Origin: Eubacteriales bacterium | GTDB taxonomy: Bacteria; Bacillota; Clostridia; Oscillospirales; CAG-272 | DNA length: 37,737 bases | NCBI GenBank assembly: GCA_045595265.1 | Contig: JAZOAA010000023.1 | Span: 1 to 37,737, forward strand | Reading direction: 5' to 3' | In this document: positions 1-37,737 of the stretch, piece after piece | Layout of the letters: every line of letters begins with the position of its first letter | Numbering within the stretch: position 1 is the first letter of the stretch | Notes under the pieces: model-generated | What the model was told of the DNA's origin: nothing | What the model saw: the letters and a program-made list of their open reading frames with translations, nothing else | Databases searched by the model: none | Program-made: the position numbers and the translations under genes

Positions 1-1157
1 GCCTCCTCAAGCTCACGCTTGATACGCTCGATTTCTGAAGTAAGCTTCTGCTGTTCCGCAAGATACTCAAGTCTTGTATCAAGAAGGCTTTTAAGCTTCG
101 TATCAAGCTCAGATTTATCACCGTCGTACTGATGTTTTGTCTTAACCAGCGATTCCTTTGCTGTGTCTATATCGGTTATTCTGCTCTTACACTGCTCTAT
201 CAGCTCGGCAGAATGTGCAAAATCAGATTCAGCAACACGCAGAGCGTTATCCAGCTGATGAAGCTTGTCTGTCGTAGTTCTAATCTGCTCCAAAAGCCTT
301 TCTGAATAGAGTCTGTTTTCCTGGGACTTATTATATAAGTTTTCATTCTGTGCTTCAAGATCCGAAAGAATCTGATCAACTATTTCAAGCTCGTGCTTTG
401 AAAGCTTAAGCGCACCCTGCGCCTCTGAAACGTCTTCTCTGATTTTCTTCGTATCAAAAAGCCAAAGCGAAACGTCAGCACGCTTTTTCTCCTCATAAAG
501 TGCCAGACCCTTGCGCGCCTTCTCCGCCTCCTTTTCAAGAGGACCAACACGCCCTTCAAGCTCTGTCAGAATATCCTTAACTCTATCGAGATTATCCTGC
601 GTTGCCTTAAGCTTTCTTTCGGACTCTTCTTTTCTGTGACGATATTTAGAAATACCGGCAGCTTCTTCGAAAATATTTCTTCGCTCATCACTCTTTTTAG
701 AAATGATCTCCGCAATTTTACCCTGACCGATGATGGAATATCCCTCACGTCCGACACCGGTATTCATAAACAGCTCGTAAATATCACGCAGTCTCCTGGG
801 CTGACGGTTGATAAGATATTCACTTTCTCCGGTACGGTAATACCTACGTGTAACAACTACCTCATCAAACTCGGAATCGAGTCTATTATTAGGATCGGAA
901 TTATCAAAGGTTACAGAAACCTCGGCAAAGCCCATAGGACGCCTATCGTCGGTACCGCCGAAAATAACGTCCTCCATTTTAGTTCCGCGTATATTACGGC
1001 TCGAAAGCTCACCGAGAACCCAACGCATAGCATCGGAAATATTCGATTTACCACTTCCGTTAGGTCCGACGATTACCGTCGCACCGCGCTCAAATGACAG
1101 AACGGTTCTGTTTGGAAAAGATTTGAATCCGTGTAGCTCTAGTGATTTTAAGTACAT
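1..1157 (-). CDS. smc: Chromosome segregation protein SMC, N-terminal part (gene continues past window start)
   Basis: Minus-strand frame is open from ATG at 1157 to the window edge. My translation starts MYLKSLELHGFKSFPNRTVLSFERGATVIVGPNGSGKSNISDAMRWVLGE (Walker A GPNGSGKS), then coiled-coil-like E/K/L-rich sequence. Absent from the ORF track because there is no stop in the window. Confidence 0.9.
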   Translation of the reverse strand, partial: MYLKSLELHGFKSFPNRTVLSFERGATVIVGPNGSGKSNISDAMRWVLGELSSRNIRGTKMEDVIFGGTDDRRPMGFAEVSVTFDNSDPNNRLDSEFDEVVVTRRYYRTGESEYLINRQPRRLRDIYELFMNTGVGREGYSIIGQGKIAEIISKKSDERRNIFEEAAGISKYRHRKEESERKLKATQDNLDRVKDILTELEGRVGPLEKEAEKARKGLALYEEKKRADVSLWLFDTKKIREDVSEAQGALKLSKHELEIVDQILSDLEAQNENLYNKSQENRLYSERLLEQIRTTTDKLHQLDNALRVAESDFAHSAELIEQCKSRITDIDTAKESLVKTKHQYDGDKSELDTKLKSLLDTRLEYLAEQQKLTSEIERIKRELEE

Positions 1158-1174
1158 CGTTTACCTCAAAAATA

Positions 1175-2188
1175 TCATTTATCTAATATGGAAAGCTCAA
1201 CATGGTTAATATCGGAATATTCCTTAAATATCACGTCACGAACTCCGAGCTTTTCCGTTAAAGTAATCTTGTTTTTTCTTTTTTGCCCGATAGCCTTTGA
1301 AAGCGTGCCAAGCGGCACTTTAACAAGTAACATATCGTCTTTTTTTAATATCAGTTCTTTTGCTTTAGCATATATCTCGTCAAAATACAGCTTATTTTCA
1401 ACTAGCTCCCCAAGCGACGGGTGATTAGGACCTGCAAAATACGTATCGTCACTGCAAAGGTTATCAGAGGCGCAAAGTCCAAGACGTATAACGCCAACTC
1501 CCGATTTTCTGAAAAGCTTTAGCACCTCGGCGCATCTGTTTACAGCTTCTTCAAGGGTTAGAGGGCTATATTTTCCCTGCTTAGCCATCTCACACAGCTC
1601 GGTATCGCGAAATACCACCGTAGGATAAACCCTTGCGAATGAGGCTCCCGAGTTTATAATAAAACGAGCCGTATCCATCTCACTCTTAAGGGTTGATCCA
1701 GGCAAGCCTATCATCATTTGACCTACGAGCGTAATGCCCGAATCCACGATTAGCTTGCAAGCTCTGATCTCATCATCAGCGGTGTGACCGCGCTTTGATC
1801 GTCGAAGAACCTCGGGATCAACGCTTTGAAGTCCAAGCTCTACCGTGCTGACACCGTAGCGCTTAAGAGTTGAAATGATTTTTTCGTCAATGTAATCGGG
1901 TCTTGTCGAACAGCGAATCGACGTCACAAGACCGCGTTCAATATAAGAGTGAGCAATTCGTAGCAACTCGGTCATCAAGGCAAAATCAATGCCTGTAAAA
2001 GAACCGCCAAAAAAAGCTATCTCTACCTCATCATCTTTAGAAACCGTTGAAAGCGCCTCATCAATTATCTTTTCGGTTTCCGAAGGATCAAAGCTCTCAA
2101 CGCCCGAAATTGTATGTTGATTGCAAAAAACACAGTTGTTCGGACACCCGAGGTGCGGAATAAAAACCGGGATATTAATATGTCTCAT
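1175..2188 (-). CDS. Radical SAM protein (ELP3-like/COG1243-type, function unknown)
   Basis: 337-aa ORF with N-terminal CPNNCVFC (CxxxCxxC) cluster motif. ATGA start/stop overlap with rnc; sits between rnc and smc. Confidence 0.8.
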   Translation of the reverse strand: MRHINIPVFIPHLGCPNNCVFCNQHTISGVESFDPSETEKIIDEALSTVSKDDEVEIAFFGGSFTGIDFALMTELLRIAHSYIERGLVTSIRCSTRPDYIDEKIISTLKRYGVSTVELGLQSVDPEVLRRSKRGHTADDEIRACKLIVDSGITLVGQMMIGLPGSTLKSEMDTARFIINSGASFARVYPTVVFRDTELCEMAKQGKYSPLTLEEAVNRCAEVLKLFRKSGVGVIRLGLCASDNLCSDDTYFAGPNHPSLGELVENKLYFDEIYAKAKELILKKDDMLLVKVPLGTLSKAIGQKRKNKITLTEKLGVRDVIFKEYSDINHVELSILDK

Positions 2189-2901
2189 ATTAAAGCACCG
2201 AAAAGCGCAAGCGCTTCTTTTGCCGCGAGCATCTCGGCATCTTTTTTATTAGATGCACTTCCTCTGCCGACCTCATTGTTGTTTACAAATGCTGCGACGG
2301 TAAAGGTTTTATCATGATCGGGACCGCTCTGCTCTACGATCTTGTATTCTAACACCGCTGTACCGTCTTGCTCGGTGAGCTGTTGCAGTTTAGTCTTATA
2401 ATCTGTTGTATGGGCAGATGAGAGTCCTGAAAGCTCTTTAGCGTAAAGAGCAAGTATCACACCTCGGCATCTCTCGGCACCAAGCTTTGCGGCATCAAGA
2501 TATATTGCGCCAAAAACAGCCTCAAGTGCATCGGCTAAAATTTTCGGTCTGCTTCTGCAATCACTGTTTTCTTCTCCGTGACCTAGGTTAAGATATTCAC
2601 CCAAACTTATTTCTGCCGCGATTTTTGATAGCGTTTTTTCACAAACCAATGATTGACGCATCTTCGTCAGAGCACCCTCGCGGTATTTTTTGAAATTAGA
2701 ATAAAGATATTCCGATATTACAAGCTCAAGCACAGCATCACCGAGAAACTCGAGGCGCTCGTTAGATGATGTGTTAATACCGCGGGCACGCTGCTCGTTA
2801 GTATACGAGGAATGAGTAAGAGCGAGCTCGAGATATGAGATATCCGTAAATGAATATCCCAAAACGCCTTGCAGCGCTATTATATCCTTACCTATTGCCA
2901 T
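2185..2901 (-). CDS. rnc: Ribonuclease III
   Basis: RNase III signature region NERLEFLGDAVLE and a C-terminal dsRBD-like tail. I place the start at ATG 2901 (MAIGKD), 5 nt after GGAGG; the track start at 2913 is a TTG inside the RBS. Confidence 0.93.
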   Translation of the reverse strand: MAIGKDIIALQGVLGYSFTDISYLELALTHSSYTNEQRARGINTSSNERLEFLGDAVLELVISEYLYSNFKKYREGALTKMRQSLVCEKTLSKIAAEISLGEYLNLGHGEENSDCRSRPKILADALEAVFGAIYLDAAKLGAERCRGVILALYAKELSGLSSAHTTDYKTKLQQLTEQDGTAVLEYKIVEQSGPDHDKTFTVAAFVNNNEVGRGSASNKKDAEMLAAKEALALFGALI

Positions 2902-2929
2902 ACCATCCTCCAAAGCATTTACTGCTTAA

Positions 2930-3967
2930 TTAAACCTTCTCGTACATTTTCTCTGCATCGGAGATCATCTTTTTGTCATCGTAATCCTCTGCGAAAATAG
3001 CAATATCGTCGTTTATTCCCGTCTGAACGAAGAATATAGCCTGACGAACAGCATTTTTTATCGCAACGGCATCAGATGATCCGTGAGCCTTGATTACAGG
3101 CTTTGAAATTCCAAGAAGAGGCGCTCCTCCATGCTCCGCCGAATCAAAGCGCTGACGCATTTCTTTTATTTTATCATACATTGTAAGTGTAGCAATCTTT
3201 GTTGCGGTATTGGCGGTAAGAACCTCCTTAAACGCTGACATAACAAACTTTGAAACGCCCTCTACGCTCTTGAGGAAAATATTTCCGGAAAAGCCGTCGG
3301 TAACTAGCACGTCGCATACACCGAAGGGCGCTTCTTTAGCCTCTACGTTTCCAACGAAATTAAGTCCCGACTCGGAAAGAAGCTGATATGACTCCGTTTG
3401 CAAAGCATTTCCTTTATTATACTCTGTACCGTTATTAAGCTGACCTACTCTTGGACGGTCGATACCGTATATTTTTTCCATATACTTCGAGCCCATAAAG
3501 GCAAATTGTATAATGTTATCCGACGTTACCGTAAGGTTAGCGCCCGAATCCATCAGAAGCATTGGATTTGCAAGCGGCAAAACGGAAGCTATCGCCGCTC
3601 TGTTTATACCGCGTATACGTCGTACTATTATCGTAGCACCGGTAATAAGTGCACCAGTGTTACCGGCACTTACAAATGCATCGGCATCGCCCTTTGATAA
3701 AGTCTTAAATCCGACACTCATAGAAGAATCCTTCTTATCTCTGACAACGGAAAGAGGGCTATCCTCCATGGTTATAACGGTATCTGCGTGAATTATTTCA
3801 ATCCCTGCAATGTCAATTTCGTTTTTTACCGCTACGTCCGAAATCACGTTCTCATCTCCAACAAGAACGATCTCGTGATCCTTAAATTCCTTTGCGGCAA
3901 GCGCAGCACCTTTAACGGTTTCAAGCGGAGCGTTATCTCCACTCATAGCATCAATCAATATTCTCAT
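2930..3967 (-). CDS. plsX: Phosphate acyltransferase PlsX
   Basis: 345 aa. N-terminus MRILIDAMSGDNAP and overall length are typical of PlsX; conserved neighbourhood with rnc. Confidence 0.93.
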   Translation of the reverse strand: MRILIDAMSGDNAPLETVKGAALAAKEFKDHEIVLVGDENVISDVAVKNEIDIAGIEIIHADTVITMEDSPLSVVRDKKDSSMSVGFKTLSKGDADAFVSAGNTGALITGATIIVRRIRGINRAAIASVLPLANPMLLMDSGANLTVTSDNIIQFAFMGSKYMEKIYGIDRPRVGQLNNGTEYNKGNALQTESYQLLSESGLNFVGNVEAKEAPFGVCDVLVTDGFSGNIFLKSVEGVSKFVMSAFKEVLTANTATKIATLTMYDKIKEMRQRFDSAEHGGAPLLGISKPVIKAHGSSDAVAIKNAVRQAIFFVQTGINDDIAIFAEDYDDKKMISDAEKMYEKV

Positions 3968-5312
3968 TTTCAGTCAAAGCTACGTAACTATCACGTATAA
4001 TGCCGAGCGAACGCTCTGCATACGCTTCATTACGACACCTTTTGCCTCCTTTAATTTTCTTATCAAACGGTGCTATGATGCCAAAATTTGCATTCATAGG
4101 CTGGAAGGACGAGCTTACACCGCCACAGCTGACGTATGATGCCAGCGCTCCAATCTCGGTCTCCTTCGGGAAAACGACGCTTTCTTTACCAAGGGCAAAT
4201 CTTGCGGCATTTAACCCGGCAACAAAGCCCGAGGACGTAGATTCGATATATCCCTCGACACCCGTCATTTGTCCTGCGAAAAAGACATTATTTCGTTCGC
4301 ACATGGAATAAACGGGTGTAAGGAATCCGGGAGAATTAATGTACGTATTTCTATGCATAACGCCATACCTGAAAAATTCACATGATTCTAGTCCGGGTAT
4401 AAGCCTGAAAACGCGCTTTTGCTCCTCAAATGTCAGATGAGTCTGGAATCCTACAATGTTATACATCGTTCCCTCTATGTTTTCGCGCCTTAGTTGAACT
4501 GTGGCAAATGCCTCCGACCCGGTTTTAGGATCTATGAGTCCTACGGGCTTCATCGGACCGAATCGCAGCGTATCGTATCCTCTTGACGCCATAACTTCAA
4601 CCGGCATACAACCTTCAAAAACGGTAAGCTCTTTTTCTTGAAGCTCTTTGTCAAATGCCTTAAGCGGTGCGACCTTTGAGGATATCAGCGCATTATAAAA
4701 AACGTCATATTCTTCTTTGGTGAATGGGCAATTCAAGTAATCCTTCGCATCGCCTTTACCGTATCTGGAAGCAAAAAATGCTTTGTCCATATTAACGGTA
4801 GAAAAATCGACAATAGGAGCTGCCACATCAAAGAAATGAAGCTCTCCGCCACCGGTGATTTCAGATATTCTTTGCGCCATTTTCTCAGAGGTCAGAGGGC
4901 CGGTCGCAACTACTGTTATATCATTAAAATCAATATCTGTTACTTCCCCTGAAATTACAGTGATATCCGGGTGAGATTTTATCTTATTGGTAACGTACTC
5001 GCTGAAGAGGTCGCGGTTAACGGCAAGTGCCGCACCGGCAGGCACTTGCGTAGCGTAAGCCGCTTCCATTATCAAAGAGCCCATAAGGCGCAGCTCCTCC
5101 TTGAGAAGTCCAACCGCGTTGTTTAACTGATTAGAGCGCAAGGAGTTAGAACATACAAGCTCTGCAAAGCCCTCTTTATGATGAGCCGGAGAAAATTTCT
5201 CGGGCTTCATTTCATAAAGCTCAACCCTGGCGCCCTGGCGAACTGCTTGCCAAGCCGCTTCACAGCCGGCGAGTCCTGCGCCGATTATTTTTACAAGTGG
5301 TTTTTGGCTCAT
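3951..5312 (-). CDS. trmFO: Methylenetetrahydrofolate--tRNA-(uracil-5-)-methyltransferase TrmFO
   Basis: 453 aa. FAD-binding N-terminus IIGAGLAGCEAAWQ; the classic dprA-topA-trmFO (gid) order of Firmicutes. Confidence 0.93.
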   Translation of the reverse strand: MSQKPLVKIIGAGLAGCEAAWQAVRQGARVELYEMKPEKFSPAHHKEGFAELVCSNSLRSNQLNNAVGLLKEELRLMGSLIMEAAYATQVPAGAALAVNRDLFSEYVTNKIKSHPDITVISGEVTDIDFNDITVVATGPLTSEKMAQRISEITGGGELHFFDVAAPIVDFSTVNMDKAFFASRYGKGDAKDYLNCPFTKEEYDVFYNALISSKVAPLKAFDKELQEKELTVFEGCMPVEVMASRGYDTLRFGPMKPVGLIDPKTGSEAFATVQLRRENIEGTMYNIVGFQTHLTFEEQKRVFRLIPGLESCEFFRYGVMHRNTYINSPGFLTPVYSMCERNNVFFAGQMTGVEGYIESTSSGFVAGLNAARFALGKESVVFPKETEIGALASYVSCGGVSSSFQPMNANFGIIAPFDKKIKGGKRCRNEAYAERSLGIIRDSYVALTENENID

Positions 5313-7582
5313 TATTCGATTACCGTCATTTCTTCCTCACGCTTATACGTGCATCCCTTATTCTTGCACAAAACAAGCTTTCTGCTCTTTCGGTAATAAA
5401 GCATGGAAGAGCAATTCGGACAAAGCTCATTCAAGGGCATATCCCAGGTGGAAAAATCACACTCGGGATATTTTTCACAACTGTAAAAGAGCATCTTACC
5501 CTTTCCGTGACGTGCAACTACCATAGAATTACATTTCGGGCATTTAACACCGGTTTCGCTTATCTTCTGCTTGGTGAAAGTACATTCGGGATAATTGGAA
5601 CAAGCAAAAAATGCTCCGTATCTTCCCTTGCGTATCACCATATCACCACCGCAAACCTCACACTTAAAGCCTGCAAGCTCAACCGTTTCGGGCTTAGGCT
5701 CAGCTACGTTACCGTCCTTGTCAAGAGCTTTTGTATTTTTACATTTCGGATAGTTCGGACAAGCAAGGAATTTTCCGAATCTGCCTGTCTTATATACCAT
5801 TTTTTCGCCACATTTATCGCAAATAACGTCGCTCTGCTCGGGCTGAATAGAAAATTTATCATTTTTCTCTGCCGAAAGAGCGGTTTTCAAATCTGACTCG
5901 AATTTTTTATAAAAATCAGAAAGAACACCGACGGTAGTATTCTCTTTATTTTCTATCGAATCAAGCTTCGTTTCCATCGAAGCCGTGAACTCGTAGTCAA
6001 TAATATCAGGGAAATATTCACGCATAAAATTGGTTGTAGCCTCGCCCAAGGGAGTTGCTACCAGGAATTTTCCCTCGCGCTTTATATATTCACGAGAAAT
6101 GATGATAGAAATTATAGGAGCATAGGTAGAGGGACGTCCTATACCGTTTTCCTTAAAGAAATCTATAAGCGAAGCTTCTGTATAACGAAGAGGCGGCTCG
6201 GTAAAGTGCTGCTGTTTTTTTAGCTCGGTGAGTGAGAGAGTCTCCCCCTCTTTGACTCCGGGAAGCCTTCCGATGGAAAGCATATCCTCGTCGGAGCTAT
6301 CGTCCTCTTTTTCGTAAGCGTCATATATTGCCAAATATCCTCTAAACCTAACCGTCTGACCACCGGTCTTAAAGATATAACCGGAATTTTCAATGTCAAC
6401 CGACACGGTATCAAGCTCGCAGGATTCCATTTGACTTGCAATAAATCTATCCCAAATAAGCTTATATAATCTATACTGTTCGGAGGTCAGCATTTTCTTT
6501 ACACTTTTAGGTGTAAGAGCAGGAGTTGAAGGTCTTATAGCCTCGTGTGCATCCTGTGCATTAGCGGTCGTCTTGTAAGTTCTCTGCGCCTTCGGAAGAT
6601 ATTCACTACCGTAATTATCAACAATATATTCTGCCGCAGCTTGCTCGGCAACAGCGGAAACTCTTGTGGAATCTGTACGCATATACGTGATAAGACCCTG
6701 AACACCGCCCAGATCTTGTCCAAGATTAAGACCATCGTAAAGTTCTTGCGCAACCTTCATTGTCTTTTGCGACTGGAAACCTAACTTCTTTGACGCCTCC
6801 TGAAGCATAGAGGACGTAGTAAAGGGAGGAGCGGGAGATTTATGCTTGATAGCATGCTTCACAGAAAGAACCTTATACCGCCCCTTATCAAGAGCGCTTG
6901 CGATTTTTTCCGCATCGGTTTGCGAAGTGATCTTTATTTTCTTGACATTATCACCGAAAAATCTCGCGGGAATAGTTTCGCCGCGCTCGTTGCCAAGAGT
7001 TACCTCTATCGTCCAATATTCTTGCGGAACAAAAGCTCGTATTTCTTCCTCGCGCTCTGTGATAATACGAGTAGCAACAGACTGCACTCTTCCGCCTGAA
7101 AGTCCGCTTCTGAGATTTTTCCAAAGCACCTCGCTTAAATTAAAGCCCACAAGTCTATCCAGTATACGTCTTGCCTGCTGAGAATTAACGAGATCCTCGT
7201 TTATTTTCCTCGGTTTCTTTATAGCTTCTTTAACAGCGCCCTTGGTAATTTCGTTAAATGTTACACGACATTCCTTATCTCTCGGAATGCCAAGTTCATT
7301 GGCAATATGCCAGGAAATAGCCTCTCCCTCACGGTCGGGGTCGGTTGCAAGGAAAATCTTTGTTGCGGATTTTGCCTCTTTTTTCAACTCTTTTATAACG
7401 TCACCCTTACCGCGAATATTTATATAATGAGGCTCGAAATTGTTGTTAACATCAATGCCGAGCGTGCTTTTAGGTAAATCGCGTATATGCCCCTTTGATG
7501 CTATTACTTTATAATTTTGTCCAAGATAGCCCTTTATTGTATTAGCCTTTGCAGGCGACTCAACTATTACAAGATTTGCCAT
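5312..7582 (-). CDS. topA: DNA topoisomerase I
   Basis: 756 aa. TOPRIM N-terminus MANLVIVESPAKA...DPDREGEAI and several C-terminal CxxC...CxxC zinc ribbons. TAATG overlap with the trmFO start. Confidence 0.96.
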   Translation of the reverse strand: MANLVIVESPAKANTIKGYLGQNYKVIASKGHIRDLPKSTLGIDVNNNFEPHYINIRGKGDVIKELKKEAKSATKIFLATDPDREGEAISWHIANELGIPRDKECRVTFNEITKGAVKEAIKKPRKINEDLVNSQQARRILDRLVGFNLSEVLWKNLRSGLSGGRVQSVATRIITEREEEIRAFVPQEYWTIEVTLGNERGETIPARFFGDNVKKIKITSQTDAEKIASALDKGRYKVLSVKHAIKHKSPAPPFTTSSMLQEASKKLGFQSQKTMKVAQELYDGLNLGQDLGGVQGLITYMRTDSTRVSAVAEQAAAEYIVDNYGSEYLPKAQRTYKTTANAQDAHEAIRPSTPALTPKSVKKMLTSEQYRLYKLIWDRFIASQMESCELDTVSVDIENSGYIFKTGGQTVRFRGYLAIYDAYEKEDDSSDEDMLSIGRLPGVKEGETLSLTELKKQQHFTEPPLRYTEASLIDFFKENGIGRPSTYAPIISIIISREYIKREGKFLVATPLGEATTNFMREYFPDIIDYEFTASMETKLDSIENKENTTVGVLSDFYKKFESDLKTALSAEKNDKFSIQPEQSDVICDKCGEKMVYKTGRFGKFLACPNYPKCKNTKALDKDGNVAEPKPETVELAGFKCEVCGGDMVIRKGRYGAFFACSNYPECTFTKQKISETGVKCPKCNSMVVARHGKGKMLFYSCEKYPECDFSTWDMPLNELCPNCSSMLYYRKSRKLVLCKNKGCTYKREEEMTVIE

Positions 7583-7616
7583 ATATCAAAAGCGAGCTTG
7601 TCGCTTCCTTTCTCTG

Positions 7617-8906
7617 TTATTTTTTTCTCATCACGCGCTCCGCAGGGAGCATCACAACAAATCCGCCCATCTCTAATTTCAAGAGCGCCCTCATTACCTT
7701 TCTAAGATCCGTACTGTCATCGACAAGATCCTCAATGGCGCAATCACCCGTTAGCGGAATTTTTTTATAAAGTGAAATGGTCTGTTTATCAAACTCATCG
7801 TTTGTAGGCTCAACATACTCCTCTGTCTTCTTTTCATCAATAGGCACGACGAGCTTGCTTGTTGCAGAGATGTTGTTGCGCCGTGAGCGATTCTCTGATT
7901 TCTCTTTCGGCGCAGAGCCGCTCCTAAAAATATCATCATTCGGTGCTACCGCAATTACAGAATACCTTCTCAATGCATCCATGACGTTCACGGGACATTT
8001 TTCGGGAAGATTAAAGGGATTTATAACTCCGGGGTAAACGTCCTTAAAATCTCTTATAACGTCATCTGCGCAGGTAAAAAGCATTGCACCGTTTTTTATA
8101 AGCATATTCGTTGCTTGACTGTTCTTTTGATCAACGCTTCCCGGTAAAGCGTAAACGACCTTCCTCTGCTCTATCGCGTGACGCGCTGTTATCAAAGAAC
8201 CGCTGCGCTCCTTTCCCTCAACAACAAGTGTCGTAGCGGAAAGACCGCTTATCAATCTGTTTCTCTTCGGGAACGTCGTACGCGAGGGCTTGGTTCCGGG
8301 TGGAAATTCGGTTATAACACAGCCGCGCTTGACAATCTCCCTCGCAAGACGCAAATGCCCCTCAGGATAACAAACGTTTATGCCCGTACCGATAACCGCA
8401 ACCGTAATTCCGTCAGCCGCTAAAGCTCCCGCGTGAGATATTCCGTCTATTCCCATCGCCATGCCTGAAACTATTATCGAACCCGCGGAAGCAAGATCGT
8501 ATGCTACATTAAACGCTACGTTTCTTCCATAATCGGAAATAGAGCGAGTACCAACCATAGCAACGGCAAAATTCTTATTAAAATCGGGAAATGTTCCTCT
8601 GTAATACAAAAGAACGGGCGGTGTCGGTATCTCGCGCAAGGATTCGGGAAAATTCTCATCTGCATACGTTACTATGCCGACGTTGTTTTTTTCACAAAAT
8701 TCAAGTATTTTAGCGGCTTCGGTAAGATCCTTTTCCGCTAAGCGAGAACGGTCTGAAGAACGAGTACCTATATACTTTGATAACTCGTAAAGCTCAGCTT
8801 CATAAATTTCCTTAGCGCCCGCAAAATTTGAAATTAGTTTCTTGAAGACTCTGGAATCGGGAGTTACCGCTAAAGATAACCAGATCCAATATACGATATC
8901 TCTCAT
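7617..8906 (-). CDS. dprA: DNA processing/protecting protein DprA (Smf)
   Basis: 429 aa. Rossmann-like core VSGMAMGIDGISHAGAL...GSLITA typical of DprA; located upstream of topA. Confidence 0.88.
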   Translation of the reverse strand: MRDIVYWIWLSLAVTPDSRVFKKLISNFAGAKEIYEAELYELSKYIGTRSSDRSRLAEKDLTEAAKILEFCEKNNVGIVTYADENFPESLREIPTPPVLLYYRGTFPDFNKNFAVAMVGTRSISDYGRNVAFNVAYDLASAGSIIVSGMAMGIDGISHAGALAADGITVAVIGTGINVCYPEGHLRLAREIVKRGCVITEFPPGTKPSRTTFPKRNRLISGLSATTLVVEGKERSGSLITARHAIEQRKVVYALPGSVDQKNSQATNMLIKNGAMLFTCADDVIRDFKDVYPGVINPFNLPEKCPVNVMDALRRYSVIAVAPNDDIFRSGSAPKEKSENRSRRNNISATSKLVVPIDEKKTEEYVEPTNDEFDKQTISLYKKIPLTGDCAIEDLVDDSTDLRKVMRALLKLEMGGFVVMLPAERVMRKK

Positions 8907-8924
8907 ACCACAATCTCCTTAAAT

Positions 8925-9755
8925 TCATTTATTTTGTTCCCACATAAAAACAGCTGCCGCAACCGAAGCATTTAGCGACTCTGTTCTCTCGGAAATCGGA
9001 ATATAAATGCTTCCAGTGCAAACAGTTGATATCTCCTCGGGTATGCCGTGCCCTTCATTGCCGATAACAAAAATGTCGGTGGGCAATAGGTGAATATCTC
9101 TTATTGAGCTGGCACCGTCACGAAGTTCTGCGGCAAAAACGCGTCTGTTCGATTGACGAGCCGACGTGATAAAAGAAGAAAAATCATTCACAACGCTGAT
9201 CTTTACCGCAAAAAGATTTCCCATAGCGCTTCTTACAGTCTTGGGATTATATATATCGGCAGAGTCCGAAGACACAACGATGTGATCAACTCCAAAAGCA
9301 ACCGCGCTTCTGATAACTGAGCCGAGATTTGACGGATCTCTTACCGAGCAAAGTGCTATACAACGTTCATTATCCGAAAGAAAAAACTCTTCCTTATATA
9401 TTATATCCAATTTCTTGAAAAAGTCAAGATGTTTTATTACCGCAATTATACCTTCAGGCGCTTTTTCAGTAGAAATTTTTTCAAAAGCGCTATCGGAAAC
9501 AATAATAATCTCGGTTTCATCAAATGATGAGTCCGACAAAGCAGCGGTTATCCCTTCGAGATTTTTATCTTTTTTGGATTCGGAAATGAATATATACATT
9601 ATAGGCAGCTTATGTTTTATAGCCTCAAAGACGAGCTTTTCGCCCTCCGCCAAGAATGCTTCCGATTTTTGTCTTTCCTTCTTTTCGGAAAGTGAAGTCG
9701 CCCACTTTACAAGCGGATTATTACGACTGCTCAAGATTTCCTGCCGAATTTTCAT
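8925..9755 (-). CDS. TrmH/SpoU-family RNA 2'-O-methyltransferase
   Basis: 276 aa. SpoU motifs NLGSVIRSA, VIGNEGHGIPEE and SLNASVAAAV. Confidence 0.85.
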   Translation of the reverse strand: MKIRQEILSSRNNPLVKWATSLSEKKERQKSEAFLAEGEKLVFEAIKHKLPIMYIFISESKKDKNLEGITAALSDSSFDETEIIIVSDSAFEKISTEKAPEGIIAVIKHLDFFKKLDIIYKEEFFLSDNERCIALCSVRDPSNLGSVIRSAVAFGVDHIVVSSDSADIYNPKTVRSAMGNLFAVKISVVNDFSSFITSARQSNRRVFAAELRDGASSIRDIHLLPTDIFVIGNEGHGIPEEISTVCTGSIYIPISERTESLNASVAAAVFMWEQNK

Positions 9756-9816
9756 TTTTTAGTCAAACGCCAAAACATCGGCGCCATATCCTTTCGAGAA
9801 AATATATTCACTATAC

Positions 9817-9859
9817 AAAAGAAAAACACCCGATTAACCGTATGATCGGAAAATCGGGT
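9817..9859 (-). terminator. Intrinsic terminator after rplT
   Basis: Minus-strand hairpin ACCCGATT...AATCGGGT (9828-9835 / 9852-9859) followed by GTTTTTCTTTT. Confidence 0.75.
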
Positions 9860-9871
9860 AATTTTTTCAAA

Positions 9872-10225
9872 TTAAAGCGCAGCCTTTGCGCGCTCACAAA
9901 TTGCAGCGAAAGCTTCCTTGTCAGAAACTGCAAGCTCTGCAAGCATCTTACGGTTAAGATCGATACCTGCAACCTTGAGACCGTGCATAAGTGTGGAATA
10001 GTTCATTCCGCAAACCTTAGCCTGTGCAGAAATTCTGGTAATCCAGAGAGAACGGAAGTCTCTCTTCTTCATCTTACGGCCTGCAAAAGCGTAATTACCG
10101 CTCTTAAGCACGGCCTGCTTAGCCATCTTAAAGTGCTTGGACTTTGAGCCCCAGTAACCCTTTGCAGCCTTGAGTATATTCTTTCTTCTCTTGCGCGTCA
10201 TCATAGCGCCCTTAACTCTTGCCAT
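9872..10225 (-). CDS. rplT: 50S ribosomal protein L20
   Basis: 117 aa, [26 protein letters not shown]; infC-rpmI-rplT operon order. Confidence 0.97.
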
Positions 10226-10259
10226 ATTATTTCTTCCTCCTGATTTTTAGTCTGCCTTA

Positions 10260-10454
10260 TTACTTCTGAATAAGGGTTCTGTAAGTGGGTGCGAAGCATT
10301 CGCTGAGTATAGCGCCCTTGCGAAGACTTCTTTTACGCTTTGCGGTCTTAAGACCGAGCTTGTGACGGTGGTTGTTGTGTGACATCTTTACTTTTCCGCT
10401 ACCGGTAAGAGAAAATCTCTTAGCAGAAGCCTTATGTGTCTTGATCTTTCCCAT
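10260..10454 (-). CDS. rpmI: 50S ribosomal protein L35
   Basis: MGKIKTHKASAKRFSLTGSGKVK. Start moved to ATG 10454, which is preceded by AAGGAGAA; the track start at 10487 adds 11 non-conserved residues. Confidence 0.94.
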   Translation of the reverse strand: MGKIKTHKASAKRFSLTGSGKVKMSHNNHRHKLGLKTAKRKRSLRKGAILSECFAPTYRTLIQK

Positions 10455-10499
10455 TTTTATTCTCCTTTTTTGTAAGGGTTGCCCCAAAATTTAACAAAA

Positions 10500-11033
10500 T
10501 TATTTTTTATCCGGCTTTACGGGTGAGAGGATGATAGACATAAAGCGTCCCTCGAGAATAGGCTTTTTCTCAGCAACACCTGCATCGCGGCATGCCTCTT
10601 CAAACTTCTCGATAACCTCTCTGCCAAGCTCCATATGAGACATTTCTCTGCCCTTGAAGCGAACGACAGCCTTAACCTTATTCCCCTCTGCCAAGAATTT
10701 TTTAGCATGGTTGACGCGAGTATCAAAATCATGCTGCTCTATACGGCAAGAAAGCTGAACCTCTTTAACCTTAACGATAACCTGCTTTTTCTTAGCTTCC
10801 TTTTCCCTCTTGTCACGCTCGAAACAGAATTTACCGTAATCGATAGCACGACATACAGGGGGAGTAGCGTTAGCAACGATAAGTACGAGATCAACGCCGT
10901 TATTATAAGCATAATTACGCGCATCGTCAATGTTCATAATACCTATCTGCTCGTTATCAGGTCCGATAACTCTGACCTCGGGGGCTTTGATTTCTTCATT
11001 AAGAAGTAAATCCTTTTGGTTGCTCGGTTTAAT
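10500..11033 (-). CDS. infC: Translation initiation factor IF-3 (ATT start codon)
   Basis: IF-3 body IKPSNQKDLLLNEEIKAPEVRVIG...; GGAGG lies 9 nt upstream of ATT at 11031-11033. The track's ATG at 11090 adds a Cys/Phe-rich non-IF3 extension that overlaps the leader structure. Confidence 0.9.
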   Translation of the reverse strand: MKPSNQKDLLLNEEIKAPEVRVIGPDNEQIGIMNIDDARNYAYNNGVDLVLIVANATPPVCRAIDYGKFCFERDKREKEAKKKQVIVKVKEVQLSCRIEQHDFDTRVNHAKKFLAEGNKVKAVVRFKGREMSHMELGREVIEKFEEACRDAGVAEKKPILEGRFMSIILSPVKPDKK

Positions 11034-11187
11034 GGCTGTGTACCTCCAAAAACAAAAAAATGCATACGGAGAATTTCCGCACGCACACACGTATCCTAAA
11101 AGGAAATAAACGTATTAACCATACGCACCCTTGTGGTATGGTGAGAACGGAAATTCTGCTTTGATTTATGAAATATCTTTCAATTTC
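11034..11187 (-). promoter_or_regulatory. infC-rpmI-rplT 5' leader, candidate L20-responsive attenuator
   Basis: Leader of about 150 nt between the promoter and the infC SD. It has a 10-bp long-range helix (11148-11157 with 11070-11079), inner hairpin ACCAUAC/GUAUGGU, then U7-G-U5 (11048-11060) just before the SD. Confidence 0.5.
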
Positions 11188-11193
11188 GCAAGT

Positions 11194-11222
11194 ATTATAC
11201 CACTCTTTTTAATGTTTGTCAA
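11194..11222 (-). promoter_or_regulatory. Sigma-A type promoter of the infC operon
   Basis: Minus strand: TTGACA (11217-11222), 17 nt spacer, TATAAT (11194-11199). Confidence 0.75.
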
Positions 11223-11327
11223 TAGGTTTTTTTATTTTTTTTGAAATTCTTTTGCCCTTTTTATTTTTTTCTGCATTTTCTACTTATTTCACAAACATTT
11301 TGGTGATAAATTGTTAAAAATACCATC

Positions 11328-11356
11328 TTTACAAACGAGAAAAAAAGATGTATAAT
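11328..11356 (+). promoter_or_regulatory. Promoter of orphan small RNA
   Basis: TTTACA (11328-11333), 17 nt spacer, TATAAT (11351-11356). Confidence 0.6.
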
Positions 11357-11362
11357 GTAATA

Positions 11363-11550
11363 GCGCAAGGCGGTTATATATATTTTCGCTTTGCGGTATG
11401 ATACGTTTGCCCAAAGAAGCATCAATCTTATGATGCCAAAGCACGGAGGGCGGCTACATATTTTTATAGGTATGCGGAATACCGCGTGCTGTGAACAGAG
11501 CTTTATGCTCAAACGGGGGTTGTCAAATGCAGGGACAGCCCCTTTTTGTT
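11363..11550 (+). ncRNA. Unclassified structured small RNA (promoter-to-terminator unit, about 190 nt)
   Basis: Bounded by its own promoter and a 9-bp terminator (11516-11524 / 11534-11542) plus T5GTT. Internal hairpins: CGCAAGGCG/CGCTTTGCG (11364-11395), GCATCA/TGATGC (11419-11436), and GCGGTAT (11393-11399) or GGTAT (11469-11473) competing for ATACCGC (11479-11485). No RBS-preceded ORF. The next gene has a separate promoter. Confidence 0.5.
11516..11550 (+). terminator. Intrinsic terminator of the orphan small RNA
   Basis: GGGGTTGTC-aaatgcagg-GACAGCCCC followed by TTTTTGTT. Confidence 0.8.
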
Positions 11551-11578
11551 ATTAATATAATAAATGTAGAGTTTTGTA

Positions 11579-11607
11579 TTGACAAAATATAAATCATATG
11601 TTATAAT
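11579..11607 (+). promoter_or_regulatory. Promoter of the SPFH gene
   Basis: TTGACA (11579-11584), 17 nt spacer, TATAAT (11602-11607); AGGAGAA RBS before ATG 11642. Confidence 0.75.
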
Positions 11608-11641
11608 TTTGATATCAAAATAATATCACAAGGAGAAAACA

Positions 11642-12658
11642 ATGCAAGAAAAAATTTTAACAACAAAAAAGCTTGGTATGCCCATGTTGCTTCTTACAAT
11701 ACTTTTAATGGCAGCTTCAGTGGCGGTTATCGTTCTCGGCGGCTTTATGAGCACGGAAGAAGCGCCATCGCCTATCCTGTTTATCGGCATACTTCTGTGT
11801 TGCGTCACATGGATTCCCCTGCTCGGTCTTAAGGTCCTAAAACCGCAGGAGGCTCTTGTTATTACACTCTTTGGAAAATACAGAGGAACACTTAAGGGGG
11901 ACGGATTTTTCTGGATCAACCCATTTTCGTCCTCATTTAACCCCGCTGCAAAAACCAAGCTGAGTCAAAGCGCTGACGTTTCAACCCCCATCAACATAAT
12001 TCAAGGAACACAATCCTCGCAAAGCATCGATCTTGCCGCGGCATCAAATAAGATTTCTCTTAAGATAATGACACTCAACAACGCAAAACAAAAAATCAAT
12101 GACTGTCTCGGCAACCCCGTTGAAATAGGAATTGCTGTTACTTGGAAAATAGTTGATACTGCCAAAGCGGTATTTAACGTGGACAATTATAAGGAGTTCC
12201 TCTCTCTTCAGTGTGACAGCGCCCTACGTAACGTAGTAAGAATATATCCTTACGACATCGCACCTAACGTTGATACTACCGGAGACGGTGTTGCTGATGA
12301 AGGAAGCCTGCGCGGCTCAAGCGAGGTCGTTGCGGATAGAATAAGAAACGAAATTCAGAAAAGAGTTGACGAAGCGGGTATTGAAATAATTGAAGCTAGA
12401 ATAACCTACCTTGCTTATGCACCCGAAATCGCAGCGGTAATGCTTCAACGCCAGCAGGCATCAGCTATAATTGATGCAAGACGAATGATAGTTGACGGTG
12501 CTGTTGGAATGGTCGAGATGGCCCTTGAACGCCTGGCAGATAACGAAACGGTGGTTCTTGATGACGAAAGAAAAGCTGCCATGGTATCCAACCTGCTTGT
12601 AGTTCTCTGCGGTAACAAAGACGCGCAGCCCGTGGTAAACTCCGGCACCCTTTATTGA
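11642..12658 (+). CDS. SPFH/Band-7 (stomatin-prohibitin-flotillin) domain membrane protein
   Basis: 338 aa. Two N-terminal hydrophobic segments, then LKVLKPQEALVITLFGKYRGTL..GFFWINPF, typical of the SPFH domain start, and a C-terminal A/Q-rich helical region. Confidence 0.75.
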   Translation: MQEKILTTKKLGMPMLLLTILLMAASVAVIVLGGFMSTEEAPSPILFIGILLCCVTWIPLLGLKVLKPQEALVITLFGKYRGTLKGDGFFWINPFSSSFNPAAKTKLSQSADVSTPINIIQGTQSSQSIDLAAASNKISLKIMTLNNAKQKINDCLGNPVEIGIAVTWKIVDTAKAVFNVDNYKEFLSLQCDSALRNVVRIYPYDIAPNVDTTGDGVADEGSLRGSSEVVADRIRNEIQKRVDEAGIEIIEARITYLAYAPEIAAVMLQRQQASAIIDARRMIVDGAVGMVEMALERLADNETVVLDDERKAAMVSNLLVVLCGNKDAQPVVNSGTLY

Positions 12659-12670
12659 CGAGGGCGTAGA

Positions 12671-12853
12671 ATGAAGGATACTGCGGATAATTCAAAAAAA
12701 CAAGTTCCTTTGAGGCTTTCAAAGAAGCTATACGATGCAATAGCAAAATGGGCTGATGATGATTTTCGCTCGGTTAACGGACAGATAGAATATCTTCTGA
12801 CCGAATGTGTAAGGCGCAGAGGCGTTAAGAATTTGGCTGAAAAAGACGAATAA
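12671..12853 (+). CDS. Small Arc/MetJ-type ribbon-helix-helix protein
   Basis: 60 aa. KKQVPLRLSKKLYDAIAKWADDDFRSVNGQIEYLL matches the RHH beta-strand/helix/helix pattern. GAGGG RBS; 12 nt after the SPFH stop. Confidence 0.6.
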   Translation: MKDTADNSKKQVPLRLSKKLYDAIAKWADDDFRSVNGQIEYLLTECVRRRGVKNLAEKDE

Positions 12854-12860
12854 TTATTTA

Positions 12861-12896
12861 GGGACGGCATCATTTTTGCCGTCCCATTTATTTTTT
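12861..12896 (+). terminator. Intrinsic terminator after the SPFH-RHH pair
   Basis: GGGACGGC-atcattttt-GCCGTCCC followed by ATTTATTTTTT. Confidence 0.85.
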
Positions 12897-12919
12897 AAGA
12901 AATATTTTTTCGAAAACTA

Positions 12920-12948
12920 TTGACAAAACTATATTTATATGATATACT
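12920..12948 (+). promoter_or_regulatory. Promoter of the ylxM-ffh-rpsP operon
   Basis: TTGACA (12920-12925), 17 nt spacer, TATACT (12943-12948). Confidence 0.7.
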
Positions 12949-12988
12949 TGTAAAGCAATTTACTTTACAGCACTCGGACGGTAGAATT

Positions 12989-13339
12989 ATGTTTGAGAAA
13001 AATATGAAAATTGCATATTTGCTCGACTTTTACGGCGATGCGCTCGACGATCACGTCAGCACCGTAATGCGCGCATATTATAATGAGGATCTTTCTCTTG
13101 CGGAAATAGCCGATGACGTCGGTATTTCCAGACAAGGAGTCCGTCATCTTATTAAAAAAGGCGAGGAGCTTATTGAGTTTTATGAAGCAAAATTCGCTCT
13201 TGCCGCACGTCACACAGAGCTAACGGAGGTGTGCAAATCTCTTACCGAGATAGGCGAACGAATTGCACGCTCAGATACTACATCAGCCGATGCACAAGAG
13301 CTTTCTCGCATTGTCGGAATAATTTTGAAAGGAAACTGA
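12989..13339 (+). CDS. ylxM: YlxM/p13-like putative DNA-binding protein (UPF0122)
   Basis: MFEKNMKIAYLLDFYGDAL...YYNEDLSLAEIADDVGISRQGV (sigma-70 region-4-like HTH), immediately upstream of ffh. The track start at 12920 lies inside the promoter -35. Confidence 0.85.
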   Translation: MFEKNMKIAYLLDFYGDALDDHVSTVMRAYYNEDLSLAEIADDVGISRQGVRHLIKKGEELIEFYEAKFALAARHTELTEVCKSLTEIGERIARSDTTSADAQELSRIVGIILKGN

Positions 13340-13340
13340 T

Positions 13341-14669
13341 ATGTTCGGAAATCTTACCGAAAAGCTTGCAGGAGCTTTCAAGAAATTCAGAAGCAAAGGC
13401 AAGCTTACCGAAGCCGATGTAAAAGAAGGCATGCGCGAAGTAAAGCTTGCGCTTCTTGAGGCGGACGTAAACTTTAAGGTGGTCAAGGATTTCGTAAAAT
13501 CGGTTACCGAGCGTGCTATTGGCAGCGAGGTTCTTGAAAGCCTTTTACCCGCGCAACATATAGTTAAAATCGTTAACGAGGAGCTTATTCGCCTTATGGG
13601 CGGTGAAACTCCTAAAATAAATATAAGCCCAAAGCCCCCTACGGTTATCATGATGGTCGGTCTTCAGGGTGCCGGTAAAACAACCCACGCGGCAAAGATC
13701 GCAGGTATGTATAAGCAAAAAAGCAAGTCTCCCCTGCTCGTCGCATGTGACGTTTACCGTCCAGCAGCGGTTGACCAGCTAAAAATAGTCGGTGAATCGC
13801 TTAATATTCCCGTTTTTTCGATGGGTACTAAAATTTCGCCTGTCGAAATTGCAAAAGCCGGTATAGAACACGCAAAGAGAAACGGTAACGATATGGTGAT
13901 TATCGATACCGCCGGCCGTCTTCACATTGACGAAGAGTTGATGAATGAGTTGGTGAATATAAAAAGAACAACCGACCCTTCCGAAATTCTTCTCGTGGTT
14001 GATGCGATGACAGGACAAGATGCCGTTAACGTTGCAAAATCATTCAACGACCTGCTCGACATTACCGGCGTCGTTATGACCAAAATGGACGGTGACACCC
14101 GTGGCGGTGCTGCCCTATCTGTTAAATATATTACCGGAAAACCGATCAAGTTTATCGGTACGGGCGAAAAGCTTGATGCTATTGAGATATTCCATCCAGA
14201 CAGAATGGCATCAAGAATTCTCGGAATGGGAGATATTCTCTCTTTGATTGAGAAAGCGGAAGCAGCCTATGATGAAAAGAATGCCAAAGAGCTTGAGAAA
14301 AAAATGCGTGAGCAGACCTTCTCACTCGAGGACTTTCTTGATCAAATGCGCCAGCTTAAAAAAATGGGAAATCTCGATCAAATTCTCGCAATGATGCCCG
14401 GTGCAAATGCCGGTGCACTTAAAAATGCGCAGATTGATGAAAAGCAAATGGCAAGAATAGAGGCTATCATACTTTCTATGACACCGGAAGAAAGGCTGAA
14501 GCCCGATATTATCAATGGCTCAAGACGCAAGCGTATAGCTAGAGGCAGCGGAACGCAGGTTGAGGACGTCAACCGTCTCTTAAAGCAATTTGACCAGATG
14601 AAAAAAATGATGAAGCAGCTTTCGGGTAAGAACCTGAAGCGCTTCAGCGGCATGAGATTGCCGATGTAA
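13341..14669 (+). CDS. ffh: Signal recognition particle protein Ffh
   Basis: 442 aa. [10 protein letters not shown]-loop, DTAGR, TKMDGD, and a Met-rich C-terminal M domain. Confidence 0.97.
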
Positions 14670-14721
14670 TACTTGTTTATACAAAAATAAAAATATAAAA
14701 TCATTTTGGAGGAAAAAGAAA

Positions 14722-14967
14722 ATGGCAGTTAAAATCAGACTTACTAGAATGGGTAAAAAGAAGAATCCCTTCTACCGCGTTGTTGTTGCAGATCAGAGAT
14801 CTCGCCGCGATGGTGCACCTATTGAGGAAATCGGTTACTACGATCCTATGACTGAGCCCGCTAGCATCAAGATCGATGCTGAGAAGGCACAGAAGTGGCT
14901 TGCTAACGGAGCTCAGCCCACTGATACTGTAAGAGCCCTTCTTAAGAAGAGCGAAATTATTAAGTAA
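14722..14967 (+). CDS. rpsP: 30S ribosomal protein S16
   Basis: [31 protein letters not shown]; GGAGG RBS. Confidence 0.97.
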
Positions 14968-14984
14968 TTTTCGCAGGTACAGTG

Positions 14985-15218
14985 ATGGATTTCAAGAAAA
15001 TACTTACTGACATCGCGCGCGCCCTTGTTGACGAGCCTGATGCCGTGGTTGTTACCGAAGAGGTTGACGGGGACGACATCGAGCTTACCCTCACCGTTGC
15101 GGAAAACGACACCGGTATGGTTATAGGCCGTCATGGCAGAATAGCTAAGGCTATACGCCAAATAATGAAAGCGGCAGCTAACACCTGCGGCAAACGCGTT
15201 ACCGTAGAAATTAAATAA
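14985..15218 (+). CDS. KH-domain RNA-binding protein (YlqC-like)
   Basis: VIGRHGRIAKAIR is a GxxG KH motif; conserved position after rpsP. The start is either ATG 14985 or GTG 14982. Confidence 0.88.
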   Translation: MDFKKILTDIARALVDEPDAVVVTEEVDGDDIELTLTVAENDTGMVIGRHGRIAKAIRQIMKAAANTCGKRVTVEIK

Positions 15219-15231
15219 TTTCTCAAAATAT

Positions 15232-15260
15232 GCCCTCTTTTGAGGGCGTATTTTTCTTTT
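15232..15260 (+). terminator. Intrinsic terminator after the KH gene
   Basis: GCCCTC-tttt-GAGGGC followed by GTATTTTTCTTTT. Confidence 0.8.
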
Positions 15261-15264
15261 TATA

Positions 15265-15293
15265 TTGACTTGCGAGTTAATATAATATATAAT
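15265..15293 (+). promoter_or_regulatory. Promoter of the fumC/malic enzyme pair
   Basis: TTGACT (15265-15270), 17 nt spacer, TATAAT (15288-15293). Confidence 0.65.
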
Positions 15294-15330
15294 ATTTATA
15301 TTATTTTATGTAAATGGTGAATTTTGAAGT

Positions 15331-16707
15331 ATGGAATACAGAGTAGAACACGATTCAATGGGTGATATAAGGGTCGATGCCGATAAGCTCTGGGGCGCAC
15401 AGACCCAGCGCAGTCTTGAAAACTTCAGAATAGGAGTTGGCAAGGAGCAAATGCCCGAGGAAATTATTCGTGCATTTGCAGTTTTGAAGCTCGCGGCGGC
15501 AGAGGCTAACCGAGAACTTTTACCAACCAAAATGACTGAAGAGAATTTGCAGGCGATAAAAGATGTATGCAAAAAGATCTTAAATGGCGAGCTTTCAGAG
15601 CATTTTCCGCTCGTAGTTTTTCAGACCGGATCCGGTACACAAACCAATATGAACGTCAACGAAGTGATAGCAAATGCGGCAAATGAAATTTTGCGCGCGT
15701 CAAAGCTTCACCCGAACAACGACGTAAATATGTCGCAATCGTCAAACGATACATTTCCGACAGCAATGCATATTAGTGCGCATCTCGCAATCAAAAACAA
15801 TCTTCTGCCCGAGATTAACTTGCTAATTAAAGAATTCGTTCGTCTGGAAGAAGAAAACAAGGATGCTATTAAATGCGGGCGGACGCATCTGCAGGACGCA
15901 ACACCGATAACCTTTGCTCAGGAAATATCGGGCTGGCGTGCGTCTCTTGAAAGAGACTTGCAAATGATTGAACAGTCGTCCTCTGCCCTCACCTATCTCG
16001 CTCTTGGAGGTACAGCGGTAGGTACGGGGCTTAACGCGCCCGACGGATTTGATACCATTGTCGCGGAAAAGATTTCAGAGCTAACCGGATACAAATTTAA
16101 GACTGACCCGAACAAATTTCACTCTCTTACATCTAAAGACGAGCTAGTATTTACGCACGGTGCGTTGAAATCGCTTGCCGCAGATCTTATGAAGATAGCT
16201 AACGACATCCGTTGGCTTGCATCAGGACCGCGTCTCGGACTTGGAGAAATTACCATCCCCGAAAACGAACCCGGCTCATCTATCATGCCCGGAAAGGTAA
16301 ATCCCACACAGTGCGAGGCTCTAACCATGGTGGCAGCACAGGTAATGGGCAACGACGTTACTATTGGCATTGCAGCATCACAGGGTAATTTCGAGCTTAA
16401 CGTCTATATGCCTGTTTTAATATACAATTTTCTGCAGTCATGCCGACTTCTCACCGATGCTATCCGATCGTTCAGAACCAACTGTGTCACGGGAATAAAA
16501 GCTAACAAAGAAAAAATGAAAAATAACCTTGAGCGCTCGCTCATGCTTGTTACCGCTATAAGCCCGCATATTGGCTACGAAAACGCGGCAAGAGTCGCAA
16601 AGCTTGCTCATGAGAAAGGTCTGACGCTGAAGGAAGCAACGCTGCAGCTTGGATATTTGACGGAAGAAGAATTTAACGAACTATTTCACCCCGAAGAAAT
16701 GATTTAA
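15331..16707 (+). CDS. fumC: Fumarate hydratase, class II
   Basis: 458 aa. [28 protein letters not shown] and the fumarate-lyase signature [15 protein letters not shown]. Confidence 0.95.
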
Positions 16708-16717
16708 GGAACACAAA

Positions 16718-17890
16718 ATGGACATCAGAAAAGAATCACTAAAAAAGCATTACGAATGGAACGGAAAAATCGAGGTAATCTCCCGCGCGCCCATTGAGAC
16801 AAGAGAGGACCTCTCACTTGCCTACACCCCGGGAGTTGCCGAGGCTTGTCTTGAAATCGAAAAGGACGTTAATAAATCCTACGAGCTGACGCGAAGAAAC
16901 AACCTTGTTGCGGTTATTACCGACGGAACTGCTGTGCTAGGTCTTGGCGACATTGGACCTGAAGCAGGTATGCCTGTTATGGAGGGAAAATGCGCACTGT
17001 TTAAGGCCTTTGCCGACGTTGACGCATTCCCACTTTGCATTCGCTCTAAAGACGTTGACGAAATCGTAAGAACCGTCGAGCTTATTTCGGGCAGCTTTGG
17101 CGGTATAAACCTTGAGGACATTGCCGCTCCCCGTTGCTTTGAGATTGAAAAAAGGCTTAAAGAGGTCTGTGACATTCCCGTATTTCACGATGACCAGCAC
17201 GGAACTGCCATTGTTGTTGCGGCAGCGCTTATTAATGCGCTTAAGGTTGTTAAGAAGGATATTGCAAAGGTCAAGGTAGTTATTAACGGCGCGGGGGCTG
17301 CGGGCTGCGCTATCGGCAGACATCTCCTTAACGTCGGTGTAAAAAATCTTATAATGGTTGACAGATTCGGCATCATCTCTAAAGGTGACGAGTCACTCTC
17401 GGAAGCTCACAAGGCAATTGCAGAGATAACAAACAAAGAAGGACTCACAGGAACACTTGCAGATGCTATGCGTGGCTCTGATGTATTTATCGGTGTTTCA
17501 GCCCCCGGAATTGTCTCGGGGGATATGGTAAAATCTATGGCTGAAGATGCGATAGTTTTCCCTATGGCAAATCCCACACCCGAAATTATGCCTGACCTTG
17601 CAAAAAAGGCGGGAGCAAGAGTCATTGGCACAGGTCGCTCCGACTTCCCGAACCAGATAAACAACGTCCTCGCATTCCCCGGTATCTTCCGTGGCGCACT
17701 TGATTGCAGAGCAAGCTCAATAAACGAGGAAATGAAGGCTGCAACCTCTTATGCGTTAGCATCCCTCATTCCCGAAAACGAGCTTAACGAGGAAAACATC
17801 ATACCCTCCGCACTTGACAAAAACGTAGCATCGGTTGTCGCCGCAGCGGTTATCAAAGCGGCAAAAGAAACGGGTGTTGCAAGAATTTAA
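16718..17890 (+). CDS. NAD(P)-dependent malic enzyme (short, about 390-aa type)
   Basis: LSLAYTPGVAEAC, VITDGTAVLGLGDIG, NGAGAAG Rossmann motif, and ANPTPEI. Confidence 0.92.
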   Translation: MDIRKESLKKHYEWNGKIEVISRAPIETREDLSLAYTPGVAEACLEIEKDVNKSYELTRRNNLVAVITDGTAVLGLGDIGPEAGMPVMEGKCALFKAFADVDAFPLCIRSKDVDEIVRTVELISGSFGGINLEDIAAPRCFEIEKRLKEVCDIPVFHDDQHGTAIVVAAALINALKVVKKDIAKVKVVINGAGAAGCAIGRHLLNVGVKNLIMVDRFGIISKGDESLSEAHKAIAEITNKEGLTGTLADAMRGSDVFIGVSAPGIVSGDMVKSMAEDAIVFPMANPTPEIMPDLAKKAGARVIGTGRSDFPNQINNVLAFPGIFRGALDCRASSINEEMKAATSYALASLIPENELNEENIIPSALDKNVASVVAAAVIKAAKETGVARI

Positions 17891-17948
17891 TAATTAATAA
17901 AGAAGAGCCGAGATGGAAAAATCAAAATCCAAATCGACTCTTTCTTAT

Positions 17949-18947
17949 TTAACAAACGGTAAATGCCTCGTCTTTAACTGTAAGAAAAACCTTGCCTACA
18001 TTTTCACCTCTGTAAAGCACCTGTTGTGCTTCATCAGCCTCTTCTATCGGGAATGTTTTATAAATCTTGAGCTTCATTTCTCCGTTTTCAAACTTGCACC
18101 AGGTTTTTCCAACAAGCTCGTTTAAGAGATGTCCTTTTTCCTCGGGAGTTTTACTTCTGAGGGTGCTGCCTATTATACGAATATTCTTAACGAATACGTT
18201 TCTAAAATCAACGGCAGAAATATCACCCGCAAGGCTTGCAATCTGAATCCAACGGCAGCCTCTTGCAACATATTTAAGGCATCTTCCAAGCTCCTCGCCT
18301 GCAAGACAGTCTATTGCGATATCTACGGGAGTTCCGTTTTGCTCCTCTTCGCGAAGCACCTCAGCAATATCCTCTTTCGTAGTGTCAACAACTCGGTCTA
18401 CCTTAAGATAAGATACTTCTTTTACCTTTTCTTCACCCAGAACTGTAGTTATAACGCGAAGTCCAAACGCTTTTGCCATCGGAATAACCGCACTTGCAAG
18501 ACCACTTGCGCCCGCATTCATAAGAAGAGTTTCCCCCGGCTTTGCATCACCTACATAAAATAGATTCAAATATGCGGTCATATAAACCTCAGGGATAGCC
18601 GCTGCCTCAACAAAGCTAAGGCCCTTTGGAATAGGCATTACCATCTCAGCAGTAACACTGACGTACTCGGCATATCCGCCTCCACCAAGAAGCGCACATA
18701 CCTTATCTCCGACCTTCCAGCGAGTTACATCGGGGGCAACTTCTTTAATAATACCCGCAACCTCAAGTCCGGGCCACTCCGGGCATCCCGGAGGTGGCGG
18801 ATAATTCCCCTCTCTCTGCAAAAGGTCAGCGCGGTTTATAGCAGCCGCATATACTTCAATCATCACCTCGCCTAACTTCAGCACAGGGTTCGGCACGTCA
18901 TTATAACGTAGGCTTTGATCTTCTTTACAAATTACTATTGCTTTCAT
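17949..18947 (-). CDS. NAD(P)H:quinone oxidoreductase / zeta-crystallin-type MDR family
   Basis: MKAIVI...AAAINRADLLQREGNYPPPPG...NAGASGLAS. Start at ATG 18947 after GGAGTG; the track start at 18977 would overlap the upstream stop. Confidence 0.85.
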   Translation of the reverse strand: MKAIVICKEDQSLRYNDVPNPVLKLGEVMIEVYAAAINRADLLQREGNYPPPPGCPEWPGLEVAGIIKEVAPDVTRWKVGDKVCALLGGGGYAEYVSVTAEMVMPIPKGLSFVEAAAIPEVYMTAYLNLFYVGDAKPGETLLMNAGASGLASAVIPMAKAFGLRVITTVLGEEKVKEVSYLKVDRVVDTTKEDIAEVLREEEQNGTPVDIAIDCLAGEELGRCLKYVARGCRWIQIASLAGDISAVDFRNVFVKNIRIIGSTLRSKTPEEKGHLLNELVGKTWCKFENGEMKLKIYKTFPIEEADEAQQVLYRGENVGKVFLTVKDEAFTVC

Positions 18948-18958
18948 ATTCACTCCAA

Positions 18959-19546
18959 CTAAATATATTTTTTGCATTGAATCAAGCAGTTTTCTATATC
19001 CTGCCTTCCAACAGCCTTATTACTAAGCCATGGCTCATATTCATGTGAGAATAATATACATTCTATTTCATTGTCATCTTTTATTTTAGAAAGAGTTTTG
19101 TAATATTCTTCCTTGCTCTGCAAGGAGCATCTGTATTTATCAACTCCAGCTCCCTGTAATCCATCTCCGGAAATCAACGTCTTCGAGCGCTTATCAAGCA
19201 CGCCTACCGAATCAAGTGTATGTCCAGGCAAGGAATATACCGAAAGTTCTTTAGAAATTTCCTTTGCGTTTCTAATAATTTCAATATTTGGCGTAAGCTC
19301 TAATAATCGCGGCAAACCGCCTGCGTGGTCACTGTGGCTGTGGGTCAAAACCAAGCATCGTATATCGGAAGGAGCATATCCCATCAGTCTTAATGCCGGT
19401 ATGATATATTCATCCACGTCTTCAGCCGTAGTAGCACAGTCAATAAGAATAGGACCTTCCGAGGATTTTATTAGGAACACGGAAGTATATATGTTATCGA
19501 ACGGTATTTTCAATCGAAATATATCCGAAACCTCTTTGTAAAACAT
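18959..19546 (-). CDS. MBL-fold metallo-hydrolase
   Basis: HSHSDHAGG (HxHxDH) zinc motif. ATG 19546 lies 1 nt after the upstream stop and is preceded by GGAGAAAA. Confidence 0.8.
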   Translation of the reverse strand: MFYKEVSDIFRLKIPFDNIYTSVFLIKSSEGPILIDCATTAEDVDEYIIPALRLMGYAPSDIRCLVLTHSHSDHAGGLPRLLELTPNIEIIRNAKEISKELSVYSLPGHTLDSVGVLDKRSKTLISGDGLQGAGVDKYRCSLQSKEEYYKTLSKIKDDNEIECILFSHEYEPWLSNKAVGRQDIENCLIQCKKYI

Positions 19547-19547
19547 A

Positions 19548-20288
19548 TTAAGTTTTCTCCAAACAATCACGAATGATCTTCATATCACGAAGAAGCGGTT
19601 GTGCTTTCGTAGAAAACTCATCGTGTTCATAGACGCAAAGTGACATGCAATTGCCAAGCGCACCGCCAATGCGTCTCGAAAGATGGCACTCACCGCCGGA
19701 AAGGAAGAGGAACGGAATACCGAGATTTTCTTTCAGCATATTTATTATGCGAAGATTCTCTATCTGCTCTGTCATATTTTGAGCGCCTGTTACTATCTTC
19801 GAAATATCCGCGCCTCGTCTTTTATGCTCTAGTGCAATTTCCATCACCTGTTCCGCCGGAGTAAACTCAAATATATGAGAGGACGCAACTTATCGATAAG
19901 ATACATCTGCTTTTTTACAGCGACAGCATCCTTTGTGAGTTCACCCGTGCAATGATCGAAGATATCTCCCATAACGTCACATAGGGTGGCACCGCAATCC
20001 GCAAGCTCAAGAAGCTCGTTAGCAAGTATATCATCGTTTTTTCCCTCGTTTTCGCAATAGCGATAGTTCGTAACGTAGGTTGGACATCCATCAGCTACTG
20101 CAAAAAAGCTGGCGGTATATTTCGGGTTTACGAAATTCCGATTTCATACGGCAGAACTGCATACCAAAAGCCTCCGCACCATTGGATATCGAACAGTTGA
20201 TAAGATGCTTTATTCTATCGGGATTTTCCGCTTGTAACATACAGGTAAGAAGCGGTTTCTCATAGTCTAAAAACGTCGGTTTCGTCAT
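19548..20288 (-). pseudogene. Type-I 3-dehydroquinase-like paralog, disrupted by at least 2 frame changes
   Basis: The N-terminal piece (20091-20288), a middle piece readable only in another frame (AVADGCPTYVTNYRY...LCDVMGDIFD...AVKKQMYLIDK), and the C-terminal piece (19548-19889, SSHIFEFTPAEQVMEIALEHKRRGADISKIVT...) align colinearly to the intact paralog at 21069-21842. The first shift is at the A6/T6 run 20102-20107; the second is near 19880-19895. Confidence 0.7.
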
Positions 20289-21058
20289 TATGATCTCCTG
20301 TTCATAGCGTTTCTACCGCCGTCTATCATTATGTTTTCGCCATTTATAAACTGCCCTTTGTCCGATGCTATAAACAAGCATAGGTCTACTATTTCCTGAG
20401 GATCTGCCGCCCTGCCAAGAAGTGTTTTCATATTTGCCATAGCAGCTCGTGTAAGTACCGGTCCCGGAGATACGCAAACGCATCTGATTCCGTGATTTGC
20501 ACCAAACTGTGCAATAGATTTTGTAAGTCCGTACATGAGGCCCGCCTTAGAGGTAGGATAATCCATACCGTATCCGTCTCCCTCTGCTCCCGTTATAGAA
20601 CCGATATTTATTATAAGACCGCTCCTTTGCTCTCTCATTTGTTTTGCAACAGCGTGTGCGAAATAAAACGGACCTTTAAGGTTTACATCTATACCCCAAT
20701 CATACACATCAATAGGTACATCGGGAAATTCGGGATATGCCTCCCTGTCTACTTTACACATTCTGACAGCTGTTCCACCAGCAAAATTCGCCATAACGTC
20801 TATTCTGCCAAATTCAGTAATAGCTTTATCCCTCGCAGCACAAACTTGAGAGTAATCACGCACGTCGCAAACAGCTCCCACGGCGCGCCCCGCGCCTTTT
20901 GCGTTAATAGAATTAGTCTTTTCGTAAAGTGCGGCTTCGTTTACGTCGCACAGAACCACATCACCGCCAAGCGATGCAAAATTTTCAGCAAATAGGAGTC
21001 CCATTCCTGAAGCCGCCCCTGAGATTACCGCAACCTTACCTTCAAAATTGAAATTCAT
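20288..21058 (-). CDS. SDR-family oxidoreductase
   Basis: GKVAVISGAASGMG (TGxxxGxG-type) and a Y..xK catalytic region (YPTSKAG). ATG 21058 follows GAGGTGA; the track start at 21067 is a GTG inside the RBS. Confidence 0.88.
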   Translation of the reverse strand: MNFNFEGKVAVISGAASGMGLLFAENFASLGGDVVLCDVNEAALYEKTNSINAKGAGRAVGAVCDVRDYSQVCAARDKAITEFGRIDVMANFAGGTAVRMCKVDREAYPEFPDVPIDVYDWGIDVNLKGPFYFAHAVAKQMREQRSGLIINIGSITGAEGDGYGMDYPTSKAGLMYGLTKSIAQFGANHGIRCVCVSPGPVLTRAAMANMKTLLGRAADPQEIVDLCLFIASDKGQFINGENIMIDGGRNAMNRRS

Positions 21059-21068
21059 AATTATCACC

Positions 21069-21842
21069 TCAATCTACAATAATTAAATTATCTCTTATAG
21101 CTCTTGATGCCTTCAGCGAAGGCTGTATCTTATTGGTAAGCTCGTTATAATGCTCAACACAAAGACAAATATCAACACCGAAAGCAATACCAACCTGTCT
21201 TACGGTATAGGAATACTTTCCGCTTGAAAGATAAAGCAGAGGAACATCGATCTCTTCTTTGATTTTTGTTATAATATCAATATTTGAAATAAGCTCTTCT
21301 CTGCTGTTTGCTTTTGTAACGATTTTTACAACATCGGCGCCTCGTCTTACCTGCTCTCTTGCTTGTCTTATTATTTCTTTTTCGCCAAGAAATTCGATAT
21401 GATGCACAGAATACAAAACCTCGCATCCGAGCTCATGAATCTTGTCGGCAAGCTGCATTTGCTTTTTTATCACAGCTTCATCATCAGAAAATCCGCTGGG
21501 AACCTTACCAAACATATCACACATAATATCACAAAGTACCACTCCGTATTTTGCTGCACATTTAGCGGCAAAAAGAAGATATTTCGCGCATTCCTCGTGC
21601 GAAAATGCAGTGCTTTCAACCTCGGGATAAGAGTAAAGATATACAGGTTTTCCCGCACAGGCTGAAAAGATGCGGTCAAGATCCTCTTCGTTTCTATACT
21701 CCTTTTTCAAAAATCCAAGACCAAAGCCCAAAGCATCAGCACCGCCATATATTGAATTTGCTATGTATGCAAGCGCAGACTTTATCTCAGTCTCGGTAAC
21801 CATAGAAACAAGCATCGGTTTTTTATTATCAGTAAATGCCAT
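21069..21842 (-). CDS. Type-I 3-dehydroquinate dehydratase-like protein
   Basis: PMLVSMV, SVHHIEF, GADVVKIVTKA and LLYLSSGKYSYTVRQVGIAFG line up with AroD blocks KIIVSLM, SNHDFHKTP, IPKIALMP and [21 protein letters not shown]. Start at ATG 21842 after GGAGGTGA; the track start at 22067 runs through the promoter region. Confidence 0.72.
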   Translation of the reverse strand: MAFTDNKKPMLVSMVTETEIKSALAYIANSIYGGADALGFGLGFLKKEYRNEEDLDRIFSACAGKPVYLYSYPEVESTAFSHEECAKYLLFAAKCAAKYGVVLCDIMCDMFGKVPSGFSDDEAVIKKQMQLADKIHELGCEVLYSVHHIEFLGEKEIIRQAREQVRRGADVVKIVTKANSREELISNIDIITKIKEEIDVPLLYLSSGKYSYTVRQVGIAFGVDICLCVEHYNELTNKIQPSLKASRAIRDNLIIVD

Positions 21843-21872
21843 AAAAGTCACCTCCAAGCAATGATTAATTTG

Positions 21873-21901
21873 ATTATATTCCTTTTTTTCGATTAAGGCA
21901 A
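21873..21901 (-). promoter_or_regulatory. Promoter of the DHQase-like/SDR operon
   Basis: Minus strand: TTGCCT (21896-21901), 17 nt spacer, TATAAT (21873-21878). Confidence 0.6.
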
Positions 21902-21951
21902 TAGTAAAAACAAAATTATTTAACATTTTCGATACTTTTTTCGAAAAAATA

Positions 21952-21980
21952 TTGAATATTTTCAAGATATGCGATAAAAT
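21952..21980 (+). promoter_or_regulatory. Promoter of the AraC-family regulator
   Basis: TTGAAT (21952-21957), 17 nt spacer, TAAAAT (21975-21980). The inverted repeat TTTTCGA-n8-TCGAAAA lies just upstream (21927-21948). Confidence 0.55.
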
Positions 21981-22005
21981 AATATGTAGAAAGGTTGGTG
22001 AGCTT

Positions 22006-22752
22006 ATGCAGTTGAAAAATGCGGTTATTACCTCTGTTTTGGGCGTATTTACAATTCCGACAAGCAAGGATAGATTTTTGAAAATAGTAAATCGACCAAG
22101 CTATGCCATATCATTTTGTACCGATGACGGAGTTATCGTCTATAATAATGACGGAAAGAAAACCGTTTCTGACAAAAACCGCGCAGTTATATTGCCTCAG
22201 GGTCAAAACTACACGCTTTACAACGAAGAAGGCGGCAATTTTCCAATAATAAATTTTTTAACCGAAAAACCAATAACCGAGGAATTTCTTGAAATCAAAA
22301 TTAAAAATCCACAGGTTTACATAAGTAGTTTTGAAAAAATGCGTGCTTTATGGCTTAGCGGAAACGACCAAGCAAAGCTCTTTTCTATACTTTACGATAT
22401 GCTGTCAAGGTTGTGTAAAGAAAACGTACCAATAAATCCGGTGCTTTCAGGCTCAATCAATTTTATTTACGAGAATATACACAACCCACTTTTAACAAAT
22501 ACGCTACTTGCGCAAAGAGCGAAAGTAAGCGAGGTTTATTTCAGACGGCTGTTTAAGCAAGAATACGGAACCACACCAAAGCAGTATATACTTAATCTAA
22601 GGATAGAAAACGCAAAAAAATTATTAAGCGAGGGCATAAGCTCTATCGGTAAGATATCTAAATCATGCGGTTTTTCAAGCGTTTATCATTTTAGCAGAGA
22701 GTTTAAGCTTATTACTGGATATGCACCAAGCGAATATTCAAGGAAAAGTTGA
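22006..22752 (+). CDS. AraC-family transcriptional regulator
   Basis: C-terminal double HTH (LLAQRAKVSEVYFRRLFKQEYGTTPKQY...GFSSVYHFSREFKLITGYAPSEY) and an N-terminal cupin-like sensor. Start at ATG 22006, since the track's TTG at 21952 is the -35 hexamer. Confidence 0.85.
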   Translation: MQLKNAVITSVLGVFTIPTSKDRFLKIVNRPSYAISFCTDDGVIVYNNDGKKTVSDKNRAVILPQGQNYTLYNEEGGNFPIINFLTEKPITEEFLEIKIKNPQVYISSFEKMRALWLSGNDQAKLFSILYDMLSRLCKENVPINPVLSGSINFIYENIHNPLLTNTLLAQRAKVSEVYFRRLFKQEYGTTPKQYILNLRIENAKKLLSEGISSIGKISKSCGFSSVYHFSREFKLITGYAPSEYSRKS

Positions 22753-22777
22753 CAATAAAATATATTTTTGTTATAAT
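22749..22777 (+). promoter_or_regulatory. Promoter of glpK
   Basis: TTGACA (22749-22754, overlapping the AraC stop), 17 nt spacer, TATAAT (22772-22777). Confidence 0.7.
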
Positions 22778-22814
22778 TGATATGAAAATTTTTAACTAAC
22801 GAGAGGTTTACGTG

Positions 22815-24305
22815 ATGAAAAAATACATTATGGCTCTTGACCAAGGCACAACAAGCTCAAGATGTATTCTTTTTGAAAAATCCGGAAGAATCGCAAGCCT
22901 TGTTCAAAGAGAATTTGCCCAGATTTTCCCCAAGGAAGGCTGGGTCGAGCATGACCCGATGACGATATGGTCAACGCAGATGTCTGCTGTTACGGAGGCG
23001 CTTCTCAAAATTGGTGCTAACTGGGATGAGATCGCCGGAATAGGTATAACTAACCAGAGAGAAACGATTGTTCTTTGGGACAAAAAGACGGGTGTGCCCG
23101 TATATAACGCAATCGTTTGGCAATGCAGAAGAACCGCAGATTTCTGCAAAAAACTTGAGGCGGACGGTTATGGCGAAATGATAAGATCAAAAACAGGGCT
23201 GCTTATAGACCCATATTTCTCTGCCACCAAAATCGCGTGGATTCTCGAAAACGTTGAAGGTGTGAGAAAGAGAGCAGAAAGAGGCGAGATTTGTTTTGGA
23301 ACAATCGACACGTGGTTAATTTATAATATGACGGGAGGAAAGGTACACGCTACCGACTACTCAAACGCGTCACGTACTATGCTCTTTAATATAAATACAC
23401 TTAAGTGGGATGAGGATCTACTTAAGCTCTTTAATATACCCGAGTCAATCCTTCCGGATGTCTCCCCCTCCTCGCATATATTCGGCTACACAGACCCTGC
23501 GATATTCGGTGCTTCTCTTCCTATTGCGGGTGTTGCAGGAGATCAGCAGGCAGCGCTCTTCGGTCAATGCAGATTTAACGAAGGAGAATTAAAGAACACC
23601 TACGGTACGGGCGGATTTTTACTGATGAATACAGGCTCGGAACCTTATATTACGGACTCAGGGCTTCTGACGACTATCGCTTGGGGACTTGACGGCAAGG
23701 TCACATATGCACTTGAGGGCTCGGTTTTTGTTTGCGGTGCTGCGTTGCAATGGCTGCGCGACGGGCTTAAAATCATAGATTCTGCTGCCGACAGCGAATA
23801 TTATTCCAAAAAGGTTTCGGATTCGGGCGGTATTCTAGTCGTTCCCGCATTCTCCGGTCTCGGCGCTCCTTGGTGGGATCCGTATGCCAGAGGAATTATT
23901 ATCGGTATTACACGTGCTACAAATAAATATCACATCATAAGAGCTACTCTCGAGTCAATGGCGTATCAGACCGCAGACGTAATCGATCTTATGGAAAAGA
24001 CGGCGAATATTAAGATTTCGGCACTCGCAGTTGACGGCGGCGCCTCGGCAAACAACCTACTTTTAGAGTTCCAGGCAGATATACTCGGAGTTCCGACAGA
24101 ACGTCCTGAATGTGTGGAAACAACCGCTCTGGGTGCAGCATACCTTGCAGGACTTGCAACCGGATTCTATTCTTCTCTCGATGAAATCAAAGAGAATAGA
24201 AAAATATCAAAAACATTTACTCCAAATATGGAAGAAAAATCAAGAGAAGCTCTCCTAAACAGATGGAGACGCGCAGTTGAGCGCTCTCTTAATTGGAGCG
24301 AATAA
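22815..24305 (+). CDS. glpK: Glycerol kinase
   Basis: [20 protein letters not shown]...[13 protein letters not shown]...FHGGY-type sugar kinase blocks; about 496 aa. Confidence 0.96.
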
Positions 24306-24316
24306 GTACAAAAAAC

Positions 24317-24353
24317 GACCTTGCTTTCTTAAACACGGCAAGGTCTATTTTTA
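24317..24353. terminator. Bidirectional terminator between glpK and the radical SAM gene
   Basis: GACCTTGC-n13-GCAAGGTC, flanked by AAAAAAC on the left and TATTTTTAT on the right, so there is a U-tract on both strands. Confidence 0.8.
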
Positions 24354-24411
24354 TTCAAAAGATAAGATTTTACCTATTTACTATATTCATAACAAACAAC
24401 AAAACATAGTG

Positions 24412-25809
24412 TTATTTATTCTTCAAATGGTAATATGCTTTCATTTTTGTTTTTGCCTGTAAGCACTGTACATCAGAGCGTTTCAAATAACCGTTTTCAA
24501 GATACCCCATTCCCGGACAATAATTACAAAAGGCGCAGTAATCCTCTTTATAACATTCTTTGCAGTCTGCCAAAGTAACTTGATGCCATTTATAAAGACG
24601 GCTGGCTTTATCTTTTTCCATTGCGGCTTGCCATATATCTTCCATGGATTTTTCATTTAGGTTTCCAACAGAATACGGTAAAGATACGCAAATTACCACC
24701 TCTCCGTTAGGTGTAACAGTAAGCCCTGTATATCCGCCGAGACACGGTGTTGAGTCTGCTATGTTTGTTATATCAAGAGGCTTGAATTTTTCATCGAGAT
24801 ATAGTGGCGAGTTCGGATTAGTGTAAAGTTCGAACAACTCATCTTCTGAAAGGAGAAATTTCATCGTCTTTTTGTTACCTTCAATAGTGGGAATCAAAGA
24901 TATATCGGCAATTGAAGTTGCGCCTATTTCAGCAGCATATTCCTTAACTTTTATACAATCCATGCAATTGAAATTAAGCAAAAAGTTTTTGATTTGAACA
25001 TTCAAATTATCGCCTTTCATTTTGTCTATCAGCGAATATGTCTTTTTGAATGATCCCTCGATGTCTGTTACTCTGTCATGTGTTTTTTCATTTGTACTAT
25101 AAAGGCTTACGCAAATTCTATACGGAAATAACTCCTTTACTTCGGTATACAGTTTTTCGTTATCCGCAAAAACTTGACCGTTAGTAAATATTTCCACCGA
25201 AATGTGCTTACTTCTTGCATATTTTATAAGGTCTAAAAAGCGAGAATGAAGAGAAGATTCTCCGCCCGAAAAAGTTATACGAAAGCAACCCATTTCATAA
25301 GCATCGTCTATTGCTTTTTTACACATGTCGTAATCAATTTCCACATTGTTCATGTGCTTGGGATTGTAGCAATGTACGCATTTTAGGTTACAGCGATACG
25401 TAAGCTCAAAGAACAGCGAAAACATAAACTTGTTCTTAAAAAGCCATGTTTGCATTTGCTCGATAAATGAGGTTTCCTCCCCCGAGGTGGCGATATCGTC
25501 GCAAACCGGTGCATAGCTTGTACTTAACTGTTGTTCGCTTTTTTTGAAAACAATAAGGCCTTGTTCTGCGAGAGAATCAATAAAATCATAAACTTGCTCC
25601 GCTACTCCGTTTTTCTCAGCAAAATCAGCAAGTTCCTCGTCACAAACCCTATCATATAGCAGCTTCCATAAATCGCTGGATATGCCGTCTAACTGAATAT
25701 ATTCGTGGCTTTTTTCATTTGAAATGTAAGTTCTGCTTTCTTTTTTTCCGAAAAAATATGTATGACAGGAAATCCAGTTTGGTATGAAGATTTCATCTAC
25801 GCTTATCAT
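24412..25809 (-). CDS. Radical SAM/SPASM peptide-modifying enzyme with an N-terminal PqqD-like (RRE) domain
   Basis: 465 aa. About 100 N-terminal aa resemble a PqqD/RRE winged helix (YIQLDGISSDLWKLL...FIDSLAEQGLIVF). CNLKCVHC is the CxxxCxxC motif. The C-terminal Cys-rich region (CLGGYTG...TPNGEVVIC...CKECYKEDYCAFCNYCPG...C) is a twin auxiliary-cluster SPASM pattern. ATGA overlap with the upstream gene. Confidence 0.85.
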   Translation of the reverse strand: MISVDEIFIPNWISCHTYFFGKKESRTYISNEKSHEYIQLDGISSDLWKLLYDRVCDEELADFAEKNGVAEQVYDFIDSLAEQGLIVFKKSEQQLSTSYAPVCDDIATSGEETSFIEQMQTWLFKNKFMFSLFFELTYRCNLKCVHCYNPKHMNNVEIDYDMCKKAIDDAYEMGCFRITFSGGESSLHSRFLDLIKYARSKHISVEIFTNGQVFADNEKLYTEVKELFPYRICVSLYSTNEKTHDRVTDIEGSFKKTYSLIDKMKGDNLNVQIKNFLLNFNCMDCIKVKEYAAEIGATSIADISLIPTIEGNKKTMKFLLSEDELFELYTNPNSPLYLDEKFKPLDITNIADSTPCLGGYTGLTVTPNGEVVICVSLPYSVGNLNEKSMEDIWQAAMEKDKASRLYKWHQVTLADCKECYKEDYCAFCNYCPGMGYLENGYLKRSDVQCLQAKTKMKAYYHLKNK

Positions 25810-26708
25810 AATATAAATGCCTCTTTGTTTAATATTTTTTGTATACGAACGCTTTGGTTTATAAATTCCGGATTTATAACATTATATTCTTCAATAAAAG
25901 TATCATAAATGTCAAATAAATTATATTCTTTTAACAAAAGCGCTCTTAGCTGAAGACATATCTCTGCTCCGTATAGAACTTCTTTTTCCTTACGTTCGTT
26001 GGGAATCTGTGTTCCGTCGGTTCCGTCAAAAAGCATAATGTCAGGCGCTGTTAGCCACTCATAGTCAACTACTTCTGCCAGCATGGTTACGTTGCCGTAA
26101 TCAAGAGTGTCGTTTATAAAATGATTTTTGTGCAGTATTGCAACGCTTTTTGCCAGTTCCCTAGTGAATCTATTTGGATACTCGTCAACAGATATTCCCC
26201 AATAATCACAACAATATTTTATAACAGATTCTTTTTCGTTTTCGGTGAGATACATTAAATCTGCCACGCGAAAAGGGCACTTTAACTTTGTATAAATAAT
26301 ACACGGCGAAACTAATGCTCCGTTGCTGAATTTTATATTTTTAAGGAAATCATATTTTTTCGGCAACAGGAAATCAGATATTTTTTTATAATATAATACC
26401 TTTGGAAATCTATCTGAAATCTTTTCTATTTTGCGGCTTACTTCTAATTCTCTTATGGCAGAGGAGGATGGATACAAACCGAAAATTAACTCTTCGTCTT
26501 TGGTGGAAATATAAATTTGAGGACCGTTATAGTTCCAGCCACCTCCTTTTACGTTTATCCAGTTATAATCGCCTGCTTTTATCGCAACTGCTCTTCCATG
26601 AAAAGGAGAAACATGTGTGGCTTTTACATTTTCGTAGTTGATTTCGTCAGGAACAAAAATTCTTCCCAGCGTTTCGTCATTAAAAATTTTGAATTTTTCG
26701 AATTTCAT
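25806..26708 (-). CDS. Hypothetical protein, possible ATP-dependent (kinase-like) peptide-modifying enzyme
   Basis: 300 aa from ATG 26708 (AGGAAAA RBS); the track start at 26756 lies inside the upstream hairpin. No family recognised. Weak motif resemblance to the kinase fold: RAVAIKAG, RELEV, HFINDTLDYGNV (Brenner-like) and VVDYEW (IDFEY-like). Confidence 0.55.
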   Translation of the reverse strand: MKFEKFKIFNDETLGRIFVPDEINYENVKATHVSPFHGRAVAIKAGDYNWINVKGGGWNYNGPQIYISTKDEELIFGLYPSSSAIRELEVSRKIEKISDRFPKVLYYKKISDFLLPKKYDFLKNIKFSNGALVSPCIIYTKLKCPFRVADLMYLTENEKESVIKYCCDYWGISVDEYPNRFTRELAKSVAILHKNHFINDTLDYGNVTMLAEVVDYEWLTAPDIMLFDGTDGTQIPNERKEKEVLYGAEICLQLRALLLKEYNLFDIYDTFIEEYNVINPEFINQSVRIQKILNKEAFIL

Positions 26709-26729
26709 ATTTTTATTTTTCCTATATTC

Positions 26730-26775
26730 AAAAATGTAAATCCGCCAGATATGCAAAAACCTGCCTGGCGGATTT
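26730..26775 (-). terminator. Intercistronic hairpin / leaky terminator between the peptide gene and the enzyme genes
   Basis: Perfect 11-bp stem AAATCCGCCAG / CTGGCGGATTT (26765-26775 / 26738-26748) with a 16-nt loop. It is followed on the minus strand by ACATTTTTG. No U-tract on the plus strand. Confidence 0.6.
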
Positions 26776-26798
26776 ATGTTAGCATTATGCCGGCAATA

Positions 26799-26900
26799 TT
26801 AGCCCATTTTTGCACGAATACCGCAAGAATGGTCAGTCATCTTACCGCAACCGGACATACTAGCAACGTGCTGTGCAGCCTTCTTTGTAATCTTAAGCAT
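26799..26900 (-). CDS. 33-aa putative RiPP precursor peptide MLKITKKAAQHVASMSGCGKMTDHSCGIRAKMG
   Basis: Hand-translated. ATG 26900 lies 7 nt after AGGAGG; TAA at 26799-26801. It is first in an operon with a radical SAM/SPASM-RRE enzyme and has its own consensus promoter. Below the 60-aa ORF-track cutoff. Confidence 0.65.
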   Translation of the reverse strand: MLKITKKAAQHVASMSGCGKMTDHSCGIRAKMG

Positions 26901-26926
26901 TTGATAATCCTCCTTTTTTGATTTTT

Positions 26927-26943
26927 GAGTTATATTTTAACTC
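26927..26943. promoter_or_regulatory. Palindrome GAGTTA-n5-TAACTC (candidate operator) in the peptide-gene 5' UTR
   Basis: Perfect 6+6 inverted repeat between the -10 element and the RBS of the peptide gene. It shares the AGTTA/TAACT half-site with the repeat at 26967-26994. Confidence 0.45.
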
Positions 26944-26952
26944 AGCGAGAAT

Positions 26953-26981
26953 ATTATATACCCTTTTTAACTGTTTGTCAA
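26953..26981 (-). promoter_or_regulatory. Promoter of the peptide/maturase operon
   Basis: Minus strand: TTGACA (26976-26981), 17 nt spacer, TATAAT (26953-26958). Confidence 0.7.
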
Positions 26982-27006
26982 TAGTTTTAGTTAAAAATGC
27001 TATAAT
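26967..27006 (+). promoter_or_regulatory. XRE-gene promoter (extended -10) with flanking TTAACT...AGTTAA inverted repeat
   Basis: TGCTATAAT at 26998-27006 with a weak -35 overlapping the opposite promoter's -35. TTAACT (26967-26972) and AGTTAA (26989-26994) bracket both -35 elements. Confidence 0.5.
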
Positions 27007-27042
27007 TAAAATGAACAAAAAAGCATATAAGGGGAAGAAACG

Positions 27043-27315
27043 ATGAATGTTGGTAAGAAAATACGCGATGCAAGAGAAGATATGGATTTATCGCAGCGCG
27101 ATATGGCAAATCTTATTCCCATGAATCAGTCCAATTATTCTAAAATAGAACGTGACATTCAGGAACCTAATATGGACCAGCTCCGCAGGATTTGTCAGAT
27201 ACTCAATATTGATCCCCGATATTTGTTAAATCTGGGGGAGTACTCTTCTGTAACAGATGCTGATATTACTTTGCTCAAGGATATAAAGCGTTTTATAAAA
27301 GAACATAATGTATAA
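27043..27315 (+). CDS. XRE/Cro-C1-family HTH transcriptional regulator
   Basis: 90 aa. IRDAREDMDLSQRDMANLIPMNQSNYSKIERDIQEPNMDQL is a canonical HTH_3 pattern. Divergent from the peptide operon. Confidence 0.85.
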   Translation: MNVGKKIRDAREDMDLSQRDMANLIPMNQSNYSKIERDIQEPNMDQLRRICQILNIDPRYLLNLGEYSSVTDADITLLKDIKRFIKEHNV

Positions 27316-27316
27316 T

Positions 27317-27346
27317 AAAAACGCAGCGTATAAACGCTGCGTTTTT
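27317..27346. terminator. Bidirectional terminator between the XRE gene and rsmA
   Basis: AAAAACGCAGCG-tataaa-CGCTGCGTTTTT; perfect stem with A/T tracts on both sides. Confidence 0.85.
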
Positions 27347-27347
27347 A

Positions 27348-28205
27348 TTAGTTTTCAGACAAATAATTTGCAAGATTTGCAAAATCCTCGGTCGATAGGC
27401 GCTCTCCTCTGACCTTCTCGTCCTTACCGATAGCGACAATAGCTTCGGTAATCTGTTCTTTAGAGTAAACGGGGAGCTTTGCAGAAATAGCGTTCTGGAG
27501 AGTTTTTCTTCTCATCTCAAACGCGGCTTTAATAAGGTTGAAGAAGAGCTTTTCATCCTTTATTTCAAACGGCGGCTTATCATATAGGTCTATACGAACA
27601 ACGGCGCTGTCCACCTTTGGTGCAGGTACGAAGCACCCCGCCGAAACCTTAAAGAGTCTGCGCACGCTTCCGTAATAACCCAGAACGGCGGTTATTGCGC
27701 CGTAATCCGCGCTTCCCTCCTTCGCCGCGAGTCGAGTGGCAACCTCGTTCTGTACCATTACCGTGATGGACGAAAGCTTTACGTCCGACTCTAGAAGCCG
27801 CATAAGTATCGGAGTTGTGATATAATAAGGAAGATTTGCGCAAACGGATACGGGCATACCTTCAGAATACTCATCTATCAGCGCGCGAAGATCGACCTTC
27901 ATAATATCGTCATTAATGATTGTGATATTGTCAAAATCGGCAAGAGTTTTCGAAAGTACGGGAATAAGTCCGCGATCTATCTCAACTGCTACTACCTTCT
28001 TGTACCTCATTGCCAGCTCTTGTGTAAGGCAGCCAATGCCGGGACCGATCTCGAGGATCATTCTATCCTCTGTATCGGCGCAGTTATCAGCTATCTGCTC
28101 GGGTATCATTCTGTTAATAAGAAAGTTCTGACCAAATTCCTTGCGGAATGTGATTCCTGCATCGGCCATTACCGATTTTATTACAGATAGATTACATAAG
28201 TCCAT
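27348..28205 (-). CDS. rsmA: 16S rRNA (adenine1518/1519-N6)-dimethyltransferase RsmA/KsgA
   Basis: FGQNFL, EIGPGIGCLT SAM motif and NLPYYITTPI. ATG 28205 follows GAGGGAA. Confidence 0.94.
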   Translation of the reverse strand: MDLCNLSVIKSVMADAGITFRKEFGQNFLINRMIPEQIADNCADTEDRMILEIGPGIGCLTQELAMRYKKVVAVEIDRGLIPVLSKTLADFDNITIINDDIMKVDLRALIDEYSEGMPVSVCANLPYYITTPILMRLLESDVKLSSITVMVQNEVATRLAAKEGSADYGAITAVLGYYGSVRRLFKVSAGCFVPAPKVDSAVVRIDLYDKPPFEIKDEKLFFNLIKAAFEMRRKTLQNAISAKLPVYSKEQITEAIVAIGKDEKVRGERLSTEDFANLANYLSEN

Positions 28206-28232
28206 AATTCCCTCAAAAATCAACATAGAGTT

Positions 28233-28260
28233 AAAAGAGCACCTCGTAACGAAGTGCTCT
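28233..28260 (-). terminator. Weak hairpin/terminator downstream of tRNA-Thr
   Basis: Minus-strand 11-bp stem AGAGCACUUCG-uua-CGAGGUGCUCU (one G-U pair) followed by only UUUUAA. It lies 28 nt upstream of the rsmA start. Confidence 0.5.
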
Positions 28261-28262
28261 TC

Positions 28263-28338
28263 TGGAGCTGATGAGGGGACTTGAACCCCTGACCTGTTGA
28301 TTACGAATCAACTGCTCTACCAACTGAGCCACATCAGC
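28263..28338 (-). tRNA. tRNA-Thr (anticodon CGU), CCA encoded
   Basis: GCTGATGTGGCTCAGTTGGTAGAGCAGTTGATTCGTAATCAACAGGTCAGGGGTTCAAGTCCCCTCATCAGCTCCA folds by hand into a full cloverleaf: 7-bp acceptor, GCTC/GAGC D stem, GTTGA/TCAAC anticodon stem with loop TTCGTAA, and AGGGG/CCCCT T stem with a TTCAAGT loop. Confidence 0.93.
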
Positions 28339-28352
28339 GTTTTTACTTATAT

Positions 28353-28381
28353 ATTCTACCACTTTTATGTACGTTTGTCAA
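28353..28381 (-). promoter_or_regulatory. Promoter of tRNA-Thr (and probably rsmA)
   Basis: Minus strand: TTGACA (28376-28381), 17 nt spacer, TAGAAT (28353-28358), about 14 nt before the tRNA 5' end. Confidence 0.7.
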
Positions 28382-28458
28382 GAGCATTATTAAAAATATA
28401 TTGGTAAAATGATAATATAGCATTGGGGCCGAGCCATTTAATGACTCAGCCCTTACTA

Positions 28459-29067
28459 TTATCTACCGATAAACATCTGTGTCCAGTAATTTTCATCGGC
28501 AACGTACCCTACGCCGATATGCGTGAATGACGAATTAAGTATATTTGCTCTGTGGCCTGATGAATTCATCCAGGCATTTACAACGGCGGCAGGTGTTTTT
28601 TGTCCTCTTGCAATATTCTCGCCAGCCGTACGGTAAGATATTCCAAAGCTCTTCATCATATTAAACGGCGAACCATAGGTAGGACTTGTGTGTGAAAAAT
28701 ATGAATTATCCTTCATGTCCTGTGACTTATATCTCGCGACCCTGGAGAGCTGCCAATCCTGCTCAAGTGCCTTAAGTCCTCTGCTCGTTCTTTCTACGTT
28801 TACAAGTCTTACAACCTCTTTTTCATAGCTTGTAACGCTACCGTCGACGGTTGGAATGTTGATAACATCGCCCGGATATATAAGTGCGGTGTTCTTTATC
28901 TGTGGGTTTGCCGAGGCAAGTTCAGAGAGGCCTACCTGATAGGTTACGGCTATTTTCCACATTGTATCGCCTTTTTTCACCGTATGAGTTGTAGCAGCCG
29001 AGGAAGTAACTGAAAATACAGTCACAAATGATAAGCAAATTAAAAACGTGCTGATGATTTTTTTCAT
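28459..29067 (-). CDS. Secreted LysM-domain plus CAP/SCP (YkwD-like) domain protein
   Basis: Signal peptide MKKIISTFLICLSFVTVFSVTSSA, LysM (HTVKKGDTMWKIAVTYQVGLSELASANPQI..IYPGDVINIP), and a CAP domain (VNVERTSRGLKAL...FSHTSP...GENIA...WMNSSGHRANIL). Confidence 0.85.
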   Translation of the reverse strand: MKKIISTFLICLSFVTVFSVTSSAATTHTVKKGDTMWKIAVTYQVGLSELASANPQIKNTALIYPGDVINIPTVDGSVTSYEKEVVRLVNVERTSRGLKALEQDWQLSRVARYKSQDMKDNSYFSHTSPTYGSPFNMMKSFGISYRTAGENIARGQKTPAAVVNAWMNSSGHRANILNSSFTHIGVGYVADENYWTQMFIGR

Positions 29068-29186
29068 AAACGTAATAATTCCTTTCCTTTATTTTGGGAC
29101 GTCTCCCTAAAACTGTAAAATCACCTCCTATATACAAAAATCTCTTGTACTATCCAAAGGTAGCAAAAGCATCCTTTGCGTAATAC

Positions 29187-29215
29187 ATTATACCATATTT
29201 GGTTAAGAAAGTCAA
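29187..29215 (-). promoter_or_regulatory. Promoter of the LysM-CAP gene
   Basis: Minus strand: TTGACT (29210-29215), 17 nt spacer, TATAAT (29187-29192). This leaves a 5' UTR of about 110 nt. Confidence 0.65.
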
Positions 29216-29260
29216 ATGCACTTTATGCCTAAAATGTAAAATACAGGGTATATTACAAGG

Positions 29261-29293
29261 CAGAAAAAGAGCTGCCGGTTTCAGCAGCTCTTT
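29261..29293 (-). terminator. Intrinsic terminator ending the mutS2-hypothetical-hydrolase transcript
   Basis: Minus strand AAGAGCTGC-tgaaaccg-GCAGCTCTT followed by TTTCTG. Confidence 0.75.
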
Positions 29294-29296
29294 TAG

Positions 29297-30016
29297 TTAA
29301 AAGGTATCAATAATATCGCAGATAATTTTAACGTCCTTATGTCCGTGAGGGTGATGCTTACGCTCAGGATCAATAAACACGGAGATTTCTCCGCCGTATT
29401 TATTGTAATATCTTTCAAGATTTTCACCGTTTTCCGAATAAGGAACAACCTCGTCGGAGCCTCCCGCTACAAGAACTATCGGAATCTTGTGCTCCAATAA
29501 CACGTTCATCTTATCAATCGGATTATCTCTGTAAGACAGCATTTCGCTGATTGTTCGACCTGTTACCGAATAATATTCATCGTACAAAGACACCTCACTC
29601 TTTCCAAGAGCGCATGGACAACTCAAAAGATTCATTACGGGAGCATCCAGGTACATGCCTCTGACAAGCTCGGGATAAAGTGCTGCGAGCTTCACTGCAT
29701 AAAGTCCACCGCAGCTCATACCAATAAGCACACATCGCTTATCCAGCCCGAATTTTTCGGAAACAAACTTCACAAATTCGCCCTTTGTTTTCAAATCAGA
29801 CTCCTCTGCCCAGCGGTTTTCATTCTCGTTGTATGCGATGTGGTATCCCCTTTTAAGAAGCTCAAGCTCTGTTTCGGGAAAGTGACCAAAATATTCTGTT
29901 TTTAATGCCCATTTGCCGTTTGAAGCTGTATCGGGCTTGACTAATTTAGCACTCCGCCCCATAAACGAAAATTCAAGACATTCATAGCCATGAAAAACAG
30001 TAGTTTGAAAATTCAT
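29297..30016 (-). CDS. Alpha/beta-fold hydrolase (esterase-like)
   Basis: 239 aa. GMSCGG nucleophile elbow (GxSxG), GGSDEVV acid and a C-terminal HHPHGH. ATGA overlap with the upstream ORF. Confidence 0.72.
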   Translation of the reverse strand: MNFQTTVFHGYECLEFSFMGRSAKLVKPDTASNGKWALKTEYFGHFPETELELLKRGYHIAYNENENRWAEESDLKTKGEFVKFVSEKFGLDKRCVLIGMSCGGLYAVKLAALYPELVRGMYLDAPVMNLLSCPCALGKSEVSLYDEYYSVTGRTISEMLSYRDNPIDKMNVLLEHKIPIVLVAGGSDEVVPYSENGENLERYYNKYGGEISVFIDPERKHHPHGHKDVKIICDIIDTF

Positions 30017-30504
30017 ATTCTTGACTCCCTGTTTTCAATTTCTGATTTATACGTAATTTTCAATGCGCGGAATATATACCGTTTTATAATCGGTTGCTTT
30101 GAAAACTCATTCTTGAACATTATAAGGTCAAATAAAACCAGAAAAATCGCCGTCAAAGGAATACCACCCACGATAATTGCCTGGCATATTATAATAGCCA
30201 ACCAAGCCAAAATAATCGTGTGATAAATCGGTGCTGTTAATATAAGACCGCGAAGGGCTGTAGTATTATTTTTTTGAGTAAGAGTACCTATAAAATAAGT
30301 ACCTTCAAGAAACGCATTATCTTTAGTAGGAAGCTCGGTCATCTCGCACTTGATCTTCAAGAGCTTTCCTTTTGATTTTATATGCATTTTAGGCTTTCCT
30401 TTAGATGTATCGTAGGCTTCTTCTGCTACTACGCGGTCATTATCTTTGATATTGAAAAGCACCTTATCCTTATCAGAATCAATGGTATAATTAACTAAAA
30501 GCAT
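30013..30504 (-). CDS. Hypothetical membrane protein (N-terminal soluble domain plus 2 TM helices)
   Basis: 163 aa. Hydrophobic stretches APIYHTIILAWLAIIICQAIIV and GIPLTAIFLVLFDLIMF. Starts 3 nt after the mutS2 stop. No family recognised. Confidence 0.55.
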   Translation of the reverse strand: MLLVNYTIDSDKDKVLFNIKDNDRVVAEEAYDTSKGKPKMHIKSKGKLLKIKCEMTELPTKDNAFLEGTYFIGTLTQKNNTTALRGLILTAPIYHTIILAWLAIIICQAIIVGGIPLTAIFLVLFDLIMFKNEFSKQPIIKRYIFRALKITYKSEIENRESRI

Positions 30505-30507
30505 ACT

Positions 30508-32904
30508 TTATCCGAGTGTTAAAACGGTAACACCCGCATCTCCTTCGCCATATTCTCCGTGACGGTAAGACTTAATTCGCCTATCAGACTTGAAATATTT
30601 CCAAAGTGCAGCTCGAAGCGCACCCGTACCCTTACCGTGAATTATTCTGACTGTGGGAATATTCATAAGCACGGCATCATCAATATACTTATCAACAACA
30701 AACCACGCATCGTCGCCTATCATTCCCCTTACGTCAATTTCGGGCTTGAACGAAGAGTTGACAGTCTTTTTGACCTTGCCTTCATTAACCTTGGGCGTTT
30801 CTCTTGAAACGTATTTTATACCGTCAACTATTAAACGTATCTTGTCCTCTGTCACCTTGGTTTTGAGAATACCTGAGGTAACAGATATTTGCCCCTTCTT
30901 ATCAGCTAGAGCTGTGACAACGCCCTCTTTTGATATAGTGGTTAGAAAGACCTTATCCCCTACCTTGAGGGGTCTTGGAAGCTTATAGTCCTCATCAAGA
31001 GATATATCTTTAATAGATATGCCCTCCATAAGACTCTCGCTCTCACGAAATCTTTTACGCATTTCTTCTCTTGCGTAATTCATCATTTCGTTGCGACGAT
31101 CCTTATCCTCTTGTTTTTTCAACTCTTCAAGCTGACGGAATATAAACTCGCTCGATGCTCTCGCACTGTCCAAAATCTGCCTTGCTTTAAGGGTCTGTTT
31201 TTGAATTTCATCCTCACTTTTTGCAATTTTCTCTTTAAGCTCGGCTTCAGCCTTCGCCTTAAAAGCTTCGTATTCAGAGCGCATTTGTTCGGCTCTATCG
31301 CGTTCCTTTTCCATCTCAATACGGTTTGTATCAAGACGTTCTATAACGTCTTCAAAACGCTTATTATCGCGTTCTATAAGTTTTTTTGCTCTATCTATTA
31401 TCTGCTCTGAAATGCCAAGTCTCTCGGAAATTGCAAATGCATTAGATTTTCCGGGTGTGCCAACCACGAGCTTATATGTCGGTCTTAACGTTTCAACATC
31501 AAATTCGCAAGATGCATTCTGTACCCCTTCTGTCTCAAGCGCATACACCTTAAGCTCGGAATAGTGAGTAGTTGCCGCCGAAAGCGCTCCGTTTTCCTTC
31601 GTACGCTCGAGAATCGCTGTTGCGAGCGCGGCACCCTCAATGGGATCCGTACCCGAGCCAAGCTCATCAAACAGCACTAGTGAGCCGTTCCCTACGCGCT
31701 TCAAAATATCCGCCACGTTGACCATATGAGATGAAAAGGTAGAGAGAGATGCCTCAATGCTCTGTTCATCGCCTATATCAACAAGTATCTCCGAAAAAAT
31801 ACCCATGACGGAGCCTTCGCTTGCGGGTATTTGCAGCCCCGATTGCGTCATAAGCGCAAAAAGTCCCATTGTCTTAAGGGTTACGGTTTTTCCGCCGGTG
31901 TTTGGACCTGTAATTACCAGCGTTTTATATCCATCGCCAAGAGAAACGTCTATCGGTACAACCTTATCGCGCGAAATAAGCGGATGACGCGCGCGTTTTA
32001 GGCTGATCAAGGGATAGCTTACGATACTAGGCTTCTCCGCTTTCATATTGTTTGCAAGAGTTGCCACGGCAAAATAAAAGGCGATGTCTGTAATATTATG
32101 ATAATTCAAGCTTATTGCAGATGATGCCTCCGCACACTCCGCTGACAAAGCGGATAAAATCCTGTCAATTTCGTGCTCCTCTGCTGCGTTCAGCTCTCTT
32201 AACTCATTATTAGCTTGAACGATAGACATTGGCTCAACGAAAAGAGTCGCGCCGGAGCTTGAGGTGTCGTGTACAAGACCGGATAATTCGTTTCTATACT
32301 CGCTCTTTACCGGAACTACGTATCTGCCGTTACGCATGGTTACGATGTTTTCCTGCAAATACTTAAGTCTGACACCGCCCATAAAGCTTTGAAGAGTGTC
32401 CTTGATTTTATTGTTAGTATTTTTAATCTTCCGTCTTATTTCGGCAAGCTCGGGGCTCGCCTCATCAGCGATCATATCCTCCGATAATATAGTCCGCGAT
32501 ATTTTATTCTCGAGCGGTCTATTCTCTATAAGACGTGAAAAAACAGGGTCGAGTGAGGTAGAAAACGGCTTGTCCGTGCTGATGTAATCAGAAAGCGCTC
32601 TGGCGGATCTGAAGAGCGAGGCAATTTCTAAAAGCTCAACCGGTGAAAGCTGTGCGCCCTTATACGCGCGGTCTGCCGAAGAACAAACTCTCTCCCCCGC
32701 AGAAAAGGAAGGATATCCTTTTGCATTTATCAGCCTTTTCGCATCGTCAGCTTTTAGTTGCCTTTCAAGCACCAGATCGTAATCGTCCGACGGAACAAGT
32801 GTACGCGCTCTTGCCTTTGCGCCTTCGGTGGCTGCACAGTCAACAAGCATGTCTATTATTTTATCGAACTCAAGAGTTCTTAACGTTTTTTCAGAAAAAT
32901 GCAT
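30508..32904 (-). CDS. mutS2: Endonuclease MutS2
   Basis: 798 aa. MutS ATPase block ITGPNTGGKTVTLKT...DELGSGTDP, a long coiled region, and a C-terminal Smr domain (DVRGM...IHGKGTGALR). Confidence 0.95.
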   Translation of the reverse strand: MHFSEKTLRTLEFDKIIDMLVDCAATEGAKARARTLVPSDDYDLVLERQLKADDAKRLINAKGYPSFSAGERVCSSADRAYKGAQLSPVELLEIASLFRSARALSDYISTDKPFSTSLDPVFSRLIENRPLENKISRTILSEDMIADEASPELAEIRRKIKNTNNKIKDTLQSFMGGVRLKYLQENIVTMRNGRYVVPVKSEYRNELSGLVHDTSSSGATLFVEPMSIVQANNELRELNAAEEHEIDRILSALSAECAEASSAISLNYHNITDIAFYFAVATLANNMKAEKPSIVSYPLISLKRARHPLISRDKVVPIDVSLGDGYKTLVITGPNTGGKTVTLKTMGLFALMTQSGLQIPASEGSVMGIFSEILVDIGDEQSIEASLSTFSSHMVNVADILKRVGNGSLVLFDELGSGTDPIEGAALATAILERTKENGALSAATTHYSELKVYALETEGVQNASCEFDVETLRPTYKLVVGTPGKSNAFAISERLGISEQIIDRAKKLIERDNKRFEDVIERLDTNRIEMEKERDRAEQMRSEYEAFKAKAEAELKEKIAKSEDEIQKQTLKARQILDSARASSEFIFRQLEELKKQEDKDRRNEMMNYAREEMRKRFRESESLMEGISIKDISLDEDYKLPRPLKVGDKVFLTTISKEGVVTALADKKGQISVTSGILKTKVTEDKIRLIVDGIKYVSRETPKVNEGKVKKTVNSSFKPEIDVRGMIGDDAWFVVDKYIDDAVLMNIPTVRIIHGKGTGALRAALWKYFKSDRRIKSYRHGEYGEGDAGVTVLTLG

Positions 32905-32930
32905 TACTTTTCCTCATCCTTTGGCAAAAT

Positions 32931-33707
32931 TCAGCGCTCAACATCCTTATAAAAATCTAACGACTTATATGAGTGTCCTATCTGGTTTAATAAATATTCT
33001 TCCGCGGCTCTCGAGAAAAGACGCATATCATCGTCCGAGAGGTTAAAGGAAAAAACCTTCTCAAGAGGAGAATATATTGAGTATCCCATTGCATCTTTAG
33101 CTCCGGGAGAAAGAATAGTTATTATTTTCGATTCATGCGGATCTTCAGGGATAGCGCGCTCGAGTATGGCTTTATCCCGACAGTCACGGCATTCTATAAC
33201 ACCGCCCATTATGTCAAAGAAGAAATCGCCTTCCTTACCGTGACATTTATGGCATGATATAACATCAGGCATAAATCCGATTATAGATGCTGTTCGAATT
33301 TCAAAAACCGCCTTTATTTTGCTTAACGAATACTTACCCTTTGCAATAGCGTAAAGAGTGTTCAGCGAAAGGCGTAAAAGATCCGACTCGGCTTCCTCAA
33401 CCGCAACGTCCGACAACACCTCAGCAACGTAATTCGAAAGCGCAAGGCCTTCTATCGTTTTTCGTATATCAAAGAAGCTTTCGATAAGCTCCGCTTCCTT
33501 TATCCAAAGCTTATCGCCCTGCTGATAAATAACGTAATTACCGTAGCAAAACTGCATAGTAGCGGCAAGCTTGCGGCTTTTTAAGGATCTGGCACCTCTT
33601 GCAAGGGCGCTTATCGCTCCTCTCTCTTCGGTAAATATGGTAACGAGTCTGTCTGTTTCCTTAATATCAACAGTCCTTATAACAAGGCCACGAACCTCAA
33701 AAAGCAT
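32931..33707 (-). CDS. recO: DNA repair protein RecO
   Basis: 258 aa. N-terminal OB fold MLFEVRGLVIRTVDIKETDRLVTIFTEERG and a CHKC...CRDC zinc motif; located after era. Confidence 0.9.
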   Translation of the reverse strand: MLFEVRGLVIRTVDIKETDRLVTIFTEERGAISALARGARSLKSRKLAATMQFCYGNYVIYQQGDKLWIKEAELIESFFDIRKTIEGLALSNYVAEVLSDVAVEEAESDLLRLSLNTLYAIAKGKYSLSKIKAVFEIRTASIIGFMPDVISCHKCHGKEGDFFFDIMGGVIECRDCRDKAILERAIPEDPHESKIITILSPGAKDAMGYSIYSPLEKVFSFNLSDDDMRLFSRAAEEYLLNQIGHSYKSLDFYKDVER

Positions 33708-34594
33708 TATTCCTCTTCCTTATATCCAAAATCGGAAATATTAAAATTGCTGTCGCGCCAATTTTCCTTCACTCTTACGTAAAGGTCTAAAAATACTTTT
33801 GTATCAAGCATTTTTTCTATATCTTCTCTCGCTTGCGTGCCTATTTTTTTTATACAAGCCGCACCTTTTCCGATAATAATTCCTTTGTGAGATGCTTTTT
33901 CACAATATATTTCAGCTCTTATCGAAACCTTACCGCGCCCCTCGCGCCACTCCTCAATGGTAACGGCTGTTCCGTGAGGAATTTCTTCGTCGAGATTTCT
34001 CAGAAGCTTTTCTCTTATTATTTCCGCAGCAATCTGACGCTCAGGCTGATCGGTTACAATGTCGGATGGGAAAAGCCAATCGCTCTCATAAAGATAACGT
34101 TCGCACTCGTTTATTATTATGTCTATGCCCTTTCCTGATTTTGCACTAACCGGTACAACGGCATCAAAATCAAACACCTCTGCATATGCAGCAATAGTTT
34201 TCGCAATAGCGGGCGCTCTGAACGCATCAATCTTGTTAATAACGAGAATAGCGCTCATGCCGTCCTGCTTAAGTCTTTTTATTATTTCGGCTTCTATATC
34301 GCCAACGCTCTCTCTTGGCTCAACAACGAGTATCGCGCTGTCAACCCCGCCGAGCGTCTGGCTAACCGTCTTAACCATAAAATCGCCAAGACGGGTTCTG
34401 GGCTTGTGCATTCCAGGTGTATCGAGAAAAACATACTGATTTTCACCCGTTGTATGTATACCGGTTATTCTGTTTCTTGTAGTCTGAGGTTTTTTTGAAA
34501 CTATTGCAATTTTTTCGCCGAGTATTGCGTTAAGGAGAGTTGATTTTCCAACGTTAGGACGTCCTACTATTGCTATAAATCCTGTTTTTTTCAT
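33707..34594 (-). CDS. era: GTPase Era
   Basis: GRPNVGKSTLLN (G1), DTPG (G3), NKID (G4) and a C-terminal KH domain. Confidence 0.97.
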   Translation of the reverse strand: MKKTGFIAIVGRPNVGKSTLLNAILGEKIAIVSKKPQTTRNRITGIHTTGENQYVFLDTPGMHKPRTRLGDFMVKTVSQTLGGVDSAILVVEPRESVGDIEAEIIKRLKQDGMSAILVINKIDAFRAPAIAKTIAAYAEVFDFDAVVPVSAKSGKGIDIIINECERYLYESDWLFPSDIVTDQPERQIAAEIIREKLLRNLDEEIPHGTAVTIEEWREGRGKVSIRAEIYCEKASHKGIIIGKGAACIKKIGTQAREDIEKMLDTKVFLDLYVRVKENWRDSNFNISDFGYKEEE

Positions 34595-34606
34595 CTTAAA
34601 ATTCCC

Positions 34607-35083
34607 TTATATTTCGAGAGTAGAAATTATTTCTCTTTGCGCCGAGCACTGTGCTTCCTCATCCTCCGCTCCTCTTTCGTGATCATAGCCTAAGAGGTGG
34701 AGAGTTGAGTGAATAGCAAGGAAAGCTATTTCTGTAAGAAAAGTATTCCCAAGCTCTTTCGCCTGTACTTTTGCGCGTTCTATTGATATGACGATATCGC
34801 CAAGAGGAACGGTGTCATAATTTCCAAAAAGCTCTTCGGACGAAAAATCGTAAAGCGGGAATGACAAGACGTCTGTCTCGCTATCTTTTCCCCTATATTT
34901 TTTGTTAAGCTCCTTTATATAATCGTTATCGCAAAGCGTAACGGAAACCTCGGAATTAAACGGCACACCTTCGTGCTCAAGTGTCGCGAGGACTGCGCGT
35001 CTTATGATAAGCTTAAAATAATAATCACATTCCTCAAACTGTTTTGTCGCAGAGAAATTTATAAAGAGTTTTGTGTCCTTCAT
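34607..35083 (-). CDS. ybeY: rRNA maturation endoribonuclease YbeY
   Basis: 158 aa. HSTLHLLGYDH zinc motif (H..H.....H). Confidence 0.95.
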   Translation of the reverse strand: MKDTKLFINFSATKQFEECDYYFKLIIRRAVLATLEHEGVPFNSEVSVTLCDNDYIKELNKKYRGKDSETDVLSFPLYDFSSEELFGNYDTVPLGDIVISIERAKVQAKELGNTFLTEIAFLAIHSTLHLLGYDHERGAEDEEAQCSAQREIISTLEI

Positions 35084-35094
35084 ATTAGCTACCT

Positions 35095-36108
35095 TTACTG
35101 TTGTTTTTTTGATTCTGCCTTGAATTTTTTAGAATTTTGTTCAGATTCATACTTATCATATGCTAAAATGATCCTCTTGACGAGATGATGTCTGACAACG
35201 TCGCGCTCTGTGAATTTATGAATACCTATTCCCTCGATATTATCTAAAATTTTCGCCGCGATAGAGAGACCGCTTTTCTTTCCAAACGGAAGATCCGTCT
35301 GGGAAAGATCGCCTGTAACTACCACCTTTGAATTATATCCTAAACGCGTCAAAAACATCTTCATCTGCTCAGGAGTTGTATTCTGCGCTTCATCAAGAAT
35401 TATAAACGAATCGTCAAGCGTCCTGCCTCGCATATATGCAAGAGGTGCTATCTCAATAGTTGTTCTCTCAAGCTGTCTTTGAAAATTCTCGGGTCCAAGC
35501 ATCTCGAAAAGCGCATCGTATAACGGTCTGAGGTACGGGTCTATCTTACTTTGCAAATCTCCCGGCAAAAAGCCAAGGCGTTCACCCGCCTCGACAGCGG
35601 GTCGTGTAAGAATTATTCTGTTAACACTTTTATTGCGCAAAGCCTCAACCGCCATGGCAACAGCGAGAAACGTTTTTCCCGTTCCGGCAGGCCCAAGTCC
35701 CAGAACGACAGTATTCTTCTTAATAGACTCTACGTATTTCTTCTGTCCCAGTGTTTTTGCCTTTATCGGCTTGCCTTTATTGGTTACACAAATAACGTCG
35801 CGTGAAAGCTGTTCTGCCCCTTCGTCAGCGTTATCCTTTACTAAAGCTATAACATACTCGATACTCGACTCGCTGATAGTTTCACCGGCACCGCTCATAT
35901 GCTTAAGATACTCCAAGACTCTTGTAGCCATCTCAACGCCTTCGCCATCACCCCTGACAACTATACAGTCACCATGATCGGCGCTTGAAGCTGTGTTTGA
36001 AATACGAACGTCAAAGCTGTTTTCTATTATTTTTACATTTGAATCAAACGCGCCAAAAATGGCAGACGTTGATTCGCTGGAATTAGTACTAACAATTTTT
36101 TCGATCAT
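35095..36108 (-). CDS. phoH: PhoH-family ATPase
   Basis: GPAGTGKTFLA Walker A, ILDEAQN Walker B, and C-terminal VVRHHLV. Confidence 0.93.
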   Translation of the reverse strand: MIEKIVSTNSSESTSAIFGAFDSNVKIIENSFDVRISNTASSADHGDCIVVRGDGEGVEMATRVLEYLKHMSGAGETISESSIEYVIALVKDNADEGAEQLSRDVICVTNKGKPIKAKTLGQKKYVESIKKNTVVLGLGPAGTGKTFLAVAMAVEALRNKSVNRIILTRPAVEAGERLGFLPGDLQSKIDPYLRPLYDALFEMLGPENFQRQLERTTIEIAPLAYMRGRTLDDSFIILDEAQNTTPEQMKMFLTRLGYNSKVVVTGDLSQTDLPFGKKSGLSIAAKILDNIEGIGIHKFTERDVVRHHLVKRIILAYDKYESEQNSKKFKAESKKQQ

Positions 36109-36119
36109 TGCATACCGCC

Positions 36120-37289
36120 TTAATCAACTTCAAATTCAGATATTTTTCCTACATCGAGGGAAAAGACGAGATCGGAATACATCGAGTATCCCCCGTCAAC
36201 AAAAGCACCGTATGTACGGATTTTTTCAAGATCCGCACCATGAAGCCTTGTTACAACCTCAGAATTCAGTCTACTCGATGCTACCGTGATTATCTCATCG
36301 TCTGAATATTCCATTTGCTCCGTCGTATTTATTTCAGCGTACGACATAACGATAGAGAACGGAAATTTAGAACCACCCGAATGAGAAAATACTTTTACAT
36401 TTTCTATTATATCACACCCTTGATATGAATTTCCATATTTTTTGAAAATATTTATAGGAAAATTAAATATTTTAATAGTATATTCTAATATTTGCTCCTG
36501 CTTTTCGATTACCTTTTCATATTTGCGCTCAACAAAAACCTCAACAGAGTCGCTCATAACACCTATAACGTTTCCCTCGGCGTAGCAAAGCTCGCCCCCT
36601 GCACTCTCCGGCAAAATTCCAGCTATTAAAACGTCGCCTTTTTTTACACTATCGCCAACCTTTACCTGCGCGCTGCCGCGTTTAACCGTTATTTCCGTAA
36701 TAACGCAATCAGTTTCTGCAACTACATTTGCATATATTCCACGTTTTTCGTTCTCTTCATATATGTCTGCGTCTTCCTTTTCCGCAACAGTAACGTATGC
36801 CACTGAACCGCGTCTGTTTACGTTTATCCATGATATTCCGTCAAGACGTGACAAAAGCGATGTTTCTAAAGATGAAGTATCAATATTGGTCCATAAATCT
36901 CCTATACCGAGTCCACACTCCTTGAGTTCTCTGACTATATATGTATCGGTAAATCTTTCATTACCGGATATCCTTACGTCCCACACGGTATTTTCTGACA
37001 GAAGGCATATAATTAACGAGATGAAAATGCCAATAATAATTCCATACTTGTTCTTAGTTCGTAAAAGAGCGCCGGCAAGCCCTCTTACCTCTCCCATTTC
37101 ATAATCTGACAGACCGCTTAAAATCTGACATGCTATCTTTGCATCACTTTCTCTTATTATAAGAATTCCGTCTGATTCAACAGTCGGTGTGAGTCCGCGT
37201 GAAATGAAAGCCGAAACCACAGATGAGAGCTTTTCTTTAGGAACGGCTATCTTTCTATATCCGAAAATAAAAAAACTAATTTTTACCAT
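36120..37289 (-). CDS. yqfD: Sporulation protein YqfD
   Basis: 389 aa. Single central TM (IIIGIFISLIICLL), position between yqfC and phoH as in Bacillus/Clostridium, and overlap with the yqfC stop. Confidence 0.82.
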   Translation of the reverse strand: MVKISFFIFGYRKIAVPKEKLSSVVSAFISRGLTPTVESDGILIIRESDAKIACQILSGLSDYEMGEVRGLAGALLRTKNKYGIIIGIFISLIICLLSENTVWDVRISGNERFTDTYIVRELKECGLGIGDLWTNIDTSSLETSLLSRLDGISWINVNRRGSVAYVTVAEKEDADIYEENEKRGIYANVVAETDCVITEITVKRGSAQVKVGDSVKKGDVLIAGILPESAGGELCYAEGNVIGVMSDSVEVFVERKYEKVIEKQEQILEYTIKIFNFPINIFKKYGNSYQGCDIIENVKVFSHSGGSKFPFSIVMSYAEINTTEQMEYSDDEIITVASSRLNSEVVTRLHGADLEKIRTYGAFVDGGYSMYSDLVFSLDVGKISEFEVD

Positions 37290-37545
37290 AACAAAACTTT
37301 ATATCCTCTACATATCCATCTATGCGCACAGCATGATTTTCGTAAACACACATCTTAATTTTAGAGCCCAAAACATGAACCGTGGCACTATGAGTTTTCA
37401 AAATTACCAAAGTATCTGTAAATTCGCTTACGCATACAACTCCTGTTACATGAATATTCATACCGAATCCATCTCTGTCTGCTTCTAAATGAAACGAAGG
37501 TGAAGGAGATTGATTTTTAGGTGCCTTTTTATCACTTTTTCGCAT
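37276..37545 (-). CDS. yqfC: Sporulation protein YqfC (YabP/YqfC family)
   Basis: 89 aa, beta-rich (VLGSKIKMCVYENHAVRIDGYVEDIKF); conserved yqfC-yqfD pairing. Confidence 0.78.
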   Translation of the reverse strand: MRKSDKKAPKNQSPSPSFHLEADRDGFGMNIHVTGVVCVSEFTDTLVILKTHSATVHVLGSKIKMCVYENHAVRIDGYVEDIKFCYGKN

Positions 37546-37601
37546 TTTAATTACCGCCTTAACATAAGTCTATAATAAATCTATGTGAAAGGAAGAAAAA
37601 A

Positions 37602-37737
37602 ATGACGGTAAAAAGGCTTATTTCAAATAACAGAAGAATAAAAAACGCGATAGTTATGGTATCATTCTTCTTTTGCGTGTTTGTTTTAATATCGTATGGA
37701 AATGATGCAAAAAATTCTATTATATACGGTATTAAGC
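37602..37737 (+). CDS. Membrane protein, N-terminal fragment (possibly YlbJ/nucleoside-recognition-type), runs off window
   Basis: ATG 37602 follows GAAAGGAAG. MTVKRLISNNRRIKNAIVMVSFFFCVFVLISYGNDAKNSIIYGIK has a basic N-terminus plus one TM helix. Only 45 codons are visible. Confidence 0.4.
   Translation, partial: MTVKRLISNNRRIKNAIVMVSFFFCVFVLISYGNDAKNSIIYGIK

What the first reader, a model, noticed from the sequence alone, without database searches (positions are those of the whole stretch)
11328..11550. Orphan, independently transcribed structured RNA of about 190 nt that I cannot classify
Seen in sequence: TTTACA-17 nt-TATAAT (11328-11356) is followed about 160 nt later by a strong terminator (9-bp GC-rich stem plus T5GTT, 11516-11550). 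The next gene (SPFH, 11642) has its own consensus promoter after this terminator, so this is not simply that gene's leader.

The interior has several clean helices: CGCAAGGCG/CGCTTTGCG (11364-11395), GCATCA/TGATGC (11419-11436) and GCCC/GGGC (11409-11412 with 11448-11451). There is also a mutually exclusive pairing choice: ATACCGC (11479-11485) can pair either with distal GCGGTAT (11393-11399) or with adjacent GGTAT (11469-11473). The only ORFs (11 and 41 codons) lack RBSs.

I checked the sequence by eye against the hallmark motifs I could recall for SRP RNA (no GGAA-tetraloop domain IV), 6S RNA (no end-to-end closing helix), T-box, TPP, purine, ZTP and ykkC. Only an ACGGAGGG resemblance to ykkC appeared. 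The alternative pairing suggests a ligand- or protein-responsive switch, or a trans-acting sRNA.
Basis: seen in the sequence. Interest (0 to 1): 0.6.

Follow-up and report, generated by a model that had tools for sequence, protein, structure and literature searches.

The report
Undescribed small RNA beside infC
The flagged stretch is a real small non-coding RNA gene with its own promoter and terminator, and it belongs to an uncatalogued RNA family found between the infC and lon genes in many genera of uncultured gut and rumen Clostridia; what it does is still unknown.

Summary
Window 11328-11550 (+) has a near-consensus promoter, a roughly 185-nt transcript that folds better than shuffles (z = -3.98), and a strong intrinsic terminator.

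Neither this RNA nor 20 relatives match any of the 4227 Rfam 15 families. The genome's 6S and SRP RNAs lie elsewhere.

It is a conserved gene. One copy occurs in 41 of 151 sampled genomes of the genus. A shorter form occurs in 43 of 150 genomes (31 of 97 genera) of the bacterial family. No credible copy was found in 29 other families of the order.

All members share:
- a conserved promoter with upstream boxes;
- a hairpin NNNUCA-AKCUYA-UGANNN whose stem shows compensatory changes (25 cells against 4.7 ± 1.9 in shuffles);
- a purine-rich internal loop;
- a U-tailed terminator.

The gene sits in the infC-lon intergenic region. It keeps its form when inverted, and when lon is replaced by other genes, as in this window. 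No ORF is conserved. I found no complementary mRNA target, and no Hfq or CsrA gene.

Best reading: a new trans-acting small RNA family whose invariant apical hairpin is the recognition site for an unknown partner. Expression could not be shown.

The parts
11273..11296 (+). Upstream promoter box A (GCATTTTCTACTTATTTCACAAAC), about 40 bp upstream of the -35 element
   Evidence: Conserved in 66 aligned promoters of family members. It reads TTTTTTACAAAC in the genus and TTTCCACGAATTTT in other genera.
11308..11327 (+). Upstream promoter box B, an A/T-tract element (AAATTGTTAAAAATACCATC) abutting the -35. It looks like an UP element or a regulator site.
   Evidence: Consensus aAAAAtTg.t.aattTt.catc directly 5' of an invariant TTTACA in 66 promoters from more than 25 genera. 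Its role as an UP element or regulator site is inferred.
11328..11356 (+). Sigma-A type promoter: TTTACA, 17 nt, TATAAT. Predicted start near 11363.
   Evidence: 11 of 12 positions. The same hexamers and spacing occur in all members. The start site is inferred, not measured.
11364..11395 (+). 5' hairpin (9 bp), lineage-specific
   Evidence: Present in the fold. A hairpin of different sequence sits here in G518 and G027. It is absent in most members.
11407..11412 (+). P1, 5' strand (UUGCCC)
   Evidence: Pairs with 11448-11453. A helix of variable sequence lies at this position in members. In an anchored test 69% of cells pair, against 30-47% when the partner strand is slid.
11413..11418 (+). 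J12, the purine-rich 5' side of the internal loop (AAAGAA)
   Evidence: Consensus RAAGRA in the genus and GGA(A) in other genera. The G three nucleotides before P2 is at least 90% conserved.
11419..11436 (+). P2 hairpin GCAUCA-AUCUUA-UGAUGC, the invariant centre of the family
   Evidence: In 44 sequences 94.3% of cells pair. There are 25 compensatory cells against 4.7 ± 1.9 in shuffles (0 of 500). One pair shows AU 29, GC 9, CG 3, UA 2. The bases C, A, A, C, A, U, G of CAAnCnnAUG are invariant.
11437..11447 (+). J21, the 3' side of the internal loop (CAAAGCACGGA)
   Evidence: Consensus nAAAnCACsGA in members with the canonical geometry. It is shorter (CAACN) in other genera.
11448..11453 (+). 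P1, 3' strand (GGGCGG)
11463..11510 (+). Two lineage-specific hairpins (11463-11495 and 11498-11510).
   Evidence: Fold. They are shared only with G518, where compensatory changes keep the local hairpin, and are absent in G027 and the rest.
11515..11550 (+). Intrinsic terminator: 10-bp stem, loop AAAUGCAGG, then U5GUU
   Evidence: In G518, G027 and G475 the stem covaries while the loop CAAAUGCAGGGA is kept. Every member ends in a hairpin plus U-run.

Best explanation
Window 11363-11547 (+) encodes a small non-coding RNA of about 185 nt. It is transcribed from its own strong sigma-A promoter and ended by its own intrinsic terminator.

It belongs to an undescribed small RNA family that sits in the infC-lon intergenic region in a family of gut and rumen Clostridia. 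The functional core is a hairpin module: helix P1, a purine-rich asymmetric internal loop, then a 6-bp helix P2 capped by the near-invariant loop CA-AKCUYA-UG. Everything else varies by lineage (5' hairpin, extra hairpins, and whether the terminator is separate or formed by the module's own stem).

The RNA most likely acts in trans. The exposed, sequence-invariant apical hairpin and internal loop would serve as the recognition site for a partner. I favour a protein partner over an mRNA partner.

Shown here: gene-like anatomy, single copy, conservation, covariation, absence of a conserved ORF, and independence from the orientation and identity of neighbouring genes.

Inferred: that it is transcribed, that it acts in trans, and the nature of its partner.

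My odds: real conserved non-coding RNA gene 0.85-0.9; trans-acting 0.6; protein partner about 0.35; base-pairing partner about 0.2.
For: Anatomy: promoter, terminator and fold z = -3.98 on the + strand only.

Not a known family: there are no Rfam hits in the window or in 20 member loci. 6S RNA (G000:C176) and SRP RNA (G000:C50) lie elsewhere.

Conservation:
- Model R1 finds exactly one copy in 41 of 151 genus genomes.
- Model R3 finds the module in 43 of 150 genomes, 31 of 97 genera, of the bacterial family.
- Hits in 29 other families of the order lie inside coding sequence and have no promoter or terminator.

Structure:
- P2 shows strong covariation.
- P1 is supported by an anchored test.
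- Subfamily A has a closing helix and a terminator stem that both covary.
- In 23 of 25 members from other genera the module caps a 65-90-nt stem that ends in the U-run.

The promoter boxes are conserved across 66 members.

Independence from neighbouring genes:
- Downstream genes are lon, SPFH, recG, a tRNA, a lysine riboswitch or convergent genes.
- The RNA is inverted, so co-oriented with infC, in G102, G189 and G096. G183, in the same genus as G096, has the usual orientation.
- In the window's own genome lon lies on another contig with its own promoter and no such RNA upstream.

Not coding: reading frames through the module run 3 to more than 40 codons. They have no common start or stop, and many run into the terminator.
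Against: - No expression data. Four bovine or animal gut metatranscriptomes gave no cover of 11242-11640, apart from one relative's contig that also spans the promoter. That contig may therefore be DNA or read-through.
- No partner was identified. There is no significant complementarity to lon 5' UTRs (z about 0) or to infC leaders. There is no near-complementary site in the 80%-complete genome outside coding sequence.
- No Hfq or CsrA gene in five genomes, four of them at least 96% complete.
- The distribution is patchy. About 70% of genomes in the genus and the family lack the RNA, so it is dispensable.
- Persistent synteny with lon, co-oriented in 20 of 25 members from other genera, leaves room for a cis role.
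Confidence: 0.6

Rival explanations
1. The element is, or ancestrally was, a cis-acting attenuator upstream of lon. Transcription from the strong upstream promoter would end at the module's terminator unless a factor binding the apical hairpin lets it read through into lon. In the window it would be a stranded remnant upstream of SPFH.
For: - lon lies 150-430 nt downstream in the same orientation in most members from other genera (20 of 25).
- The same holds for at least 14 members in the genus, and for G078 and G207.
- In the short form the conserved hairpin is the apex of the terminator itself, as in an expression platform.
Against: - A separate, conserved lon promoter lies between the terminator and lon.
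- The terminators have long stems and U-runs of 4-8 nt, and I saw no conserved alternative (antiterminator) pairing.
- The RNA is retained intact when inverted towards infC (G102, G189, G096).
- It is also retained when followed by SPFH, recG, a tRNA, a lysine riboswitch or convergent genes.
- In G000, lon sits elsewhere without it.
Confidence: 0.15
2. It is a classical base-pairing small RNA. A conserved unpaired stretch (the apical loop AKCUYA, the C-rich J21 strand, or the subfamily-specific GGUUAUUGGUACAUAUUG and terminator loops) acts as a seed that pairs with mRNA ribosome-binding sites, without Hfq.
For: - Stand-alone small RNA anatomy.
- J21 is C-rich in many members and reads UUCACCUCCCC, like an anti-Shine-Dalgarno sequence, in G029, G467, G176 and G536.
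- Subfamily A has an invariant 18-nt stretch that is predicted to be largely unpaired, and an invariant terminator loop CGUGGGGGCG.
- Firmicute small RNAs often work without Hfq (general knowledge).
Against: - The only family-wide invariant bases are A/U-rich and half buried in P2.
- No complementary site near a start codon was found in G000.
- No signal against lon or infC leaders.
- The candidate seeds differ between subfamilies, so no common target site can be inferred.
Confidence: 0.2
3. The region encodes a tiny peptide. One candidate is the 11-codon ORF ending at the UGA inside P2 (MIRLPKEASIL). The other is the ORF starting at the invariant AUG of P2. The RNA would then be an mRNA or a dual-function RNA.
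For: - AUG and UGA are invariant within CAAnCnnAUGA.
- Some members have an in-frame start (window, G026, G476) and a common ...ASIL or ...ASSL ending.
- The variable third stem position coincides with a codon wobble position.
Against: - Many members have no in-frame start codon (for example G535 and G467), and there is no Shine-Dalgarno sequence.
- ORFs from the AUG range from 3 to more than 40 codons, and most run through the terminator U-run without a stop.
- The partner of the 'wobble' base lies beyond the stop codon and still covaries, which is an RNA-level constraint.
Confidence: 0.03
4. The element is a DNA-level feature, such as a palindromic operator, or a non-functional leftover whose hairpins persist by chance or by descent.
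For: NNNTCA-N6-TGANNN is an inverted repeat, as many operators are. The carriers are related, so some conservation is expected from descent alone.
Against: - The outer stem positions change on both sides so that pairing is kept, with all four Watson-Crick types at one pair. Operators conserve their half-sites instead.
- The centre AKCUYA is not palindromic.
- The element always lies between a promoter and a U-tailed terminator on one strand.
- The flanking sequence is freely diverged while the module is kept across more than 30 genera.
Confidence: 0.04

Closest known systems
Stand-alone regulatory small RNAs of Firmicutes with conserved hairpin loops (for example RsaE/RoxS)
   Same: An intergenic, single-copy gene of 100-190 nt with its own sigma-A promoter and intrinsic terminator. 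It has a few hairpins, and sequence conservation is concentrated in the loops. It works in organisms without Hfq.
   Different: - No Rfam model for RsaE or any other small RNA scores.
- The family-wide conserved loop is A/U-rich (AKCUYA) rather than the C-rich UCCC motif.
- No target complementarity was found.
Protein-binding housekeeping or sponge RNAs (6S RNA; CsrB/RsmZ type)
   Same: Strong promoter with conserved upstream A/T elements. One copy per genome. Conservation of shape plus a few exposed nucleotides rather than a long seed. No conserved mRNA complement.
   Different: - A genuine 6S RNA is present elsewhere (G000:C176, 69.7 bits), and this RNA has no end-to-end helix with a central bubble.
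- There is only one recognition module per molecule, not many GGA loops.
- No CsrA gene was found.
- The RNA is patchy, present in about 30% of genomes, whereas 6S was found in all five genomes checked.
Ribosomal protein L20 leader (RF00558) of the neighbouring infC-rpmI-rplT operon
   Same: It lies in the same intergenic region. It is a structured RNA linked to infC in most carriers.
   Different: - The L20 leader is a separate element on the opposite strand at 11050-11167. It scores 39.3 bits, below the gathering score of 58.7, in the window and 27-55 bits in relatives.
- The small RNA has its own promoter, shares no sequence with it, and also occurs away from infC (G010, G078, G207).
Kink-turn or tandem G-A internal loops (for example Kt-7)
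   Same: In canonical genus members the 5' strand reads C-GAA-GA-A-GC, like the bulged strand of Kt-7 (from memory). The 3' strand ends in GA next to P1 in 29 of 45 members.
   Different: - The non-bulged strand carries 6-9 extra nucleotides.
- Many members have GG or AA where the G-A pair is required.
- The short form in other genera has only GGA(A) opposite CAACN.
- I do not file it as a kink-turn.

Membership tests
Any Rfam 15 family (4227 models, including ykkC, 6S, SRP, T-box, TPP, purine, ZTP, cow-rumen and Clostridiales motifs) | Covariance-model score at or above the family's gathering score | tested here: not met
   The gathering scan of the window finds only a tRNA. The E <= 10 scan of 11050-11700 finds nothing credible on the + strand RNA; the best hit is SpF03 at 17.7 bits against 50. 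Twenty member loci scanned at E <= 1 also give nothing on the RNA.
6S RNA | Long closing helix joining the 5' and 3' ends, a central bubble, and a match to RF00013 | tested here: not met
   The fold has no end-to-end helix. RF00013 matches another locus in G000 (C176, 69.7 bits) and one locus in each of four relatives.
SRP RNA | Domain IV hairpin and a match to RF00169 | tested here: not met
   RF00169 matches G000:C50 (71.6 bits) and one locus in each of four relatives.
Riboswitch or cis-regulatory leader | Constant position directly upstream of, and co-oriented with, one gene family, with no promoter in between | tested here: not met
   Downstream genes vary and carry their own promoters. 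Orientation is inverted in G102, G189 and G096.
Riboswitch or cis-regulatory leader | Conserved mutually exclusive terminator and antiterminator pairings | tested here: not met
No alternative pairing is evident in the short form.
Trans-encoded bacterial small RNA gene | Own promoter and own intrinsic terminator in an intergenic region | tested here: met
   The same holds in 45 genus members and 23 of 25 members from other genera.
Trans-encoded bacterial small RNA gene | Conservation with structure-preserving changes and no conserved ORF | tested here: met
   for structure. for ORFs.
Trans-encoded bacterial small RNA gene | A discrete transcript is detected | tested here: inconclusive
   The metatranscriptome contigs give no usable cover of the locus.
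Trans-encoded bacterial small RNA gene | An identified trans target or partner | tested here: inconclusive
   No complementarity to lon or infC leaders, nor elsewhere in G000. No Hfq or CsrA gene. Protein partners cannot be tested with these tools.
Kink-turn motif | Three-nucleotide bulge followed by tandem sheared G-A and A-G pairs between two helices | tested here: inconclusive
   The pattern fits about a dozen canonical genus members but not subfamily A, G476, G522 or the short form. The three-dimensional fold cannot be tested here.
Small-protein gene or dual-function small RNA | Conserved reading frame with a start codon, ribosome-binding site and stop codon | tested here: not met
   Frames differ in length and start, and many have no stop before the terminator.

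The most novel reading that the evidence does not exclude
The family is a new class of abundant regulatory RNA that binds a protein, comparable in rank to 6S or CsrB but specific to one family of uncultured gut Clostridia. It would be driven by an rRNA-like promoter with UP-type boxes. Its invariant apical hairpin (purine tract, about 10 nt, then AUGA) would capture a factor involved in translation initiation or proteostasis. That would explain why it has stayed between infC (IF3) and lon through inversions and gene replacements.
Probability: 0.15. Interest if true: 0.75.

Novelty: new member of a known kind. Interest (0 to 1): 0.55.

Why it matters
Few regulatory RNAs are catalogued for the uncultured Clostridia that are common in animal and human guts. 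Here is a clean candidate for a new RNA family. It has about 70 members in hand, a defined conserved module, covariation and a conserved promoter architecture.

It could be added to RNA family databases, which would improve annotation of thousands of metagenome-assembled genomes. It also gives a concrete handle, the invariant hairpin, for pulling down a partner in any cultivable carrier.

Hfq and CsrA genes were not found in the five genomes checked, so the partner may point to an RNA-binding protein or mechanism not yet known in this group. If it turns out to be an ordinary small RNA with a few targets, the gain is mainly in annotation.

Tried and rejected
- **Loose pattern search.** Searching the hairpin with 2 mismatches in 400 genomes gave mostly chance hits in coding sequence, so I dropped it.
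- **BLAST.** Searching the 241-nt region found only two relatives. Synteny through IF3 and covariance models were needed.
- **Similar promoters.** Promoter-like matches in G000:C93, G026:C37 and G001:C58 are unrelated promoters, one of them for a tRNA.
- **SPFH-based loci.** This search used the single genome-contig scan. It returned 80 loci from other Clostridia, and none carries the RNA.
- **Model R2** (P1 plus P2 from 8 canonical members) was overfitted. It aligned most other members only locally, so its alignment A5 was not used for pair counts.
- **RNAalifold on members from other genera.** On the MAFFT alignment it recovered only P2, because the outer stems do not align by sequence. Single-sequence folds were used instead.
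- **RNA-seq.** Only contig-level metatranscriptomes were available, and they give no cover that bears on the locus.
- **Target searches.** Searches against lon 5' UTRs, infC leaders and the whole G000 assembly found nothing.
- **Ideas considered and rejected:**
  - kink-turn: inconsistent across members;
  - CsrA sponge: GGA is not universal and no CsrA gene was found;
  - start-codon or initiation-region mimic: the purine tract is a poor Shine-Dalgarno sequence and the AUG is half paired;
  - self-complementary kissing loop: AAGCUU occurs in only about 40% of members;
  - known regulator boxes (CodY, Rex, TnrA, CtsR, CRP): from memory, none fits boxes A and B.
- **Literature.** Two full-text searches and two Breaker-laboratory motif surveys mention no such RNA. 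This is a limited search, not proof of absence.
- **Type-2 copy.** BLAST of the copy on G000:C109 found no relative in 150 genus genomes.

Full report
**1. What is in the window**

The 550-bp gap between infC (minus strand) and the SPFH gene (plus strand, 11642) holds four elements.

- On the minus strand lies a 12-of-12 promoter (11222-11194) followed by a weak match to the L20 leader at 11167-11050. The match scores 39.3 bits, below the gathering score of 58.7.
- On the plus strand there is a promoter: TTTACA, 17 nt, TATAAT, at 11328-11356.
- The third element is a structured stretch that ends in a 10-bp G+C-rich hairpin and the run U5GUU at 11515-11550.
- Last comes a second 12-of-12 promoter for SPFH at 11579-11607.

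The predicted transcript 11362-11550 folds to -67.4 kcal/mol, z = -3.98 against dinucleotide shuffles. Its reverse complement gives only z = -2.0.

**2. Not a catalogued RNA**

- Rfam 15 at gathering thresholds finds only a tRNA in the window.
- A permissive scan (E <= 10) of 11050-11700 finds nothing credible on the plus-strand RNA.
- A scan of 20 homologous loci also finds nothing on the RNA.
- The genome has a normal 6S RNA (C176) and SRP RNA (C50) elsewhere, as do four near-complete relatives.
- Two literature searches and two surveys of new bacterial RNA motifs gave nothing.

**3. Homologues in the genus**

BLAST found collinear pieces in G027 and G010. I then fetched the DNA upstream of infC in 30 genomes of the genus, using IF3 as the query. 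In 13 of them the same kind of unit is present. In about ten others infC faces lon directly with nothing in between, so the RNA has been lost or never gained there.

A covariance model of the core (R1) finds exactly one copy in 41 of 151 sampled genus genomes. In all, 45 members were collected, 60-190 nt long.

**4. Anatomy shared by the members**

(a) *Promoter.* The -35 is an invariant TTTACA(AA), 17 nt before TATAAT. It is preceded by an A/T-tract box (aAAAAtTg.t.aattTt.catc) and, about 40 bp further up, by a second box. Both boxes are conserved in 66 promoters, including those from other genera. The phased A/T tracts at about -40 to -60 resemble an UP element. This is an inference from general knowledge of such promoters.

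(b) *Core module.*
- Helix P1 is 3-6 bp and of variable sequence.
- The 5' internal-loop strand is RAAGRA.
- Helix P2 is NNNUCA / UGANNN with the loop AKCUYA.
- The 3' internal-loop strand is 8-11 nt, nAAAnCACsGA.
- Then comes the 3' strand of P1.

On an ungapped 44-sequence alignment, P2 pairs in 94.3% of cells. It has 25 cells with changes on both sides, against 4.7 ± 1.9 in shuffles (0 of 500). Slid controls pair in 13-60% of cells. One pair shows all four Watson-Crick types.

I tested P1 with anchors that were not chosen for pairing: six nucleotides before P2, and the conserved GA after it. Pairing was 69%, against 30-47% when the partner strand was slid.

(c) *Variable extras.*
- Subfamily A (12 genomes) has a closing helix GCUGCAA/UUGCGGC, an invariant GGUUAUUGGUACAUAUUG, and a terminator whose stem covaries under an invariant loop CGUGGGGGCG.
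- The window, G518 and G027 form another subfamily. They share a 5' hairpin and the terminator loop CAAAUGCAGGGA.

(d) *Terminator.* Every member ends in a hairpin plus a U-run.

**5. Spread beyond the genus**

A compact model of the module (R3) hits 43 of 150 genomes, 31 of 97 genera, of the same bacterial family. In a sample of the order, the hits in 29 other families are weak, lie inside coding sequence and have no promoter or terminator. Read as 'not found in those searched'.

I inspected 25 members from other genera. They carry the same promoter boxes, often a 5' hairpin, and then one irregular hairpin of 65-90 nt. Its apex is GGAAUAUCA-AKCUUA-UGAUAUCAAC. Its base, often GCACAAC/GUUGUGC, is followed directly by the U-run in 23 of 25 cases. 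In this short form the module sits on top of the RNA's own terminator. In the window's genus a separate terminator has been added.

**6. Genomic context**

In 20 of the 25 members from other genera the arrangement is infC (divergent), small RNA, lon (same direction, 150-945 nt downstream; 150-430 nt in most). In G189 and G096, and in G102, the RNA is inverted and points towards the infC promoter and L20 leader. G183, in the same genus as G096, has the usual orientation.

In the window's genus lon follows in at least 14 members. Elsewhere the downstream unit is SPFH (subfamily A and the window's subfamily), recG, a tRNA, a lysine riboswitch (G010, G470) or convergent genes. The downstream genes carry their own conserved promoters.

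In the window's own assembly lon lies on contig C6, behind its own promoter and next to a gene I read as ruvC-like (no domain search was run). No such RNA lies upstream of it.

The RNA therefore marks the old infC-lon gap, but it depends neither on the direction nor on the identity of its neighbours. This argues for a trans-acting product and against a leader.

**7. Not coding**

The invariant AUGA invites two readings: a stop for an upstream mini-ORF, or a start. Neither holds.
- Frames from the AUG run 3 to more than 40 codons, and most pass into the U-run without a stop.
- The base that looks like a codon wobble position covaries with a partner beyond the 'stop'.

**8. Mechanism**

What is conserved across more than 30 genera is a shape plus about ten exposed nucleotides in one hairpin. 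A long seed is not conserved.

I found no complement to the hairpin near any start codon in the 80%-complete genome. There was no excess complementarity to lon 5' UTRs in 14 species (z about 0), and no match in infC leaders. Hfq and CsrA genes were not found in five genomes, four of them at least 96% complete.

I therefore favour a protein partner that recognises the apical hairpin and internal loop (about 0.35). A base-pairing role comes next (about 0.2), perhaps through the C-rich J21 strand or subfamily-specific loops. A cis role at lon follows (about 0.15). All three are inferences.

The kink-turn likeness of C-GAA-GA-A-GC is real in a dozen members but fails in others and in the short form, so I do not claim it.

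**9.

The segment ATACCGC (11479-11485) lies in a hairpin that exists only in the window and G518. In G518 the local hairpin is kept by compensatory and wobble changes, while the distal pairing gains a central mismatch. G027 and all other members lack the region. There is no conserved alternative pairing. The ykkC likeness is not borne out by the models.

**10. Expression**

Five animal-gut metatranscriptomes (bovine gut by their records, for four of them) hold parts of the 4-kb stretch. I laid four of them. They are kept only as contigs and cover mainly the ribosomal protein genes.

The small RNA locus is touched only by one contig in run X4, from a relative, and that contig extends 255 nt upstream of the promoter box. 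This neither shows nor excludes transcription.

**11. Limits**

- Run records point to animal gut microbiomes, bovine gut in four of the five runs.
- Carrier counts come from samples scored with strict filters, and many assemblies are incomplete.
- Related genomes are not independent, so the shuffle statistics overstate significance. The slid controls and the many pair types are the sounder evidence.

**12. Verdict**

This is a real small RNA gene that has not been catalogued. It is a member of a family-wide RNA family with a well-defined conserved module and promoter. Its function is unknown. It is new as a family but ordinary in kind.

Noticed in passing
G000:C109 (locus L215) 1975-2095, minus strand: A second RNA with the same module (UGCGGAGUAUCA-AGCUUA-UGAUAU) sits on a 2265-bp contig of the same assembly. 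It is of the short form typical of other genera and has its own promoter and terminator. No relative was found in 150 genus genomes, so the contig may be binning contamination (the assembly is 3.5% contaminated) rather than a true paralogue.
   Followed up: partly
window 11050-11167 (-) and 11194-11222 (-): An L20-leader-like structure (39.3 bits, below the gathering score of 58.7) lies behind a perfect 12-of-12 promoter for infC-rpmI-rplT. Relatives score 27-55 bits, so this lineage's leader is a diverged form that Rfam's threshold misses.
   Followed up: partly
loci L076, L079, L080, L084, L086, L089 and others, about 60-100 nt before lon; also G000:C6 5105-5140: lon promoters across the bacterial family share an unusual conserved upstream word (CTATGGAAA, GTATAGATTTTT or GTGGATTTTTT). 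It precedes an extended -10 region, TGTTATAATATAATGAAT. This suggests a dedicated regulator or sigma factor for lon.
   Followed up: no
window 11579-11641; loci L087, L091, L097, L098, L106-L108, L111, L112: SPFH promoters carry a conserved repeat, ATGATATCATTATGATATCA, over the -10 region and the start. The window has GTTATAATTTTGATATCAAAATAATATC. This is a likely operator, perhaps for the 60-aa protein encoded after SPFH (12671-12853). That protein has no Pfam match at E <= 1e-5.
   Followed up: no
locus L090 (G010:C6) 396-561; likewise G470: In two genus members the small RNA is followed not by lon or SPFH but by a lysine riboswitch (79.6 bits).
   Followed up: no
window 12920-14669 (+): ylxM (UPF0122) and ffh (SRP54) follow the SPFH unit. 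In this species the old infC-lon neighbourhood has therefore been rebuilt.
   Followed up: partly
loci L224, L225, L228, L231, L244 (5' hairpin of the short-form RNAs): Several members from other genera share a second conserved hairpin loop, AUGGGCCAAUA, in the 5' hairpin. This hints at a second recognition site in those lineages.
   Followed up: no
locus L003 (G026:C37), about 130-400 of the reverse strand as printed: A long structured leader of about 250 nt lies behind a similar promoter and ahead of a gene. It was not identified, and may be a riboswitch or T-box.
   Followed up: no

Follow-up and report, generated by a model that had tools for sequence, protein, structure and literature searches.

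A cassette encoding a two-cysteine peptide, a SelO-like kinase-fold enzyme and an RRE-radical SAM-SPASM enzyme as a probable new RiPP family

In the window, the whole 37,737-nt stretch of DNA that was analyzed, we found a self-contained four-part module in which an XRE regulator accompanies a three-gene operon coding for a short precursor peptide, a SelO-like enzyme (‘mini-SelO’) and an enzyme with RRE, radical SAM and SPASM domains. That the module is a cassette for peptide maturation is a conclusion we hold with good confidence. The best explanation, which we consider probable, is that it represents a new family of RiPPs in which the peptide is cross-linked by the radical SAM enzyme and receives AMP or phosphate from the mini-SelO; this chemistry is inferred. 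Established are the set and order of the genes, the conservation of the peptide, the folds of both enzymes, their co-inheritance and the lack of any other conserved neighbor. We found no description of a peptide, radical SAM and SelO-like combination for modified peptides.

All the features listed in the original prediction, which had been made from the window sequence alone, were found in place, with the operon on the minus strand. The promoter (26981-26953) matches the TTGACA-17 nt-TATAAT consensus at 12/12 positions, with the -35 at 26976-26981 and the -10 at 26953-26958, and is the sole perfect site in the range 24000-27600. Two inverted repeats extend the regulatory region to 26926-27004: a 16-nt repeat (26957-26972 and 26989-27004) brackets the -35 and a 7-nt repeat (26926-26932 and 26938-26944) is located just downstream of the -10. 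Both are candidate operators, a role that is inferred. The ribosome-binding site predicted to be strong was read directly as AGGAGG at 26909-26914, with an 8-nt gap to the ATG of the peptide gene (26799-26900, 33 aa, MLKITKKAAQHVASMSGCGKMTDHSCGIRAKMG), and similar sites precede the peptide gene in related loci.

The peptide gene is separated from the enzyme genes by a stem-loop and a T-run (26730-26776). The 11-bp hairpin described earlier has perfect arms (26765-26775 and 26738-26748); RNAfold extended it to 13 pairs with a folding energy of -23.0 kcal/mol (z = -3.3), and TTTTT follows at 26730-26734. Of the 11 loci with a spacer at this place, 9 show an equivalent hairpin, while in loci without a spacer the peptide gene and the next gene abut or overlap. 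The element is likely a leaky terminator or attenuator. The 300-aa gene (25806-26708) starts with the ATG at 26708, in agreement with the starts of its homologs. It is joined to the 465-aa gene (24412-25809) by an ATGA overlap at 25806-25809, as had been reported, and the latter gene is translationally coupled to the former through this overlap. The comparison with other loci indicates that the features of the locus are not due to chance.

Every related locus examined has, next to the enzymes, a peptide that shares the C-x7-C-G core. The 33-aa ORF with its strong ribosome-binding site recurs upstream of the enzymes in 20/20 related genome loci. Six more distant loci, with a different gene order and SelO-like proteins of only ~20-36% identity, also carry the peptide (5 distinct peptides), and a peptide profile search detected 84 peptide clusters, none of them named. 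Purifying selection acts on the small ORF (mean pN 0.30 compared to pS 0.78, pN/pS 0.39, 190 pairs). On this conservation, an argument from sequence alone, the 33-aa ORF is a real gene. Absence of a small ORF from homologous loci would have refuted the original prediction; since the ORF is conserved at this position, that objection is removed.

Peptides of the loci were pooled with those from the database search, which gave 96 distinct cores. The leader spans approximately residues 1-14, with a conserved L-K-I-T/S, and the core approximately residues 15-33 (M-S-G-C18-G-K-x-x-D23-x-x-C26-G27-I-R-A-K-x-G33). All 96 cores share C18, C26 and G27. At position 23 there is D/E/N/Q in 93 cores and T, K or A in three loci that are very distantly related, and exactly six residues follow CG in 93/96 cores, 84 of the cores ending with Gly. 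Ring positions 21, 22, 24 and 25 are variable. No Ser, Thr or Tyr was seen at a conserved fixed position among the 96 cores, and 12 of them have none at all from residue 17 onward; therefore, not every core offers a classical hydroxyl acceptor.

Pfam and NCBIfam models, the HMM searches suggested earlier, were run on all three proteins. The peptide had no NCBIfam match and no meaningful Pfam match, and the 300-aa protein matched neither collection. The 465-aa protein matched Radical_SAM (PF04055, 63.7 bits, cut-off 29.5), SPASM (PF13186, 38.6 bits, cut-off 21.5) and, as a borderline case, PqqD (PF05402, 22.6 bits, just under the cut-off of 23.4). The motif C140-x3-C144-x2-C147 is invariant in 40 homologs and, together with PF04055, meets the sequence requirements of the radical SAM superfamily. 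SPASM membership is met as well, as judged by PF13186, which matched 40/40 family members; the CxxxCxxC motif and the C-terminal multi-cysteine pattern noted previously were both recovered. Seven cysteines of the SPASM region (C356, C374, C419, C425, C428, C431, C449) are invariant in the 40 homologs. With respect to the canonical pattern C-x9-15-G-x4-C ... C-x2-C-x5-C-x3-C ... C, the spacing is a variant, because C416, the first cysteine of the canonical CxxC, is not conserved and there is an extra invariant pair C282/C285.

The AF2 model of this enzyme (pLDDT 91.8) has a high-confidence N-terminal beta-beta-beta-alpha-alpha-alpha domain, with strands 13-18, 26-31 and 36-41 and helices 43-52, 57-66 and 70-82. 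The best solved structures found by Foldseek were CteB, SuiB and SkfB, of which the top matches CteB and SuiB have an N-terminal RRE, and PqqD was detected at E <= 0.01 in 7/40 family members. On the strength of the model, the requirement for an N-terminal PqqD-like RRE is met; binding of the leader by this domain is inferred. These results bear out the assignment to RRE-radical SAM-SPASM peptide maturases made in the original prediction.

The enzyme reached no curated NCBIfam equivalog; the 25 models listed were all far below their cut-offs (AhbD 95.7 vs 500, MftC 81.7 vs 265, PqqE 74.4 vs 381, AlbA 72.2 vs 850, StsB 67.5 vs 625, SkfB 52.1 vs 300). Assignments to a sulfatase maturase or a cofactor family, and to any of the named maturases (AlbA, SkfB, StsB, MftC, PqqE, AhbD/NirJ), were thus rejected. 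Membership in a known non-peptide family, which would have counted against the original prediction, was not reached at these cut-offs.

As had been claimed, no peptidase, exporter or immunity gene was found in any locus neighborhood examined, and besides the XRE regulator no other neighbor is conserved around the related loci. Such an absence would suit a pathway akin to those of mycofactocin and PQQ, yielding a cofactor or another intracellular small molecule from a peptide, with the short peptide as a sacrificial scaffold on which the radical SAM/SPASM enzyme and an ATP-using enzyme build a redox or metal-binding moiety kept in the cell. The precursor is indeed very short and keeps to a strict length, its C-terminal tail being fixed as well, the MftC model aligns along nearly its whole length (residues 132-455, E 5.3e-23) and PqqE is among the structural matches. 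Still, we regard a cofactor as an improbable product. The MftC and PqqE scores given above are far under the cut-offs, there is no conserved linked dehydrogenase or cofactor-using gene, the patchy horizontal spread, XRE switch and low GC would be unusual for a core cofactor, and the variable ring positions better suit a diversifying bioactive peptide.

Among known systems, CteB/SCIFF of Clostridia has the same domain order, and CteB was the best structural match (5why/5wgg, E ~1e-14). In both systems the loci are minimal and lack a protease and an exporter, the hosts are anaerobes of the Clostridia type and the cysteine-containing precursor has an N-terminal leader. On the other hand, SCIFF has six cysteines in ~45 residues, and the two cysteines in 33 residues found here, with no sequence similarity, do not satisfy SCIFF precursor membership; besides, the module described here has a SelO-like enzyme and an XRE regulator as integral parts. 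SkfB was the closest solved sequence (E 9.5e-11), and alignments with the AlbA and StsB models cover the greater part of the catalytic and SPASM region; however, the scores of these sactipeptide synthases are far too low and their precursors are unrelated.

Thioether-forming radical SAM systems with Asn, Asp or Glu acceptors include NxxcB (NxxC motif), PapB/freyrasin (C-x3-D) and QhpD (Cys-Asp/Glu). The spacings [D/E/N/Q]23-x-x-C26 and C18-x4-[D/E/N/Q]23 resemble these donor-acceptor motifs, with a single motif per peptide here compared to repeats there. A cysteine thioether as the outcome of the radical SAM step remains tentative, with a chance that we put slightly short of even. The architecture and the invariant C18 and C26 are consistent with a sactipeptide or ranthipeptide; they are the only such evidence, the thioether is unproven and the class is not assignable.

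For the 300-aa protein, the original prediction had found no fit to known RiPP tailoring families; there is none, and the protein is now placed as SelO-like. Its AF2 model (pLDDT 87.6) has an order of secondary structures that fits a kinase-like fold. The top PDB matches in Foldseek were YdiU/SelO, and out of 110 PDB matches at E <= 0.001 all the 50 listed were kinase-like or SelO/YdiU. According to this model, the requirement for the protein-kinase-like fold superfamily is met. In a viral structure library the matches included nidovirus ORF1ab segments and kinases; the nidovirus NiRAN domain is a relative of SelO/YdiU.

Relatives of the protein form ~130 clusters among 1.84 billion representative proteins. 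A profile of the wider superfamily aligned with E. coli SelO in hhalign (94.8% probability, E 5.6e-8, 169 columns), while a close-family profile did not match (E 0.28). The SelO model PF02696 had no match, even at E <= 10, in the window protein and 28 close relatives. Among 91 superfamily members it matched weakly in only 4 (best E 3.1e-4) and was the joint most frequent weak match, with the best E-value. Taken together, the profile and the model suggest a SelO-like kinase-fold enzyme, a distant relative of the AMP-transferring SelO. It has 300 aa compared to ~480 in SelO/YdiU (PF02696), lacks the C-terminal regulatory domain and aligns only from SelO residue 83; moreover, SelO/YdiU stands alone, whereas the mini-SelO is linked to a peptide and a radical SAM enzyme.

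The key residues are H37, R39, K54, E87, R147, D150, N206 and D215, of which the conserved K54, E87, N206 and D215-Y-E correspond to the beta3 Lys, alphaC Glu, catalytic-loop Asn and DFG-like Asp of a bilobal kinase-like protein. The hhalign pairs (E. coli SelO numbering) are K54=K107, E87=E130, R147=R177, N206=N247 and D215=D256 (YdiU mutant set in 10.1101/692707). Of the six nucleotide- or metal-binding residues of P. syringae SelO (K113, E136, R176, R183, N253, D262; residue roles in PMC8097203), five are kept, including the equivalent of R183/R177, the arginine that in SelO holds the gamma-phosphate of the flipped ATP (PMC8097203). The sixth, R176 (equivalent to R170), aligns with T140, and D246 of SelO/YdiU aligns with Gly205. 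Because of these two replacements the active site is not identical to that of SelO.

The loss of the catalytic D246 raises the possibility of a non-catalytic pseudokinase that acts as a scaffold for the peptide or the radical SAM enzyme, the radical SAM step being the sole chemistry. The tight translational coupling and co-evolution of the two genes and the lack of a conserved hydroxyl acceptor in the peptide would agree with it. Against a scaffold, conservation over the 91 superfamily members, down to ~16-20% identity, reaches at least 90% for K54, R147, N206 and D215, and the consensus has an R-E pair at 86-87, a pattern that fits a working active site; also, the radical SAM enzyme already has its own RRE for peptide binding. 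We consider the scaffold very improbable. That the mini-SelO catalyzes a reaction on the peptide has, in our estimate, an even chance, and if it does, transfer of AMP seems rather more probable than that of phosphate. An HRD-like Asp (D200) is present, so ordinary phosphoryl transfer stays open. A sugar substrate cannot be excluded either, given that more remote relatives occur in glycan-synthesis clusters without a radical SAM enzyme and that one radical SAM-linked locus has an adjoining GT9 glycosyltransferase.

Pairwise identities of the mini-SelO and the radical SAM enzyme correlate with r = 0.915, a value reached in 0/2000 Mantel permutations; as far as sequences can tell, the two are co-inherited and co-evolve. 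The divergent 90-aa XRE gene noted earlier (27043-27315, plus strand; Pfam HTH_3, E 2.1e-11) has counterparts in most loci: a small XRE gene on the opposite strand, at most ~350 nt upstream of the peptide gene, was seen in roughly 13-16 of 22 related loci. Judged by this recurrence it is a part of the module. GC content of the module is 34-37% compared to 40-48% in the flanks, and the host genomes were assigned to Clostridia, Erysipelotrichaceae, Spirochaetia and Gastranaerophilales; the module appears to have been acquired horizontally.

An adjoining XRE gene in most loci, low GC, patchy distribution and the integrase genes that flank locus L024 are also what a conflict system (toxin-antitoxin or anti-phage) could display. 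In such a system a SelO-like effector would act like the HipA or Fic toxins and AMPylate or phosphorylate cellular proteins, with its regulator or antidote supplied by the peptide and the radical SAM enzyme and with the XRE protein as repressor. Known SelO/YdiU enzymes do modify proteins (10.1101/692707, PMC8097203), and the window XRE protein matches defense-associated helix-turn-helix models in PADLOC. However, PADLOC gave no match for the 300-aa protein, and the match of the radical SAM enzyme to pVip is limited to the generic core (residues 134-283); RRE and SPASM, which this enzyme also has, are absent from viperins. The XRE gene is divergent, unlike in hipBA, where the regulator shares a transcript with the kinase gene, and the cassette was absent from the plasmid, phage and IMG/VR collections searched. 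Furthermore, the hallmark of RiPP maturation is a leader-core peptide paired with an RRE enzyme. A conflict role thus has little chance in our judgment. As a separate candidate, a HipBA-type toxin was rejected for the 300-aa protein: it has no HipA, Pfam or PADLOC match and the XRE gene is on the opposite strand.

For the preferred reading, a new RiPP family, we propose the following mechanism. Expression would be gated by the XRE protein bound to the inverted repeats at the consensus promoter, and the leaky terminator would yield more precursor than enzyme. The RRE of the radical SAM enzyme would bind the leader through the L-K-I-T/S strand, and its radical SAM/SPASM domains would cross-link the core via the invariant cysteines, the likeliest product being a thioether that links residue 23 (D/E/N/Q) with Cys26 or Cys18. 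The mini-SelO would hold ATP in the flipped orientation of SelO and transfer AMP, or less likely phosphate, to a hydroxyl group or to the carboxylate of the C-terminal Gly. Without a dedicated protease or exporter, the product would act within the cell or be handled by housekeeping factors; operation of this kind has also been proposed for minimal SCIFF ranthipeptide loci of Clostridia.

A bolder version, which we regard as unlikely, is a new RiPP class in which the thioether at [D/E/N/Q]xxC is combined with either of two fates of AMP. The mini-SelO would adenylate the carboxylate of the C-terminal Gly and a cysteine (or lysine) would close a thiolactone or lactam ring, or AMP would stay on the peptide as a peptide-nucleotide conjugate. 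Carboxylate activation fits the fixed six-residue tail, the C-terminal Gly and the lack of a conserved hydroxyl acceptor. SidJ is a kinase-fold enzyme that adenylates carboxylates, and a pseudokinase, cited in a reference list, reportedly forms a nitrile. The hosts of the cassette are uncultured gut anaerobes, and either product, if real, would be a signaling or antagonistic molecule of these bacteria.

In addition to the features predicted originally, a terminator-like hairpin followed by T6 was read directly on the minus strand at 24310-24345 (GACCTTGC...GCAAGGTC; hairpin 24317-24345, T-run 24310-24315). It was missed by the automatic scan because its loop exceeds 8 nt. This element closes the operon and may also serve the glycerol kinase gene, which is convergent.

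All parts of the cassette named in the original prediction were found on the DNA, within 24412-26981 of the minus strand and in the divergent XRE gene; this observation was confirmed, and the interpretation of the cassette as a RiPP-like pathway was supported. Transcription would start from a sigma-70 promoter, TTGACA-17-TATAAT (26981-26953, minus strand), the sole perfect site in the region with a score of 12/12. The ribosome-binding site AGGAGG is located on the same strand 8 nt 5' of the 33-codon peptide ORF (26799-26900), which is followed by a stem-loop with a T5 run (11 perfect pairs, 13 by RNAfold; -23.0 kcal/mol, z = -3.3). The 300-codon ORF (25806-26708) and the 465-codon ORF (24412-25809), both on the minus strand, share an ATGA overlap, while the 90-aa XRE helix-turn-helix gene (27043-27315) is divergent to the operon. 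Reading of the sequence added to this list a terminator-like hairpin with a T6 run at the operon end (24310-24345).

Using the 300-aa family as query, we scanned a single genome for each species and found 20 loci. A peptide gene was present just 5' in all 20, nearly always with a strong ribosome-binding site, and 19 of these genes encode exactly 33 aa. The family consensus was MLKITKVVxxSVAxMSGCGKxxDxxCGIxAKxG, and the mean pS of the gene was 0.78 versus a mean pN of 0.30 (190 pairs). Searched against 5.8 billion proteins, a profile from an alignment headed by a 45-aa relative matched 84 peptide clusters, almost all of 33 aa and all unnamed. Among the 96 distinct cores pooled from all sources, C18, C26 and G27 (numbering of the window peptide) were each present in 96. 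Position 23 was D in 78 cores, E in 10, N in 4 and Q in one, with T, K and A found once each. Exactly six residues followed the C-G pair in 93 of the 96 cores, 84 had Gly at the C-terminus, and position 31 was K or R in 94. The ring positions 21, 22, 24 and 25 varied freely; a hydroxyl residue was fixed at no core position, and 12 of the 96 cores had none from residue 17 on. The leader residues L2 and I4 were nearly invariant, as an RRE-bound beta-strand would require. The presence in 20/20 loci, the pN below pS and the conserved cores establish that the predicted 33-aa ORF is a real gene, and a chance small ORF is excluded on the same grounds.

In the one locus with a different peptide length (L009:5897-6010), the frame continues beyond the usual stop (…CGIREKMVDLQS…), which is probably a frameshift or a genome-bin assembly error.

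Only the peptide, 300-aa and rSAM genes were common to the loci; the flanking genes all differed. The rSAM gene was found in 18 of the 20; in L006 the contig ends before it, and the L014 cassette is decayed. The expected co-occurrence of the three genes across genomes thus held, and it extended to distant relatives of the 300-aa protein, for which we use the name mini-SelO. Locus L022 (relative P0215, profile E 2e-72) carries a divergent XRE gene, a 39-aa peptide (...SMSGCSKMTEGQCGILAKNG), a mini-SelO and an overlapping 3' gene cut by the contig end, while L023 (P0216, E 2e-60) has the order rSAM, 45-aa peptide (...SMSGCGKYSNSQCGISEKSG), mini-SelO. In L024 (P0223, E 2e-48), a 33-aa peptide (MLKISRIAKHTVISMGKCPEHREGVCGVMYRMS) is followed by an 84-aa ORF, two tandem mini-SelO paralogues and the rSAM gene. 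For P0258 (E 2e-29) we have gene order only: two 46-aa ORFs, rSAM, mini-SelO. The order rSAM, peptide, mini-SelO was observed in L026 (P0269, E 4e-17; ...VANYCTKCTKSMCGIHEKQQ) and, for P0281 (E 4e-13; ...VNAYCPKVHADTCGINVKKS), in L032 and L033, with the rSAM gene in L032 only. L027 (P0285, E 7e-13) has rSAM, peptide (MKRLKISSASSVIRMSGCPKASTGSCGIAYRFG), a GT9 glycosyltransferase and mini-SelO. The trio of a C-x7-C-G peptide, a mini-SelO and an rSAM/SPASM enzyme was therefore kept far outside the close family in differing gene orders, which favors a functional unit over accidental linkage. The association was lost past about E 1e-9; for example, no rSAM gene was found near P0304 or P0322.

Several of these loci had features of their own. 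L014 (5841-6789) retains an intact peptide gene, its mini-SelO gene is cut short near residue 262, and no rSAM gene lies downstream. The paralogues of L024 (3646-7362) have 304 and 320 aa, and the locus lies between phage-integrase-family genes; this arrangement suggests a mobile island and a duplicated tailoring step. The GT9 (heptosyltransferase-family) gene of L027 (439-4122) lies between the peptide and mini-SelO genes, and position 23 of this peptide is Thr; the product may be glycosylated, or a sugar may be the substrate of the kinase-like enzyme. The relative P0296 (E 2.9e-9; L029:857-8760 and L030) resides in a glycan/cell-envelope cluster with epimerase, GT2, PMT_2, rhodanese, GH130 and GHMP kinase genes; neither an rSAM nor a peptide gene was found in this cluster, which marks the outer limit of the peptide-linked clade.

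For the 465-aa protein, Pfam reported Radical_SAM, SPASM and Fer4_12, with PqqD slightly under threshold; PqqD reached E <= 0.01 in 7 of 40 homologs. The AF2 model (pLDDT 91.8) has an N-terminal domain of three strands and three helices, which in this model is of RRE topology. The best structural matches were CteB (E 8e-15), SuiB and SkfB, and SkfB was also the nearest solved sequence. No NCBIfam equivalog came near its own cut-off, which places the enzyme outside AlbA, SkfB, StsB, MftC, PqqE, AhbD/NirJ and the other listed families; the sole name carried by its approximately 210 known homologs is "radical SAM protein". Membership of a known non-peptide family, which would have refuted the RiPP interpretation, found no support: an anaerobic sulfatase maturase or a cofactor maturase was rejected, with NCBIfam scores far under the cut-offs. 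The possibility that the peptide is instead the source of a cofactor was considered quite unlikely. Viperin-like defense was also rejected, the PADLOC pVip match being limited to the generic rSAM core. The conserved cysteines comprise the CX3CX2C triad, seven in the SPASM region and the extra C282-x2-C285. The latter pair is part of an invariant N-C282-x-D-C285 (residues 281-285) outside the SPASM region. C416, with which the canonical SPASM CxxC begins in the window protein, is not a conserved family position. Together these features suggest a re-wired ligation of an auxiliary cluster.

The 300-aa protein had been described as an enzyme of no recognized canonical RiPP tailoring family, and sequence searches of Pfam, NCBIfam and PADLOC gave nothing usable. 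Its 92 close relatives are all of about 300 aa and all hypothetical, and when 1.84 billion representative proteins were searched exhaustively with a profile, no more than 130 clusters emerged, all of small proteins. The AF2 model (pLDDT 87.6) shows a protein-kinase-like fold. Among PDB structures, the nine top matches were YdiU/SelO (E 4.5e-6 to 5e-5, TM 0.53-0.57), with Abl and other kinases ranking next. Matches in a viral structure library were kinases and nidovirus ORF1ab segments. Very little weight was given to the cassette being a conflict system in which the mini-SelO is the effector.

The kinship with SelO could be detected at the sequence level only with a broad profile. The close-family profile A1 gave merely a weak match to the STK33 catalytic loop among PDB sequences (E 0.37) and no significant hhalign match to E. 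coli SelO (E 0.28), while the profile of the 91-member superfamily matched E. coli SelO with 94.8% probability (E 5.6e-8, 169 columns). Weak Pfam matches among the 91 members were to SelO (4, with the lowest E overall, 3.1e-4), Pkinase (4), Kdo (3) and APH (2). In this alignment, H37, R39, K54, G57, P135, R147, D150, N206 and D215 were at least 90% conserved, and G55 and G77 were invariant. Judged from these profiles, the 300-aa protein is homologous to the SelO core, yet outside the Pfam-defined SelO family.

The alignment maps K54 to E. coli K107 and P. syringae K113, which coordinates the gamma-phosphate of the flipped ATP; E87 to E130/E136, which stabilizes the Lys/gamma-phosphate interaction; R147 to R177/R183, which stabilizes the gamma-phosphate; and N206 and D215 to the metal-binding N247/N253 and D256/D262, respectively (PMC8097203). 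Lost in mini-SelO are the Arg at T140 (R170/R176), also a gamma-phosphate stabilizer in SelO (PMC8097203), and the Asp at G205 (D246/D252), for which that paper gives no role. The YdiU mutant D256A was inactive, and the same study mutated the same residue set, including D246A (10.1101/692707). By this mapping, five of the six SelO flipped-ATP residues are kept, among them one of the two arginines absent from ordinary kinases. D200, at the HRD-type Asp site, is invariant in the close family, which leaves ordinary phosphoryl transfer possible. We attach very low likelihood to the 300-aa protein being a non-catalytic scaffold.

The chemistry of the pathway can be inferred as follows. The leader would be bound by the RRE, and the rSAM/SPASM enzyme would act at Cys18 and Cys26, the two features that never vary. 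Its nearest relatives form a thioether (CteB and SkfB) or a C-C cross-link (SuiB). Residue 23 (D/E/N/Q) sits five after Cys18 and three before Cys26, a spacing that recalls the Asn/Asp/Glu thioether acceptors of NxxcB, PapB and QhpD. The residues at this position, together with the likeness to those acceptors, favor a Cys-to-residue-23 thioether, an assignment by analogy to which we give somewhat less than an even chance. The mini-SelO would most likely bind ATP and transfer AMP or phosphate. Since no hydroxyl is fixed, the candidate acceptors are the variable Ser/Thr at 16 or 22, an rSAM-made group and the C-terminal carboxylate. The carboxylate is the acceptor suggested by the constant six-residue tail and the terminal Gly; its ATP-driven activation with ring closure onto a cysteine was judged unlikely but not negligible.

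Systems in which an RRE-dependent rSAM/SPASM enzyme modifies a short Cys peptide are an established type. Pfam, NCBIfam (June 2026) and PADLOC contained neither the precursor family nor that of mini-SelO, nor the two combined, and no publication in which rSAM peptide maturation is tied to a SelO-like or kinase-like enzyme was found in a search that mostly did not cover subscription journals, where an earlier description cannot be excluded. So far, SelO-type nucleotide transfer has been associated with protein regulation and the capping of viral RNA; if mini-SelO acts on the peptide, such transfer would enter natural-product biosynthesis, and the 300-aa protein would be a compact model of the SelO catalytic core. 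The product may be an unseen signaling or competition molecule of gut and rumen anaerobes. With about 2.9 kb, three proteins and a 33-residue substrate, the cassette is suited to heterologous expression.

An HMM-based search placed a small opposite-strand XRE gene no more than about 350 nt from the peptide gene in around 13-16 of 22 loci, which makes the regulator a recurring fourth part of the module. BLAST clustering had linked the XRE gene to L019 alone, a result overturned by this more sensitive search. Two inverted repeats in the window, a 16-nt pair (26957-27004) around the -35 and a 7-nt pair after the -10, are plausible XRE operators, a role inferred from sequence. Of the 11 loci with a spacer between the peptide and enzyme genes, 9 have a hairpin with a U-run there; in loci without a spacer, the genes abut or overlap. 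A leaky terminator after the precursor gene is common in RiPP operons and yields more precursor than enzyme; by analogy, we infer that the hairpin may act in this way.

Pairwise identities of mini-SelO and rSAM were strongly correlated (r = 0.915, not reached in any of 2000 Mantel permutations). The GC content was 34-37% over the cassette and XRE gene (24200-27400) versus 40-48% in the flanks (glycerol kinase and rRNA dimethylase genes), consistent with horizontal acquisition. Host genomes were assigned to Clostridia, Erysipelotrichaceae, Spirochaetia and Gastranaerophilales. Co-variation of the enzymes, low GC and scattered hosts together indicate that the module appears to move as a unit; no cassette matches were found in plasmid, phage and IMG/VR collections. 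All genome matches were metagenome-assembled or uncultured-organism records, and the gut or rumen of rabbits, goats or sheep was the source of many; this origin would account for the system having escaped notice.

The neighboring genes in the window are ordinary chromosomal ones, none conserved beside the cassette elsewhere. On one side are the glycerol kinase gene (22812-24305) and an AraC-type regulator gene (21952-22752), likewise of low GC. The other side has genes for a LysM-CAP secreted protein, an alpha/beta hydrolase and MutS2 with an Smr domain (28459-29067 and 30508-32904, minus strand). Past an rsmA/ksgA-like gene (27348-28226), a tRNA-Thr (CGT) gene about 1 kb off the cassette (28263-28338, minus strand) is a possible integration landmark.

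Follow-up and report, generated by a model that had tools for sequence, protein, structure and literature searches.

A compact SelO-like kinase-fold protein encoded in a radical SAM/SPASM peptide cassette

The window, that is to say the whole stretch of 37,737 nucleotides that was analysed, contains a compact three-gene set in which the ORF of a 300-aa kinase-like protein lies between the gene for a 33-aa precursor peptide and that for a radical SAM (rSAM)/SPASM maturase (Table 1). This placement had been described in a first-pass annotation, together with an ATGA junction at the rSAM start, and both the sequence and the gene calls agree with it. The bases at the junction read ATGA on the coding strand, and the TGA stop codon of the kinase-like gene thus overlaps the ATG start codon of the rSAM gene. 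According to gene calls, the same 4-nt overlap is found in four other loci (L001, L002, L004 and L005), and a 1-nt overlap in L003. A longer, TTG-started version of the kinase-like ORF (to 26756) was rejected because the homologues start at ATG. The ORF is a real gene and not a chance reading frame, since it has homologues in 92 clusters at 46–100% identity, a profile search retrieves relatives in 134 representative clusters, and the fold of its product is predicted with confidence.

Several other elements accompany these three genes. The sigma-70-type sequence is likely the operon promoter. The hairpin between the precursor and kinase-like genes has a computed RNA folding energy of -27.2 kcal/mol (z -2.98 versus shuffles) and was not called by a simple terminator scan; in a putative role as leaky terminator or attenuator, it would set the peptide:enzyme ratio. 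L001 and L026 have orthologues of the XRE regulator (71–77% identity), placed divergently as in the window; upstream HTH_3 gene calls are seen in L001 and L003, and the regulator is found in a minority of loci only. No protease or transporter gene is present in the window cassette. The XRE regulator, the mobile-element flanks and weak pVip matches of the rSAM core prompted the thought of anti-phage defence. Such a function was not retained as the leading idea: the kinase-like protein has no PADLOC match, a related operon includes an ABC exporter, and the pVip matches of the rSAM protein concern its generic core only.

Table 1. Features of the peptide/kinase-like/rSAM locus, with positions in the window.
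Feature	Position	Strand	Evidence or remark
Radical SAM/SPASM peptide maturase, 465 aa, CNLKCVHC cluster motif	24412-25809	minus	Pfam
ATGA stop/start overlap of the kinase-like and rSAM genes	25806-25809	minus	plus strand reads TCAT
Kinase-like gene, 300 aa (MKFEKF...)	25806-26708	minus	ATG start; ORF and translation
13-bp G+C-rich hairpin and downstream U-rich tract	26728-26776	minus	between the precursor and kinase-like genes
Precursor peptide, 33 aa, MLKITKKAAQHVASMSGCGKMTDHSCGIRAKMG	26799-26900	minus	ORF
Sigma-70-type promoter, TTGACA-17-TATAAT	26953-26981	minus	12/12 consensus, upstream of the precursor gene
XRE/HTH_3 regulator, 90 aa	27043-27315	plus	divergent; PADLOC HTH models 1.8e-12
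Key residues of the 300-aa protein: H37-G38-R39, K54-GGGWNY, R86-E87, R147, D150, N199-D200-T201, N206, D215-Y-E217			

The maturase is recognised by Pfam through its Radical_SAM (3e-17), SPASM (1e-9) and Fer4_12 domains. Its PqqD-like N-terminus (residues 31–86), of the RRE type, is borderline, with 22.6 bits for a Pfam cutoff of 23.4. The protein falls below every NCBIfam equivalog cutoff, AlbA, StsB and SkfB being among the matches, and its nearest relative of solved structure is SkfB (6efn, E 9.5e-11). The precursor family has no match in NCBIfam or Pfam. It was analysed through 41 distinct homologous precursors encoded beside kinase-like genes, the consensus of which reads …MSGC-G-K-x2-D-x2-CG-I-x2-K-x-G. 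Only C18, C26 and G27 are invariant, followed in conservation by K/R31 (40/41), K/R20 (39/41), D/E23 (35/41) and G33 (35/41), and the tail after C26 always comprises seven residues. The C-terminal Gly33 thus lies exactly 7 residues past Cys26, and Asp/Glu23 is nearly invariant. None of the 41 precursors' Ser, Thr or Tyr positions is invariant, and three precursors have no such residue between the two Cys, so that there is no evident site for classical O-AMPylation or O-phosphorylation. The modification of a peptide Ser or Thr, put forward in the first-pass annotation, is weakened accordingly.

The three genes travel together. About 55 loci contain the trio; they come from genomes of Clostridia, Spirochaetia and Gastranaerophilales and from various metagenomes. 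It is present in 24 of the 25 loci from genomes or assemblies, within unrelated flanks, and a homologous rSAM gene adjoins the kinase-like gene in 40 loci; for metagenome loci, the rSAM gene is seen in most cases where the contig reaches far enough. Across the 56 loci compared, the kinase-like and rSAM genes are the only ones widely shared; the cassette has no conserved lyase or cyclase gene. Even relatives of the 300-aa protein at only 18–28% identity have homologues of the rSAM gene and of the peptide as neighbours. Homologues living apart from such neighbours had been named beforehand as evidence against a joint function, and what is seen is the opposite, since they almost always adjoin an rSAM gene and a peptide gene. 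One of the most distant relatives (P0222) is not beside an rSAM gene, and another (P0209) is on a contig too short for neighbours to be seen. A second association is seen in distant loci, where a GT9 glycosyltransferase gene directly adjoins and overlaps the kinase-like gene (L007, L029, L042 and L059) or is adjacent to it (L032), the order of the two genes varying among loci. The GT gene is absent from the cassette in the close family (92 clusters, 24 loci examined). An ABC exporter belongs to the operon in a single locus, L059. Domain fusions were also sought, yielding an N-lobe joined to an Exo_endo_phos domain (P0132) and P0201, with nothing interpretable. The peptide/kinase-like/rSAM trio is a self-contained, horizontally mobile cassette. 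It displays what is expected of rSAM/SPASM RiPP clusters, namely a short precursor, a SPASM maturase with a borderline RRE, and a trio kept as a unit.

At the sequence level, the 300-aa protein indeed belongs to no recognisable family, as had been noted from its letters: no significant match was obtained in Pfam, NCBIfam, PADLOC or PDB sequences. It contains no HExxH, GxGxG or CxxC motif and no Cys cluster, its Cys being limited to residues 136, 144, 166, 167 and 251, which confirms the earlier reading. The AlphaFold (AF2) model is a confident one (pLDDT 88.6, pTM 0.89), and its comparison with the PDB by Foldseek bears out the kinase-like fold that had been guessed by eye, the best 50 matches all being kinase-fold proteins. 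Ranks 1–9 are occupied by SelO/YdiU structures, with a probability of 1.00, E-values from 3.5e-5 to 2.5e-4 and TM-scores of 0.51–0.57 on the query; PRPK/Bud32 structures are among the best non-SelO matches.

Profile comparisons lead to the same relative. A wide profile was built from 50 diverse relatives, 15–38% identical to the window protein, which an all-against-library profile search had supplied, and the SelO match emerged only once these relatives were included. Aligned with hhalign to E. coli SelO, this profile gives 91% probability and an E-value of 1e-6 over 167 columns, reaching only SelO residues 84–273. Comparisons with WaaP, WaaY, UbiB and SrkA give 3.4% at most (about 3% for WaaP and WaaY, 0.5% for the APH-type kinase SrkA), which speaks against the choline-kinase/APH likeness initially suspected. 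Searched against the PDB with hmmsearch, the wide profile finds P. syringae SelO first (E 0.0016). The link is a distant one. The Pfam SelO model does not match the window protein even at E <= 1, and two or three distant relatives match it below threshold (13–18 bits for a cutoff of 22.8). The narrow-family profile has no significant hhalign match to SelO, and a search with it returned a spurious proteasome match only, so that the SelO relationship depends on the wider profile and on the structure. The matches listed in a homologue search with E. coli SelO were all enterobacterial, with identities of 79% or more, and were left out of the profiles. As judged from these alignments and from the model, the 300-aa protein belongs, as a compact member, to a branch of the protein-kinase-like superfamily that had no annotation so far, with the SelO (YdiU) AMPylase/UMPylase as its nearest characterised relative.

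The relationship with SelO gives insights into the active site. The roles of the SelO residues K113, E136, R176, R183, N253 and D262 are taken from a review (PMC8097203), where R176 and R183 hold the gamma-phosphate of the flipped ATP. In the profile alignments, these positions correspond to K54 (the beta-3 Lys, K113 in P. syringae SelO), E87 (E136), T140 (R176), R147 (R183), N206 (N253) and D215 (D262); in the alignment to E. coli SelO, K54 falls on K107 and E87 on the IRE motif. Among the 50 diverse relatives, K54, G55, G57, G77 and N206 never vary, and conservation reaches 90% or more at H37, R39, R147, D150, T208 and D215. For E87, the close family shows no variation, and most members of the wider family have Glu or Asp; the spacing of N206 and D215 (N + 9 = D) equals that of SelO. 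A predicted nucleotide- and metal-binding set is thus retained, comprising K54, E87, N206 and D215, plus R147 and the G-R motif (H37-G38-R39). Of the two gamma-phosphate Arg, the second is kept as R147; the equivalent of the first, R176, is always Thr (T140) in the clade of the window protein and Arg in the most distant relatives.

Comparison with these alignments shows which motifs picked by eye were well chosen. All the strings quoted are present, RAVAIKAG at 39, RELEV at 86, HFINDTLDYGNV at 196 and VVDYEW at 213. E87 as the alpha-C Glu, N206, and D215 as the Asp of an IDFE/DFG-type motif are conserved and aligned with their counterparts in SelO and in kinases. The lysine was not well chosen: K44, taken for a VAIK lysine, is replaced by Ala, Pro or Gln in some close homologues, whereas K54, in KGGGW, is invariant. 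The most conserved motif, H37-G38-R39 ... K54-G-G-G-W-N-Y, had been overlooked. The extra residue ascribed to a Brenner motif results from a misalignment, since the alignments with SelO and with the bona fide kinase LegK4 need no insertion. N199-D200-T201 aligns with H-R-D of LegK4 and with H-G-V of SelO, which places a Thr at the position of the canonical catalytic Asp. In these alignments, the HRD catalytic Asp is therefore missing in the 300-aa protein, as in SelO. Two other positions differ from SelO: the HRD Arg position is an invariant Asp (D200) in the 300-aa family, and the Asp preceding the metal-binding Asn in SelO is replaced by Gly, Ser or Ala (G205 in the window protein).

From alignments, model and gene context taken together, the 300-aa protein is, on balance, rather likely to modify the peptide as an ATP-dependent transferase of the SelO kind, its gene being co-transcribed with that of the rSAM/SPASM maturase and coupled to it in translation. 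The rSAM enzyme would bind the leader through its RRE-like N-terminus and install a Cys-derived crosslink, and the kinase-fold enzyme would spend ATP to modify the same peptide covalently. A SelO-style transfer of AMP (nucleotidyl transfer) appears the most probable reaction, ahead of phosphoryl transfer or carboxylate activation; an AMP adduct, already mentioned in the first-pass annotation, would fit this closest structural relative. In the distant relatives, the GT9 glycosyltransferase may tailor the product further, and the ABC transporter of one locus may export it. The kinase fold can adenylate or activate a carboxylate, or transfer NMP, rather than phosphorylate: SidJ is a kinase-fold glutamylase working via an acyl-adenylate, and NiRAN is another non-canonical kinase-fold enzyme. 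A bolder and rather unlikely proposal, drawn by analogy, is that the enzyme adenylates a peptide carboxylate (Asp/Glu23 or the C-terminal Gly33) or nucleotidylates a Cys, in the manner of SelO or SidJ; the activated intermediate would close a thiolactone or lactam ring, or the nucleotide would be left on the peptide, alongside the rSAM crosslink.

A protein devoid of the HRD Asp, encoded beside a peptide without a conserved hydroxyl acceptor, could also be no transferase at all. It might serve the rSAM maturase as a non-catalytic or ATPase-only scaffold, chaperone or switch, a role comparable to that of Bud32/PRPK towards Kae1 or of UbiB/COQ8 within its own complex. The tight and conserved translational coupling to the rSAM gene is in line with such a role, as is the presence of PRPK/Bud32 among the best non-SelO structural matches. 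However, relatives at 15–38% identity keep the Lys/Glu pair, the Asn and Asp of the metal site and the phosphate-binding Arg without change or in at least 90% of cases, a pattern typical of active transferases, and distant loci couple the kinase-like gene to GT9 and not to the rSAM gene. An ATPase would keep the same residues, and their conservation thus argues only against a pure scaffold. This explanation is regarded as unlikely.

Phosphorylation of the core could also prepare elimination to Dha/Dhb and thioether formation, in the manner of class III/IV/V lanthipeptide or thioamitide pathways; the enzyme would then be a conventional Ser/Thr peptide kinase, the main idea of the first-pass annotation. 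The kinase-like fold is compatible with it, most precursors carry a Ser or Thr at position 16, 22 or 25 together with the two Cys, and one distant member weakly matches Pfam APH and Pkinase. The window protein itself matches neither (PF01636, PF00069), its family shows the negligible SrkA score given above, the catalytic Asp is absent and the cassette lacks a conserved lyase or cyclase. The variability of Ser and Thr in the precursors is further evidence against a lanthipeptide-style kinase, which makes this interpretation improbable. A sugar or glycopeptide might instead be the acceptor, a substrate conceivable because GT9 adjoins the kinase-like gene in the five distant loci. The protein would then be a sugar/glycopeptide kinase or nucleotidyltransferase partnering the heptosyltransferase-like GT9 enzyme, as WaaP/WaaY and GT9 enzymes do in LPS core synthesis, and would have been kept in the window's clade after GT9 loss. 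Such a history is very improbable, given that the close family has no GT gene, yet keeps every active-site residue, and that the scores against WaaP and WaaY are low. Finally, an ATP-grasp ligase, suggested by nothing beyond generic Lys, Glu and Asp residues, can practically be dismissed by the fold search, the confident model matching kinase-fold structures only, with no ATP-grasp protein in the best 50 and no Pfam match at E <= 1.

The retained reading of a SelO-like transferase connects two fields. Radical SAM RiPP pathways are a main source of new peptide chemistry, and SelO-type "pseudokinases" are a recent case of the kinase fold carrying non-kinase chemistry. Here, from Clostridia of gut and rumen to remote relatives in metagenomes, a SelO-like family whose active site seems intact accompanies an rSAM/SPASM maturase and a sharply conserved peptide with two Cys. 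Should the enzyme AMPylate or activate the peptide, no earlier SelO-like enzyme would have had a small, genetically defined substrate of its own, and RiPP biosynthesis would gain a new post-translational step. If the adenylation of a carboxylate or nucleotidylation of a Cys held true, the cassettes would represent a RiPP class of their own, with a reaction type new to the kinase fold in the biosynthesis of peptide natural products. No description of a SelO-like or kinase-like enzyme paired with a radical SAM RiPP maturase was found in the literature available as full text, a coverage outside which many subscription papers lie. The set points to an undescribed peptide-modification pathway, and its three genes make it small enough for direct reconstitution.

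Among known systems, SelO/YdiU (PF02696; PDB 6eac, 6k20, 6iii, 6lna) is the best structural match and the sole kinase-like family reached by profile comparison. Besides the protein-kinase-like fold, both proteins have in common a G-R motif on the strand preceding the beta-3 Lys, the K-G-x-G-x-T/N sequence following this Lys, R-E in alpha-C, the Arg equivalent to SelO R183, and the N...(8)...D-Y metal ligands. SelO is larger (about 480 aa), with a C-terminal domain of about 200 aa bearing a regulatory Cys/Sec, which is absent here, the window protein stopping at residue 300. Unlike the SelO family, the window protein stays below the Pfam SelO threshold, and whereas SelO is a stand-alone housekeeping gene, the 300-aa protein is encoded in a peptide/rSAM cassette.

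Kinases are also known in RiPP biosynthesis, such as the kinase domains of LanKC/LanL and the APH-type kinases LxmK and TvaC of class V lanthipeptides and thioamitides. They are canonical kinases with an HRD/HxD Asp, target Ser/Thr and work with lyase and cyclase partners. A kinase-fold enzyme encoded beside a Cys-containing precursor is the common point with the present cassette, which differs by having no catalytic Asp, no conserved Ser/Thr and no lyase or cyclase. Another non-canonical kinase-fold case, the pseudokinase CalN, is cited in PMC13060819. The likeness to SidJ, NiRAN and CalN is mechanistic only, no specific sequence or structural similarity being detected here. With respect to the known rSAM RiPP classes, the rSAM protein lies below the NCBIfam equivalog cutoffs and the precursor outside NCBIfam and Pfam. 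The second enzyme, a SelO-like kinase-fold protein, is what distinguishes the cassette from those of sactipeptides and ranthipeptides, for which no such partner was found described. The closest parallels are nevertheless the sactipeptide (SkfB, AlbA) and ranthipeptide/SCIFF (CteB, PapB) cassettes, where the gene for a short Cys-containing precursor likewise adjoins that of an rSAM/SPASM maturase whose N-terminus is RRE-like.

The 300-aa kinase-like protein is encoded by a real and conserved ORF, preceded by the gene of a 33-aa precursor (MLKITKKAAQHVASMSGCGKMTDHSCGIRAKMG) and followed by the radical SAM (rSAM) gene. The forward strand reads TCAT at the junction of the two enzyme genes, ATGA on the coding strand, so that the kinase-like stop codon overlaps the rSAM start, as the first-pass annotation had proposed. 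Between the precursor and kinase-like genes lies a 13-bp hairpin with a AAAUCCGCCAGGC...GCCUGGCGGAUUU-type stem (-27 kcal/mol, z -2.98), a putative leaky terminator that may maintain a high peptide:enzyme ratio. At several homologous loci, the peptide stop overlaps the kinase-like start in its place. The divergent XRE regulator has counterparts 71-77% identical at two other loci, L001 and L026. A tRNA-Thr gene is also found nearby.

Cassette and neighbouring features of the window, with loci at which a GT9 gene abuts the kinase-like gene
Feature	Position	Strand	Remarks
Kinase-like gene	26708 (ATG) to 25806 (TGA)	-	300 aa
rSAM gene	24412-25809	-	downstream of kinase-like gene
ATGA stop/start overlap	25806-25809	-	
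Precursor ORF	26799-26900	-	upstream of kinase-like gene
Sigma-70 consensus promoter	26981-26953	-	TTGACA-17-TATAAT, 12/12 matches; ~50 nt upstream of precursor start codon
Hairpin	26728-26776	-	U-rich tail
XRE regulator	27043-27315	+	
tRNA-Thr (CGU)	28263-28338	-	just past rsmA, ~1 kb from cassette
GT9/kinase-like, L007	2839-3744		
GT9/kinase-like, L029	2406-3251		
GT9/kinase-like, L032	492-1367		
GT9/kinase-like, L042	1180-2211		
GT9/kinase-like, L059	5762-6763		

The rSAM protein carries Radical_SAM (3e-17) and SPASM (1e-9) domains in Pfam, with a PqqD-like N-terminus just below threshold. It matches many peptide maturases in NCBIfam (mycofactocin, AlbA, StsB, SkfB, PqqE) and misses every equivalog cutoff; its closest solved relative is the sactisynthase SkfB.

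The three genes recur together. In five assembly loci found through exact-protein look-up (L001-L005), the peptide, the 300-aa gene and the rSAM gene follow each other with the same 4-nt (or 1-nt) overlap, while the flanks differ and often carry mobile-element genes (integrase and Xis, relaxase and MobC, resolvase). A scan with one genome per species gave 19 loci, from Clostridia, Christensenella, Eubacteriales, a Spirochaetia MAG and two Gastranaerophilales MAGs. With the window's proteins as tblastn queries, the trio was found together in 24 of 25 loci; the other neighbours (glpK, rsmA, a CAP/LysM protein, an AraC regulator) are not common to these loci, the one exception being a weak AraC-family match in L001. 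Even relatives only 18-28% identical, P0099 (L007, a JGI metagenome) and P0160 (L029, a Logan run assembly), have as neighbours an rSAM homologue (28-29% identity, E 1e-38 to 1e-48) and homologous peptides ending in …RSGCSKSITRTCGVTYRGG and …MSGCPKASTGSCGIAYRFG. Another 30 loci came from metagenomes scanned with a mid-distance profile; there, rSAM is adjacent in most contigs of sufficient length and same-family peptides lie between or before the genes. ORF clustering over 56 loci recovered the kinase-like gene in 56 and the rSAM gene in 40, with nothing else widely shared. This survey, distant relatives included, thus answers the concern that homologues might usually occur without an rSAM or peptide gene. 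The linkage of the kinase-like gene to those of an rSAM/SPASM maturase and a conserved peptide is obligatory, and includes translational coupling. P0222, among the farthest relatives (E ~1e-3), stands alone beside feoB and PEPCK genes. On a short contig missing its upstream side (L030, 1131-2670), P0129 (~24% identical in the wide alignment described below) is followed by two TerB-domain proteins, not by rSAM. Two further genes are found repeatedly in the vicinity of the kinase-like gene, in five metagenome loci each (e.g. L051, 1690-2544; L060, 546-1301): one encodes a UPF0489 protein, the other a protein with weak resemblance to 2OG-Fe(II) oxygenases.

G+C content is ~35% in the cassette (24400-27400) versus 42-46% for glpK and rsmA, the housekeeping genes on its flanks, which is consistent with horizontal acquisition; together with the mobility genes beside it elsewhere, this contrast suggests that the cassette is horizontally mobile. 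A GT9 gene (ADP-heptose heptosyltransferase family) abuts the kinase-like gene at five loci, overlapping it in four, and stands before or after it in these distant relatives; none is present in the Clostridia-type cassette. The arrangement suggests either that the peptide is optionally tailored by glycosylation or that GT9 and the kinase-like protein are functionally linked. At L059, a G+C-rich 120-kb metagenome contig, a longer operon with 4-nt overlaps (1940-9976) encodes an unknown 349-aa protein, rSAM, peptide, kinase-like protein, GT9, a fused ABC exporter (575 aa) and unknown proteins of 145 and 346 aa; it is the only locus examined at which an export gene was seen.

Direct searches with the kinase-like protein returned nothing significant in Pfam, NCBIfam, PADLOC or PDB sequences, so that its description as a protein of no recognisable family is correct at this level. 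The motifs initially read by eye are all present (RAVAIKAG at 39, RELEV at 86, HFINDTLDYGNV at 196, VVDYEW at 213), HExxH and GxGxG are absent as claimed, and no CxxC motif was found. A search of a 5.8-billion-protein collection gave 92 homologue clusters (~300 aa, 46-100% identical), all without a Pfam domain; those with a name are labelled 'hypothetical protein' and come from Clostridia or Clostridiales MAGs. With a profile searched against 1.84 billion cluster representatives, the family grew to 134 clusters. The narrow alignment (36 of the 92 clusters) shows invariant H37-G38-R39, W50, K54-G-G-G-W-N-Y60, G62-P63, K70, R86-E87, P135, T140, R147, H193, F197, D200, N206, T208, E212, D215-Y-E217, R239 and K242-E243. 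Across the wide alignment (50 of the 134, with 15-38% identity to the window protein), K54, G55, G57, G77 and N206 are still invariant, and conservation reaches at least 90% at H37, R39, A84, P135, R147, D150, T208 and D215.

The AlphaFold2 model built on the narrow alignment (mean pLDDT 88.6, pTM 0.89) is weak only at residues ~55-80, the loop after K54. It shows a predicted kinase fold with SelO (YdiU), an AMP-transferring enzyme, as the closest relative: Foldseek matches 1-9 in the PDB are SelO/YdiU (6iii, 6k20, 6lna, 9jym, 6eac, 9l29, 9jyn; E 3.5e-5 to 2.5e-4, query-normalised TM 0.51-0.57), followed by PRPK/Bud32, Abl, PDK1, EGFR and other protein kinases. Since no non-kinase fold occurs among the top 50, the initial kinase-fold proposal was right, and the ATP-grasp alternative is excluded.

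Profile comparisons point the same way. The wide alignment matches E. coli SelO (from NC_000913) with 91% hhalign probability (E 1e-6, 167 columns), versus 3.4% at most for E. coli WaaP, WaaY, UbiB and SrkA. Searched against all PDB sequences (hmmsearch), it places P. syringae SelO first (E 0.0016), then LegK4, E. coli and Salmonella YdiU, and ordinary kinases last. Two to three of the most distant members match Pfam SelO below threshold, and one distant member weakly matches Pkinase and APH.

The alignments also revise two motif assignments. K44 of RAVAIK, initially read as VAIK-like, is replaced by Ala, Pro or Gln in three close homologues and unconserved further out; the invariant lysine is K54. 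The supposed Brenner motif has no extra residue: N199-D200-T201-L-D-Y-G-N206 falls without gap on H-R-D-L-K-P-G-N, in alignment both to SelO and (HMMER) to LegK4, a bona fide kinase. Thr therefore occupies the place of the canonical catalytic Asp, where SelO has Val. D200, at the 'R' position of HRD, is probably functional, because it is invariant in close and mid-distance relatives, and is perhaps a relocated base.

The residue map onto SelO, whose residue roles are reviewed in PMC8097203, is consistent between alignments. H37-G38-R39 corresponds to D-G-R of the GDGR motif, K54 (K-G-G-G-W-N) to the beta-3 Lys (K113 in P. syringae, L-K-G-A-G-x-T), R86-E87 to I-R-E with E136, T140 and R147 to the gamma-phosphate arginines R176 and R183, N206 to N253 and D215 (D-Y-E) to D262 (D-Y-G). 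The retained Lys/Glu pair, metal ligands and phosphate-binding Arg imply, at the sequence level, a working nucleotide site.

The precursors bear on the acceptor. Among 41 distinct sequences, C18, C26 and G27 are invariant, followed by K/R31 (40/41), K/R20 (39/41), G17, D/E23 and G33 (35/41 each), I28 (34/41), M15 (33/41) and S16 (30/41). The cysteines are always seven residues apart, and the C-terminus always lies seven residues past C26. No position is invariably Ser, Thr or Tyr. Residue 22 varies (T, S, N, Q, F, W, Y or I), and in three precursors the stretch between the cysteines lacks any hydroxyl residue. This pattern argues against a lanthipeptide-style kinase acting on Ser/Thr, the target first suggested. 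What remains as candidate acceptors are the cysteines, the side chain of Asp/Glu23, the carboxylate of the C-terminus or a group made by rSAM. At L043 (3745-4056), the kinase-like gene is preceded by two tandem, divergent precursor genes, for MLKIAGIYSHEVKTMANCNRAQRRNCGITYRSM and MLKIKAICDHNIKAMSNCPRDTEIQCGINYRSY; in the former, neither Asp/Glu nor a hydroxyl residue lies between the cysteines. The Gastranaerophilales MAGs (L024, 3782-3883; L027, 3799-3900) carry a variant precursor, MLKISRIARHTV..MGTCPEYSEIMCGILYRCC, with Glu at position 20 for Lys/Arg and a Cys-Cys end for x-Gly.

The kinase-like enzyme would modify the peptide using ATP. We judge it slightly more likely than not that the enzyme is an active transferase that depends on ATP and acts on the peptide pathway, with about half of this probability going to nucleotidyl transfer. 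AMP transfer would be the most likely chemistry because of the SelO-type features: no HRD Asp, a K-G-x-G motif and an R183 equivalent. Phosphoryl transfer, carboxylate adenylation of the SidJ type and a role as ATPase or scaffold are less probable alternatives.

The Asn-to-Asp spacing is identical to that of SelO. In contrast, the Asp just before the SelO Asn is Gly, Ser or Ala in the family (often His in distant relatives), the C-terminal domain is missing, and so is one of the two arginines; the most distant relatives have Arg at both positions. With this domain and this arginine missing and a score below the Pfam SelO threshold, the protein belongs to a distinct, smaller sister family and is not a SelO orthologue. 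Full-text searches of part of the literature turned up no account of the precursor family, nor of an rSAM/SPASM maturase accompanied by a SelO-like or kinase-like partner. The three-gene system is directly testable. The cassette is of the rSAM RiPP type, with a second enzyme that represents a new family on the SelO-like branch of the kinase superfamily.

Follow-up and report, generated by a model that had tools for sequence, protein, structure and literature searches.

A conserved 33-codon gene beside a radical SAM/SPASM enzyme in gut Clostridia, a probable RiPP precursor gene accompanied by a SelO-like kinase-fold protein

Among the described systems, those closest to the locus analyzed here are the SCIFF peptides and other ranthipeptides (CteA-CteB thermocellin, PapA-PapB freyrasin and QhpC-QhpD), which occur in Clostridia and combine a short cysteine-containing precursor with one RRE-radical SAM-SPASM maturase, without a dedicated exporter or protease. 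SCIFF precursors carry six cysteines in about 45 amino acids. PapA has Cys-X3-Asp motifs, PapB forms Cys-Asp/Glu thioethers, and CteB possesses an auxiliary cluster with an open site that binds the substrate cysteine, according to PMC8172795 and PMC9413430. The sactipeptides (SkfA-SkfB, subtilosin/AlbA and StsB-type) likewise combine an RRE with cysteines, their thioether donors, and their core usually forms a hairpin with N-terminal cysteines and C-terminal acceptors. A kinase-fold enzyme can also be encoded beside a precursor peptide and act on it, as is the case for kintamdin (PMC9415263). Such enzymes, namely, the kinase domains of class III/IV lanthipeptide synthetases and the class V/kintamdin phosphotransferases, phosphorylate conserved Ser/Thr residues so that these can be eliminated, in cooperation with a lyase or a cyclase. 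A ribosomal peptide with a covalently attached nucleotide has a precedent in microcin C (MccA/MccB), where MccB, an E1/ThiF-like adenylyltransferase, acts on the C-terminal Asn of a heptapeptide precursor and no radical SAM enzyme is involved.

We analyzed a stretch of DNA of 37,737 nucleotides, the whole of which is called the window below, and found in it a four-part cassette consisting of a divergent XRE regulator, a 33-aa peptide, a SelO-like kinase-fold protein and an RRE-radical SAM-SPASM enzyme. The features of the RRE-dependent radical SAM/SPASM RiPP class are present, that is, an adjacent co-oriented ORF, a leader followed by a constrained core, and an RRE/SPASM maturase. In our judgment, the ORF is probably a translated and selected precursor gene of an undescribed radical SAM-dependent RiPP of uncultured gut Clostridia. 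The locus resembles the ranthipeptide systems in its host group, in its pairing of a short cysteine-containing precursor with a single maturase, in the lack of a dedicated exporter or protease, and in the acidic residue near a cysteine. However, it has only two cysteines in 33 aa and a different leader, its spacing is C-X4-D/E-X2-C instead of C-X3-D, and it encodes an extra SelO-like enzyme. Since no SCIFF or SCIFF-maturase model of NCBIfam reached its cutoff, neither for the peptide nor as an equivalog for the maturase, the view of the original prediction that the peptide is not a SCIFF can be upheld. The sactipeptide systems share with this locus the RRE and the cysteines, but the short core here leaves no room for the usual hairpin, and there are no transporter or immunity genes. 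Likewise, although the lanthipeptide and kintamdin systems have in common with it a kinase-fold enzyme beside a precursor peptide, the cassette contains no lyase, its core has no conserved Ser/Thr, and the fold of its enzyme is closest to SelO.

The 33-codon gene and its cassette

The gene of the putative precursor peptide occupies positions 26799..26900 on the minus strand, running from ATG to TAA, and both its position and its translation (MLKITKKAAQHVASMSGCGKMTDHSCGIRAKMG) are exactly as originally predicted. By itself, a 33-codon ORF is not above chance, because 123 ORFs with a length of 25 aa or more are found in the surrounding 10 kb. However, it goes beyond chance in that it is kept in all related loci and carries a coding signature. 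Specifically, an ORF of 31-36 aa is located at the same position, directly 5' of the enzyme genes, in 30 out of the 30 related loci besides the window, amounting to 22 distinct peptide sequences. The mean pN of these homologues is 0.30 versus a mean pS of 0.75, and the codon-position entropy is 0.71, 0.73 and 1.34 bits at positions 1, 2 and 3, respectively, the third being about twice as variable as the other two. Moreover, L2, I4, C18, C26 and G27 are each preserved via two to four synonymous codons. We conclude that these 33 codons constitute a genuine, conserved small gene, and the original proposal that it is of the precursor type and belongs with the neighbouring radical SAM enzyme is supported.

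The predicted leader comprises approximately residues 1-15 (MLKITKKAAQHVASM), and the predicted core approximately residues 16-33 (SGCGKMTDHSCGIRAKMG). Homologous peptides share a leader beginning with MLKI[S/T]K, and since this is the part that is kept across radical SAM subfamilies with differing cores, the N-terminal half is rightly regarded as a leader. An alignment of 21 peptides, in which four core types are represented, shows no invariant residues besides M1, L2, C18 and C26, which leaves C18 and C26 as the sole invariant residues of the core, in line with the earlier proposal of a RiPP precursor with key cysteines. Within the core, only C18, C26-G27, the acidic nature of position 23 and the basic nature of position 31 are fixed. 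Position 23 is Asp or Glu in all kinase-linked peptides and is acidic throughout core types A-C, whereas cores of type D (CAKxPxxxxCPD) have no acidic residue between the two cysteines. The pseudo-repeat that had been noticed around the two cysteines holds in part: Cys-Gly at both of them and a basic residue after each stand, but the flanking Ser residues and the Lys-Met pairs are not conserved. Searches of Pfam and NCBIfam with five peptide variants returned nothing meaningful, and the 33-aa peptide has no recognisable cleavage site.

The flanking genes differ in every locus, indicating that the cassette is a conserved unit. In related radical SAM subfamilies, the leader and the two cysteines are preserved but the kinase-like gene is lacking, and this gene is therefore accessory; the sister cassettes without it include L027, the core of which resembles type B. 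The family of small genes is found in Clostridia of human, bovine and other guts. The cassette neighbourhoods have no protease, exporter or immunity gene in common, and the product may thus act intracellularly or use general machinery, as has reportedly been proposed for SCIFF peptides. This raises the alternative that the product is an intracellular cofactor-like or signalling peptide comparable to PQQ, mycofactocin or SCIFF, and not an antimicrobial destined for secretion. The missing exporter, protease and immunity genes would fit such a role, as would the apparently tight regulation of the cassette by the XRE protein and the housekeeping genes that surround it in the window (rsmA, glpK, mutS2 and recO) and in two other loci (L020 and L021). 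However, the copies in three loci (L011, L012 and L022) are carried by mobile elements that encode an integrase, a relaxase or a resolvase, a setting more characteristic of accessory or competitive traits, and no partner oxidoreductase is linked to the cassette. We consider this alternative possible, albeit on the unlikely side. If the product is a signal or an antimicrobial, it would be relevant to the microbial ecology of the gut.

The radical SAM/SPASM enzyme and the two cysteines

The last gene of the cassette (24412..25809, minus strand) encodes a radical SAM/SPASM peptide maturase of 465 aa with an N-terminal, PqqD-like RRE, as assigned from Pfam matches and an AF2 model, and its start overlaps the stop of the kinase-like gene by 4 nt. 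Pfam matched Radical_SAM (3e-17), SPASM (1e-9) and PqqD (1.3e-4), the last at 22.6 bits, slightly below the cutoff of 23.4. In the AF2 model (pLDDT 91.7), residues 13-82 adopt a beta-beta-beta-alpha-alpha-alpha arrangement. The invariant cysteines of the enzyme are C140/C144/C147 (CX3CX2C), C282/C285 and seven SPASM cysteines. A Foldseek search with the model placed CteB, SuiB and SkfB at the top, with CteB the nearest and EpeE also among the neighbours, and SkfB was the best sequence match in the PDB as well (9.5e-11), a further likeness to the sactipeptide systems. Among the NCBIfam models, no equivalog reached its cutoff, and AhbD, MftC, PqqE, HxsC, AlbA, StsB and SbtM obtained similar scores. 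The AlbA and StsB models span nearly the full length of the maturase, but its scores are far under their equivalog cutoffs (72 versus 850 for AlbA, and 67 versus 625 for StsB).

We infer that the leader would dock on the N-terminal RRE of the maturase, and that the thiols of C18 and C26 would be the reactive groups, most likely donating the sulfur of intramolecular thioether cross-links like those of sactipeptides or ranthipeptides. The role of C18 and C26 as thioether donors, which had been put forward originally, is plausible. If thioethers are formed, Asp/Glu23 would be a candidate acceptor at its beta- or gamma-carbon by comparison with the substrates of PapB and QhpD, and Asp23, which the original prediction had named, is a reasonable candidate. 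Thr22, in contrast, had also been suggested as an acceptor, but its position reads T, S, F, N or R among the homologues, which argues against it. We also considered whether a Cys-Asp/Glu linkage applies family-wide and rejected this, because the type D cores have no acidic residue between their cysteines.

Alternatively, the peptide could be a RiPP precursor that undergoes radical SAM chemistry other than thioether formation, such as epimerisation, C-C cross-linking or cysteine oxidation of the formylglycine or thiooxazole type, with the cysteines serving as cluster ligands, as docking points or in a disulfide. RRE-SPASM enzymes of near-equal similarity to this one catalyse many reactions, as the similar NCBIfam scores, none of them at cutoff, illustrate, and the fold neighbours include SuiB, which makes a Lys-Trp cross-link, and the epimerase EpeE. 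However, the two cysteines are the only invariant core residues, and CteB and SkfB, which head the structural and the PDB sequence comparison, respectively, are both Cys-thioether synthases. We regard such non-thioether chemistry as unlikely, though it deserves some weight.

The SelO-like kinase-fold protein

Between the peptide gene and the maturase gene lies a gene (25806..26708, minus strand) for a protein-kinase-like, SelO/YdiU-like protein of 300 aa, to which neither Pfam nor NCBIfam assigns a family. Pfam produced no match at E <= 1, PF02696 included, and a sequence search of the PDB with a narrow profile of the kinase-like family found nothing, while a broad profile found only sub-threshold matches to kinase catalytic loops and to SelO. 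The AF2 model (pLDDT 87, pTM 0.88), when used in a Foldseek search, retrieved SelO/YdiU structures as its top nine matches with E-values of 7e-6 to 9e-5, the canonical kinases Abl, PDK1 and PRPK ranking next, and the fold match to SelO has a TM-score of about 0.5. Comparison with E. coli SelO by hhalign gave P = 1.6e-4 over 160 columns, versus P = 0.18 for a control comparison, with a probability of only 44-50%. In this alignment, K54 corresponds to K107 of E. coli SelO, R86-E87 to R129-E130, R147 to R177, N206 to N247, and D215 to D256. SelO binds ATP in a flipped orientation and relies on a Lys, a Glu, two Arg, an Asn and a DFG-type Asp for catalysis (PMC8097203); five of these six align (K54, E87, R147, N206 and D215), and R170 of E. 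coli SelO, one of the two Arg residues contacting the gamma-phosphate, aligns with T140.

The protein thus shares with SelO/YdiU (PF02696) the kinase-like fold and the motifs KG(G/A)G, (I)RE, R and N-x8-D-Y, and in both, the position of the canonical HRD Asp is not Asp (T201 here). However, SelO has about 480 aa and a C-terminal domain that is missing here, and it modifies folded proteins, whereas the present gene is located in a peptide-maturation operon. As there is no PF02696 match, the lengths differ (300 versus 478 aa for the E. coli protein) and the hhalign probability is only as given above, we call the protein SelO-like rather than a member of the SelO family. The kinase-like family is small, with about 136 representative clusters (50% identity) among 1.84 billion proteins.

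Judging from the modelled fold and the aligned catalytic residues, the 300-aa protein is a putative tailoring enzyme of the peptide, a nucleotidyl- or phospho-transferase that might attach a nucleotide monophosphate, or else a phosphate, to the linear or the cross-linked peptide. The Ser/Thr residues of the core had been proposed as substrates of the neighbouring enzyme. We rejected this candidate, since Ser16, Thr22 and Ser25 are all variable and the core alignment contains no fixed Ser, Thr, Tyr or His that could be a SelO-type acceptor. The SelO-like enzyme is absent from the sister cassettes. More speculatively, the product may be a peptide-nucleotide conjugate, in which the two-Cys core is cross-linked by the maturase and then AMPylated or UMPylated by a minimal, hitherto unrecognised branch of the SelO pseudokinase family, perhaps on the Asp/Glu23 carboxylate or on a Cys instead of a hydroxyl; we advance this idea only tentatively and think it rather unlikely. 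Were this correct, both the dedication of a SelO-like enzyme to a ribosomal peptide and the nucleotidylation of a radical SAM RiPP would be without precedent.

It is very improbable that the cassette is a toxin-antitoxin or anti-phage module, with the SelO-like protein acting as a toxin by nucleotidylation of proteins of the cell and with the peptide and the radical SAM enzyme controlling it. Several loci do have mobile-element or defence-island neighbours (WYL/WCX, AAA-M41, DUF3987 and Toprim), XRE regulators are common in such systems, and the radical SAM core is generically similar to pVip. However, PADLOC gave no match for the kinase-like protein, and its pVip score of 63 bits for the radical SAM enzyme is no better than that of any radical SAM core. 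In addition, the enzyme carries an RRE and a SPASM domain as peptide maturases do, no relative was found in the phage, plasmid and IMG/VR collections, and the sister cassettes work without the kinase-like gene.

A role of the SelO-like protein in the maturation of the peptide would connect this kind of kinase-fold enzyme with RiPP biosynthesis, for which our literature search found no report. Neither in Pfam and NCBIfam nor in the literature did we find a model or a paper covering the peptide or the kinase-like protein. The locus defines a small-gene family whose members are overlooked in annotation or remain without a name, as well as a protein family that has no existing model. With three genes and a 33-aa substrate, the system is compact and directly testable by co-expression, which could extend the RiPP repertoire by a new modification and provide a small, tractable model for SelO-type chemistry.

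Expression signals around the gene

The peptide gene is preceded by a Shine-Dalgarno sequence AGGAGG at 26909..26914 on the minus strand, separated from the ATG by an 8-nt spacer (ATTATCAA) and not by the 7 nt reported originally, and (A)AGGAG(G) is present 6-9 nt 5' of the ATG in every homologue. Further upstream, a sigma-70 promoter for the peptide operon, TTGACA-17 nt-TATAAT (26953..26981, minus strand), agrees with the consensus at 12 of 12 positions and is the top site in a scan of 4.5 kb; equivalent promoters are readable in five other loci (L001, L021, L012, L027 and L023). Between the -10 box and the ribosome-binding site lies an operator-like palindrome, GAGTTA-N5-TAACTC (26927..26943), which occurs once in the window, where 0.02 occurrences would be expected. 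It is identical in L001 and has a related counterpart in L021, and the other loci have different palindromes in the same place. We therefore rejected a single operator motif common to all loci, the GAGTTA..TAACTC form being confined to the window and L001. The divergent gene (27043..27315, plus strand) encodes an XRE/Cro-type helix-turn-helix regulator of 90 aa (Pfam HTH_3, 2e-11; HTH_19, 3e-11), and a divergent HTH gene is located at the same place in L001, L012, L015-17, L021 and L027. From this arrangement, we infer that the palindrome is the site of the XRE protein, through which it would repress the promoter.

Just past the stop codon, in the spacer ahead of the enzyme genes, the minus strand contains a terminator-like hairpin with a 13-bp stem and a U-run (26727..26776), which has a minimum free energy of -27.1 kcal/mol (z = -3.5) and folds better than all of 200 shuffled sequences. 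Hairpins of mutually unrelated sequence are present in all nine loci whose spacer is at least 47 nt, and the other 11 of the 20 loci have no hairpin, their ORF abutting or overlapping the next gene. The hairpin is probably a partial terminator that lets the peptide mRNA exceed the enzyme mRNA, and the peptide-to-enzyme ratio would be set by it here and by translational coupling in other genomes. That the ORF is instead a chance ORF or a cis-regulatory uORF, i.e., an attenuation leader peptide with the hairpin as attenuator, might be suggested by the succession of a short ORF and a terminator-like hairpin in the window and by the abundance of ORFs of such size by chance, but we reject the attenuator and give this reading hardly any weight, because the hairpin is absent in 11 of the 20 loci, where the ORF can even overlap the next gene, because the peptide is under purifying selection with specific invariant cysteines, and because there is neither a regulatory codon run nor an alternative pairing that overlaps the ORF. 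An Rfam search at the locus detected no RNA family apart from a tRNA at 28266-28338. Finally, the antisense ORF of 134 aa mentioned in the original prediction does exist on the plus strand (26517..26921); the codon-aligned antisense frame is open in 14 of 17 homologues as well, a shadow such as a genuine coding frame usually casts.

The peptide gene and its conservation

Direct reading of the sequence bore out the ORF and the translation of the original prediction: 33 codons running from ATG to TAA at 26799-26900 on the minus strand and encoding MLKITKKAAQHVASMSGCGKMTDHSCGIRAKMG. The Shine-Dalgarno sequence AGGAGG (26914-26909, minus strand) lies 8 nt from the ATG rather than the 7 nt first given, and a TTGACA-17-TATAAT promoter (26981-26953, minus strand), a perfect match, outranks every other site across the 4.5 kb scanned. 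Length alone does not lift the peptide ORF above chance, given the 123 ORFs of 25 aa or more that overlap the 10 kb around it, and thus conservation has to serve as the test. We gathered 30 related loci (L numbers below) via the 300-aa kinase-like protein and via the radical SAM enzyme, and found an ORF of 31-36 aa with an AGGAG-type ribosome-binding site (RBS) directly upstream of the enzyme genes in 30 of 30. Their 22 distinct peptide sequences fall in four core types: type A, that of the window, with the pattern MLKI[T/S]K...(S/Q/A)GCG[K/R]xxDxxCG[I/R]xx[K/R]xG; type B (L011 and L012, in a mobile-element context), for example MLKISRIAKHTVISMGKCPEHREGVCGVMYRMS; type C (L027), MLKISRIARHTTQITCGCSHYHEFNCGILYRTT; and type D (L023-26 and L028-30), for example MLKISKIVKHTIVQMAGCAKAPKSTACPDIMSKYVS. 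The kinase-like gene is present with types A and B and absent with types C and D. M1, L2, C18 and C26 are the only invariant positions in 21 aligned peptides, I4 and G27 are nearly invariant, and only Ser or Thr occurs at position 5.

Among 17 distinct 33-codon homologues, mean pN is 0.30 versus a saturated mean pS of 0.75, and two to four synonymous codons are used at each of L2, I4, C18, C26 and G27; third codon positions have an entropy of 1.34 bits, first and second positions 0.71 and 0.73 bits. The conserved small ORF and the coding constraint on which the original prediction was to be judged are both present, and its reading is supported in part: the peptide as a precursor with a leader and key Cys residues holds, and thioether formation by those Cys is a putative step. 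The 134-aa antisense ORF that it regarded as spurious does exist (26517-26921, plus strand), antisense to the peptide and to the first part of the kinase-like gene, because the codon-aligned antisense frame is usually open across the peptide (14 of the 17 homologues). ORF-length filters will go on calling this shadow frame. Several of the peptides have already been predicted by gene callers, and no source gives them a name.

The radical SAM enzyme and its kinase-like partner

The radical SAM enzyme (465 aa; 24412-25809, minus strand), whose gene start overlaps the stop of the kinase-like gene by 4 nt, carries a Radical_SAM domain, a SPASM domain and, close to threshold, a PqqD/RRE match. It reached no NCBIfam equivalog cutoff, and its scores against the nearest models (AhbD, NirJ2, MftC, HxsC, PqqE, AlbA, StsB and SkfB) are far below theirs. 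In an alignment of 45 family members, C140/C144/C147, the C282/C285 pair and seven SPASM Cys (C356, C374, C419, C425, C428, C431 and C449) are invariant, and conservation is also high over the first 85 residues. The AlphaFold model (pLDDT 91.7) opens with three strands followed by three helices (residues 13-82), the topology of an RRE. Foldseek placed CteB first (1e-15), followed by SuiB and SkfB, all of them RRE-containing RiPP maturases, and a PDB sequence search likewise brought up SkfB as its best match (9.5e-11); an auxiliary cluster of CteB has an open site that binds substrate Cys (PMC8172795). We propose that the leader would be recognised by the RRE of the radical SAM enzyme, which fits the pattern in the alignments: the leader is the peptide part common to every subfamily, and the enzyme's N-terminal domain shows equal conservation.

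The kinase-like protein (25806-26708, minus strand) has no Pfam or NCBIfam family. Its own family is tight, comprising 92 clusters, all of about 300 aa with at least 46% identity, from Clostridia MAGs and gut metagenomes, labelled 'hypothetical' or nameless in the sources. An exhaustive HMM search of 1.84 billion proteins yielded no more than 136 representative clusters, and the distant members have no Pfam family either. When its AlphaFold model (pLDDT 87.4, pTM 0.88) was compared with the PDB by Foldseek, YdiU/SelO filled the top nine ranks (E = 7e-6 to 9e-5, TM ~0.5) and Abl, PDK1 and PRPK came next, so the fold is protein-kinase-like. In a 60-sequence alignment reaching down to 16% identity, K54, G55, G57, G77 and N206 are invariant, and H37, R39, R86, R147, D150, T208, E212, D215 and E217 are at least 90% conserved. 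A broad profile gave sub-threshold matches to kinase catalytic loops, in which N206 lines up with the catalytic-loop Asn and the HRD Asp position is occupied by T201, not Asp. With hhalign, the profile matched E. coli SelO at P = 2.3e-4 (probability 44%) and a small SelO alignment at P = 1.6e-4 (probability 50%, 160 columns), versus P = 0.18 over 36 columns for an unrelated control alignment. The residues paired with E. coli SelO are K54/K107, R86-E87/R129-E130, R147/R177, N206/N247 and D215/D256; with an offset of 6, E. coli K107, E130, R177 and D256 are Lys113, Glu136, Arg183 and Asp262 of P. syringae SelO. SelO, too, has no HRD Asp, and it holds ATP in a flipped orientation for AMP transfer (PMC8097203). 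The Foldseek match and the aligned catalytic residues argue that the kinase-like protein is SelO-like in fold and predicted active site, and it may be a nucleotide or phosphate transferase. We rejected its membership in PF02696, as it has no Pfam match, is 300 rather than 478 aa long and lacks the C-terminal domain.

The cassette is built like SCIFF/ranthipeptide and sactipeptide systems, but the family tests that apply to it did not place it in either. An incomplete literature search returned neither a link between a SelO-like or other kinase-fold enzyme and a radical SAM RiPP nor these leader sequences, and the radical SAM enzyme may be listed, undescribed, in large bioinformatic atlases. 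We regard the cassette as a new radical SAM RiPP family, distinguished by a SelO-like partner without a family model.

Cassette variants and core residues

Cassettes with an HTH regulator, a peptide and a radical SAM enzyme and no kinase-like gene occur at L023-26, L027 and L028-30. Their radical SAM enzymes are relatives at ~50% identity and, in a small tree, cluster with those of the kinase-linked type B. The core of the system is therefore the peptide and the radical SAM enzyme, with the kinase-like protein as a putative tailoring add-on. The mobile-element copy L011 (5587-9303) encodes a pair of kinase-like paralogues (6001-6915 and 6942-7904). In the second, D215 (the DFG-type Asp) and the Glu after it, E217, are missing (IISYKC versus VVDYEW), so that this paralogue is probably non-catalytic. 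An extra ORF of 84-86 aa is common to L011 (5754-6008, 84 aa, after the peptide) and L027 (4703-4963), where it occurs without a kinase-like gene. In the kinase-less cassettes L023 (4821-7708) and L028 (3785-8405), with peptides MLKISKIVKHTIVQMAGCAKAPKSTACPDIMSKYVS and MLRISKIARHNVVQMGACAKQPWNSGCPDVLAKRC, a WG_beta_rep (PF14903) protein adjoins the radical SAM gene and may be another accessory or a target.

The core Ser/Thr residues, originally proposed as substrates of the neighbouring enzyme, do not hold up in that role, as position 16 (S/Q/A/G), the Thr22 position (T/S/F/N/R) and position 25 (S/D/M/Q/L/E/V/N) all vary; the 'K-M' repeat element varies among homologues as well. In all kinase-linked peptides C18 and C26-G27 are fixed, residue 23 is acidic (type A has Asp there, type B Glu) and residue 31 is basic; type A peptides always end in Gly. 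The C-X4-(D/E)-X2-C arrangement recalls the Cys-Asp/Glu links of ranthipeptides (PapB, PMC9413430; freyrasin and QhpD, PMC8172795). However, such a linkage cannot be the general rule, since in type D cores nothing acidic lies between the two Cys. The aligned peptides keep no core position as a hydroxyl or imidazole residue, as would be expected of a SelO-type acceptor. Carboxylates can be adenylated by kinase-fold enzymes (SidJ), which would make Asp/Glu23 a speculative candidate target of the kinase-like protein.

Regulation and genomic context

An XRE helix-turn-helix gene (90 aa; 27043-27315) is divergent from the peptide gene and belongs with it, as do the two enzyme genes. The palindrome GAGTTA-N5-TAACTC at 26927-26943, downstream of the peptide gene's -10 box and upstream of its RBS, is the single match in the window versus 0.02 expected. 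L001 has an identical palindrome (5775-5791) and L021 a related one, and other loci have different, unrelated palindromes at the same position; these palindromes are plausible candidate operators for the divergent XRE protein. Directly after the peptide stop codon lies a terminator-like hairpin with a 13-bp stem and a U-run (26727-26776, minus strand; -27.1 kcal/mol, z = -3.5). A GC-rich hairpin with a U-run follows the peptide ORF at all nine loci with a spacer of at least 47 nt (including the window, L001, L008, L011, L012, L021, L023 and L027), with unrelated sequences, and at the other 11 loci the peptide ORF directly adjoins the next gene or runs into it, by up to 38 nt. The hairpin is a putative partial terminator, which would raise precursor mRNA over enzyme mRNA; hairpin spacer and ORF overlap are two alternative couplings of the peptide to the enzymes.

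The flanks of the window cassette are housekeeping genes (rsmA, a LysM-CAP protein, an alpha/beta hydrolase, glycerol kinase, an AraC regulator, mutS2 and recO), with no exporter or dedicated protease among them. Flanks differ at every related locus, with housekeeping genes at some, integrase, relaxase or resolvase elements in L011, L012 and L022, and WYL/AAA-type neighbourhoods at others. Several copies (L012, L018, L022 and L028) have mobile-element or defence-island-type genes beside the cassette (resolvase, relaxase/MobC, DUF3987, Toprim, WYL/WCX and AAA-Peptidase_M41). No relatives turned up in phage, plasmid and IMG/VR collections, and PADLOC gave no match for the kinase-like protein. 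Rfam had no match at the cassette locus; its sole match in the window is a tRNA gene (28266-28338, minus strand; RF00005, 74.5 bits) between rsmA and the LysM-CAP gene. Outside the cassette, a 163-aa ORF (30013-30504, minus strand) with a hydrophobic C-terminal half and no Pfam family overlaps the stop of the downstream neighbour of mutS2.
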